Shown: piece after piece, positions 1 to 64,000 of the stretch | How positions within the stretch are numbered: the stretch's first letter is position 1 | Layout of the letters: each line of letters opens with the position of its first letter | Source: the human T2T-CHM13v2.0 reference genome, Homo sapiens | Assembly (NCBI RefSeq): GCF_009914755.1 | Contig: NC_060939.1 | Length of the DNA: 64,000 bases | Reading direction: 5' to 3' (one strand) | The notes under the pieces: generated by a model | The model's database searches: none | The model's input: only the letters and a program-made list of their open reading frames with translations | Told to the model about the DNA's origin: nothing | Made by a program: the position numbers and the translations under genes

Positions 1-1419
1 ACTGCTGGAGGGAGACACGAGCGCCCCGTGGTAGCAACAGAATTGAAGAGGGTGAGAGTGCAAATCCTACCTGGTCAGAGGCAAATCCTACCTAGGTCTG
101 AATTGAGGGATGATGAGGAAGAAGGGAGGTGGGCAATGGTTGAGTCAGGGCTTCATCCTCTGTACTTCTACCAGCCTTTTAACCCTTCAGTTGTTCTCAC
201 AATCGTATCCTCACTTGATTCCTAGAAGCACCACGGGTAGTCGGGAATGTCAGGGGAACCATGGCTCTTGGGCACAGAGACGCATCCCAGGTCACACTGC
301 TTGGCTGTGATGACTTCAGTGAGCTCTTTCTAGCCAGGGGATATGTTATAGGCTTTGTGAGTCCAGTGTCGAGAAGCAGGAGGCCCTGTTCTGCCCGGTG
401 GCCATCTGGGAGTGGGGTCACTGTGACCCTGCTGTGTGTGGCCAAGGTGGCAAGGAGCATCGAGTCCACTGAGACCAGACAGGAGCCCACTCCGCTCCTG
501 CCCCGCCTCCACCTCCCACCTCACCACCTGGTTTTTGTTCCAGGCAGCCACATTTCTCAGCTTTCCCCCAAGCTGAGACCTGGAGGGGATCCAGTTTGAC
601 CAGTGAGTTGCACGTGGCAGGGTGCCGGGACGCCTGGGGAAGTGTGGTGTTCCAGACACAGCCACCGCCCTGTCTCCTCGCTGCTTCCTGCCTGAATGCA
701 GAAGCGGAGTCCGGCTGGGGGTGGCCATCTGGCGACTCTGAGGACAGAGTCTATGCTTGGGATGGCAGAGCCGGATGCTCAAAGGAGCCTGGATCCCCAG
801 CACTTCCTCATGTGGCTCCACCAGCCCTGCCTGCTTCTGGACTTGCTCTATAAGAAAACGAAACTCCTGTCAGGTTCAGTGGCTGTGGTCGGCTGTGGTC
901 AGGGGCAGCTGAACAGAACTTGAAGTCTCAAAGGTCATGAAGCCCATCAGAAAACAGGAGCTCCCTGGCGCCTGCAGCCTCTTGGTCTCAGATCCAGCTC
1001 CTGGGACCTCAGGGCCTGCCCCTTCTCCTGCCTTGCACCCCAAAGCCTGCCTGGGACCCACAGCCCCCTCCCTGCGGCTGCTGGGAGCTGTGAGTGGCAC
1101 CCACGCACTCTGGGCCTGGTCTTTCGGCCACGACACTCGCCACCTCTGCTGGGCAGTCTCAGTAAGTATTACTCCTTCCACGCAGGCCGACTGTAGGTGG
1201 CCGGAGGACAGTCGAGCAGTTCCTTCTGTCTGTCCTGCCATCCACAGCGGCCAGTCTTGCCCAGATCCATGTGGTCTCAGGACTGTGCTGAGGGGTCCAG
1301 GGAGGCTGCTGTTTTCCCCAAGTTACGCACAAAGCAACCATAGGTGAAGGGGCTTGCTGGGGGCCTGTGGCTGGTGAGTGGTAGAGATGGAAGCAGAACC
1401 TCATTCAGATGTCCCTGTT

Positions 1420-1600
1420 CTGTGGCTCTCAAAGGGAAGATCCCTGAGCACACATCAGAATCACCCAGGACATTGCTCACGATGCACACTCCCCAGCCCC
1501 ACTCCAGGCCTACCAAACTGGGATGTCTGGGGAAGATTCCCAGGAATCTGCATGGTTGGGTACCCCCCTCACAGCCCAGGCATGATTCTGGTGCACACCG
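1420..1600. mobile_element. MER5A-like hAT-Charlie MITE
   Basis: catcagaatcacccagg...ccccactccaggcctacc...cccaggaatctgcat...cccagg-catgattctggtgcacac follows the MER5A consensus layout. Confidence 0.75.
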
Positions 1601-1704
1601 AAGACCAAGCACCTCTCTTGAGCTGAGCTCTCTCCCCAGGCATGATTCCGGTGCACGCCGAAGACAAGCACCTCTCTTGAGCTGAGCTGTCTCCCCAGGC
1701 ATGA
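1575..1704 (+). repeat. Tandem duplication, 59-60 bp unit, about 2.2 copies
   Basis: Units start with cccaggcatga at 1575, 1635 and 1694; copies 1 and 2 differ by a few substitutions and one indel. Confidence 0.95.
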
Positions 1705-1847
1705 GGGTCAGACCTGCAAGGTGTCAAGTGCAAGCCTCCATCTCATGGTTCGTGGTTCCAGGTGATGACCCTGAGCCCAGCACCCCAGAACACAGAAGCA
1801 CTTTCAGCCTGCAAAACAGCCAAAAATCCTGATGCCCAGGCTAAAAC

Positions 1848-1925
1848 CTAGACCAGAGAAATCTGAATCTGTAGGGGTGAGACCCAGGCACGGGCACTTT
1901 TAAAAGTTCCCCTAGTGATTCCAAG
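1848..1925. mobile_element. MER5-family fragment
   Basis: aatctgaatctgtaggggtgagacccagg...ttttaaaagttcccctagtgattcc. Confidence 0.6.
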
Positions 1926-1994
1926 GCCAGAGCTGCCTGTCCCCAGGCTGCGTAGGGGAGAAAGATGCTTCTTCCTGGGGGAAGGTGGTGGGGT

Positions 1995-2137
1995 GAGGCT
2001 ATTAAACACACAACTAGGCCCCACCCCAGAGTTTCCCATCCAGCAGGTCTTGGGAGGGCCCAAGAATTTGCACTTCTATCAAGTTCCCAGGTGGTGCTGG
2101 TGCTGCCGGACTGGGAGCCACACTCTGAGAACCCCTG
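1995..2137. mobile_element. MER5A1-like MITE
   Basis: ggccccaccccagagtttc...gggcccaagaatttgcacttctatcaagttcccaggtggtgctg...ccacactctgagaacccctg. Confidence 0.8.
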
Positions 2138-3344
2138 GAGAAGGAAGCAGGAGTGGAGGAAGAACTGAGGGTGGTTACATGTGGTCCTTGTTAAGGGGCA
2201 GGTGACTTGCTCCACTGAGCAGGGCCCACCTGTCCTGTTTTCTTAGGTGCTATGGATTCTCCAAATGCACCTGCTGAGGATGGGAATGTGCCTCTCCTAA
2301 CATCACTGAAGCCATATAGATAAAGAATTGTGACCTTCCATCCAGGGCCCCGGGGATGGCAGGGCAGAGTGTGCGCTGCACAAATCCGGAAGCCACCATT
2401 CACCTCCCCTGCACTGTGGCCCTCCCTGGCATTGCCAAGCCTAACACATTTCCCACTGAAAGCACAGCATGTGGCTGTGGAAAGTTTCCTGTGGCACCTC
2501 AGAAATTCTGCACCCACATTTGCTTTCATTTGTCTCCTTTCTGCCCCTCCTCATTTCTGTTGGAGCTCCATCCCCCTGGAGGGTTTAGGATGGGATGGAT
2601 CTGGCTGGCTTGGTACGGGGGCCTCTGCCCTACCCAGGACCCACCAGAAGCGAGCCTCCATCCTGGAACCAGGCGCTCGGCCTGGCTGACCCAGCTAATC
2701 CGGGCATGGGCAGCTCAGCCAGGTCAGGAGCATATGGCCTCCCTCCTTTGCCACTTCGTGCTGCTGATTAGGCCTCCTCCACAAGGAGATAAACCTGCTG
2801 GAGGAATTTGTTTTCTCTGGCAGCCCACACTCTGTCCAACAGAACTGCAGGCTGACTCACTGGCGCTGGTTTCCTCTGAGCCCCCGCCCATGCACGGCCT
2901 GTCCGGGCTTCTCCCTTTCAGGAGGCACTTCCTGGCTTGACCTACGTGTCCTGGGAGTTTCTGTCTTGTGATTCGGGCCCAGCTGCCACCACATTCCTTC
3001 CGTGACACTTGGCTGGAGTGGGTGGGCAGCCGTGAGCGGGCTGGGGAATCTTATCAGAAGGTGTTCCGTCTGGGGCCTGAGCACAGAGAGAACTCGCCAG
3101 CCCAGGAGCTCGGCTGGCAGGAGTGGAGGGCCCCCAGGGGAGGCCCCTCTCCGCAGGGAGAGAGGGCAGGTGGGCAGGGCCCGTGGGGGAGAACACACCC
3201 AACCCACCAGTGGGGAGTGAGGCCTTGCCAGGTATGAAACCGTTGGGGAAAGAATGTCCAAACCAGCTGGTGCCTCCCTCATTTCTATCTCCAGACCAGC
3301 CCTCTCCCCTGAAATCTGGGGTCATAAATCCAACTGCCTCCCTG

Positions 3345-3470
3345 ACAAGCCTGCACTCCTGATTTCTACCCCCAAAAGCTATGTACGCCTCCCAACATCT
3401 CAGCAACTCCATCGTTTCTTAGCTCAAGCCAAAAATCATGATGCTATCCTTGACTCCAAGCCTTCGGCAC
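3345..3470 (+). mobile_element. L2 fragment
   Basis: ttagctcaagccaaaaatcatgatgctatccttgactcc resembles the L2 ORF2-region consensus. Confidence 0.6.
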
Positions 3471-3478
3471 ATTCTACT

Positions 3479-3482
<4 letters not shown>

Positions 3483-3511
<29 letters not shown>
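3483..3511. repeat. poly(T) tract
   Basis: About 29 consecutive T. Confidence 0.95.
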
Positions 3512-4395
3512 GGTACACATGAGTTTGACTGGATGACTGACTGAAATGTCACCAGCAACTCTCCACAGGGCCAGATGGGCACTGTGAGAAGCCCTCCCTC
3601 CCTTTTACTTTCTCCCCCAGGGCAGAGAGAGGAATCTGCCCTTAGGCTTACTTCCCTGGGAGGAGAGCATCATCCTCCAACCTCTCCCACCAAAGTGAGG
3701 TCCCCATGAGGTCACTGATGGTCCTGAGTTGGGACTGAAGGCTGGCAATATTCTTCTCCAAGCCCTGCACTTGAGACAAAGCCTGGAAAAGCCCCTGGCT
3801 GGGCTAGCTCACAGGCTTCCTGAGAACTGCTACTCAGAGAGCTGTGCTCTAGCTGGGAGGATCACCTTCTTGCAGGTCATGCCCCATATTTTGCTTGGTC
3901 CTTGGATGAGAGGAGGGAGAAACAGAGGGGACGAGGCATGGACCAGATCCCTTGGCAGTAGCTAAACCTTGGGAGCTGCCACCAGCTGCAATTACTTGCT
4001 TCTGCCTTTAATTTCATGTTGAGAAGCCACGGGTGATGGAAAAAGAAATTGGTCCCCATGGGCAGAACGCTTTTTCGATATGCATTTATTAGCAAAGCTT
4101 CTGAAGGTGTCGTAAGCTGAACGCGAGGCAGCTGCCTCTAGAAGTGAGATTCACATGCAGGGTGGAAATGGTAGATGGGAGATCTGGAGGAGAGACACTT
4201 TGGAGAAAAAACTTCTGTTTGCAAGGGACCGTTATTTTAAAGTTCAGAACATTTTTGCAACTATCCCCCTACCCGCCCCCCGGCAACCTCCTGGCTTGTC
4301 CCTTATTTCAAATCTATTGTTGCTCTCTAAGGGCCCATCCGAGCTGATGTTCTTGCTGATGTTCTTCTTCGAATCAGTGAACCAAGGAATTTTAG

Positions 4396-4500
4396 TACAG
4401 GTGCACCTCGTTTCGCATAATTGATATGTGTCTGAAAAATGATGTGTTAATTAGCTTTGTTATAAATTAAATGCTGTTTTAAATGCAACAAGATGGTTTG
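4396..4500. mobile_element. Possible ancient Tigger-like DNA transposon end
   Basis: ta-caggtgcacctcgtttcgcataattgatatgtgtctgaaaa resembles a TcMar-Tigger TIR after a TA; no partner TIR found. Confidence 0.3.
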
Positions 4501-6189
4501 CATTTTAAGATAATCTGATGGCAAATTCATTATTTTCAAAGGCTCTTATAGCCAGTTATACTCCGGTTCATGGCTCCTTCCCCAAGCAGCCTCAGAAACG
4601 TCGCTGGGATGGATTATGATTCATATCATCACAGACATCCACAAATAGAGAGAAACTCAGATATTTTCACCGTGGTTTCCAAATGCTTTCTCTTTTTTCA
4701 GCCATGGAACTAATGTTTCAAATGAAATCTGGCTCAGAGCTGAGTGAATGGGACAGGGGAGAGGGGGGTCTCTCCTGCTGAATTAGTGTGGAGAACCCAA
4801 ATCCCCACCTGCCTGACACCCGTGTAGCTCCCTATGCTCCCTCATGAAGTCCCCAGCACCCATTGGAATGCCCAATTTGAAAAGCACTGCTCTCAAAGCG
4901 TCATAAGCATTTTCTCTTATCAGCAGTTCTACCTCTAAGACTCTAGATCCTCCCACTGGAGCACAGATGTTCGTCACAGCTTCATTTTTGACAGCAAGTA
5001 TTATAGAGGAAAACAGTTTAGCTCCTGCCACTGCACCGTCAATGGAGAATACACGGAGAGCCCGGACTTAGGAATAACGAGGCATCCCTCCCTGTCTCCC
5101 ACAGGGGTGGAATCAGTGGAGCCTAGTGGGGAGGTAGAATTGCCACTCTGGGCTAGTAGGAACAAGGATCTTCCCACCCCCGCCCCCCTCCCCAGGCATT
5201 AATAAAGGACAAGTAGAGAACATGAACTTCTACTTCCACCTGGCAGTAACAAAACAGCACAGTGTCTCCACTTTTGCTGCTGGAGCAATCTCAGAAGAAA
5301 CCAACTGGAACAGAAGGTTTAAATAGAATCCAGAATTTCACAACATAATACCCCAAATGTCCAGGTTTCAGTCAAAAATCACTTGTCTTATTGAGAACCA
5401 GCAAAACCTCGATTTGAATGAAAAAGACAATCAATATATACCAATACTGAGATGATGAAATGTTAGAATATGATAAGCAAATATGATAAATATGCTTCAA
5501 AAAGCAATTACAAACACACCTGAAACAAGTGAAAAATAGAAAATCTAGGCAAAGAAATAGAAGATAAAAAGAAGAACCAAATGAGAAATTTAAAACTGAA
5601 AAATACAGTAACTGAAATTAAAAACTCAATGATGGGCTTAACAGTAGAATGGACTGAGAAAAGTATCCACAAACTCGAAGATAGAATGACAGATATTACC
5701 CAGTTTGAACAAAGAGAACATAGACAGAAGAGTAAGAAGAAGGAGGAGAAGGAGAAGAGTAGTAGTAGAAGAACAAGAGAGTTTCAGGGATATGTGGGAT
5801 GATTAAAAAATTCTAACATTTATTGTCATCAGAGTTCCAGAAGAAGAGGAGAATGAGGGCTGAAAAAGTACTCAAAGAAATAATGGCTGAAAACTTCCTA
5901 AATTTGTCAAAAGACATAAATTTACTGATTCAAGAAACTGAGTGACCCTCAAACAAAATAAATTCAAAGAAATTTATCCCAAGAAACATCATGGTAAAAT
6001 TTAATGTGAAACTTTCACATTATAGTGAAAACCAAAGACAAATGAAAAATATTGAAAGCAGCAAGAGAGAAATGACACCTTACCTGGAGGAGAAACAATT
6101 CAAATGACACTGGGTTTCTCATTAAAAACCAAGGAAGCCAAAAAGAAATGTCACTGCATTTCCTAAGAGCTGAAAGAAAAGAAACCTCA

Positions 6190-6475
6190 GGCTGGGTATG
6201 GTGGCTCATCCCTGTAATCCCAGCACTTTGAGGAGGCTGAGGTAGGCAGATCACTTGAGGTCAGGAGTTCGAGGCCAGTGTGACCAACATGGTGAAACCC
6301 CATCTCTACTAAAAATACAAAAATCAGCCAGGCATGGTGATGGGTGCTGGTAATTTCAGCTACTCAGGAGGCTGAGGCAGGAGAATCGCTTGAAACCAGG
6401 AGGCAGAAGTTGCAGTGAGCCGAGATCATGCCACTGCACTCCAGCCTGGATGACAGAGTGAGACTCTGTCTCAAA

Positions 6476-6505
<30 letters not shown>
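6190..6505 (+). mobile_element. AluS
   Basis: Full dimer with A tail; TSD aaagaaaagaaa(c/t)ctcag on both sides. Confidence 0.97.
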
Positions 6506-6508
<3 letters not shown>

Positions 6509-6949
6509 GAAAAGAAATCTCAGCCCAGAATTCTATATGCCATGAAAATATCCTTCAGGAATGAAAGAGGAAATCAAGACATCACAGATGAAGGGAAACT
6601 AAGATAATTTGTCACCAGAGACCTAAAAGAATGGAAGTTCTCTAAACAGAAAGACAATGATAAAAGAAGCCATCTTGGAGCATTAGGAACAAGAAGGAAC
6701 AATGGAAAGGGCAAAAATATAGACAAATACATTTTCCTTCTCCTCTGGAGATTTCTGAATTGTTTCATGATTGAAGCAAAAATTATAGCACTGTTTGATG
6801 AGTTTCTAAATGTATATAGAGGAAATATTTAAGACATATTATAAATAAGAAAGGGTAGAGGAATATAAAGGGAGGTGTGATCCTACACTTCACTTGCACT
6901 GGTAAAATGTCAACACCAGTAGACTGTGATAAGTTATATAGATATAATG

Positions 6950-7268
<319 letters not shown>

Positions 7269-7492
7269 CTAGAGCAACCAGTTAAAATGCCACACAAAGA
7301 GAGACACTCCAAAACACTATCAATAAATCAAAATGGAATCCAAAAAAAAATGTCCCAGTAACCACAGGAATACAGGAAAAAGGAAATAGAGAAATGAAAA
7401 ACAGAGAGAACAAACAGAAAACAAAAAATAAAATGGCAGACTTAAGTCCTAATAGGTCAATAATTACATTAATTTAAAAGTTCTAAATACAT

Positions 7493-8180
7493 AATTTATT
7501 TTATTTTATTATTTTTTTAACCTTTATTTTAAGTTCAGGGGTACATGTGCAGTTTGTTCATAGGTAAATTGTGTGTCACAGAGGTCTGGAGTACGGATTA
7601 TTTTTTCACCCAGGTAATAAGCATAGTATCAGCTTTTTGATCCTCCTCCTCCTACCTTTCACCCTGAAGTAGGCCCTGGTGTCTGCTGTTCTCTTCTTTG
7701 TGTCCGTGTGTACTCAGTGTTTAGCTCCTAACTGTAAGTGAGAACGTGCAGTATTTGGTTTTCTGTTCCTGTATTAGTTCATTTAGGATAATGGACTCCA
7801 GTTCCATCCATGTTGCTGCAAAGGACATAATCTTGTTTTTTTATGGCTGCATAGTATTCCCTGGAGTATATGTACCACATTTTCTTTATCCAGTCTGCGG
7901 TTGATGGGCATTTAGGTTGATTCCACGTCTTTACTGTTGGAATAGTGCTGCAATGAACATATGCATGCATGTGTCTTCACGGTAGAACGATTTATTTTCC
8001 TTTGGGTGTATACCCAATAACGGGATTGCTGGGTCTAATGGTAATTCTGCTTTTAATTCTTTGAGGAATCACCACACTGCTTTCCACAATGGCTGAACTA
8101 ATTTGCATTCCCAGCAGTAGTGTATAAGTGTTCCCTCTTATCTGCAACCTTACCAACATCTGTTATTTTTTGACTTTTAA
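7493..8180 (-). mobile_element. L1PA (older primate subfamily) 3' end
   Basis: T-rich tail then tttattttaagttcaggggtacatgtgcag; minus-strand ORF2 C-terminal remnant [31 protein letters not shown]. Confidence 0.9.
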
Positions 8181-8284
8181 ACTTTTTCAATTCTAGCATA
8201 TATATATGCTATGTTTTGCCATGATATATATATAAAAAACATGGACTCACAGTAGCAGAACACACATTCTTTACAAGAGCCTAT

Positions 8285-8425
8285 ATAGCAAAGATATGGA
8301 GTCAATTTAAATGCCCATCAGTGGTTCCCGGATAAAAAAAAATGTGGTACATACACATGAGGGAATACTATGCACCCATAAAAAAGAACAAGATTATGTC
8401 CTTTGCAGAAACATGGATGGAGTTG
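8285..8425 (+). mobile_element. L1PA ORF2 3' fragment, inverted relative to the neighbouring L1PA
   Basis: aaatgcccatca...ggataaaaaaaaatgtggtacatacac...gaatactatgca...atgtcctttgcagaaacatggatggag. Confidence 0.85.
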
Positions 8426-8891
8426 GCCTTCAGGCATCACAAGAAATTCATTGTCCCAACAGGCATGGACAGAAGCCTCAAGTTCTACAGCCCATAGTCC
8501 CTGGCGCTTCTGACAAAAGCTGGGCCTCATCTCAGTAGAGGGATAGAATTAGGGTTGGGGGGCTGGGGGAAGTCTATGAGGGGAAGGAGCATCTGTAGTG
8601 TGGGATATTCACACCATTTCACTCTGGTCTTGGTGGTGGCCTGAGAGCCATGGTGGCATGGACCAACCTCATCCATGCACCTCCAGGCCTCATGGGAACA
8701 GATGTGGAAGGAAGAACTGTCACGCCTCAAGGCCCAAGGTCAGAGCCTCTCCCTTCCTGTCATTCAATGGACGTGGTAGTGGCTGTTCCACGCCCACTTT
8801 GCTGCAGTTCCTGTGAGAAGGGAAAGGCTGAGCCAAGGGAGCTGTGAAAGGGATGGGCAAGAGGGCTTGTGCAGGCTTGTATAAGCAGTGA
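8426..8891 (+). pseudogene. PRPF19: PRPF19 (Prp19/PSO4) processed retrocopy fragment: last 23 codons, stop, and presumed 3' UTR
   Basis: 8426-8497 translates [23 protein letters not shown], matching the recalled human PRPF19 C-terminus [23 protein letters not shown]; about 390 nt of non-repeat sequence follows, consistent with 3' UTR. Confidence 0.88.
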
Positions 8892-8994
8892 ACCCGGGAG
8901 GCGGAGCTTGCAGTGAGCCAAGATTGCACCACTGCACTCCAGCCTGGGCGACAGAGCGAGACTCCGTCTCAAAAAAAAAAAAAAAAAAGAAGAA
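8888..8994 (+). mobile_element. AluY, 5'-truncated (last ~85 nt plus A tail)
   Basis: gtgaacccgggaggcggagcttgcagtgagcc...gggcgacagagcgagactccgtctc(A)n with AluY-diagnostic GTGAACC and GAGCTTG. Confidence 0.93.
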
Positions 8995-9021
8995 AATTGT
9001 ACATATATATATATAGTTTTG

Positions 9022-10335
9022 AAAACTTAAGTAAATGGTGAATTTTGAAGTCAAGTTTCTCACTATTGGAATAGGAAGTTAGAGACAAGCAACAGGAGAA
9101 GGCTATAATGGGGTGGGGTGATTGATTAGAGCTGGAGATATGGATATAAACTCATGTCTAGACTAATATAGATACAGATGGATACATATTGAAATATTTA
9201 TAGATATGTGTGTATACACAGGTTAGTACACACACATAGAGTTTTCTGCTCTCTCTGCTGAGAGAGCCAAGAAGCAGTGTCACCCCAGGAGCACACCTGG
9301 TGCCCAGATCTTGATTTCTAACATCATTCTTCAACAAAAGAAATCAGAGTTCTCTGGGGAAATGGCTGGCACTACATCTGGGGCACAGACTATCTGAGAT
9401 GATCCTGGATCATCTTTTAATGTCAGAAAGCAAGAAAGTCCTCAAAACTAAGCCAAAATCCACAAAACATGATGATGGGAGTCTATCAAAGGAACGCAGA
9501 AGCCAACCCAAAGAGCTCCCAGAGACAAAGACTGGGACAATTTAAACAACAAATAAAGTAGTGTTAGATCATAACCTAAAATAAATATCTGAGTCCATAT
9601 TGTCATAAATAAATTATTCAATACATAGATAAATGGAAAAAATAGACAAATATTCTCCCTTCAAGGAGATAGCACATAACTCCTCATTCCTTAAGTATGG
9701 ACTGTGCCTAATGAATTTCTTTCCAAAAAGTACAGTAAGAAAGCAGGGGGTGGGGAGTTGGAGGTAGGGGTAGGGTGAAGAGTAAATTTTTGGTAGAGAA
9801 AACTGACAAACACTCTGTCATCCAGATGACCAAGGTTAACATTACCAGTGACAAATCATGTTGATGGTATATGTTGTTAATACGATGTGATAAGAAGGGC
9901 GCTTTGTGTTTGTGGTCTTCCTCCCCAAAACCCATAACCCCATTCTAATTATGAGAAAAAACATCAGACAAATCCCAATCAAGGGACATTTTATAAAATA
10001 TCTTGCCAGTGCGCCTCCAAAGGTCATAGAAAACAAGGAAGGTCTAAGAAATTGTCCCATCCAAGAGAATCCTAAGGAGACAATGATGACTAAATGTAAT
10101 GTAGTAACCTGAATGGAATCCTGGGCAGAAGAAGGACATTAGGTGAAAACTAAGGAAATCTGAATAAAGTATAGACCTTAGTTATTAATAATGGATCAAT
10201 ATGGGCACATTACTTGTGACAAGTGTATCATACTAATGTAAGGTGTTAATGAGGAAAACTGGGCATGAGACGTAGGGAAACTCTTCACAACATTTCCATA
10301 ACTCTAAGTCTATCCTAAAATAAAAAAGTTTACTT
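9022..10335 (+). mobile_element. L1MC-type long 3' UTR fragment nested in the L1M
   Basis: acatcagacaaatcccaatcaagggacatt...aaggtcatagaaaacaaggaaggtctaagaaattgtc...ctaaaataaaaaagttt. Confidence 0.75.
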
Positions 10336-10336
10336 A

Positions 10337-13300
10337 GAAAAGAAAGCAGGAGTGGCTATATAAATATTAGATGAAGAACACTTCAGAACAAAGAAAATTA
10401 CCAGAGACAGAGAGAAGCATTACCTAATGACAAAAGAATCAATCAACCAAGAAGATTTAACAATCAGAAACATGTATGTACCTAACAACAGAGCTACAAA
10501 AAACATGAAGCAAAAACTCATAGAACTGAATGGAGAAATAGACTAATCCATAATTATAGTTGGGGCTTGAATATTACTTTCTCAACAATTTATAGAACAA
10601 CTAGACAGAAACTTAGCAAGGATAAAAAGAACAACAATATCAACCAACAGGAGCTCATTGACATTTATGAAGCATGTGATTCCACAGTAGCAGAACACAC
10701 ATTCTTTATAATAGCCTATGAAACATATATCAAGATAGACTATATCCTGGGCCATAAAATAAATCTTAACAAAAAAGTTTAAAAAAATGGAATTCATGTA
10801 GAGTGTGTGCTTTGACCAGAGCAAAATCAAACTAGTAATCAATAACAGAAAGATACAGAAAAACCTCCAAATGTTTGAAAATATAACACACACACACTTC
10901 TAAATAATCCATGAATCAAAGAGGGAGTCCCAAGGAAAATAAAAAATATATTGAAGTAAATTAAAATGAAAATATGTCAAAATTTGTGGGATATAGCTAA
11001 AGCATATGGAAAGAATATATAATTAAACCCAAAGCAAGTGGAAGAAAGGGAATAACTAAGGTAAGAGCATAAACCAGTGGCATTAAAAACAGGAAAACAA
11101 AAAAGAAAATTCTATGAAATGTAAAGATCAATAAGATTGACAAATTTCTAGCAAGACTGACAAAGAAAAAAGAGAGAAGACAAACTAACATTATCAAGAA
11201 CAAAACAGAAAATATCACTACAGACCCTACAGTTATCAAAAGGGTAATAAAGGAATACCATGAAGAGCTCTATAGACATAAATTAGACAACTTGAGTGAA
11301 ATGGACCAATTTCTTGAAAAGCATAAATTACTACAACTCACCTGCTGTGAAATAGATAATTTTAATAGCCCTGTATCTACAAAGAAAAACAAACTTATAA
11401 TTTAAAAATTCTCCAAAAAGAAATCTCCAGGCCTAGATGATTTCAATACTAAATTGTATTTAAAGAAGAATTAACATCAATTCTAGACAATCTCTTCCAG
11501 GAAATAGAAAAGGAGGCAATAGCTCCCAATTCATTTTATAAAGCTAGTCTTATTCTGACCCTGAAAGCAGACAAAGATAGTTGTAAAAACGAAAACTACA
11601 GACCAATATCACGTATGAGTATAGATGCAAAAATTCTTAACAAAAAATGAGCACACAGAGTTCAGCAATATAGAAAAAGAATTAATTATGCATCAAAACT
11701 GGACAGGATTTATTCCAGCTATGCAACAATGGTTTGTCATTTAAATATCAATCAATATAATCTACCATATCATCAGGCTAAAGAATAATAATTACATGAT
11801 AGTATAAATGGACTCAGAAAAAAAATTTGACAAAATACAACACCAATTTATGATAAAAACTCTCAGCAAATTTAGAATAAATGGAAACTTCCTCAGCTTG
11901 ATGAAAAGCATCTACAGAAAACCTGCAGCTAACATTATATTTAATCACAAAAGACTGAATGATTTTCCTTTAAAACGGGGGACAAAGCAAGGATGTCCAC
12001 TATCATCAGTCTTATTTAGCATAGTATTGGAAGTTCTAGCCACTGCAATAAGACAAGAAAAGGAAATAAAAGGCATACATATTGGAGAGGAAAAAAACAA
12101 GTGTTCCTATTTGCAAATGACATCACTTTCTACATAGAAAACCCCAAGGAATCTATGCAAAACAAAAAACTTACTAGAACTAAAAAGTGCATTCAACAAG
12201 GTTGCAGGACACGGTTGCAGGATCTAAGATAACTATACAAAAATCAATTGTACACCTACATACTAACAATGATTGGGAGACTTAGCATACAATTTATAAT
12301 TGTTTTTTAAAAAGCAAAATACATGCAAATTTAACAAGACATAAGAACCATATGCTAAAAATTACAAAACTGTTGAAAGAAATCAAAGATCTAACAAATG
12401 AAGAGATGGACTCTGTAGATTGGAAGACTCAACATAGCAGAGATATCAATTATCTCCAATTTTATATACAAGTTTAACACAATTTCTATCAAAACTCCAC
12501 CAAGAGTCTTTTGAAGATGTTGACAAAATTATCCTAAAATTTATATAAAAACACAAATTACTAAAATAGCTTCAAAAAATTCAAAAAAGAAGAGCAAAGT
12601 GAAATTAGTCCACCAATTTCAAGACATATTATCTAGCTCTAGTAATCAAGGCTGCAGTACTGGCAGAGGGATCGACACACAGATCAATAGAACGGAGAAC
12701 CCAGAAATAGACCCACAGAAAAATGACCAACAGATTTTTGACAAAGGTGCACAATCAATTTGATGGGTTAAGTACAGCTTTTTCAATGAACGGTGCTATA
12801 ACAATTGGACATCTATAGGCAAAAAGTGAACTTCATCCTCAGCCTCACACCTAATTCAAAATGGAACGTGGACTTAAATGTAAAATATAAAACTATAAAT
12901 CTTTTAGAAAAAAATTGGAGGAAATCTTTGGGCTTTATGGTTAAGCCAAGAATTGCTAAACTTGACACCAATGGCACAATCCATAATGAAAAAAACTGAT
13001 AGATAGGACTTCATCAAAGTTTCAAATTTTGTTCTAGAAAAGACCCTGTTAAAGGGATGGAAAGACAAGCCACAGACTATGAGAAAATATTTGCGAAACA
13101 CATACCCGACAAAGGACTGGTATCTAGAATATATAAAGAACTCTCAAAACTTAATAGGAAAAAAAACCAAAAACAAACCCAAAAAAGCCAATTAGAAAAT
13201 GGCATAAACAGACGCTTCACCAAAGATGTCCAGCATCATTAGGCATTAGGGAAAAACAAATTAAAACACAATGAAATATCAATATGTATCCATCAGAATG

Positions 13301-14215
13301 GCTGAAATACAAAACAGGGACAACACCAAATGTTAGTGGAGAAACTGGATCACTCATAGATTGCTGGTGGGAATGTAAAATGGCTCAGCTGCTCTGGGGT
13401 GCAGTTTGGTAGCTTCTTAGGAAACTAACATGCAGCTGCCATATGGCCAAGCATCTGTACTCCCGGACATTTATCCTAGTGAGATGACATTTATACTCCC
13501 GTAAAAACCTGTACACAAATGTTTATAGCAGCTTTATTGGTAATATCCCCAAACTGTAAACAACCCAGATGTCCTTCAAGAGTGAGTGATTAAACAAACT
13601 GTGGTACATCCCTTCTGAGGAATACTACTCAGTAGTAAAAAGGAACAAACTCTGATATGTGCAACAACCTGGATGAATCTGCAGGGAATTATGCTACGTG
13701 ATAAAAACCAATTCTTTAAGGTTACATTCTATATGTTTCCATTTACATAACATTCTTGAAATGACAACATTATAGAAATAGAGAAAGATTAGTGATTGCC
13801 CGGAGTAAAAGACCAGGTGCAGGGAATGGGTAGCGAGGATGTGAGGAACATGGGCGTGGCTAAAAAAGGCAACAGGTGCTCATGCCTGTAATCCCAGTGC
13901 TTTGGGAGGCCAAGGTGGGAGGATCATTTGAGGCCACCTAGGAGTTTGAGACCAGCCTGGGCATAGCAAGACCCTGTCTCTAAAAAAATAAAATAAAATA
14001 AATAATAAAAATGGCAACAGAAAGGATTCTTGTAGGGATGGATCACTGTATCACTGTATCCGGGTTATGATACTGTACTATAGTTTTGAGTGGTGTTACC
14101 ACTGGGGGAAACTGGGTAAAGGGTACATGGTATTTCTCTGTATTATTTCTTACAACTGCATGTGAATCTACAATTATCACAAAATCAAATATGTAACTTA
14201 AGAAAAAACATTTTT
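10337..14215 (+). mobile_element. Old L1M (L1MD-like) ORF2 (EN, RT) remnant and 3' UTR, decayed
   Basis: EN remnants (aaagcaggagtggctata; KIDYILGHK); RT remnant [18 protein letters not shown]...[36 protein letters not shown] (11808-12137); 3' end tcttacaactgcatgtgaatctacaattatc. Confidence 0.9.
13876..14010 (+). mobile_element. FLAM (free left Alu monomer)
   Basis: Single left monomer plus A tail; TSD aaaa(a/t)ggcaacag. Confidence 0.85.
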
Positions 14216-14559
14216 AAGAAAAACACTCTAAATGTCTGTAGTTAGGAGCCCAACAAAATAAACTATGGGTCATTCATACTCTGCAAGACAAGCAAGTGTG
14301 ACAAAGAAGAAGAGAAGCCAACCTGAAGGGCATGGAATCAGAGGTGAGTGAAAATAGCAAGAATAGAAGAGGATATAGATGTCATTCTTTGTCCACAAAA
14401 CAAGACCAATTTTAAGAATGTCTGTAAACTCACGTAGAAAAACATCTGGGCAGGCACACTGAGCGCTTCACGTTGGTTTCTCGGGGTAAGGGAATTGGCT
14501 GGGAGGCACACCTCTACTTTTAACAACGAACTTGTGCTAAACAAACAAACAACAACAAA

Positions 14560-14680
14560 ACCCACTTCATTTTACCGATTAAGCAACCGAGGCTTAGCAG
14601 TGATGAAAACAACGGTCGAGGTCACCGAGTGGGGAAGAGGTTCAGAGCTTGGCTCCAAACCCAGAGCTTCTGACTCAGAT
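14560..14680 (-). mobile_element. MIR
   Basis: cattttaccgattaagcaaccgaggcttag...aggtcacc...aaacccagagcttctgactc (MIR core). Confidence 0.65.
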
Positions 14681-15029
14681 CAGACGGGTGGGAGCAGGAA
14701 ACCAGTTGCGTTGGCCTCCTCCAGGCCTGCTGCCGCTGTGCACTCGAGGGCCTGCAGATGAGGAGCGCTCCAGAGAGGAAGAACCTGGGACAAATAAGAC
14801 CAGAGCGGACGCAGAGGACAGGAAATGGTACCTGCTGGGGTCTTCCCTGCCTCCTGGTGCAGACAGTGCCGGGACCTCAGCAGGGCAGAGGGGCAGACAG
14901 GGCCAGGGAGTCTGGATCTGGGGAGATGCCCAGCTACTTAACAGGCTGTGCAGTGGGCACTGGATGGCCACCTTTCCTGTCTTCCTGGGTTCTCGCTTCC
15001 CAGGCAGGAGGCAGATCGCAGTCAATCAC

Positions 15030-15570
15030 CAGGGTGCAGTGTGATCCTGGAATCACAGCTCAGGGAGCCCCAGCTTGGCTGGAGGCCTGTGGGGAGCCCC
15101 AGAGAAGCCACATTTGACCTCGGCTCTGAACAAGGATGGGTACGACTGCGCTGGGTAGAGTGGGAAGAGGTGGTTTTCTAGGAGAAAGGATTAGCGTGGA
15201 CAAAGGTGTGGGGGCAGAGGGTCGCCTGGGGCTGAAACCAGCAGGCCTGGCCGGAAGCATGGCGCAAAGCCAGGCTGCCAGCGGGGGTCCCGGACTGAGT
15301 GTCCCTTGTTCTGCAGGCTGTTGTGAGCCCTGGAGAGAGTCACAAGACGGGTGTGTTTTTCTGGAAGGGAGTTCTGGCAGCCAAGTGAGGGGAAGGGGAA
15401 AAGGTGGAGAAAAGTGGGAGGGCTGCTGCCCCCCAGCTCAGGCACCGCGTGATAAGGCAGCAGCCTGGGAATCGTGCGGCAGGAATGGATTGGAGAAATA
15501 GCTTGGTAAATGGATTTGCAATGTATCTGAGAAATATTTTGTAGGCAGAATGAGCAGGACTTGGTGTGGG
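15030..15570 (-). mobile_element. L2 fragment, degenerate
   Basis: Purine-rich antisense L2 motifs, e.g. gagaaatattttgtaggcagaatgagcaggacttggtg and catttgacctcggctctgaa. Confidence 0.5.
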
Positions 15571-16061
15571 GCACCTTTGCTAAGCCATGTCCCCCTCTCT
15601 GGTCACAGGGCCTTGATTTTCTCTGGGGACATCTTGGAGGGACTCCCAGCCAAGGAGCCCTGCCCACACCCCAGGCTCCACCATCTTTACTTTCTTCCCT
15701 GGGACTTTGACTCTTGAGAGGAGGAGTACCGTAGACAGCACATGTCTACAAACATGGTAGAGCGGCTGGAATCCCCCCAGCAGCTGCAGAGCCCTGAGCT
15801 GGTGTCTTCAGGCTTCCCTTCCCTGCAGCCCTTGTCTGCAGCTCATAGCCAGAGGGCCTTGGCGCTGGGTGGGCTGTGGTGTTGGAGACAGGGAGGAGTC
15901 CCCTTGGTTCTCTGTCCTCACCATTCTGAGCAGGTATGTTAGAAGTTCTCCTGGGCCTTGTGGGCTTTTTTCTTCATTCTCCCTATGTGGTCTGATTTCC
16001 ACTATAATTGAATCATCTATGAATGCTGACTCACTCATTCAAGGAGCATAATTCAAAAATG

Positions 16062-16232
16062 AGGCTGGGCCTGATGGCTCCTGCCTGCAGTCCCAGTACT
16101 TTGGGAGGCCAAGATGGGAGGATAGCTTGAACCCAGGAGTTTGAGGTTATAGTGAGTTATAATCATGCCACTGCACTCTAGCCTGGGCAACAGAGCAAGA
16201 CCCCACCTCTAGAAAAAAAGCAAAAGCAAAAA
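16062..16232 (+). mobile_element. FRAM / Alu right monomer
   Basis: ggctgggcctgatggctc...gccactgcactctagcctgggcaacagagcaagacc plus A-rich tail. Confidence 0.85.
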
Positions 16233-16547
16233 GAGTTCCCATGGCCCAACTTCCCAGAATCTGTCTCTGATGATGATTTCAAGGAAATGTTCTATGGGTT
16301 CTGCTCTCTGAGGCACTGGGTCAAGATGTCCTGCCTGAATATAAATGCCTGGTCCTACTTAAATGTTTATGACACCCAGTTCCCCCAAGTACCCGAGCAC
16401 TTAGGTGGTGCCTAAGTCTACTTGTGGATGGCACTAATTTCCATTAGGACATTGGTTAAAAGTTGCCCTCTCGAGGAAGAGGCAGGAAGAACAACGTTAT
16501 TGCCCTTGGGGGATTTTGTGTGTTGGCAAGGAGACCTAAGGGCGCTG

Positions 16548-16750
16548 GGGTATGTTGAGCATCTTCTATGTCCCAAGCGCTGAACTGAGGATCACATGTT
16601 CTCACACAGCCCTGAGGGTTAGATGTTACTTACCATCTCCATCTGATAGACCAGAAAATCAGAATGTAGAAAGATCCGATGTTAGCAAGTGGCAGAGGGT
16701 GTGTAGAACTCCAGGTGTGTCTGATATTGAATTCTGCATTTTCCAGCACA
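16548..16750 (-). mobile_element. MIR
   Basis: ttgagcatcttctatgtcccaagcgctg...ctcacacagccctgagggttag. Confidence 0.55.
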
Positions 16751-16989
16751 CCACACTGACCCTCATTGGAAGGAGGGTTCCAGAAGAAAGAAGGTGATCT
16801 CAGCACCCAAAATCCTGCTGCTTGGCAAATTGATAAGGCTGAAGATGACTCCTACCAGAGCCTTTACTAAGCCAGGGTATAATAAAGAGAAAAAGAGAGA
16901 GCCTGAGAGGGTGGAGGTGGGATCCAGGTCTTCTACCTCCTAGGATTCTATCTGGCTATTTGTGGCATCAGGAAACTCTGAGAGCACCA

Positions 16990-18435
<1,446 letters not shown>

Positions 18436-18439
18436 GATC

Positions 18440-18960
18440 TCAGGAGCAGGACAAGTCTCCTTTTGGAGTGCCACCCTGCTCACAATGACTATTCTCTTAG
18501 TGCTGATCCCCTCCACCCACCTACATACAGAGGAGGGCTTCTGGTGTCTGTGTCTATGTATTACAACCCTGTCCCCCTAATCCCAGATGTCTGGATTAAG
18601 CCTGGACACCTAACCCAGACTGGACCAATCAGTGCTCGATTCTATACAGGGAGGAGATGTAAACTCAGAAGCTGTGTTATGACCACCTTCCACCCACCAC
18701 ATGACATGCATAGGGCAACACAGAAGATGGGTTGGTGGAGAGAAGCAGAGGGAGGAACACATGTGGCTTTTGCAAGGGACAGATAGGAAGTAGCTTCCTG
18801 CATTTCTGGCAGCTTCTAGGCCTGGTTCTCACCTCTCTTGTGGTCCAATGGTTCAATTCCATCTTGGTTCCAAAAGAGCGCCTAATTTCCCCCCAGCAAA
18901 TTCCATGAGCTCGTTTGAAGTGGGCTTCTGCAACTTTTGACCTAAAGTGTCCTAACAACC
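18440..18960 (+). mobile_element. Old ERVL-class LTR (LTR16/LTR33-like)
   Basis: ggacacctaacccagactggaccaatcag and terminal gtttgaagtgggcttctgcaacttttgacctaaagtgtcctaac. Confidence 0.5.
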
Positions 18961-19104
18961 CCAAACGACAGGGATGTGTATCTTTTTGAAACAGTAGAAT
19001 TTTACTCCTCAAAGATCCTTCCCAAGGATCCCAGAGAAGCTGGGGAGAGAAAAGGCCAACTCTCTTGTATGCAGTTGAAGTTAAGATCTTCATTCTCACA
19101 TTAA

Positions 19105-19563
19105 GTGTCTATGATGGGTAATTTTGTGTGTCAACTTGCCTGAGATAAGGGATGCCCAGATACTTGGTAGAGCATTATTTCTGGGTGCATCTGTGAGGGT
19201 GTTTCTGGGAGAGAGGAGCATTTGGATCAGTTGACAGAGTGAAGAAGATCCACCCTCCCCAATGTAGAAGGGCATTATCTAATCTATTGAGGATCTGCTT
19301 AGAATAGAAAGGTGAAGGAAGGGTAAATTTTCTGTCTCTTTAACCTGGGACATCTATCTTCTCCTGTCCTTGGATATTGGGGCTCTCGGTTCTTGGGCTT
19401 TTGGATATCAGGACTTAAACCAGTGTCCTCCCTATGCCCTCATTCCCAGGACTTTGGACTTGGACTGAATTCCACCACCAGCTTTCCTGGGTCTTCAGCT
19501 TGCAGATGGCAGATTGTGGAACTTCTTGTCCTTCATAATCTTGTGAGTCAATTTCCATAATAA

Positions 19564-19611
<48 letters not shown>

Positions 19612-19813
19612 GTCTGTCTGTCTAGCTAGCTAGCTATGTAGCTATTTTTCTGTCTATCCACCTGCTATCTATCTATCATCTATCTATCTATCATCTATCT
19701 ATCTATCTATCATCTATCTATCATCTATCTATCATCTATCTATCTATCTATCATCTATCTATCTACCATCTCTCTATCTCCTATTCGATCTGTTTCTTTG
19801 GAGAGCTCTAATA
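19105..19813 (+). mobile_element. MLT2 (ERVL) solo LTR
   Basis: taattttgtgtgtcaacttgcctgagataagggatgcccagatac...; end ctcctattcgatctgtttctttggagagc. Confidence 0.85.
19565..19780. repeat. Compound tetranucleotide STR (TCTA)n(TCTG)n(TAGC)n...(TCTA/TCA)n
   Basis: Directly visible inside the MLT2 LTR. Confidence 0.97.
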
Positions 19814-19815
19814 AG

Positions 19816-20163
19816 GTATCTCAGTCAGTTAGAGATGCTATAGCAAGATACTGCAGTCTGGGTGGCTTAAATGACAAACATGTATTTCTCCCAGTTCTGG
19901 AGGCACCAGCAGATCCAGGATCTGATGAGGTCCAGCTTCCTGGTTTATAGATAGCTGCCTTCTCACTGTATCCTCACAGGTGAAGAGAGACTTCTAGTGT
20001 CTTTCTCTTCTAAGGACACTACTCTCATCATGGGAGCACCACCCTCAAGACCTTGCCTAAACCTGATCACCTCCCAAAAGGCCCACCTCCTAATACCATC
20101 CCACTGGGGGTTAAGGTTTCAACGTATGAGTTTCAGAGGAACACAGACATACAGGCCATAACA
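19816..20163 (-). mobile_element. MLT1A-type MaLR LTR
   Basis: gctatagcaagatactgcagtctgggtggcttaaatgacaaacatgtatttctcccagttctggagg...gaacacagacatacaggccataaca. Confidence 0.8.
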
Positions 20164-20894
20164 CTAGGTGGAATGAAAGGGTTAAATTCCAAAGGCATTT
20201 ATCATAATAATTAAGCCCTATCAAAATTAAGCAGACATCGCTCTCCCTGTGATAACTGAAACTTTCGGTGTCAACACCAAGGACGGGGCTTCTGGGTGTA
20301 ATTCATCTGTGGAGACTGTTCTGTATTAACCTACTAATCTGTGTATGGCTAATGACTCAGGACGGCATGTTGACCTTGACTTCACTTCAAGGTTTTCAAC
20401 ACGCCTGCCCTCCCAGATAAAGGGCAGGGATTGCAGATGTGTGGCTTGTCATAACACTTATTTCCCTCCACAACCTGGCTCAGGTGTTTAAAGTATTCCA
20501 TATAATCCTTTGCCCAGTATTTTACAACTTTTCCCTGGATCTTTTCCATACGTCAGGGAACCCACCAACTCTGATGCTGGCTCTGGCAAGCCCTCCGCTG
20601 TGGCGGCAACACATCTCACTTTCTTTTTGCGGTCACCCCCCTGCAAAGGCCCAACCACTTCCAAGCACCCTGTGCCCCGCATGGGGACAGGCAAATCAGC
20701 TTTTGCCTGGGGGGACCCTTCCAAGGCCTGGACTCCCTGCTGTTGTCAGACCCCTGCCTGGCACTGAGAAAGACCCGGGGAAGCCAACAGTGGCAAGAAG
20801 TTGGGGTAGGGGCTGTTTGGAGACACCCACCCCCCTTTTCTAGAGCACTGATCAAGCCGGCTGCAGCAAGGAGCAGGAAACTTGACTCTTCCCC

Positions 20895-21230
20895 TTTCTT
20901 TTTCTTTTTTTTTCTTTCTTTCTTTTTTTTTTTTTTTTTTTTTTGAGACAGAGTCTCTCTCTGTCACCCAGGCTGGAGTGCAGTGGCGTGATCTCAGCTC
21001 ACTGCAACCTCCGCCTCCCAGGTTCAAGAAATTCTCTGCCTCAGCCTTCTGAGCAGCTGGGATTACAGGCACCCACCACCACACCCAGCTAATTTTTGTG
21101 TTTTTCATAGCGACGGGGTTTCACCCTCTTGGCCAGGCTGGTCTTGAACTCCTGACCTCGTGATCCACCGGCCTCGGCCTCCCAAAGTGCTGGGATTACA
21201 GGTGTGATCACCAGGCCACCGCGCCCGGCC
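20895..21230 (-). mobile_element. AluS (Sc/Sg-type)
   Basis: Antisense dimer with cctgacctcgtgatcc; TSD actcttc(c/t)cctttct. Confidence 0.96.
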
Positions 21231-22524
21231 AACTCTTCTCCTTTCTGATAAGTCCTGGGGTGGCCTTGGGGCAGATGGTCCCCAGCGGCTGCGCGCACCA
21301 GGTTTGCAGATCGAGGCACCAGCACTGTGCATGCTGTGACCAGAGGCCTGAGGACCACCCTGCATTCGGTGTGTGTAACCTCTAAGCAAAGACTTTACCT
21401 TTCATTGGGAGCCCCATGCAAATCACAAGCCTCCAGAGGCACTTATTAAGTGCCCATTTCTTCTTTATCTACTTAGATGCTAGACCAAAGAGCTACATTC
21501 TAAAATTTCACTGACTGATTTATATCCTGCTTGTTCCCAAAAAGGACGACAATAAAACCACAGGTACAGTATGGCCAGGAACATTTAACCAAGACAAAGG
21601 AGGGGAACAAAGGCAGAGAATTATGCCTAGCCTCAGCCTTTCAGGAAAGTAAAATCCAAGATTTCATTCTCCAGGTGTCTTTAAACTTCCCCAAGATGTA
21701 AGGGCGACTTCCTTTTCTTTTTGTAAATCTCCTCCAGCCGCATTGGAAAGGCAGCCCGCGCTTTGTGATAAGCGTGGGAGGCCTGTTCCCACTAAGAGGA
21801 ATTATTCTGTTGCAGGATGGACTGCTGCGGCCATGCAGGCTGAGGCTGGCTTCTTTTGCCCAGTCACTTGACAGCCTTCAGCCCAGCAGCCCTACCCTCT
21901 TGGCCGCAGCCACAGAAAGCCTGGGCAGGATTGTGTTTCTCAGCTGACTCTGCACACTGGTGACAGATTGTCCAAGCTGTGCCCTGGCCCGGGTTTGCAG
22001 AGCTTCCCCATTTCCCTGTGGATACAAAGGTGAGTGACCAGAGTGAGCCCCCATCGCAGGCCATCGTGCCTGGCACCCTGGGACGCCCAGATGAGTGAGG
22101 AACGCTGTGCCCTTGGAGGAGGCAGACACAGCCCCAAATAGTGTCAGGAAGTGAAAGGGGAAGGGAAGGGGGTGAAAAGTGCTGAGTGTGGGCTTTTCGG
22201 GGAGCTCCTCTGGTCAGCAGGGTTCCTCCAGGAGCCCAGGGCACAGGGACACCCAGTGGATGGGGCCACTGGGCCAGCATTGCCTACGCAGGAGAAAGGC
22301 AGGAGGGGGCCTTGTTTAAGCTCTGTCCCCTTCTATGGCTCTCTCTCAACCTTAAAAACAGGAGACACAAAACCTTCCCTTTGTTTCTACCATTGGAGCA
22401 TAACGAAATCTGTGATGAGAGCTGGGGCTCAAGCCATTCCGCGGCTGTGACCTCTTGTTTCATGGCCGTTGCCCGAAGGCGCAGAACGTGGGGCTTGAAA
22501 TTTTGTTCTGCTGTCTGCTTCTCG

Positions 22525-22620
22525 GCTTAGTTTCTTTGGACTTCTCTGAGTCTTGTTTCTCCCTGCTTAGAAAAAGGTGATAAACGATAGCCACTATCTA
22601 GGATATGGAAATTCAATAAA
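22525..22620 (+). mobile_element. MIR
   Basis: acttctctgagtcttgtttctccctgcttagaaaaaggtgataa. Confidence 0.55.
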
Positions 22621-23384
22621 CCTATGAATATACCGATAAAAGAATCACATATACGTACAGTATACGCATACACTACATTGACATATGCATGTGTGACTAT
22701 ACACACCACACCTTCTGCACGCCCCCCCCGCAGAGCCTGGAGTGCCCCTGGCCGTGGCTCCCTGGCCCGAGTGTGACTCAGATCCTTAGGGCAAGGACAG
22801 CTGCCCCTGTCCCCGGTGGGCCTGCCTCTCTCACCCCCACACTCTGACCCACTCCAGGCTGACAGCAGCTGGGGCCCCCTGGGATGGGCCAGAGCTCCGG
22901 CAGCTGCTCCTGGATGGGAACTTGGAGGCCTGACCATGGACGGAGTGCTCCCTGTGCGGGCCCCGGACCTGGAACGCCCACTTGTGAAACCCCAGCCTGC
23001 TGACCTTCGGGTCATGGCGCGAAGTGAAGCCTGCCTGTGACTTGGAGGCAGGAGGGCGACTGGAGTGGCGGGAAATGATGGCAGCCATCTGGCTGTGCTA
23101 TTTACCCTGGCTGCGAAGCCACCCTCCTCCAGCTCTTCTTTTCCCTCCCCTTCAGCATCCTCGCCCCAAGCATACTGCCACGCCCACTGACAGCGATCAA
23201 ATAATAACAGCAGCAGCGACATGTCCTGAGCTCCCACTGTGTGGGGTGTGCATTCTCCCCTTTCTTGTCACTCTCCCTGGGTCCCTCCTGCCTCCCTGGC
23301 TGCACCTCTTCAGTCTTCTGTGCTGGACCCCTCGTCTGCCCAGCCCTGGCCTAGCTCACTGACGGCCGTGTGGTTCTGGCCTGA

Positions 23385-23620
23385 ACCAAACTCTGTCCTC
23401 TGCTTGGTTTTCACCCACCACTGGACGTGCTCTAGAGGCACAGGGCTGTGTTGACTGTGTAATGTCTAGAACCTAAGCGCCAATGGGGTGGCCTAGCCCT
23501 GGCACAGACGCGATACCCAGGAAATGAATGAGTGCATGAAGAAACAGAGGCTCAGAGAGGGCGAGTCACTTGTCCAAAGCCACAGAGCCGGAGAGTGGTG
23601 GAAGGAGGGTTCAGACCCCC
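23385..23620. mobile_element. L2 3' end (+) followed by MIR (-)
   Basis: gccctggcacagacgcgatacccaggaaatgaatgagtgcatgaa then gaaacagaggctcagagagggcgagtcacttgtccaaagccacag. Confidence 0.6.
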
Positions 23621-25214
23621 TGTCCGGAGGTCCCCTTCCCTTGCCCCACCACCTCCACAAGGAGTGCCTCACCTCTACTGTCAATCACTCTCTACTTCCC
23701 CTCCCTCCCCACCCCAGATAGCATTACCTAGGGGCACCGAGGGGGTTCGCGGGCCCCACTGGCCCAACCTGTGGTCTTTCTTAAGCTGAAAAACCTGCTG
23801 AAGGAGAAAATGACCACGTTACCTATAAGCAGGAGCATCTGGGTAGGAGCCCGGGGAACATCTTCCTTCTGGCTCCTTCCAAAACCCCAGAACCCAGTGC
23901 ACGGGCAGCCTTTTGAAGACAGGCGAGCTGGCTCTACCTGTCTTTCTGATTTGAAATCTAGGTCACTCACTGCCTCCCCTCCTCCTTTAGAAGATCAGCA
24001 GGATATCTTCTAGGGTCTCAGAGTGAGAGAGGGGACGACAGGGAAAAGCGTTTCAATGGAACCCACACCCTGCCTGCGGCTGTCAGGAACACTTCATTTT
24101 GGAAGCCAGTATAATTTATGAGATGCAAATGGATTTAGCACTAAAAAAGAAAAAAAAAAATCTTGGAAAAGGTACAAAGTGCACCTCACACCCTGTGTCG
24201 AGGCGTGTTTGGGGCTCTGTTAATCATCTCAGACAAAAGAGATTTAATCTCAGGCTAGCTGATCCTGAGAGTGCCAGCATCTCTCCCCAAGCCCAGGAGG
24301 CTTGCCCGGGAAGATGCAGGCCTGGCCTCTGTGCAGGCTCCGGGGCTCCGGTGCACGGCACTTGTGTTCAGCTCTTGTCTGAGTCACGCAGTAGATGAAA
24401 TTACGGAGGTTCCTGCACATGATGAATCAGAAAGCAGGATCAAGCCAAATATTTGGACAAGCCTTGCCTCGCATAGAGCAGGATGAAGACTTCACAGCCA
24501 GCAAGCAGCCTGCCAGCAGCAAGCCCAGAGACTGTTTCTGACGAAGTGCTGCCGTGGGGTAAGCTGCAGCTCAGGAGGGAATTAGCTCAGACCCATGAAG
24601 CCATCGTGCAGTTGGATCTCTTGGCCAGCGCTGGGCAAAGGGGTGTGTGAGCATCCCAGGGCCCTGAGCCGTGATTCAGTCTTGGGCTCAGAAGAGGGGT
24701 CTTGTCACGGTGCAGCGTGCAGGGTGGGGGACGTGGGTTGGGGGAGGAGATGGTTCACTTTGAGTCACCCTCTCAGCCTTCTCTTTCTGGGAGTCTTCAG
24801 ACAGCAGGCAGCGTTTCCTGCAGCAGCGGGGAGACCGCGCGGCCCTCCCCACGCTCCCGCCTGGGCCCTGGTGGGGGATGCAGGCAGACACGGCGACCAC
24901 AAAATGGGGAAGGAAGTGAAGCCATGAGTGCCTTGGCAAGGCTTTAAATACTTTGAGGGCTCTCACCAGAGGCCTAATTGCTACCCTTTGGAGCTCCAGA
25001 GTTAGTTTTTCAAGGTTGTTTGGAACAATAAAACCCGTAATAACAATGCTACCTTAGATTTGTCTGGAACCTTTTTATTTTGTAAATTAACTTTTGAAAG
25101 AACTCAACATTCTTGGGTTTATTTTAAGCTACTTTTCTCCTTCGCAAGGATGCTTCCAGGCACTAAAATAGTCTGCATTGGAGAGAACAAACAAATCCCT
25201 ACAAGTAAACAGTT

Positions 25215-25475
25215 GATATTGATGACTAGCAACAGTAGCTAACATGGGCTGTGGACTGACCCTGTGCTAGGCAGACCCCTGCTCCATGATTCACAAGAAA
25301 ATGGCTTGTCTGAGCTTCACTAGAACCCCTATGAGGTGGGTGCTATTATGTCCCCATTTTGCAGTTGAAGAAACAGGCTCAGGGAGGTTATTATAACTTC
25401 CCAAGGCCACACAGCTAGTGTTGCACAGCCAAAATTTAAACCCAGGTGGTCAGACATCCAGCTCATATTCTGCCT
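25215..25475 (-). mobile_element. MIR, near full length
   Basis: aacccctatgaggtgggtgctattatgtccccattttgcagttgaagaaacaggctcagggaggtt...cccaaggccacacagctagt. Confidence 0.85.
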
Positions 25476-25844
25476 CCCGACAGCCCTGATGTTGCACAAA
25501 CTCATCAGCCAAATGACCCTGAGAACAGGTTCAAGCCATACTTCGATGAGGTCACACTTGATGGCTGCCTTCAGGAGCCTGGCCCGCTCTCCAAGCTTGG
25601 AGAACGAAGCTGGGGAGATGGCTTCCTGAAAGGAGGTTAACCACAGGTGAACCAGAGTCTAAGCCCACGTGGGCCAGCCCTGCTTCCCTGGAGAGAAGAC
25701 TCAGCAAAGATCTTCCTACCTGGGCACCCTCTGAGAAAACAATGCTGCTGAGCTTGCATGAGAGAGCAGAGCAAAGGCCTGCAGTCCACGGCCAGAGCCC
25801 TGGCTCAGAGCCTGGCTGGGGCCCTCATTAGGTGTGAGGCTACT

Positions 25845-26800
25845 CCTGTTAGTGTTGCTGCATAAAGTCCCAAACTTGGTGGCATAACGCCGCCATTTAT
25901 TGTATTCACAGATGCTGTGCTTCGGGAATTCGGACAAGGTGCAACAGCGTCTACTTGCTTCATGGTGTCTAGGGCTTCATCTGGGGACGCTTGAAAACAA
26001 GGGTTGGGGGATGTGACTTGACAGCTGGGGGCTGGAACAATCTGGAGACATTTTTGCCCACGTGTCTGGTGGTTGATGCTGGCTGTCAGCTGGGACCACA
26101 GCTGGAGCTGTCACCAGAATACACAGAAGCGTCCTCCCCATGTGGCCTGGGCTTCCTCATGGGCCTCAGGGTAGTCAGACTTCTTGTGTAACAATTATAT
26201 TCATTTTCTAGGGGTGCCATAGGAAAGTACCACAAACCGGGTGGCTTAGAACAACAGAAAGTTGTCACCTTACAGTTCTGGAGGCTGGAAGTCCGAGATC
26301 AAGCTGTCAGCAGGGTGGGTTCCTTCTGAGGCTGTCAGGGAGGGATCTGCTCCAGGCCTTCCTCCTTGGCTTGTAGATAGCCATCTTCTCCCCGTGTCTG
26401 CACATCATCTTCCTTCTATGTGGGTCTCTCTACTCAAATTTCCCCCTTTTATAAGGGGGAAATTCATAATCCAATAAGTCATATTGGATCAGGGCCCACC
26501 TTAATGACCTCATCTTAACTTGATTACCTCTATGAAGATCCTATGTCCAAATAATTTCACATTCTTAGACATAAAAACTTGGGGGGATAACACAATTTAA
26601 CTTATGTGTCACTCCGGGCTCCAAAGGCAACTGTTCCAAGAGAACCAGCAGAAACCACATGGCCTTTTCTGAGCAGCCTTAGAAGTTGAGCTCCATTCTA
26701 TTTGGTTATAAGTAAGTCACTAAGGTCAGCCCAGATTCAAGGGGGAGGGACAGAGATCCCACCTCTTGGTTGGAAGAAGGTCAAATAATTTATGAACTTT
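25845..26800 (-). mobile_element. MLT1G/H-type MaLR LTR, split by a nested MLT1B
   Basis: gatgctggctgtcagctggg...ccatgtggcctgggcttcctc; resumes at about 26607 with aggtcagcccagattcaagggggagg...cccacctcttg. Confidence 0.75.
26195..26605 (-). mobile_element. MLT1B-type MaLR LTR, nested
   Basis: aagtaccacaaaccgggtggcttagaacaacagaaa...cagttctggaggctggaagtccgagatcaag...gggcccaccttaatgacctcatcttaacttgattac. Confidence 0.8.
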
Positions 26801-26809
26801 TTTTTTCTT

Positions 26810-27110
26810 TTTGAGATAGGTACTATTTTTATTCCTCTTTTATAGGCAGAGAAAGCAAATCCTAGCATGGTCAGGCAACTCACCCGGGGTCTGACAGTTA
26901 GTGGATGACAGGGCCAGCGCTGGATCTCAATACGGATGTGCTTTCAAACTTCCCTATGACCTGGTGCAAGTTATGTAACCTCAGTAAGCCTTGATTGCCT
27001 CATCTGTGAAATGGTGATAATGATACCCAATTCACAGAGTTGTTTTAAGTATTGAATGAGGTGAGTTATGTAAAATGCCCAGCACATTAGAGGAGCTCAA
27101 TTAATGATAA
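26810..27110. mobile_element. Two MIR fragments in opposite orientations
   Basis: gataggtactatttttattcctcttttatagg (-) and gcaagttatgtaacctcagtaagccttgattgcctcatctgtgaaatggtgataat (+). Confidence 0.7.
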
Positions 27111-27774
27111 TTCCTCTCCTCCTCCTCCTTTTTCTTCTTCTCCTAGCATCATTATTATTATTATCATCATTAATCTTAAAAGTGGAAACACGATGACAAG
27201 AGCTTTGCAGGGTAGGGTAATGAAAAAGCACCAGATGGGAGGTTAAACTCCTTGGATCTTCATTTGAGCTGTGGATGTTTACAGCTGCTAACCTTATTGT
27301 GAATGTATGGTGTGTCCAGCACAGAGCTGATCATTTCCACATTTGATCCTATTTAACCTGTACACCAGCTAGCAAAGGCCAGAACTCATATTTGAACCCA
27401 TGAGCCAATGCAATTCATCTCTATGCTATCCCACTTCTGACAAACAATCTGTAAGCTTTTTTTCCCCAGCAATAACAATATATTACCCATAATAATGGAG
27501 CAGGCACAAATGCCATGGCCCATGCTCTCATGTGTGCAAAGATTCAACTTTATTTGCCTTTCCATGAGAAACTGCTTCCTATCTTTAGTTCCCATTTCTC
27601 CCTAATGACAAAAAAACAAAAGGTAACCTAGTCATTTCCATGGAAAACCAATTGAATTCGGTGATTTCTCAAGTTAGGTTAAAGCTTGTTGAAATTTAGG
27701 ATTTTTCTCCCTGAAATGACATCTCAATTTCACAGGGAATGTACAGATCATTGTGTCTAAGACATGCCTGGTTT

Positions 27775-28197
27775 GTGGTGGTGATAGAGATGATATTAGG
27801 TTTTCCCAAGCCCCGTTTAATTTCCCTCATCCTGGGCACATGGACGACTGCATTTCCCAGCCTCTTTTGCAGTTAGGTTGGGGTCATGGTGTTAGTTCTG
27901 GCCAAGGGGCTGTAAGGGGATATACTGTATGTCATTTCCTTGCTAAGGCAGTGGGAAACCCCCTGTGCAGCCTTCCAGTCCTCCCTTTCTGCTGAGGCCA
28001 TCCTGGAAGTCAAAACTAAAATGGAGCAAACTGGACTCCTGAGTCATGGCTTGGAAGGGAGCTACTTAGGAGACCCTCACGACATGCAATGGATTAGACC
28101 ACAGTGAAAGAGAAACACATGTTCATGTGTCAAGCTACTAAGTTCTGGGGTATGTTTGTTACTACAGCAGAGCCTATCCTATCCTATGCTGATTATA
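27775..28197 (+). mobile_element. MLT1I/J-type MaLR LTR
   Basis: gactgcatttcccagcctcttttgcagttaggttggggtcatgg...ttctggccaa...aagctactaagttctggggtatgtttgttactacagca. Confidence 0.75.
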
Positions 28198-29109
28198 ACG
28201 AGTCATCCTGTGCTGGCTCCTAACGTCAACATTGATTTCCACTGGTATCTGCTGAAGCGACCAGCATTCCCACATGTCAGTGTCTACGGGACTGAACATA
28301 TCTCCATCTGGCCCCTGGCTTGCCCAGCCCTCTCTGCCACTGATGACTGTGTCTGCTTGTCACGTGAGAATTAGCCGCCAGCCTGGGCCTCTGGCTTCCA
28401 TTCTCTGCTCACTACCACATCCATCTCAGGAGCATAGGCAATTTGGGCTACTCTCCCAATCTACAGGCCCAGTAAGACTGCAGGAGACCCCATTGTCACT
28501 CTGCTGTCCCCACGCCCATCTCTTCTCAACAGCTCTCCTGCCCAGCAAGCTGGTGTAAGGTTCTCCTACCCTTTGCTTTCCCCAAAATTCATATAGGGGT
28601 TGCTTTGTCTTCCCCTGAGCCTGAGCCATCTGGTAGGACAGGAGGGCTCACAGACTTCTCCCTTCCAGCAGCCCCTTCTCCCTTGGCCTTGGCAACCTGG
28701 CTCTGGTCTGCACGTCACGTTGCTCATGTGGTCTCTTCTCCTGTCCTCTTTCCTTTCCACTCTTTGGGAAATACACTTTATGCTCCAATTTTTTAAGAGT
28801 TTTTAGTTTCTCTCTGAAACTCAGCAAACCATTTCTCTTTCAAAAAGCTTCCCTCTTGCATAGCCAAAAGTCTTGATTCACAAGATTACTTTTTCTTCTA
28901 TACATTTTTAAAGCCCATTTTGAAACTCCCAAGTCAAGAACTGGATTCTTTGGTATTTGTATTCTGCTGGTTCTTTTCTTTCCCAGGGAAAGGAGACCTC
29001 TGGAAGAATCAGAGCAACAAGGACATGCTGGGAGGGGTGGGAGCTGGATTCTGAATATGCATCTCTGCATATGATTGTGCTGCAATCATGAGGGACATTT
29101 GCATGGTGC

Positions 29110-29260
29110 CAGTGCACTTTAACCACTTACAATTCACAACAGCCCTGCTGTGTAGAATTACCTGTCTTTTACAGGTTGGGAAAGGGGCTTAGGAAGTTCA
29201 AGTGCCTTGCCCAGGATCAAATGGCAATGCCTAAACCTGGGGAGAGTGGTCTTTTTCTAG
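29110..29260 (-). mobile_element. MIR
   Basis: tcacaacagccctg...ttttacaggttgggaaaggggcttaggaagttcaagtgccttgcccaggatca. Confidence 0.65.
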
Positions 29261-29424
29261 GGCACGTGTCAACACAGCTAGAAAAGAAGCCCCCACCAGG
29301 AGAAGCCGGAGCCAAATGCATGGAGCCAGTGAAAGCTCCCAGCGTGTGACTGTGCCCAGCAAAACCACAAGAATCCTCAGGACCAGAATGTTGACAGTCA
29401 TGGACTGCCATACAATTCAAAAAA

Positions 29425-29542
29425 GAAATGTAAGCTCCAAGAGAGTAGAAGCTGTTCTGGTCAGCGCTGTATCCTTGGGTTCTAGAACAGTGTCTGGCCC
29501 ACAGCAAGAGCTCAAATGATATTAGTCAAATGAGTGAATGAA
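29425..29542 (+). mobile_element. L2 3' end
   Basis: aatgtaagctccaagagagtag...ctagaacagtgtctggcccacagcaagagctcaaatgatattagtcaaatgagtgaatgaa. Confidence 0.8.
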
Positions 29543-30075
29543 GTAAGAGGAAAAGGATCGGCTCTCAGGCACCTCATCATTTGGCTGAGAAAGCCAATTT
29601 CCGAAAGAAGGAAAATTAGAGAGCAGATTAAGTGCTAAACCAGGCGAAATTAACTATAAGCAAACGTAGATGCAATAAAGAATAAAAAATCAGTCTGTGG
29701 GTGAGGCCACCCACAGATCACAATCTGTCATAAATGTGTCACACACAGTGTCATATATGTCACACATGATATAAATGTCACACCTCTGGGTCACACATCT
29801 GAGATGCTCGAGGGTTGACTCTGAATGGCTTTATATAAGTCACGATGTACTGGGAGCTCCATTTCCTGTTAGTGGTTGATATGGGAACTTCTCTCAAGGG
29901 GAGACTTACTTTATCAGGGAAAATATGTTTTTAAGCAGATTAGGATAAAGAAGGACTCTAAAGGGTGCACTAAATCCACAGAAGATGGCTGCTTCAGGGA
30001 GGGACAGGGATTGGAAATTTCCAAAAGGAAACCTTCATGGGGTAAGAACAGTAGGGTCAGATCCTGAAAAAGACA

Positions 30076-30443
30076 TGTCTTTGTCTATTTTGTACTGTTA
30101 TAGCAGAATATCACAGATTGGGTAATGTACAGTGAACAGAAATTTATTGACCCACAGCTCTGGGGGCTGGGAAGTCTAAGATTGAGGAGCTGGCATCTGG
30201 GAAGGACCTTCCTGCTGCACCTTAACATGGCAGAAGGGCAGAGAGAGAGCACAAGAGAGAGCATAAGAGGGGAAAACCCACTCTTTATAAAAAACCCACT
30301 TCCATAATAATGGCATTAGTCCATTCATGAAGGTGGAGCCCTCATGACCTAAATATCTCTTAAAGGCCCTACCTCCCAATACCATCACAATGGCAATTAA
30401 ATACCACATGAGTTTGGAGAGGACAAGCATTCAAACCATAGCA
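30076..30443 (-). mobile_element. MST-type MaLR solo LTR
   Basis: TG...CA termini; tgtctttgtctattttgtactgttatagcagaata...catgagtttggagaggacaagcattcaaaccatagca. Confidence 0.85.
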
Positions 30444-31194
30444 AGATGGGGTACGCATGTCAGAGACAGAAGCCCCACAGTGGGATGATAAAGAAGGCGA
30501 TTTGAAGAAGAGGCTTTTCCAAGTAAAAATAATGTGCATTGTATCATGTCCCTTCACCAAGCACCAGTGAAGTCTCAATGAGATCACAATATGCCTGATA
30601 GGTTGATTGGCTTTCTTATGGCAAGAGGGACTTCTAGTTCCTGACTGGAGAGGAGCTGAAACAAAATCAAATGCATGCGCCCACACTTTTCTCACAAGAT
30701 TCGTGTGAGGGTTGCTAATCTAAGTACTTAATACCTGGGAAGTATTGGACACGGAAACCTTATTGACTCTACAGGTGCTCTGGGTTGGAGTGGGCTGGGG
30801 TAAGGTGGGCGGATTTAACCAATAAGATTCTGGAGGAATGGGGACTGAATACTAGTTCATTCTGTATAGTATATAACCAGTCAGGAGAGCTCAAGATATA
30901 GATGCTGTCATTCTTCCAGGCTGTGCCTGTGGCAGACATGACCAATGGATTGCAGCACTCTTTCTCATTGAGGCCAGACTTACACTCAGAATCCCTCTCC
31001 ACATTGGTCTCCAGGTAGCCACTATTAATGGGATAGAGTTGATGGGAGATTAAACCAATCTGCCTTCCTTAGCCTGAGCCAGAGGCCATAGGCCGGCAAC
31101 CCATGAGCTGGATGTAGACTGTTTTGTTTTTTGTCTTCCTTACGTAAGGTTTTGAACAAGTTTTTTTTGTTTGCTTGTTTGTTTTGTTTGGCTC

Positions 31195-31793
<599 letters not shown>

Positions 31794-31964
31794 TGAGCCT
31801 GCTTTCCTGCAAGGTAACAATTGCCTGTTGTTCAAGAGCAGCTGCCCACTGCCCCCCGGCCCCATGAAGGCTGAGGGCTGTCTAGTCCGGGGGTCCCTGC
31901 AGGCATTTTGGATTGGCTTCCATACCTGCCTCTCAGCTGAGGCCAGCTGAGCACACACAAAAGT

Positions 31965-32180
31965 AGACTCTGAAGATGGCCCGAGTTCCAGCCTCACCTC
32001 TGCCACGTATGGGTCATGTGACGTTGGACAAATCCCTCATCCTCATGGGGCCCTAACTTTCTCATTTGTAATGGGGGGTAATAGCAGTATTTACCTCAAG
32101 AAATAAGAGCTGTGAAGATTAAATTAATTAGAACAGTGCCTGGCACACAAGAATCACTAAAATAAGCTTAGCTCTCATTG
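31965..32180 (+). mobile_element. MIR
   Basis: gagttccagcctcacctctgccac...tgtgacgttggacaaatc...tttctcatttgtaatgggg...ttagaacagtgcctggcacaca. Confidence 0.8.
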
Positions 32181-32398
32181 CTTGACGTTTCCATAAACAC
32201 TCAAGTGTCTGTCTAGAATGGCACCATAATTCCTGCCTCACGGGCCACACAGTGTCTCTAGGGGCACAGATGAGCCCAGCTACCTGGGGGGTCCTTGCTG
32301 GGTGAGGGAGGGTCTCTGTGGTCCACCCTAGGCCTTGGAAGTGGATTTCCGTAGCTGCAGCACTGGGGCACACACGCAAGGGTATAGATTTGAACTCA

Positions 32399-32778
<380 letters not shown>

Positions 32779-33984
32779 TCACTTTTCAAAGAGTTAAAAG
32801 ATGAAGCTAACTAAAGTAGAGATGTTGGCTGACATTCATACTCAAAGCCTCGTAAGAAGGGCCCAGGGCTTCCCTAATGACATACTTTAATGGCGTGAGG
32901 ATTTTTTAAATGGACCCCAAAATAAGGCAAAAATAAACACAAAAAAGCCTCCAGCAGGGAGGCACGAAGCCTGAAAGGCAAATGGCATCCCTTCCTGCCC
33001 TCCTCAGCTCACGAGGCAGCTTCTTCCTGCCTTCTGAGTACAGGCGACTGACCTGCACACAGAGCACTTGGAGCCTTCTGACCTTCATGAAAGAAAGACT
33101 CTTGTGTCTGACCACCCCTCATCCTGGGAATATCCCACAGCCTCTAGAGGCTGCCTGCATCCCTGGGGACTCAGAGTGTCCATGGTGGCCCTGAGGCCAC
33201 AGCTGAGATTGTTGGTGGGGACATTCCTAGGGAGGGGTCTGTGCAGTGTGGGTGGCACATTAAGCAGGCAGCCAGAGGAGCACAAGGGTCGTGAAAAGAA
33301 AGGGGTGTTTTGGGGACACGAACAAATCTCCCCACCCTAGAGAGACGGAGCCCAGCCTGCGTTTGAACTGCATGCACTGTCTCCTCTGTATTTTACAGGA
33401 AAAGGCCATCCGTCAAGATTCAGCTGAATGAGTTCTTCCGATTCAGCCTCTTGTTCCTCCAGCTGTGCCAGCTTCTGCTTTGCAGGTCTTGCCAGGGTGA
33501 GAGGGTGTGAGTGTAGATCTGCCAGCGCCCCAAAGACCTTGGAGCATGTTCTATAGGCTCCAAAGCCACTTCTGAGCAGGAATGGAGGGGAAGGCTGGGA
33601 CCCTGAGGTGAGAGGAAGCAGTTAAGTCAACAAGCAAGATAAAAGGTGGAGCGGGGGCAGGGGTGGAAGACCAGAGAGGAAGGAAGTGCTGGGAGGAGAG
33701 GTGCCGTTTTTGTCCTTGCCATTTCAAGGATGGCAGGGAAGAGAAGGAGAAGAGAAGAGAAGAAGTTTTGCAGAGACTATGACGGGTGCCACGTCTAAGA
33801 TCTTTAGGGGAAATGCGAGTGAAGAGTGGAATCCATTTCCGATTGCTGAACTGTGCTATGATATTTTGAATCCAGCACTGCCCCAGGCCTGAGCTGCAGG
33901 AGCCCACAGCTTCTATGGGACTACCGAGGGCTGGGGTGGAGTGAGGGGTGAGGGCAGAGACACTCCATGAAAAAGGGATCTGTC

Positions 33985-34085
33985 CAGCAAGGACCGATGA
34001 GATGGAGAGACTCAAAATAACCAAGCTTGGTCCTGCCTTCAAGGAGCTCACGTCTGGCAGAGGCGAGAGAAATGTTGGAGAAACA
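33985..34085 (-). mobile_element. L2 fragment
   Basis: tggtcctgccttcaaggagctcacgtctggcagagg. Confidence 0.6.
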
Positions 34086-35356
34086 GATGTGAATCCCACA
34101 GATTCCCCGAGCGTGCAAATCCCTGGCACCACCCAGTCAGCCCCTTGCAGTTTCCCCAGGCGGGCAGCAGACACGCAGCCCACGTCTCCAAGGGCTGGCT
34201 GCGTGAGTGAACTGCCTTGAGGTCGCCTGGGCTCCCACGGACCCCGCCTTCGCCCTCTGTCCTCTTTGTGTGTTTCGTGACAGGAGGGACGTGCGACGTC
34301 CACATATTTTTCCTGGAGCAGGAGAGGGGTGGAGTCGGGGGAGGAAGGAGGTGGGGGCGGGAGAAGCAGGGGGCGGTACCCAGTGGTCTAAGCAGCCTGG
34401 GGGGCGGGTGGCTTGCCAGGGCGCTGGGCATGGCTGTCGGCAGGGACTGCAACATGTGCGTGTGGCACCCTGCCCAGGGGAGAAATCCGAAACAGCTTTC
34501 TACACGGAGCTGCTGCTCCTGCGTGCGGGCCCCACCCAGCTCAGAGCCAAACAGCTTAGGGAGCCAAGGGATGCCTTGAACCTTGCAGGGGACAGGAAGG
34601 AATCTCTCGGGCCAGGGTATTTGTAGCAGGTATAAAATTTATAATTAATATTCAGATGCTCAGAAATGTTAACTTTATTTTCTACCATTGAACCATTTGT
34701 TGGAGAGCCCCATTTCTGTTCAGTAGTGGAAAAATACAAACCTCGTCCATCCTGGAGAACGCAGTCACATCGAGTTTGCCGTTTAGTCCATTCCGGGGGT
34801 GAATTCAGTCTCTGGGAAGGGCTCAGTCTTCCCAGGAGGCATGTGAGAGCTTGGGAGCTCCATGTACAATCTTAGGAGGGGGCTGGGCCCTCTGGCTGGC
34901 AGGAAGTAAGCACCCTCCATTCTGGGATCCCCTAACCTGCTGGGGTCCCCATCCTTCCTCCTCCGGTGACAGAGGAGGGCGCTCACTCAGGCCTCAATTC
35001 TTTTACTCCACCCTCTCTCTTCATGCTCTTCTTCCAGCCCAGGAAAATGGGATGTACTGCATTCCTGTGTGGCAGGAAATTGCCCACATATTCTATCCTG
35101 CTCCTTTCCCATTCTAGAGCTGAAAAGCAAAACTCTCCACTCTTCTGCAGAACATGAAATAGTCTAATTCACAGCAGCAGAAAGGGGAATGAATGGCAGG
35201 GGCCAGGGGCAGGGGAGAGGGAAAAGGGGAGTGAGTGCTGAGTGGGGACAGAGTTTCAGTTTGGGAGATGAAGAAGTTCTAGAGATGGATGGTGGTGATG
35301 GTTGCACAACAATGTGAATATATGTAATGCCCTTGAATTGTACACTTACAAAATGG

Positions 35357-35560
35357 CTTGCGCCTGTCGTCTGGGCTACCCAGGTGGCTAAAGTGGGAGG
35401 ATCTCTTGAGGCGTGGAGTCGGAGGCTGCAGTGAGCTATGATCAAACCTGTGAATAGTCACTAGACGCCAGTGGAGTTCAGTGTCTCTGGGAGAAACATA
35501 GCGAGACCCTGTCTTTAAAAAATGAATAAATAAATAAAATAAACATAAAAAATAATTAAA
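35357..35560 (+). mobile_element. FAM (fossil Alu monomer)
   Basis: gcagtgagctatgatcaaacctgtgaatagtcact keeps the 7SL-derived CCTGTGAATAG segment absent from dimeric Alus; A-rich tail. Confidence 0.8.
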
Positions 35561-35589
35561 AAAAAATTTTTTTTAATTAAAAAAAAAAT

Positions 35590-35831
35590 GGGGGTGGTTG
35601 CTCACGCCTGTAATCCCAGCACTTTGGGAGGCCGAGGTGGACGGATCGCCTGAGGTCAGTAGTTCAAGACCAGCCTGGCTAACACAGTGAAACCCCATGT
35701 CTACTAAAAATACAAAAAATTACCCGGGCGTGGTGGCGGGCGCCTGTAATCCCAGCTACTTGGGAAGCTGAGCCAGGAGAATTGCTTGAACCAGGGAGGA
35801 GGAGGTTGCAGTGAGCAAGAGTCAAAAAAAA
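35590..35831 (+). mobile_element. AluS with a deletion near the 3' end
   Basis: Dimer jumps from gcagtgagcaaga directly to gtc(A)n, missing about 45 nt. Confidence 0.92.
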
Positions 35832-36308
35832 AGGTTGAAATGATACATTTTATGTTATGTGTATTTTACTACAAAAAAACAAAGCTCATGTCCAGTCTCT
35901 TCGGCTTTGGTGCCTGATAGGTTAAAGAATGCTTCTGGAATTTACAAGACTTCTTCCTCTCAAGTACTTGGCTCTTAGAATTGAAAGACTCACTCTTGTT
36001 TCTGAAATGGGTTTCAGGAGCTTATCCGGGATGTCAAGAAGGAATGTTGTCACTTTCTCTTTGTAATCCAGCTATAATAATCTCAATCCTCCCCTAGCAA
36101 AACTGGGGGGAAGGTCACTGACAAGGAAGCATGAAAAAAAGAAAAATAATTAATTAGTCTTAAGTGTTATCTCCTATTTTCAACAACCATGCATTAGAAG
36201 TGCTGGATTTGTCAAGAGATTGGAGTTTCATCTGTTTCTAGGACTGCTTGAGGTATCGAAGTTTACATTTAAGGGTCTCATTGTGATTAGTTTTAAGAAT
36301 ACAGAGAG

Positions 36309-36649
36309 ACAGCCATAAAAAAGGAATGAAATAATGGCCTTCACAGCAACCTGGATGGAATTGGAGACCATTATGCTAAGTGAAGTAACTCAGGACGTTC
36401 TCACTCCTAAGTGGGAGCTAAGCTATGAGGATGCAAAGGTATAAGAATGGCACAATGGACTTTGGGGACTCGGGTGAAAGGGTGGGAGGGGGTGAGGGAT
36501 AAAAGGCTACATATTGGGTACAGTGTGCACTGCTCAGGTGACGGCTGCACCCACATCTCAGAAATCACCGCTGAAGAACTTACTCATGTGACCAAACACC
36601 ATCTGTTCCCCAAAAACCTACTGAAATTAATTAAATAAATAAATAAATA
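36309..36649 (+). mobile_element. L1PB 3' end, 5'-truncated
   Basis: gtgggagctaagctatgaggatgcaaagg...ctcagaaatcacc...ctgttccccaaaaaccta; perfect 14-bp TSD aagaatacagagag (36295-36308, 36669-36682). Confidence 0.92.
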
Positions 36650-36769
36650 GGTACTTGGAGGCAACAAAAAGAATACAGAGAGGGGTAAGGGGTCTGGTGG
36701 GCAAAGTGGCGGCAAATCTATTCATTTATGTACTTACAGCACCTCAGCAAGGCACCTGCTATCTTCTAG

Positions 36770-37535
<766 letters not shown>

Positions 37536-37559
37536 TGAGTTGAAAAGCCAGCTGTACAC

Positions 37560-38900
<1,341 letters not shown>

Positions 38901-39158
38901 GAAGTGAAAGTCCTTCCCTCTACATTTCAAAACACCAACAGGCGAAAAGACCTATAGAACAACAAGGTATCAAAGGAGGCAACAAGTAAGTGAGGAAATG
39001 GGTGGCAATCTCTCTGGAGAAGTGGAGACCCTCTATTAGGAGGTCTTTCGGGGGGCTCAACAAATAGCACCCTTCTTCCCCACCCAACATCTGAAGCGAG
39101 TGAGAAATAAGTAGTAAGAGAGATATAACCCAAAATATCACCTTTATTACTGACACGA

Positions 39159-39520
39159 TGTCTTAGTTTGGGCTGCTATAACAAGGTACCATAAGACCAG
39201 GTGTCTTATAAACAGCAAGATTTTCTTTCTCATAGGCCTGGAAACTAGAAATTGGAGATCAAGGCACCAGCCTGGCTGAGTTCCGATGCAGGACCTCCTC
39301 CGGATTGCAGACGGCCACCTTTCCTCTGTCTTCACATGAGGACGAGAGGACAAGAGAGGTCTCTAGGGTCCCTTTTATAAGGGCGTGAATCCCATTTAAG
39401 AGGCCTTCACCCTCATGACCTAATCACCTCCCAAAGTCCCACCTCCTAATCCCATCACACTGGGAGTTAGGATTTCAACATGTAGATCTGGAGGAGACAC
39501 AAACATTCAGTCCATACACA
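39159..39520 (-). mobile_element. MLT1A0-type MaLR solo LTR
   Basis: tgtcttagtttgggctgctataacaaggtaccata...ccctcatgacctaatcacctcccaaa...gacacaaacattcagtccata. Confidence 0.88.
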
Positions 39521-40886
39521 GGCTATGTTAGAAGACATGGCATTTATCTGTGGGCCTTCATAATACTGGCGCTAAATTTTAAACTAACACTTAATGCCAG
39601 AATTAGCAAGTGTAGCTAAGGCAGCCCAGAGAGACAGCAATCGAGACAATGTGCATTCATCAGGCAGCCTCCTCCAGAGACACAAGGAAGGGCGTGAGTG
39701 GTGTGGGTCATTGCCACTTCCAAACCAGCTGATCAAAAGAGATCCCAGGGGTACAAGGGAGACAGACAGTCCCCAGGAGAAGCCAGCAAGAAGATGAACA
39801 GACAAATACAAAGCCAGGAGGGGGGTTCCACTGAGGGGAATATGGAGGGATTTGGGGATGAGCTGCTGCAGGTGTGAGGTCTCCAGCAGGACAGACAGAA
39901 AGGGAGGTAGAGGAGGACAAGCCACGGGGAAGGGAAAGAGATGGTGGAGCCTGGAGGAGCTCTCAGGGCTCAGCACGGGGCTGTGGTGGCTGTCAGCCTT
40001 TGGTTGGGGCAGGAGGGGAGCTGGAAGGCAGCCTCCGTGCTGGGAAAGTGGGTCCTGAGTTTTCAGTCCTCATGCCCAATGGCCTTGGCCCCCAGCTATC
40101 TTTTGGAAACTCAGAGCTGACCCAGTCCCCAGTCAATGACCTTGGGCATGTCTTCAGCAACTCCAAGGAAAAGGATGATGCCCTTGGCATGACTTCCCGA
40201 GCCCCCTCTGTAACCCTACTTGTCTTCCCAACCTCGTCTCCCATCGCTCTGCCTTGTCCCCCTCCTGACTTTGGCTTCACTGCAAGACTCTCCTCTGAGC
40301 CGCGGATCCTCCAGGACTGAGGAGGAATGGGAAGGCCAAGGTGGGCAGCTCCTGGAAGGTCAGGCCTGCCAGGGAAGCCCATTCAGGGGGCGGTCCTGAG
40401 GCCAGGCCAGTCCATATTCTAAGCAGTATTTAGAAGGGAGGACACAAGCTTTGAGCTCAAAGACAAAGTTGGAGGGGAACAGACAGAGCATGGGAGGGCT
40501 GGGTTGGGAGGCCATGAGCCCAGGAATGACCCTGCCACAGCATCCCTTTTCGACAAGGCTGACCACCCTATGCTGGACCCCAGCTATGACCACCGCAGGC
40601 CTCCATGCCCCTGATGTCATTTTGCCTTCACTGTGCTTGTGTGGCCCGGTGCAGTGCCCTTCCTGCGCTCAGTGGGCCCTCATCCTCAGAGGCCTGCTGG
40701 GACCTGGTATCGCCGCAGCACTCGGCAGGCACCTCCCGTGGCCTGTAGCTGAGGCTGTGTGCTCCCCATCTCTGGGAGCATGGGGTGGATCCAGCGTCCC
40801 GCAGCCTGCACCCAAGGTGCAAGAGAACTGGGAAATAAATATTTTTTTTGAATTCAACAATAAAATATATCTAAAGGCAGGGTTGA

Positions 40887-41182
<296 letters not shown>

Positions 41183-41442
41183 CTAAGGCAGGGTAGATTT
41201 TAATGATGTTTGCAACATCAGATTATTAGCTTCCCCAGAGCAATTGCAATCACCTGGGTTCTTGGCTGCACCTGGGGAGACAGCACTGCTAGCTCAGGCC
41301 CACGTGCCTCAGTGGAAAGATATCCCCACCTCCTCCTCAGGAGCCGGGAAGCTGCTATGCTGGCCCCTCAGCTGCCGTCAGCCCATCAGGGACACCACGG
41401 TGCCCAAGAGCATCCCTCCTCTGCACACCCTGGCCGTCCCAT

Positions 41443-42931
41443 TGGGTCCGGAATTGGTGGGTTCTTGGTCTCACTGACTTCAAGAATAAAGCCACGGACC
41501 CTCGCGGTGAGTGTTACAATTTTTAAAGGGGGCATGTCTGGAGTTTGCTCCTTCTGATGTTCTGATGTGTTCGGAGTTTCTTCCTTCTGGTGGGTTTATG
41601 GTCTCGCTGGCTTCAGGAGTGAAGCTGCAGACCTTGGAGGTGAGTGTTAGAGCTCTTAAGGTGGCACGTCTGGAGTTGTTCGTTCCTCCCGGTGAGTTTG
41701 TGGTCTCGCTGGCTTCAGAAGTGAAGCTGCAGACCTTCGCAGTGAGTGTTACAGCTCATAAAGGCAATGTGGACCCAAAGAGTGAGCAGCAGCAAGATTT
41801 ACTGCAAAGAGTAAAAGAACAAAGCTTCCACAGGGTGCAAGAGGACCTGAGTGGGTTGCCCCTGCTAGCTTGGACAGCCTGCGTTTATTCTTTTATCTGG
41901 CTCCACCCACATCCTGCTGATTGGTCCATTTTACGGAGAGCCGATTGGTCTGTTTTACAGAGAGCTGATTGGTCTGTTTTGACAGGGTGCTGATTAGTGC
42001 ATTTACAATCCCTGAGCTAGACACAAAAGTTCTCCACCTCCCCAGTAGATTAGCTAGATACAGAGTGTCAATTGGTGTATTTACAAACCCTGAGCTAGAC
42101 ACAGAGTGCTGATTGGTGCATTTACAAACCTTGAGCTAGATACAGAGTGCCTATTGGTGCATTCACAATCCCTTAGCTAGACATAAAGATTCTCCAACTC
42201 CCCACCAGATTAACTAGATACAGAGTGCCGATTGGTGCATTCACAAACCCTGAGCTAGACACAGAGTGCTGATTGGTGTGTTTACAAACCTTGAGCTAGA
42301 TTGGTGTATTTACAATCCCTTAGCTAGACATAAAGGTTCTCCAAGTCCCCACTAGACTCAGGAGCACCGCTGGCTTCACCCAGTGGGTCCCCCAGTGTGG
42401 CGCAGGTGGAGCTGCCTGCCAGTCATGCGCGTGCGCCTGCACTCCCCAGCCCTTGGGCGGCCAATGGGACCGGGCGCCGTGGAGCAGGGGGCGGCACTCG
42501 TCAGGGAGGCTTGGGCTGCCCAGGAGCCCATGGCGGGTGGAGGAGGCTCAGGCATGGTGGGCTGCGGGTCTCGAGCCCTGCCCCGCAGGTAGGCAGCTAA
42601 GGCCCGGCGAGAAATCGAGCACAGCAGCTGCTGGCCCAGGTGCTAAGCCCCTCACTGCCCGGGGCCGGGGGCGCCGCCAAGCCCACACACACCCGGCACT
42701 CTATCTGGCCCGCAAGCACCTCGCGCAGCCCCAGTTCCCACCCGTGCCTCTCCCTCCACACCTCCCGGCAAGCTGAGGGAGCCGGCTCCGGCCTCGGCCA
42801 GCCCAGAAAGGGGCTCCCACAGTGCAGTGGCGGGCTGAAGGGCTCCTCAAGTGTGGCCAGAGTGGGCGCCGAGGCCCAGGAGGCACCACGAGCGAGGGCT
42901 GCGAGGGCTGCCAGCACGCTGTCACCTCTCA
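41443..42931 (-). mobile_element. LTR12C-type (HERV9) solo LTR, full length, 1489 bp
   Basis: tgggtccggaattggtgggttcttggtctc...cacgctgtcacctctca; TG/CA termini; 4-bp TSD CCAT (41439-41442, 42932-42935); tandem gattggtgcatttacaa...gagctagacacagagt units; CpG-rich U3. Confidence 0.97.
41880..42310 (-). promoter_or_regulatory. LTR12 NF-Y (CCAAT) array and TATA-like box, pointing toward lower coordinates
   Basis: Nine ATTGG (CCAAT on the minus strand) between about 41920 and 42304; tttattcttttat at 41884-41896 reads ATAAAAGAATAAA on the minus strand. Confidence 0.75.
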
Positions 42932-44434
42932 CCATCTCATGCCTGTCACCCTTTGCAGCCAGGAGCACTGCAAGTCAGGGCACTGAAAGGTCGTCATCTC
43001 TCAAGGCTGATTTCTCGAGCGCCGGTCCTCTGGTCTGGTCTCAGGAGCTGTGAACTCAGTGGGGGCTTCAGCCTCTGGCCTCCCTCAGGCCAACGTCTTC
43101 CCAGGGGAGAGGCCTCGCTGCTGATATCAGCAGATGAAACTAGCCCAGGTGGGATGCTCCCTCACCAAGGACCCAGGAACAGCACAGGGTTAGTAATTCC
43201 AAGGACACAGGCTGGACTCCCGGACGGCCTCCCTTACCAGCAGGGGACAGAGCCTGAGCCCCATGCTCGGTTGATGAACGAAGAATGCTTTTCACTGCCC
43301 AAGTGAGGCCCAGGGGAGCATCCACAGGAAGGGTGGGAAGCACCCAGGCTCTGGCCCAGGCAGGCCCAGCCTCACCAAGACCACTAGCTGGGGGACAGGG
43401 ACAGAGATGGAGAGGGGGCAGGACCTAGCCTTATGGACTTGGAGCTTTGCTAGCTGGGGAGCAGCCCTCAGTTCTGGCTGCTGTTGGATTGGTAAATATT
43501 TGGACACTGTGAGCTTCAGAATTTCTCCTAAAGTAGGCAGGGGCTCAGAACCATGGAGATGTGGATACTGACAGTGAATGCGTTTGTCCCTTGGGGCTGA
43601 TAACATGGCCTGTGCAGAGATCCTGTGGAAAGGGCTGCTCCTCTGGAACTGCATGCACAAAAGGGCCTCCCATGCAGACCCACAGGCGCAAGGAGATTGC
43701 TGAGCTGCTTTGGGCAAAAGCAAGCGGGAGGGGAAGTAATGCGCTTGTAACAAAGTGACTGAGCCCCAAGATAAGGGTGACTTCAAGAGAATCAGTGCCA
43801 CCCCTCCATCCCAGTGGCAGGGTAGGGGTCACTGCTGGCCAGACTTGAGAAACAAGGAAGCAACCCGGAAGAGGCCGGTCTGATGCAAAACACAGAGAAA
43901 GAGTCCACATTTGTAACTGAGATGAGAGAAGGAGCTGCATTATTTATGAAACGGCTGAGCCCAGAGTTAACAAGGAAGGAGGAGGCCTTTAGAGGGGAAA
44001 GTGGTTTCAAAAGCATCCGTATTTCACTGAAAAAAAACACACACAAACTATGATTTAGAGTGTGCTGAGGTTTAGAACCGGAGGTGACTCTAGTGCAGTT
44101 AAGACCACGGGGGGAGGACGAGGGTGTGGGCAGGGAGGGCAGAAGGACAGAGGGGCAGGGGCAGGGTGTTCCCGCAGGCCCCAGTGAGAGAGGGGCATGT
44201 GGGGAGGGGGCTGCCCCTGGGGATGAAGCAGTGTCTATACATGTGCACGCTCGCACGCTCACATTCCCCAAGTGTGCAGTGTGTGTGTAAGAGGGTGTGT
44301 AGGCACTTGGAACAGACGAAGGGACAGAGGGAGGGTGCCCCCACTAAAGATAAAGAGCCTTCTGGGGCTTGTGTGCTTGCCAGCCTAATCTTCATAAGAA
44401 CTTGAGCCAAAACTTTAAGAAGAGGGGTTTCTTC

Positions 44435-45585
<1,151 letters not shown>

Positions 45586-47339
45586 AGAAAAGGAAGGTTT
45601 TTAAAAGTAAAACAGTAGCCACTGATCATGATATCCCGGTCCTTTAAGCTGAATACCTGCCACCCCTCCCATTCCACCTCATATATCACTTTGGGTGGTG
45701 TGCTGACTTTAGAATGCACCCACTGTCACCCAAATGGCTGAAATGCTAAATTCTGTTTAATCAAATTCAACTGACTCGTGAAGATCCATTTCTACCGAAA
45801 GCAGAAAACAAAACAAATGAACCAATAAAAGCAACGAATCTTACTGCTTCCAGGTAAACTCTCTCCCATTTGACACTTAATCTTTGTATAATTACTCTGG
45901 CCATTGAGGATTTCATTTAATTAATCACAGGGTAAACTCTTTTTCAGAGTTTCATCCTCTTGAAAGTCCTCCTGTCCCACCAAGGGATAGTCAGGAAGTT
46001 GTTTCTATTCCTCATGGGGGCAAAGTAGACATTCCTGGTTCTCTGTCTGTCCTCTAGTTTCAAGTCTGACTGTGTGGGAGGAACTTAGGTTGTTCTTCTG
46101 GTGTCTGGAGGTCGGCTCCACCCCTGGGCCATGTGCTCTGCCCACCGTGATCCTCTCTTGGCCTCCAGCTGCAGGGGTTTGTCTCCTACCAGGCACCAAC
46201 CTCTTCCTCTCCCGCCACCCTTTTAGTACTACTGCTCCCCACTCCCATCCCACACAGAAAGTTCTAGATCTCACCCAAGCCACACAGAAACCCAGGGAAC
46301 CTCCTCTATGGCATCTCAGATTCCCTCCATATCTAAACGTTTCACACCATCATTTCTCCTCTACTGAAGCCCCCCAGCATGGGTGTAGATCACCTTGCAA
46401 GGCAGTCTCTGCCTGGAATTCTAAACAGAAAGTGGAGCACAAGCTTTCAGATTCTTCTTTGGACCATCTGAAATGTCCATAATCTCTCCTGCACTCTAGG
46501 TATAGTGTCTTAATCTAATAATCTCATTAACTGAAAATGTCTCTCATCTCTGCCCCCCACATCCCAGCCCAAGAAGGGCTGTTCACCTTGCTGGGGGACA
46601 GGGAACTGCTCTTGGGTCATTTGTGAATCCTTCTCTACACTATGGTGTGTGGTGAAAACCCCATGCTTGTCCTCTAAGATTATTGTATTTAAAAGAAATG
46701 TATGCGAATTTAGGAAACCCTTTCCTCTCTTAATGGCCCGGCTCTTGCAGTTGAAATCTTGGCTTTCAGTCCTCCTGTTCTTGAGTTTATTTAAGTATCT
46801 GAAGCTCAGCATCCTGTCTTCATTCCCACTTTCCATTTCTCCTTCATTCCAGCTACTGCTCATGAAGATAATGGAAACTGTGGCTAAGTAGGTGGAAATC
46901 ACAAATAAGGAGTGAAAAAAGAAAGCACATTAATATAATTCAAGGTATTAATCTGAACACATTTACTTTGATGTTAACTATGAATGACTTATTCCCTCCT
47001 CCAAAAATAAAAAAAAAAGAAGAAGAAAGAAATCGTGTATTCCTGCACTCAGCTCCAACTTGGCTCCTACTTGGCCCTCCTACATTTGCTGAGCCTCTGG
47101 ACTTTCCAAGACTTAGGCTCTCAGATCCCTTTTGTGGCGCCTGCTTGACTGTCAACTCTATGTCTGGCATTGCCTGGTGTCATGAAAAGATTTTCTCTGG
47201 TATCCAGCTCCATAGGACCTATCACTCCTGGGCACCGAAGGGGCAGGATACAAACCCTGCGGGCAGGAACTCCTAGGAAATCCTCCAGATCGATTTCTTG
47301 ATAATTCAGATGAGCCTAACTAAGTTTGGATTTTGAGCT

Positions 47340-47645
47340 TGGTGACAGCCACCTCCAATATGGCCATCTGTAGTCCCACCTCCTAGTATCAATGCTTTGT
47401 GTGGTCCCCTTCTACATCGGATCAGGGTTGGCCCACGTGACCGATGGAGTAAGGTCGAGTGATGGTACGGCTATAAAAGACATTGTGGCTTCTGCCCTTG
47501 TCGCTCTCAAATCACTAGCACTGGAGAAGCTGGCTGCCATGTTGTGAGGACACTCAGGCAGCCCCATGGAGAGGTCTATGCAGCAAGGAGCTGAGGCCTC
47601 CTGCCACAAGCCATGTGGGTGAACCATCTTGGAGCAAACCCAGAC
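47340..47645 (+). mobile_element. MLT1F-type MaLR LTR, partial
   Basis: gaagctggctgccatgttgtgaggacactcaggcagccccatggagagg...aggagctgaggcctcctgcc...gccatgtgggtgaaccatcttgga. Confidence 0.8.
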
Positions 47646-47839
47646 TTACAGTCGCAGGCTAATGTGGCAGACAGGACTCATCCATCTAGCCCCATCAGCT
47701 CAGAGCTGAGCAAGTAGAGGCCTAGAGAGGTCAAATGATCCATCACCACCACACATCTGGTCAATGTCCAAGCCACACCTTGGCTTCCAGTCCCATTTTA
47801 GATAAACTGATTGATCTTCAGCTCAGAGTAGCTTCTTGC

Positions 47840-48151
<312 letters not shown>

Positions 48152-49879
48152 AGGGAGGGTGGCTTCTTGGATTTCACCATTCGTGTTTCCTGTGCGCTGG
48201 CTTCTCCATCCTGTGGCGCCTGGTCATTAGCAGAGTCTAGGACATCCTATTGCAGTAGGCAGGGAGCTGGAGTGGGGTAGGGCAGGCAGATGGGCATCCT
48301 GGGCTGAGATAATGTGTCTAAAGACACAGCAGTGTGAACATGGGTGGCATTTTTGGAGAGGGGTGAGTTGTCTACTGCAAAGGAAGGCAGGGGCCATACA
48401 GAAGAGCACCTTCACTATGGCATAAAGTGACACTTCCTGGAGCTCCTGAGACAGCCAAGGGCAGGTGTCAAAGTTCCTGCCTCGAGTTCAAAACAGGACA
48501 GTGTCTGTCCTCGAAGGTGGAGGGCCCCAAACAACAAACACCCATGGGAGGGTGTGTGTTATTAGCCTGAGTATTGTGCAAGGTAACATGCCGTCAAAGC
48601 AGGCAGGGTTTGGTCAGTCCCATTCATGCTTGATCAGGGGAGATGTTTCCAGAAAATATAAAGCTGGAGGGTGCAGAAGAGAGTCCCTGCAATAGCAGAT
48701 CTGGGGCTAGCCCTGATGACCAAGAATGCTGACCTTTTCGGCAAACTTTCTCAGCAGGCTCTCAACAACCTCTGCGCCTGAGCTTCCCAAAACAGGCTGA
48801 AGCAGCAAAGGCAGATGGAATGTATTGATTCCTTTGGTTTTGTTTCACCTTGTTTTCATTCACTGCAGTAATCTTCTTCCCAGGAAAGCAGAGGATTTCC
48901 TGGAATAAGGATCCTAGCCCTTCTCTATAACCTGCATATGGGTATCACTTTTCAAGGCCAATTTACAGACATATGTTTCTTGCCAGTAAGTTCAAAGATG
49001 TAACCACATCAAGTGCAGAAAGCCTGGTTCTTAAAGAGAAGGATAAAGCCGAGTTGGAAGACGGTGGGTTTTCTAGCCCCAATCTCCACCTTGTTCCAAA
49101 ACCTATGGTAACCCCAAGAGGTGAGGAAGGTTGAAATTTTTCAGGCTTATACAGGCAAATAACTTACTTAATTTTTTTGATTGAATTTAATGCAGCTCCT
49201 AACCCCTTATTTACATTCAGTCACTATCAAAATTTTCTCACTGTCCCTTAAGTAAAAATGGAATCAGTTATGGATTTTTTTTATTCCTCTTTCCTCTCTT
49301 TCTCACCAGGTGTTAAACTTGAGTGAGGTGTATTCCGGGTTGGGAGGCACCGTGTGTCTGCAACCCAGACAGTCAATGTTCATTGGCCCCAGGACATTGA
49401 CACCTACCCAGCTACCCCCTGTATCTGTGGCCTCTCCACTCTCCAGTTGCCAGACCTAAGCAGGTGCCCCGTGTTCTCTTTATCCCACTACCAAGGCTCT
49501 GCAGCCTGCTCTCAGGCACACCTGTCCTCTCTACATGGCATGGAAACGTTGGCTGCGCCACCCTGGGAAACTGGGGGCTCTGGGAAACCACGTGTGGCCC
49601 ATCCGCTGGGGCCCCTCCATGCTTCTGGTGCCACGGCACACGTGGGCTTCTCAAGAGACTTGCTGCCCCTTTGTCCCTCCCCTTCACCTTCAATTTACTT
49701 GAAGAAACCAAAGCCTGGGCTTTGTAAAGAGTATTGTCACTGCCATGTGTTTAAAGAAATCCATTCGGAAATTCAGATGGCTTTCCCTCCCTTTCTTTGG
49801 GTAGAGGCTGCCGGCCAACAAGGAAAATAAGATACAGAAACCTTGAGAATGGGCTTCAAGTAGAGGGAAATGCCGTTTG

Positions 49880-50390
49880 CAACAAGTTCTTAGTAGCAAG
49901 CAACAGACACCTATTTTGGCTAATTTCAGTGAAAGGGAGTCTCGTGAAAGGCTATGGGGCAGCTCCGAATCATTTTAGAGGACACACAGGCACAGAGCTG
50001 ATCTTTGAGGAACCATGAGTCAAATCACACCACAGAACAGGGCTGATGGGGAAACCCTGCCACCACCTCTGAGCACCCACACCTCGCCCACCCCAGGAGC
50101 TGTGCCTGGCTGCCACTGCTCCTGCGGCCACCACTGTCCCTTCCCTCCTGAGTCACCAGCTCTGAGTCTGGTGTTGGCACCTTCACCTGGCTGGGAAACC
50201 CCACTCTTTGAGCCCCAGCTGCAAGGCAGGCTGGAAAAAGGAAGTATCTGACCATCACTTACCTTTCAGAGAGGTGGTTTTGCTCTTCACAAAGACTCAA
50301 AAAATAAAAAAAAAAAGAGTGAGAGACGCAATTCTCCACATAAATATCAAGATCATGCTTCAGGTGCTGGGAAACCAAAGCTCATAACAA
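49880..50390 (-). mobile_element. Old MaLR/ERVL LTR fragment
   Basis: ttcttagtagcaagcaacagacacctattttggctaatttcagtgaaaggg...ggggcagctc; family and right boundary uncertain. Confidence 0.45.
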
Positions 50391-53300
50391 GGGCCTCCTT
50401 TCACACAAGAAACACACTGGGGCTGGCCTGAGAAGGTTCTCTGAGAGCCTCCAAGGTGCTCCACCCAAGGACACAAACCAAGCAGCATGGAGAGGCTGAG
50501 GGACACAGAGATTCTGCCTCCAGGAAGAGGAGCAGAGGCCTGACAAAGACCAAGGAGCTGGGAGAGAACTCATGAGAGGGCCGAGAACCACAAGGAAAGC
50601 CCCTCCACTGTGGAGGAGCCTGGGGTGAGGCACCAAGGAGGGGAGCCCCTCCCCTGAGGACTGCGTTTATCCAGCTTGAAGATGGGACTGAGCTGAAGGA
50701 AAGCCCACCGTGGCTAGAAGTACTTGAGCCGTCAACAGTAAAGCTACTCACTGTGGGCGGCACCAGCCCTCCCTCCCATTGCTAGGAGTGCAACACTGGG
50801 ATGAAACCAGATTCTGTGGAAAATCGGTCAGGGCCAGGAGGAGAGGGAAGAACTCAACGCTTGGATGTGGATGTCGGAGCCCCCCTCCCATCCATCTGCT
50901 TGGGGGGAGGAGGGGTGGGAAGGGCAAGGCCGAATCGGGGTAAAGGCCCCAGGTGGGCAAATAAGGCAGCTCCCCATTGGTCCACATGTTGACCTTTTGT
51001 TTGTGGCCTTTTGCCCACAAGGACAGTATTTCCACTTAAAGGTCACCTCCCCCAGGCAGCAATCATTACTGTTTTGCAGCCTGTTGGGAAAGTCAGATGT
51101 AAGCCATCAGATAACAAAGAAAAAACACGACAAGAAGAGAAACAAATATTTCAGGGCACTGCTCTTGTCATTCCTCACCCCTGAATGCACCGATCACCCT
51201 GGCCAGCAGAGATGGCTCCCGCCTCCTTGTTCAGCTCTTACGGTCACGGGGTTTGCCTTCCTCGCTGATGCCACCAGCATCCTTTGGCTGGAAACAAAAC
51301 AGCCCCATCAATTCAGATTGTTCTTAGGAGCTTTCAGAGGAGATATTGGTTGCATTTAACACACAGTCGGGGCCAAAATAAAGGCTGGGTAGGTGCCCGG
51401 GTTATTCAGCGGGAAATGACATCCTGCTCAGGTACACAAATGTCATGCTCCCCAAGCCCTGACACAGGCAAACCGTCTCACAGCCTTCCTTCCCCAGGAC
51501 TCCAGATTTTCCAACCGATGGTTCTCTTCTTGCCTTCAGACACAACCTGTCCCGTTTGGGAAGGCCAAGACAGGAGACCACAGTGGCAGGGAGCAAACAG
51601 GAAACATGAGAGTGGTATCACTGACCTAATCTTTTCCTTTGCAGAAACAATCTCAATTAAAATGCATCACTTCAGAAACCCTATGAAGGACCCGCTCTGT
51701 GAATTCTTTCGAAGGTCATCTTAATAATCCAAACCAGTTGCCCAACCAGGAAAGAATTATTCTCTAACATAATTGAAAACACCCACAGGCAGGTGCTTAT
51801 TGCTTGTGAAAATGAAGACTCATGCATCATTGGAGCCTTAGTTCCAGAGAAGGTGGGATGTGCACGGATCTGTTCTTTTGACAAAGCAGCATGAGGAAAA
51901 AGACTCTGTGGCCATTGCCCCTAAAAATAAAGGTATCCTGCCAAGCTTCTCACTGGCATCCTCAGCTTCCCCTTTCTGAGGCTGAGATGAGGTTTCCTTG
52001 GCCTCCTCACCCCCACCACCATAGAGCAGAGAGGCCCAAAGTCTGTTCTCAAAATCACTCACATTCAAATGTGAGTAACTGACATCAGCCAAATTGGGAA
52101 CCAGAGTCAAATCTGAAACTCAAAGGAAAAAGCTTCCAGATAAACTTCAGAGATCTTCACTGTGGGGAGATGGGGGGGACCAACTAGATGGAGTAGGGGA
52201 TCTTTATGGCCACTGTTTCTCTGAAGGGACAGAAGGACCAGGCTCACTAGGTCTGGGTGGAAACCCTAGCTCTGAAAGTTCCTTCTTACATGGCTTTGAG
52301 ATGATTACTCGGGGTGGTTCTGAGCTTACTTATTGCATCATAAAAAGGAGAGACCCATGCGGACTTCTCAGGGCGAGGATGAAGTGGGATGCTATTTGTG
52401 AAGGTGTTTGGCCCATCAAGGTGTCCATAGGACTAAAGACCCTATGCAGAAACACTCGTGGCCAGGACCGGGCTCCTCCAGGCTGTGGTCAGAGCGGGCC
52501 AGGTTCTAGTGGAAAACTCTGCCTCAGTCAAGGGCTGCTCAGGGGTTGGTGCTCTCAGTAGAAAGCCAGTCTCTGGTACGTGACTGGCACAACCTACAGG
52601 GGCTTCCAGAACCCGTCACAGCAGTGTGCCTGGCCTGCAGGGTACCTGAGCATTGCTCTCTTAACCTAGCATTTATTCATCAACCTCCTGGAGCTCCTCC
52701 TGGAGGCCTGGCTTCAGAATGAGTCATATTGCCCGACACCACACTCTTTTGTTTAGAATTGATACAGGACATGGGGTTCCTGTGAAATTAGCTTGAAATT
52801 AATTTAGCCACAATAGCTTATTGTTAGATTTAATTGTAAATGAAACAATTCACCAGGGACGTTTCACTTTGTAAACAAGCACCTCAGAGTCAGCAGGGAA
52901 TTTGGGTATTTTTTTTCCTACTCTCTAGTCGCTGCATAGGTTTTTACAAAATTTGTGGCCAAGCATAAAAAGCATTTTGGACACGGCTTTGGAGGGACAG
53001 CCCACTGCCATTCGTCACCCTCTTAGGTGCCCTGGCACTGGGTAGGAGCAGTCTGCTTTCACGCAGCCTGCTGGGCACAGGAAGGTGCTCTTTGCTGCAG
53101 TCAATACATTGTCCAAAAATCACCCTGACTCCATTCCAGAATCCCCAGTGCTCCTGCAGAAGCATCAGTGCTGCTCATATTAAAGAGTCCAAAAAACAGG
53201 GTCTGGGCAGTCCAGGCTATGGTTTCCTTCAGAAGCCCTGAAGCCAGTGTTTCTTAGAACATGATGCCACACCACCGTTGGAACATACAGTTATTATCAA

Positions 53301-53418
53301 CATATAGTTCTCATGTTAATGGTTACATGTTCATTTTAAGATGTATTAAAACAAAAATCATTCCTCAAAACTGTGATTTCATGGCAATACACATAAGTTT
53401 ACATTAAAAGGCAGGTCA

Positions 53419-53725
<307 letters not shown>

Positions 53726-53953
53726 TCAATATGAAGAAGAGTAATTTAAAATTAAAAAAAATTAAAAAGTAAATTATATGCAACTTAAAACCAGGAGATA
53801 TCATCTTACACCAGTCAGAATGGCTGTAAAAAGACAAAAAAACACAGATGTTGGTGAGGACGCAGAAAAAAGGGAATGTGTATGTACCATTGGTGGAAAT
53901 GTAAATTAATACAAACACTATCCAAAGGAAAATAAATCATTATATCAAAAAGT

Positions 53954-54248
<295 letters not shown>

Positions 54249-54662
54249 ATTACCTGTATTTGTATGTTCATTGCAGCACTGTATAGAATCAACCTAAGTG
54301 TCCATCAACAGATGATTGGATAACGAAAATGTGGCATATATATACAATGGAATACTATTCAGCCATGAAAAAGAAGGAAATCATGTCTTTTGAAATAACA
54401 TGAATGGAACTGGAGGCCTGTCTTAAATGAAACACTCAGATAAAGAAAGACAAACACCACATGTTCTCACTTATGAGTAGGAGCTAAATCATGTGTACAC
54501 ACAGACGTATGGTATGGAATGATAGACAATGAATATTTGGAAGAGGGGGTTTGGTGTGAAGGGGGTGGATAATGAGAAATTGCCTAATGGATACAGTCTA
54601 CGTTATTCAGGCAATGGATACTCCAAAAGCCCTGAGTTTACCACTCTGTAATTATCCAGGTA

Positions 54663-54731
54663 TTAGGTTGGTGCAAAAGTAATTGTGGTTAAAAGTAATG
54701 AGAAAACCTCAATTACTCTTGCATCAACCTA
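54663..54731. mobile_element. MADE1 (Hsmar1 mariner MITE)
   Basis: TIRs ttaggttggtgcaaaagtaattg ... caattactcttgcatcaaccta, flanked by a TA duplication inside the L1MA 3' UTR. Confidence 0.92.
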
Positions 54732-54861
54732 TAACAAAATTACATGTATACCCCATACATTTTACAAATAAATTTTTTTGAAAAATAAAAGCTTAATAAT
54801 TAAAAAAAGATGACATGTGGCAAAAATCATGACTGAAGTTTTCTAAATAACACCATAAGCC

Positions 54862-55028
54862 TAGCTTCTTGGAAAGTGGTCATCAGAGAGATCAGGGACA
54901 TTACCTGAGAGCTTGTTATGATTTTGGAATTTCCAGCCCCGCCCCAGACTTTCTCAGTCAGCATCTGGATTTTAGGCAGGTCCCTAGGGGATTAAGCATG
55001 CATTTTAGAGTTTGAGAAGAGTAGCCTA
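54862..55028. mobile_element. MER5A-like MITE
   Basis: ttacctgagagcttgtta...ccccgccccagactttctcagtcagcatctggatttt...agagtttgagaa. Confidence 0.7.
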
Positions 55029-56599
55029 AGAAAACCTGGGGAGCAGCGTCCCGTGGTACTGCTGACATTGCTAGGTACATCAAATACATCTAGCTGAATC
55101 CCCTCTGGCACAATTGGGTGAAGTTTTGGCCAGCAGACACAATTATTTTGAATATCTGTGGCCCCTCCTTCACTCTCACAGCAAGATGTTTTTTTCCCAC
55201 TGTGTGCGACTCCGGGCCGCCTCAGTGACCTTGCTTTGCTTGCACAGAAACATGGGCTCAGCTGGCCGTAGAGTAGGCAAAAAAGCCCAGAGCATAGGAC
55301 AGTCTGGGATGGCCCGGGACGACTTCCCAGTGCACACGGCTGAGCCTAAAAAGAATGCCGCAAAGACTACGTGGAGGCCGCCAGCTGCAGGGGCCAGAAG
55401 ATAAGAGTGTTAATTTAGCTTGGCTGGCATCCAGAAAGCTGAGCAAAGCTAGGCCTCCAAGCTCAGGGTAAAAATAAATAAATAAAAATAAGTAGGCAGA
55501 TGTTTATGCTCGCTTCCTAACACTAGCTAGCATGTATCTGGTACATCCTATGTGCCTTGTAGCAGCTCCAGAAAAGGCATCGTTGTTCTCTGTCTCGCAC
55601 TGAAATCCCCAAAGGTTAGCGTTGTCACCCCATCTCACAGTGAGGGCCATGTGGCTCCAGTGGTGTTCTGCTTGTGGTCACCCAGCCCTCCTCTAAGCCC
55701 CACCACTTTCTGCTGAGAGCTGGCTTTAGGCAGGAAATGGAAACAGGCTGGTCTTTTTCAAGGCTGCGGCATAACCAAAGCCCTAGTGGATTCTGCATGG
55801 AAAGAACTCTCGGTATCCTAATAAGGTTTCAGAACAGAAAGGAGTGTCTTCATCACTCTTGTCTTTGCCAGCCCCATCCCATCAATCTTCTCTGTACTTT
55901 GACGCAGACACGATGGACTGTTATCCACGTGGCAAACTTGGAAGCACCTTGAAAGAGAGTCTAAGTAAGTTGCCAAGACGCCCGTCTGAAGGCCGGGTGC
56001 CTCTATGACAAATAGCCTGAGCAGCTGCACCTCGCCGAGGTGCCAAACGGATGAAACGGGGTCACTTTGAGAAACTGCACACGATGTGCCTGATGCACGG
56101 TAGGTGCTCAGTACGTGGGCAGTTCCTTCCCCGTCCCCTACTCCCTCTGAATGTGGCTGACCACTGTGGACCATTTCCTCCACTCACCCCACAAAGAACT
56201 AAAGAGATGAAGTCAGCCTTTGTTCAAACAGGAATGAATTCTGCCGCTGGCAAGGCAGTTGGAACACTCTCCTTTATACTGCCGATTCTCCAACATTTTA
56301 AACCTATGTCCCATTTTGATCAATGTAAACATTGTGTGCCCTTCTTCAATATTATTTGAAATTTCAAATAAAAATAAATATTGTGATTCAAGGCAAAGGA
56401 AATGAATCATATAATTTAATACACTTTATGCAACTGTCCCCACCCTGCAAGATCCTGATATGACCATCCAGCAAGGACAGCCTGGCTGCTCTCAGTTGAG
56501 TCCTTATAGATCAAGCCATTGCCGGAACATGACGAAAACACGTGGACAGCAAAACGGAACGCTATAGCATTTGAACAGCACTCTGATCGCCCTGTCCCT

Positions 56600-57266
56600 G
56601 GTAAAGATTTTGCCTCTCCTACCCCACAGATAGGGGCATAGACAAAGCTGGGCCAATCATAGTCCCTCACCTGCCCCTGGATGCAGTGATGGGCCCAGGA
56701 GGTGGGCACATGACCAAATCTGGGCCAATCATAGTACCACACCTGCCTCTGATGCAGTGATTGGCTCAGGGGATGGGCACACGACCAAATCTGGGCCAAT
56801 TCTAGTACCACACCTGCCCCTCATGTAGTAATTGGCTCAGAGGGTGGGCACATGACCAGATCTGGGCCAATCCTAGTACCACACCTGCCGCCCCTGGTGC
56901 AGTCATTGGCCCAGGGGTGGGCACGTGGCCTAACCCTACAAGGACTTTTCCTATGGTAGGGGTGGAGGAATGGGGTCTCTCATCTCTGGTCTGGAAACTG
57001 GAAAGGGGAGCGGGAGATCCTAAAGCCCAGGCATGCTGTCTCCTGCCTCATGGAGGAGTGGTTTGAGACAGTGAAGCCCACTCAGAAAGAAAGGCCGAGA
57101 TGAGAGGTAGAGAGCAGCCAAAGACGCCCCACTTACCCCATGGCAGGTACCCAACTCCCCACCCCACAGTTTGGCTTCAGGAGGTATCATTCTCTTATTT
57201 TAGCTAAATATTGTCCAGTTAAGGTTCTCTCCCACATCTCCAATCAAGAGTGGCCTAACTAAAACA
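56600..57266 (+). mobile_element. LTR16/LTR33-like ERVL LTR containing a tandem array
   Basis: gggccaatcatagt...tgattggctcaggggatgggcacacgacc motif and terminal caatcaagagtggcctaactaaaaca. Confidence 0.55.
56643..56930 (+). repeat. Tandem repeat, 71-72 bp unit, 4 copies
   Basis: Units start at 56643, 56715, 56786 and 56857: caaatctgggccaatcatagtaccacacctgcccctgatgcagtgattggctcaggggtgggcacatgac. Confidence 0.95.
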
Positions 57267-58009
57267 AGGGGCGTGGGAGAGAGGATTCCACAATATCCCT
57301 GGACACGGAGGCACGGTCTCTCATTGCCACTTAGTTCGCACAGACCTTTCGCTGCACAGACGTGGCTTTCTTCCTCTGTCTGCATCTGCCGGTTCCTCTC
57401 AGTTTTTCTGCACCTCCCCAGATTATCTTCTTCTTCACCGCGTCCTTTTGTCCACCTAGGCCTCTGACTCTTACCTTCTTTTGGCTGTTGGTTCACACTT
57501 CCTGTAATATTTTTTCCCCTGGGAAATCAAGGTGCCCACATGCCCCTGCTCTTGGGGTTCTGCGCATGCTCCCTGGCTCTATGCTCTTGAGATGCTGGCC
57601 TGGCTGGACCTGGCTGGTCTGCCCCATCCACACACTCTAGCCAGATGCGCCTGGGGGTGGGAGGGTGGTGGGACTAAAGCCACAGCAGACTTGAGAAATA
57701 CACACAGGAAGCAGCCCATTTCCTCAGAAGTTGCCCAAACTTCTGCGATACAATTTTAGCATCTGGCCAACCAAGCAAGTTGGGCCTGATACATTTATAA
57801 AATTGTTTGTTAAAGAAATCATATTCCAGAGTCCCATCTGTGATCTTTTATTTTCTGTTTGGTGTTGCACATGTTTGGGAAAAGAAGTCAATAAAAACCA
57901 TCACAATTTAATTTTAATTCCCACAAATACAAGAGACCGCAGCAAGTGACATGATAGAAATCCAGAAGGTTCAGATGACAAATGCAAACTCATGTGAATG
58001 GCTGTAATG

Positions 58010-58165
58010 TCAACTCTGTGGTCCGCGAGCCAAGGTTTCTAGTCCCATCTAGTTACATCAGGTCAGCAAAGTTCCTCAATTTCTCTTAGCGTCTCTTTCC
58101 TCATCTGTAAAATAGAGGATACTAAGACTTTCTCTGTGAATTCAAGATGAAGTAAGTCACTAATA
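58010..58165 (+). mobile_element. MIR
   Basis: ttctagtcccatct...tttcctcatctgtaaaatagaggatacta. Confidence 0.65.
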
Positions 58166-58272
58166 CCACTGCTGCTCTGGCCCTAGAGTAGCCTACACCT
58201 TGTATATTTGCATAAGGAGTAGATTAGGGATGCAGTACCACAGCTGTATGTCAATTTCCAAATCTAAGTGGA

Positions 58273-58595
58273 GGCCAGGCACGGTGGCTCACACCTGTAA
58301 TCCTAGCACTCTAGGAGGCTGAGGTGGACAGATCACTTGAGGTCAGGAGTCCAAGCCTGGCCAACATGGTGAAACCCCGAAATTCCATCCCTACTAAAAA
58401 TACAAAAATTAGCCGGCTGTGGTGGTGCGCACCTGTAGTCCCATCTACTGTGGAGGTGAGGCAGGAGAATCACTTGAACCCAGGAGGCGGAGGCAGTGAG
58501 CTGAGATTGCACACTGTAATTTAGCCTGGGTGACAGAGCGAGACTCCATCTCAAAAAAAAAAAAAAAAAAAAACCACCAAAAAAAAAAAAAAAGA
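58273..58595 (+). mobile_element. AluS with small internal indels
   Basis: Dimer; perfect 15-bp TSD caaatctaagtggag (58259-58273, 58596-58610). Confidence 0.96.
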
Positions 58596-61379
58596 CAAAT
58601 CTAAGTGGAGCCTGTTGGGTTCAATAATGCCATAATTTGTGTTAAAATCTCAGTTAACCACATTGTGTGACATTACATAACACTGTTTAAAGTTTCAGGG
58701 AACAGTAACTCTGCTGTGATAATTCTGCCTGCAAACAAGCACCACAGTGGATTTGGAGAACTTACTAAAGCCACTGGCCATCCAAGAAGACTACAAACTT
58801 CCCATTTGTGGGGGCACTTAAAAATTACAAATTCAGTTTGGCTTTTCATTGCATTTTGCGCTATTACTTTGCATTTTAATGAGAATGGGTTTTTAAAGAT
58901 TTTCAGTTATCTCAGTAGCTGGAAATTTAAACCAATCAATTTTCTACTTTAAAATTCTACTGTGATGTCTGTACACAATAAGGCTACATTTTTCACTATG
59001 GAGGAAGGGAAGGAAACCCTCATTTTACCCTTTTTTAACTTTTCTGTAAGTTTTTGCTTTAGAAATGTAAAAGGCTATTTCACACCCCAAGGCTGAGTGA
59101 GGGTTAGTGAATATACTCTTTTTGATAAAATACAGTTTTGTGGTGAAACGAACGAATAGTTTAGAAGCAGAAAAATAAGATCTTACGAAGAAAATACTAG
59201 ACTTCTAATACCTCTTCTCTAAGGTCCATTCAGATTGCTGACTTTTTATAAGATGTCCAATTCTAACCCACCTAGGTACACCCAGACTTTATAAATATAC
59301 ACACACCTAACGCACGTCTAAAAGGAGTAAATGTGTGCTGGGGAAATATTGGAACAATGACGTTCCTGAGAGAAGCTTGTTTTTTCAAGTTATTAAAGGA
59401 AGGTGGCAAGCATTCATGAGGATATAAAAACTTAACGTCGTCTGAAGGAAACTCTTGAATATGGTTAACATCGCTGCCAAAAATCTCAGCTATGTTATGT
59501 CAGAATGTTCAATTGCAAGCTACACTTTAATGAATGGAAAGATAGGGTAACAGCAGGAAGTTTCTGCAGCAACTCACAGCAATCTTGAAAACCAAGTTCC
59601 CAGAGTTGGCTGGGCTCACTGGTTCAGGGGCTACGCTGTCTAGTTGCCTGATCTGCCAGTTAGCAATCAGGCGTACCAGGGGCCAACAAGGGAGCAGTGG
59701 GAGAGCAGGAGAGCAGGAGCTATCTGCCCTCTCCTCATTGTCCTAGCCAACACTTACATGGACAAGCAGCTCACTTTGCTCTTTCTGAAAAAGTAGATGG
59801 TCCGAGAAATACACCACTGGACTGGGAAGACAAGAAATCAATGCCACCCTGCATTAAGTACGTGACTCCCCTTCTTTTCTATGCAGCTTGCTTGCAGTGT
59901 GATGCTGCTATTTTTATCGGCTCTCTTCAACCCAGCTGTTGCTTCATGTTGACATGGCGAATGGTGTGAAACTCCCAGCAGAGGAGCGTGAATCCCAGAG
60001 GGACCCATCTTCTGTCATTTCTAGAACAGATAAAATGTCATGAGACTCAGTGGGGGATGGCGCAAGAACATTTGGCCAACGGAGCCAGTGAGAACATATC
60101 CCACATTAAAGTGACACAGAGCTAGGGGCCAAAGTTTGTCCTCAAACCCAACCGAAAGCACAGACGTCCAGTGGCCAGTAAGGATCACGAATCTTTGTGG
60201 AAAAATTGGGAGCAGGAGTCTTTGCATTTTCAGGGCAGGCCATGGTTGTTCCAGGTGTTTGACACCGTGGAGTCAAGAGGTTGGGACAACTGCCTGGAGT
60301 CCAGCCTGGAGGTGGCCCCAGAGAACCCACTTCCTTTTCCTGAGTTAGAATGTGACTTGTAATTTTAAGCCCACTCTTTGTATTTCCTCTGCGAAAATAA
60401 CAGCATTTTGGCAAGACTGTGTGTAGTGGGGAAAAAGTGCCACATAAAACTTACACAATTTAAAAATACAGCTCTAATTGCAGGTTTGTTGTCCCATGGT
60501 TTGGCAAATTAGGGGGGCAAATTGGAGAGGCCCTTGGAACTTGCTCCAGGCATGAAAAGATTGTTCAGTTACACATCTGACTGTGTAGCTGGTGAACTCT
60601 TTCAAAAACTTATGAAAATAGGATTTTAGGGGCTTCCTTCTAGAAGAGCAGCTATTTTCTATGGGGGGATTATTTTGTGACTGAGTGCTCAATTTAGAAT
60701 TTAAGCATCAAGGGCTTGGACTTCTCTGTACTTTTCTTTCTCCAGCTTTATTATGAGAATAAAATGATTTCTCTTCCTACTCCAAAATTTTCAGATTCTC
60801 TCAGGTCTAGATGAAATTCAGTGAAAAATCAATACCTTTTAGTATCTAAGTGAAAATACTAAATGCCAGCAAATTTTTCATTTTTAAATGATTCATTTTA
60901 AAATCTCTTAGGATTTACAATCTACAGAACTCTCAAGGACAAGAGTTAGAGCTTCTATATTTCAATGCAAACTCTGATTCACTTTAAAGATTAATAGTTT
61001 TAAGGTTTAAAAACGTCTAAGGGGAGGCTAAGGGGAGAAGGATACTGTGGATGGACACACAGTCTGTTTGACCTTCCTAGTGGGCCTTTGTGTACCGCAA
61101 GGCTGGTTAGCTAGCATCAGCTTTTTCCAGGATCCCTTGCAGCTCAGCTTTTGATATGATTCTGTTTGGGCTTTTGCACAAAGTTTGGGAGGCAGAAGTA
61201 AGGCACAGACTATGCTTTTGTTGTTTCTGTGACAAATCCCACCGAGGCCGTGTTGGATCCTGCTGCAGTATTAGCCAGTGCTGTTTCCATCTTTTTCCCC
61301 AGAGGCAAGGCACGGCACGCTCATGTTTTTGCTGGTATGGGTCAAAGTCACTGCTTGGCTTGACGGCCAATATTTCCAC

Positions 61380-61635
61380 AATAGTTTTCTGATCCCCGGA
61401 TTGCAATGAAGGGAAGGTGTCCTACAGGCGATGTATCCAGGGCAGCTTCTGGATTCCCTTGCTCCTGGTTATGGCAGCTCTCAGCACACCAGTCATGTTC
61501 CTTCTTCCCCATCCTGAGGTCTGTGCGTGGTACCCTCTGATGATTTTTTTAAAAGCATACTGTTCCTTGTATTAATTTTTTTCTGTTCAAAATAGCTAGT
61601 GTGGTTCCTGATGTCTACAAATGAACCCTAACATA
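61380..61635 (+). mobile_element. Old ERVL-class LTR 3' portion
   Basis: ccttgtattaattttttttctgttcaaaatagctagtgtggttcctgatgtctacaaatgaaccctaac resembles ERVL LTR U5 ends. Confidence 0.45.
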
Positions 61636-62419
61636 GAAAGTAGGGATGTGGGGCTATGGAAAGTGGGATCTTAGCCTCAGCTGTGTCCTCACATGTTGGG
61701 ATGGGCTACCCTCTGCAAAATCTCTTCCTTGGCTCTGTCCTCCTCCCATTCTGCTAATACCATAGCCTCTACCTTCACAGAGAAAAGTGGAGGCACTAAC
61801 TCCTTCAACTTTTCATTTTTACCTATAACCAAATGAGTCTTATGCCCTTTATGTTCCTTTACATATTAAGAGAAAACAAATCCATCGCCAGGAATCTTGA
61901 TAAAGAATATAGGGCTTTACTTTTGGTATTTCTTCAGGGTGGATCTTTGGGGGTATTACCCAGCACACACCATGGATAGCTTCCCTCAAACCCCGTGTAG
62001 ACCTTTCTCCCCCGGCCACCTCTGGGCAGCATCTCCCTGCTCTCCCTCATTGACCTTGGGCTTCCTTCCCTCCATGCACCCCCTTCTCTTTCATCCTCCC
62101 CTCCACAGTGCTCTCTCTGTAAAAAGTCCCCACAGAGACGTTTGCTTTATCTGCCACCAGGCCCGCAGGTGGCTGGGAACCCCACAGCACCGTACCCTCT
62201 GCTCCTCCATAGCCTCCCAGTCAGAGAAGCTCAGGAAGGCCCTAAGCCTGAGAAGCAGAGTTCCCCTATCAGTCTGACTGCTTTTCTCATGCGAAAACTT
62301 CTGGTGAGTCACGTTTTCCTGGCCATACACCTTTATACTGGAAGCAAACATATAAACAAGTCAGATCTTTTTCAAAGCAGATGGATATAAATCTAAGAAG
62401 GCAAGAAGATATTTCCATC

Positions 62420-63560
<1,141 letters not shown>

Positions 63561-63709
63561 TAACCTGGAAAGCTGATAGTCTTTAGAACTAGTGAGACTT
63601 GAGTTCAGATATGTTCAACTATTTAGAAGTGGTATGACGTGAGCACATTATTTCTCCAGCCTTCACTTTCTTCCTCTACGAAAAGCGTAGAATAACTTCC
63701 CACAGCTGC

Positions 63710-63990
63710 CTGCTTGACATCCTTCAGGTCAGGGTTTCAGTGGACTGGCTCAGAGAAACTTTCCTGATACTCTTCTTCTTTCCTGATAGATTCCTGTGTT
63801 GCCCTGTTTCACAGTAGCCAATCTTTTCTTTCCTAGGACTCAACACAGTTTGTAATTACATAGTCATTTGTAAGTTTTTGTCATCTATCTCCTCTACTAG
63901 ATCATTCCTTCTTTGTGGTCACCAGCCATTGACTATCTTGTTCACAGCTGTGTATCCAGAGCATAGCACCATGTCTGCATCTGGAGTGTG
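63710..63990 (+). mobile_element. L2 3' region
   Basis: catccttcaggtcagggtttcag...ctcagagaaactttcctga...atcttgttcacagctgtgtatccagagcatagcac. Confidence 0.7.
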
Positions 63991-64000
63991 TGTGATGTTT

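What the first reader, a model, noticed from the sequence alone, without database searches (positions are those of the whole stretch)
8189..9021. Four-template chimeric retro-cassette (local DNA + L1PA + PRPF19 mRNA 3' end + AluY) between degenerate direct repeats
Seen: the parts run 5'->3' as a copy of host-L1 DNA (about 8219-8284), a plus-strand L1PA ORF2 fragment (8285-8425), a PRPF19 C-terminus/3' UTR piece (8426-8891) and a truncated AluY with A tail. Similar sequences flank it: aattctagcatatatatatgctatgttttg (8189-8218) and aattgtacatatatatatatagttttg (8995-9021). Established: L1 ORF2p can switch templates during TPRT, producing cellular-RNA/L1 chimeras. Inference: one insertion began on PRPF19 mRNA, switched to L1 RNA, then copied nearby genomic DNA, and the flanks are an aged, (TA)n-slipped TSD. 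Here the cellular mRNA is the 3' partner and L1 the 5' partner, the reverse of the common U6-L1 arrangement.
Basis: partly seen in the sequence, partly recalled or inferred. Interest (0 to 1): 0.85.

Follow-up and report, generated by a model that had tools for sequence, protein, structure and literature searches.

The report
Old chimeric retrocopy with later Alu
A fossil insertion on human chromosome 15 joins a short copy of nearby DNA, a LINE-1 fragment and the tail end of the PRPF19 gene between duplicated target sites, and was later capped by a younger Alu; it records how LINE-1 machinery stitches sequences together but shows no sign of function.

Summary
Window 8219-8994 is a same-strand composite between two copies of one target stretch (8189-8218 and 8995-9021). 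These two copies are each other's best match in the window.

The parts, 5' to 3':
- AT-rich filler.
- A 37-nt copy (35/37) of the degenerate L1 endonuclease-coding DNA at 10683-10719. This is its only other match in the 3.1-Gb genome.
- 141 nt of L1 ORF2.
- 468 nt of the last exon of PRPF19, 87% identical to the chr11 gene.
- The last 84 nt of an Alu with an A18 tail.

The "four templates in one event" reading does not hold. The L1 and PRPF19 pieces are about 11% diverged. The Alu piece has 0 of 68 non-CpG changes (Fisher p=0.001-0.002), so it is younger.

Best reading: an old LINE-1-mediated insertion of PRPF19 mRNA that switched to L1 RNA. Its 5' end was finished with a tract copied from nearby DNA. 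A later Alu event replaced the original 3' end at a GTGA microhomology.

Serial tail-primed replacements cannot be excluded without primate alignments. Both unusual features have experimental precedent. This is a new member of a known kind, neutral, and of modest interest.

The parts
8189..8218 (+). 5' copy of the target-site duplication (30 nt), derived from the host repeat 'B'; contains an 18-nt perfect palindrome at 8194-8211
   Evidence: Score-17 alignment to 8995-9021; 4 of 53,116 tiles reach that score; reciprocal best match in the window. It begins with the family motif CAATTCT and shares GTTTTG with the 3' copy, which 0 of 8 paralogs have. Palindrome.
8219..8247 (+). AT-rich filler of unassigned origin at the 5' junction. 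It may partly continue the local-copy homology from about 8238.
   Evidence: No genome match other than itself. Weak, gapped resemblance to window 10672-10682 in the alignment. Hairpin test not significant (z=-1.38).
8248..8284 (+). 37-nt copy of the local degenerate L1 endonuclease-coding DNA at 10683-10719, same orientation. The donor lay 1,661 nt downstream of the target site.
   Evidence: 35/37 identity. Median 26/37 and maximum 31/37 against 28 paralogs, with 7 shared departures from the family state. The only other hit in the 3.1-Gb genome is the local donor.
8285..8425 (+). L1 ORF2 internal fragment (about codons 1204-1250 of 1275). It has no L1 3' end or tail of its own.
   Evidence: Genome L1 hits cover only this span, 39 of them full-length at 81-87% identity. 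ORF2p residues 1221-1250, E=8.3e-6. It differs from the >=70% majority of 20 L1 copies at 18 of 138 columns, which I read as 16 substitutions plus 1 indel; star-tree own branch 0.11.
8424..8891 (+). PRPF19 last-exon piece: coding remnant 8426-8494, stop 8495-8497, 3' UTR 8498-8891. It starts 25 nt into the last exon and stops 12 nt before the ATTAAA signal of the parent gene.
   Evidence: It overlaps the L1 piece by TGG (8424-8426) and the Alu piece by TGA (8889-8891; GTGA if the AluY form recalled from memory applies).
8889..8970 (+). 3'-terminal segment of an Alu (Y-like), 5'-truncated; younger than the other parts
   Evidence: 4 of 84 differences from the majority of 59 Alu copies: 3 CpG transitions and 1 subfamily variant. 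95.2% identity against a median of 87.8% for the copies; only 2 of 59 copies are as close. Age tests.
8971..8994 (+). A-rich tail: a pure A18 followed by G-AA-G-AA. The interrupted end may be a remnant of the older tail (inference).
   Evidence: Read directly from the sequence.
8995..9021 (+). 3' copy of the target-site duplication (27 nt), continuous with the host repeat 'B' that runs on to about 10335
   Evidence: A profile of 13 B-family segments aligns from 9014 onward (E=1.5e-6, envelope from 8994). Paralog alignment.
10683..10719 (+). Donor of the local copy, inside the old plus-strand L1 'A' (endonuclease-coding region)
   Evidence: Window 10486-10779 translates to ORF2p endonuclease residues about 146-216 (7n8s_A, E=2.8e-11). 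Also.

Best explanation
Window 8219-8994 is a neutral fossil of LINE-1-mediated retrotransposition, built in at least two steps.

Step 1 (old; the parts are now about 11% diverged).
- L1 ORF2p nicked an old L1-type 3'-end repeat ('B') and began target-primed reverse transcription on the poly(A) end of a PRPF19 transcript.
- After roughly 0.5 kb, 25 nt inside the last exon, the enzyme switched at a TGG microhomology to L1 RNA and copied 141 nt of ORF2.
- The opposite (reciprocal) DNA end was extended by a short tract templated from L1-derived DNA 1.66 kb downstream, plus AT-rich filler, before ligation.
- The staggered breaks left a 27-30-nt target-site duplication.

Step 2 (younger, in the era of Y-type Alus).
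- An Alu reverse transcript primed in or near the old A-tail.
- It was joined upstream at a (G)TGA microhomology. This removed the end of the PRPF19 3' UTR from 12 nt before its ATTAAA signal, together with most of the old tail.
- The result is 84 nt of Alu plus a fresh A18.

What is shown and what is inferred.
- Shown: the identity and order of the parts, the duplication, the local origin of the 37-nt tract, the microhomologies, and the age gap between the Alu and the L1 and PRPF19 pieces.
- Inferred: an RNA template for the PRPF19 piece, a single event for step 1, the reciprocal-end mechanism, and the mode of the Alu replacement.
- The element has no evident function.
For: Parts and order.

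Target-site duplication:
- Score 17, reached by 4 of 53,116 tiles, and a reciprocal best match in the window.
- The stretch occurs once in 7 of 8 aligned paralogs. Both window copies share GTTTTG, seen in 0 of 8 paralogs.
- The 3' copy is continuous with the B family.

Local copy: 35/37 identity, against a median of 26/37 for 28 paralogs, with 7 shared departures. The local donor is the only other genome match.

Similar ages of the old parts:
- The L1 piece differs at 16/138 columns (own branch 0.11).
- The PRPF19 piece differs at 50/466, including 11 of 74 coding positions and 5 amino-acid changes in 23 codons of a remnant of a conserved gene.

The Alu is younger:
- 0/68 non-CpG changes, against 16/138 (p=0.0012) and 44/452 (p=0.0016).
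- It is closer to the Alu majority than 57 of 59 copies, and it has a pure A18.

The PRPF19 piece is unique: only the window and the parent gene match it in the genome, so it was not copied from another chimeric locus.

Precedent, from section 7 of bioRxiv 10.1101/2024.12.14.628481 (PMC11702581), read. Among de novo L1-driven insertions in cultured cells:
- nine carried sequence from two transcripts, and same-orientation cases were ascribed to template switching;
Against: - No splice junction is crossed, so an RNA origin of the PRPF19 piece is not demonstrated.
- The PRPF19 piece lacks its own 3' end and tail, so the claim that priming began on PRPF19 poly(A) is inferred.
- The site at the 5' edge of the duplication reads TC/AATT. 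That matches 3 of 6 positions of the TT/AAAA endonuclease motif (motif as quoted in PMC13174262).
- The 5' copy of the duplication is too short to be detected by the B-family profile (no hit). Its family assignment rests on CAATTCT and on its likeness to the 3' copy.
- The 37-nt tract differs from its donor at only 2 positions. If both have diverged about 8-11% since the event, about 5.5-7.5 differences are expected; by my own binomial arithmetic, P(<=2) is roughly 0.014-0.07. Trimming by local alignment inflates the identity, and the weaker homology at 8238-8247 would raise the count.
- The ages of the L1 and PRPF19 pieces cannot separate one event from two.
- The share of PRPF19 divergence that lies on the parent gene's lineage is unknown. 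Conservation of the parent protein is recalled, not tested.
- A minus-strand L1 abuts the 5' copy within about 7 nt, and the upstream part of repeat B is missing there. This coincidence is unexplained.
Confidence: 0.5

Rival explanations
1. Serial tail-primed replacement.
- An ordinary 5'-truncated L1 insertion, from 8285 through its own 3' end and A-tail, created the duplication and the 5'-junction tract.
- Later a PRPF19 retrocopy primed in that A-tail and was joined upstream at TGG. This deleted the L1's last few hundred bases.
- Later still an Alu did the same to the PRPF19 copy at (G)TGA.
- No RNA-to-RNA template switch is needed.
For: - The Alu step shows that such a replacement, or something equivalent, did happen at this locus.
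- Both internal junctions have the same form: a 3' fragment joined upstream at a 3-4-nt microhomology.
- A short 5'-truncated L1 would be an ordinary starting insertion. De novo L1 insertions had a median length of 712 bp in PMC11702581 (passage seen).
- The L1 piece (16/138) is nominally, but not significantly, more diverged than the PRPF19 piece (50/466).
- Retrotransposition-mediated deletion by L1 and Alu is a described process. I recall Gilbert 2002, Symer 2002, Han 2005 and Callinan 2005; these were not read here.
Against: - It needs two rare deletion-type insertions in succession into the same 20-30-nt tail.
- No remnant of the L1 3' end or of an intermediate tail is visible, apart from the interrupted G-AA-G-AA at 8989-8994.
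- The age difference between the L1 and PRPF19 pieces is not significant.
Confidence: 0.25
2. One reading: one event with four templates. Reverse transcription began on Alu RNA, then switched to PRPF19 mRNA, then to L1 RNA, then to local sequence.
For: - All parts lie head to tail on one strand between one pair of direct repeats, with the only A-tail behind the Alu.
- There is a microhomology at the Alu/PRPF19 junction.
- Multi-template chimeras are known. Tripartite cases are described in PMC2104539 (abstract and passages).
Against: - The Alu piece has 0/68 non-CpG changes, against 16/138 and 44/452 in the other parts (p=0.0012 and p=0.0016; p=0.043 under the most lenient split).
- It ranks among the 3 least diverged of 60 Alu segments.
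- The pure A18 contrasts with a duplication whose two copies differ at 5 of 30 columns.
- PMC13174262, section 12, looked for a match between the activity periods of the partner subfamilies and found one in 82.8% of its Alu/LINE-1 chimeras. Such a match fails here.
Confidence: 0.07
3. The Alu was an original part of an old chimera, from an older Alu subfamily, and was later overwritten by gene conversion from a Y-type Alu.
For: This would reconcile the single pair of direct repeats and the single tail with the young look of the Alu piece. Alu-to-Alu gene conversion is a described process (recalled, not read here).
Against: - Conversion would have to cover all 84 nt and erase every older substitution, yet 3 of 8 CpGs have since decayed.
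- It does not explain the pure A18.
- There is no mosaic pattern within the piece.
Confidence: 0.05
4. Endonuclease-independent patching of a double-strand break. The break captured cDNA or DNA fragments (L1, PRPF19, local DNA) by end joining or microhomology-mediated synthesis, and the flanking repeat arose from a staggered break or local duplication rather than from ORF2p nicking.
For: - Poor match to the TT/AAAA motif, at 3 of 6 positions.
- No splice junction in the PRPF19 piece.
- Presence of filler and of a tract templated from nearby DNA.
- Internal fragments lack their own 3' ends.
Against: - All pieces are in one orientation and end in an A-tail.
- A 27-30-nt duplication with the tail directly against its 3' copy is the signature of target-primed reverse transcription.
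- The motif is expected to blur at this age. In PMC13174262, section 12, only 40% of accepted Alu/LINE-1 chimeras showed it.
Confidence: 0.08

Closest known systems
Chimeric retrogenes formed by template switching during LINE reverse transcription, bipartite and tripartite. Sources: Buzdin et al. 2003 (recalled; PMC169886 is not held); Gogvadze et al. 2007, PMC2104539 (abstract and passages read).
   Same: Head-to-tail copies of different transcripts on one strand, an A-tailed 3' end, and one pair of flanking direct repeats. A double switch gives three parts.
   Different: - The usual 5' partner is a full-length small RNA such as U6, and the 3' partner is L1. Here the 3' partner of the old core is an mRNA end, the middle part is an internal L1 ORF2 fragment, and the 5'-most part is copied from nearby DNA.
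- PMC2104539 states that the two human tripartite elements then known had no identifiable direct repeats. This one has them.
Non-canonical de novo L1-mediated insertions in cultured cells. Source: Mendez-Dorantes et al., bioRxiv 10.1101/2024.12.14.628481, PMC11702581 (section 7 read).
   Same: - Insertions carrying two transcripts in the same orientation, ascribed to template switching or RNA ligation, with microhomology or untemplated bases at the junctions.
[quoted passage not shown]
   Different: - Those are fresh somatic events in an over-expression system. This one is an old germline fossil that combines both features and carries a later Alu overprint.
- The figures of that paper, which show the partner identities, could not be seen.
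5'-partner/3'-LINE-1 chimeric insertions catalogued by comparative genomics. Source: Law and Burns 2026, PMC13174262 (introduction and section 12 read; 4 supplementary files searched for PRPF19 with no occurrence).
   Same: ORF2p-mediated chimeras recognised by shared flanking duplications, a tail, and partners of the same age.
   Different: That catalogue is built around L1 as the 3' partner. An insertion whose 3' partner is an mRNA or an Alu, with only an internal L1 fragment, falls outside its design.
Retrotransposition-mediated deletion by L1 or Alu (Gilbert 2002; Symer 2002; Han 2005; Callinan 2005). All are recalled; only titles that cite the term were seen in the listing.
   Same: A 5'-truncated retro-element with an A-tail, joined upstream at a microhomology, with no duplication of its own and with loss of resident sequence. 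This fits the Alu/PRPF19 junction.
   Different: The lost sequence here is inferred from the parent gene (the end of the 3' UTR plus the tail), not observed in an outgroup. A full-length Alu insertion followed by an ordinary deletion would look the same.
5'-truncated processed pseudogene
   Same: A copy of the 3' end of a gene from another chromosome, decayed coding remnant, within a duplication-flanked, A-tailed insertion.
   Different: It covers only part of one exon. It is also truncated at its 3' end, before the poly(A) signal, and it is fused to L1 sequence at its 5' end.

Membership tests
LINE-1 (ORF2p) mediated insertion by target-primed reverse transcription | Flanking target-site duplication | tested here: met
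   The 30-nt and 27-nt copies align with score 17, reached by 4 of 53,116 tiles. They are reciprocal best matches in the window. The stretch occurs once in 7 of 8 paralogs, and the window copies share a derived GTTTTG.
LINE-1 (ORF2p) mediated insertion by target-primed reverse transcription | A-rich tail directly before the 3' copy of the duplication | tested here: met
   A18-G-AA-G-AA at 8971-8994 abuts 8995. The pure A18 probably belongs to the later Alu.
LINE-1 (ORF2p) mediated insertion by target-primed reverse transcription | Endonuclease motif TT/AAAA at the insertion site | tested here: inconclusive
   The site reads TC/AATT, matching 3 of 6 positions. The site is old and AT-rich. PMC13174262 reports the motif in only 40% of its accepted Alu/LINE-1 chimeras.
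Chimeric retrogene made in one event by template switching | Parts fused head to tail in one orientation inside one duplication | tested here: met
   All parts are on the plus strand between 8218 and 8995.
Chimeric retrogene made in one event by template switching | All parts of the same age | tested here: not met
   The L1 piece (16/138) and the PRPF19 piece (50/466) are compatible with each other. The Alu piece is younger: 0/68 non-CpG changes, p=0.0012 and p=0.0016. The four-part version therefore fails. The three-part core is not excluded.
Chimeric retrogene made in one event by template switching | Parts appear together on one branch; an empty site exists in outgroups | not testable with these tools
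   No primate or other mammalian genomes are held. Only the window's own genome could be searched.
Processed pseudogene of PRPF19 | Derived from the PRPF19 gene and located away from it | tested here: met
   87% identity to the chr11 locus. Only the window and the parent gene match in the genome. The parent exon encodes PRPF19 residues 474-504.
Processed pseudogene of PRPF19 | Introns removed | tested here: inconclusive
   The piece starts 25 nt inside the last exon and crosses no exon junction.
Processed pseudogene of PRPF19 | Ends at the mRNA poly(A) site with its own tail | tested here: not met
   Homology stops 12 nt before the parent's ATTAAA signal, where the Alu begins.
AluY subfamily | Subfamily-diagnostic bases | tested here: inconclusive
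   Only the last 84 nt are present. One variant base (C where 43 of 59 copies have G; 9 of 59 have C) fits my recalled AluY pattern. No Alu library is held.

The most novel reading that the evidence does not exclude
The old core (local-DNA tract + internal L1 ORF2 fragment + PRPF19 3' end) was made in a single ORF2p event. That would make it a human germline tripartite chimera with a verifiable target-site duplication, in which an mRNA is the 3' partner, L1 RNA is the acceptor of the switch, and the reciprocal DNA end copied DNA 1.66 kb away. It would be a natural counterpart of outcomes so far documented mainly in over-expression experiments, and an example of a class (3' partner not L1) that current chimera catalogues are not designed to find.
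Probability: 0.45. Interest if true: 0.45.

Novelty: new member of a known kind. Interest (0 to 1): 0.3.

Why it matters
The element has no sign of function, and none of the RefSeq functional elements listed for the window overlaps it. Its value is as a record of mechanism.

- It shows in the germline that an L1-driven insertion primed on a cellular transcript can pick up L1 RNA as a second template.
- It also shows that the 5' junction can be finished with DNA copied from nearby. Both outcomes were recently seen in cultured cells (PMC11702581).
- It illustrates how a later Alu can overwrite the 3' end of an older retrocopy. One pair of direct repeats then encloses parts of different ages, which is a trap for calling 'chimeras' from anatomy alone.
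- Catalogues built on L1 as the 3' partner (PMC13174262) would miss this class. A search for internal L1 fragments fused 5' to mRNA 3' ends, with age matching, would show how common it is.

Tried and rejected
1. My own rival idea: the L1 piece 8285-8425 and the sequence from 9013 onward are one L1 interrupted by a PRPF19/Alu insertion. Rejected.
- 0 of 29 paralog loci of 9013-9700 carry an adjacent match to 8200-8425; there was one non-adjacent 50-nt hit, in L007.
- 8 of the 9 paralogs inspected continue upstream with a shared non-ORF2 sequence.

2. A third copy of the duplicated stretch at 7478-7496, left of the minus-strand L1. Rejected: its scores are 10 and 8, which are common background values.

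3. Window 8175-8290 as the missing continuation of the old L1 'A'. The alignment to 15 A-family paralogs was not convincing.

4. Snap-back hairpin origin of the filler. The fold of 8186-8250 is not significant: z=-1.38, and 22 of 200 shuffles fold as well.

5. Detecting the 5' copy with a B-family profile built from 13 segments. No hit; only the 3' side was found.

6. Pfam scan of the stop-free 30 residues of the L1 piece: 0 families. The PDB sequence search succeeded instead.

7. CpG decay as a clock: 3 of 8 CpGs decayed in the Alu against 5 of 6 in PRPF19. Not significant on its own (p=0.12).

8. Age of the minus-strand L1 against the L1 piece: 11/138 against 16/138. Not significant (p=0.42).

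9. An own duplication for the Alu. None is visible by eye around 8860-8891 and 8989-9010.

10. Literature.
- PRPF19 was not found in the 4 supplementary files held for PMC13174262.
- PMC169886 (Buzdin 2003) and PMC1190285 (Gilbert 2005) are not held, so statements about them are from recall.
Full report
**What is there**

I read window 7500-9700 and its surroundings. Between 8219 and 8994 lie five pieces, all on the plus strand.

PRPF19 piece, 8424-8891.
- A whole-genome search of the window's own assembly with 8426-8891 gives two matches: the window itself and chr11:60841918-60842393, minus strand, at 87%.
- BLAST puts the homology at 8424-8891 with 415/479 identities. A global alignment gives 50 mismatches in 466 columns (10.7%), 38 of them transitions, and 5 gap events.
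- The chr11 exon translates to residues 474-504 of the 504-residue Pre-mRNA-processing factor 19 (5mqf_G, E=1.1e-18).
- The window keeps a 24-codon remnant and the stop codon.
- In the parent gene the piece starts 25 nt after the last intron's AG and stops 12 nt before an ATTAAA signal. It therefore lies wholly in the last exon and crosses no splice junction.

L1 piece, 8285-8425.
- Genome matches to 8219-8425 cover only 8285-8425. Thirty-nine run the length of that span at 81-87% identity and 2 short ones reach 92-95%. Only 40 of 5,091 candidates were scored.
- Its stop-free part matches human ORF2p residues 1221-1250 of 1275 (E=8.3e-6).

Alu piece, 8889-8972. This is the last 84 nt of an Alu. 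It is followed by A18-G-AA-G-AA up to 8994.

Local copy, 8248-8284.
- It matches window 10683-10719 at 35/37.
- That donor lies in an old plus-strand L1 whose reading frame at 10486-10779 matches the ORF2p endonuclease domain (E=2.8e-11).

Filler, 8219-8247. This is AT-rich sequence I could not assign.

**Surroundings**

- An old plus-strand L1 ('A') occupies about 6000-7496 and resumes at about 10337. My reading of the left part as ORF1 and the ORF2 start is from recall; the right part was tested.
- Between these two parts sits a minus-strand L1 3' end ('C', 7497 to about 8181). It matches ORF2p residues 1204-1241 at E=1.3e-14.
- The cassette follows C.
- After the cassette comes an old interspersed repeat ('B', 9022 to about 10335). 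It has at least 865 candidate copies in the genome at 67-78% identity. I recognise it from memory as an L1M-type 3' end.

**The flanks are a real target-site duplication**

- 8189-8218 and 8995-9021 align with 25 matches, 2 mismatches and 3 one-base gaps (score 17). Among 53,116 forty-base tiles of the window and fetched loci, on both strands, 4 reach that score. That is about 8e-4 for a 100-nt search span.
- Within the window each flank is the other's best match; the next best score is 14.
- Eight of the nine B-family paralogs inspected continue upstream of the 9019-equivalent with a shared sequence.
- In the alignment of eight of them, the stretch corresponding to the flanks occurs once in seven; the eighth, L026, has a duplication of its own.
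- Both window copies carry GTTTTG, where 0 of 8 paralogs do.
- A B-family profile detects the 3' side from 9014 onward (E=1.5e-6). It does not detect the short 5' copy.

**The 37-nt tract is a copy of this locus**

- Against 28 paralogs of family A, the tract scores a median of 26/37 and a maximum of 31/37. Against the local copy it scores 35/37.
- The tract and the local copy share 7 departures from the commonest family state, each held by only 1-7 of the 28 paralogs.
- A whole-genome search with 8205-8290 finds only the query itself and the local donor.
- Before the insertion the donor lay 1,661 nt downstream of the target, in the same orientation.

**Ages**

- The L1 piece differs from the >=70% majority of 20 similar genomic L1 copies at 18 of 138 columns. 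I read these as 16 substitutions plus one indel. A star-tree estimate of its own branch is 0.11.
- The PRPF19 piece is 10.7% from its parent. This includes 11 of 74 coding positions and 5 amino-acid changes in 23 codons. If the parent protein is conserved (recalled, not tested), most of this divergence lies on the copy's lineage.
- The Alu piece differs from the majority of 59 Alu 3' segments in hand at 4 of 84 positions: three CpG transitions and one variant held by 9 of 59 copies. It is 95.2% identical to the majority, against a median of 87.8% for the copies, and only 2 of 59 copies are as close.
- Non-CpG changes are 0/68 in the Alu, against 16/138 in the L1 piece (one-sided Fisher p=0.0012) and 44/452 in the PRPF19 piece (p=0.0016; p=0.043 if that count is halved). 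All-site comparisons are weaker (p=0.03 and p=0.06), and CpG decay alone is not significant (p=0.12).
- The two copies of the duplication differ at 5 of 30 columns, which also looks old, although (TA)n tracts are unstable.
- I conclude that the Alu is younger than the rest.

**Junctions**

- L1/PRPF19: the two homologies overlap by TGG at 8424-8426.
- PRPF19/Alu: the two BLAST alignments overlap by TGA at 8889-8891. The overlap is GTGA if the Y-type Alu form I recall applies.
- Local tract/L1: no clear overlap.

**Mechanism**

Most likely (0.5) is the two-step history below.

1. An old ORF2p-mediated event was primed on a PRPF19 transcript and switched to L1 RNA. The reciprocal DNA end added a tract templated from nearby DNA before ligation.
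2. A later Alu event overwrote the 3' end.

Both unusual features have direct experimental precedent, described in section 7 of PMC11702581. Nine de novo insertions carried two transcripts, with same-orientation cases ascribed to template switching. [quoted passage not shown]

The main rival (0.25) is serial tail-primed replacement without any RNA-to-RNA switch. The ages of the L1 and PRPF19 pieces cannot separate the two readings.

The one-event, four-template reading (0.07) fails the age test. PMC13174262, section 12, reports that partner subfamilies were active at the same time in 82.8% of its Alu/LINE-1 chimeras. That match is absent here.

**Points against my reading**

- No splice junction is crossed.
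- The endonuclease motif is weak (TC/AATT).
- The PRPF19 piece lacks its own end and tail.
- The 37-nt tract has fewer differences from its donor than an old event predicts. By my own arithmetic, P(<=2) is about 0.014-0.07, and local-alignment trimming biases the identity upward.
- The minus-strand L1 C ends within about 7 nt of the 5' copy of the duplication, and the upstream part of B and about 170 nt of A (my estimate from recall) are missing there. I cannot explain this proximity. C shows no duplication of its own, and it may have arrived with a deletion.

**Comparison with what is known**

- Tripartite chimeras are known. PMC2104539 notes that the two human examples then known lacked identifiable direct repeats.
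- The recent comparative catalogue PMC13174262 is designed around L1 as the 3' partner. None of its 4 held supplementary files mentions PRPF19.
- My literature searches turned up no description of this locus. I ran no literature search for PRPF19 itself; it was looked for only in those 4 supplementary files.
- This is a new member of a known kind.

**Verdict**

- Observation: confirmed.
- Interpretation: partly supported. The duplication, the local copy and the PRPF19-to-L1 order hold. The Alu is not part of the same event.
- Function: none evident.
- Interest: 0.3.

Noticed in passing
window 7497-8181 (minus strand): An L1 3' end lies on the minus strand, with its T-rich tail at 7497-7520. 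It matches ORF2p residues 1204-1241 (E=1.3e-14) and ends about 7 nt from the 5' copy of the duplication. It has no duplication of its own: the flank at 7478-7496 scores only 8-10 against the other flanks. The upstream part of repeat B and part of L1 'A' are missing at this point, which suggests an insertion-associated deletion. It differs from the L1 majority at 11/138 columns, against 16/138 for the cassette's L1 piece; the difference is not significant.
   Followed up: partly
window 7798-7935 and 8287-8426: The cassette's plus-strand L1 piece and the minus-strand L1 cover the same ORF2 codons. They therefore form an inverted repeat, 82-91% complementary and about 350-540 nt apart. Because the two segments overlap in L1 coordinates, this is not a twin-priming inversion.
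   Followed up: yes
window 6941-7262: A full-length Alu lies inside old L1 'A'. By eye it is flanked by a perfect 17-nt direct repeat, at about 6941-6957 and 7246-7262. It is an ordinary insertion that contrasts with the truncated, duplication-less Alu of the cassette.
   Followed up: no
window 8194-8211: An 18-nt perfect palindrome centred on a (TA)n run lies inside the 5' copy of the duplication. The fold of 8186-8250 is not better than shuffles (z=-1.38).
   Followed up: yes
L026 (G000 chr2:150037783-150041406), upstream of the 9019-equivalent: This one paralog of repeat B carries its own tandem duplication of the stretch that serves as the target site in the window.
   Followed up: no
L002 positions about 49-151 (G000 chr11, downstream of PRPF19): An Alu lies about 1.35 kb downstream of the PRPF19 3' UTR match, in the same orientation as the gene. 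It is 84% identical to the cassette's Alu piece. It is too far away and too different to be the source of the Alu in the cassette.
   Followed up: partly
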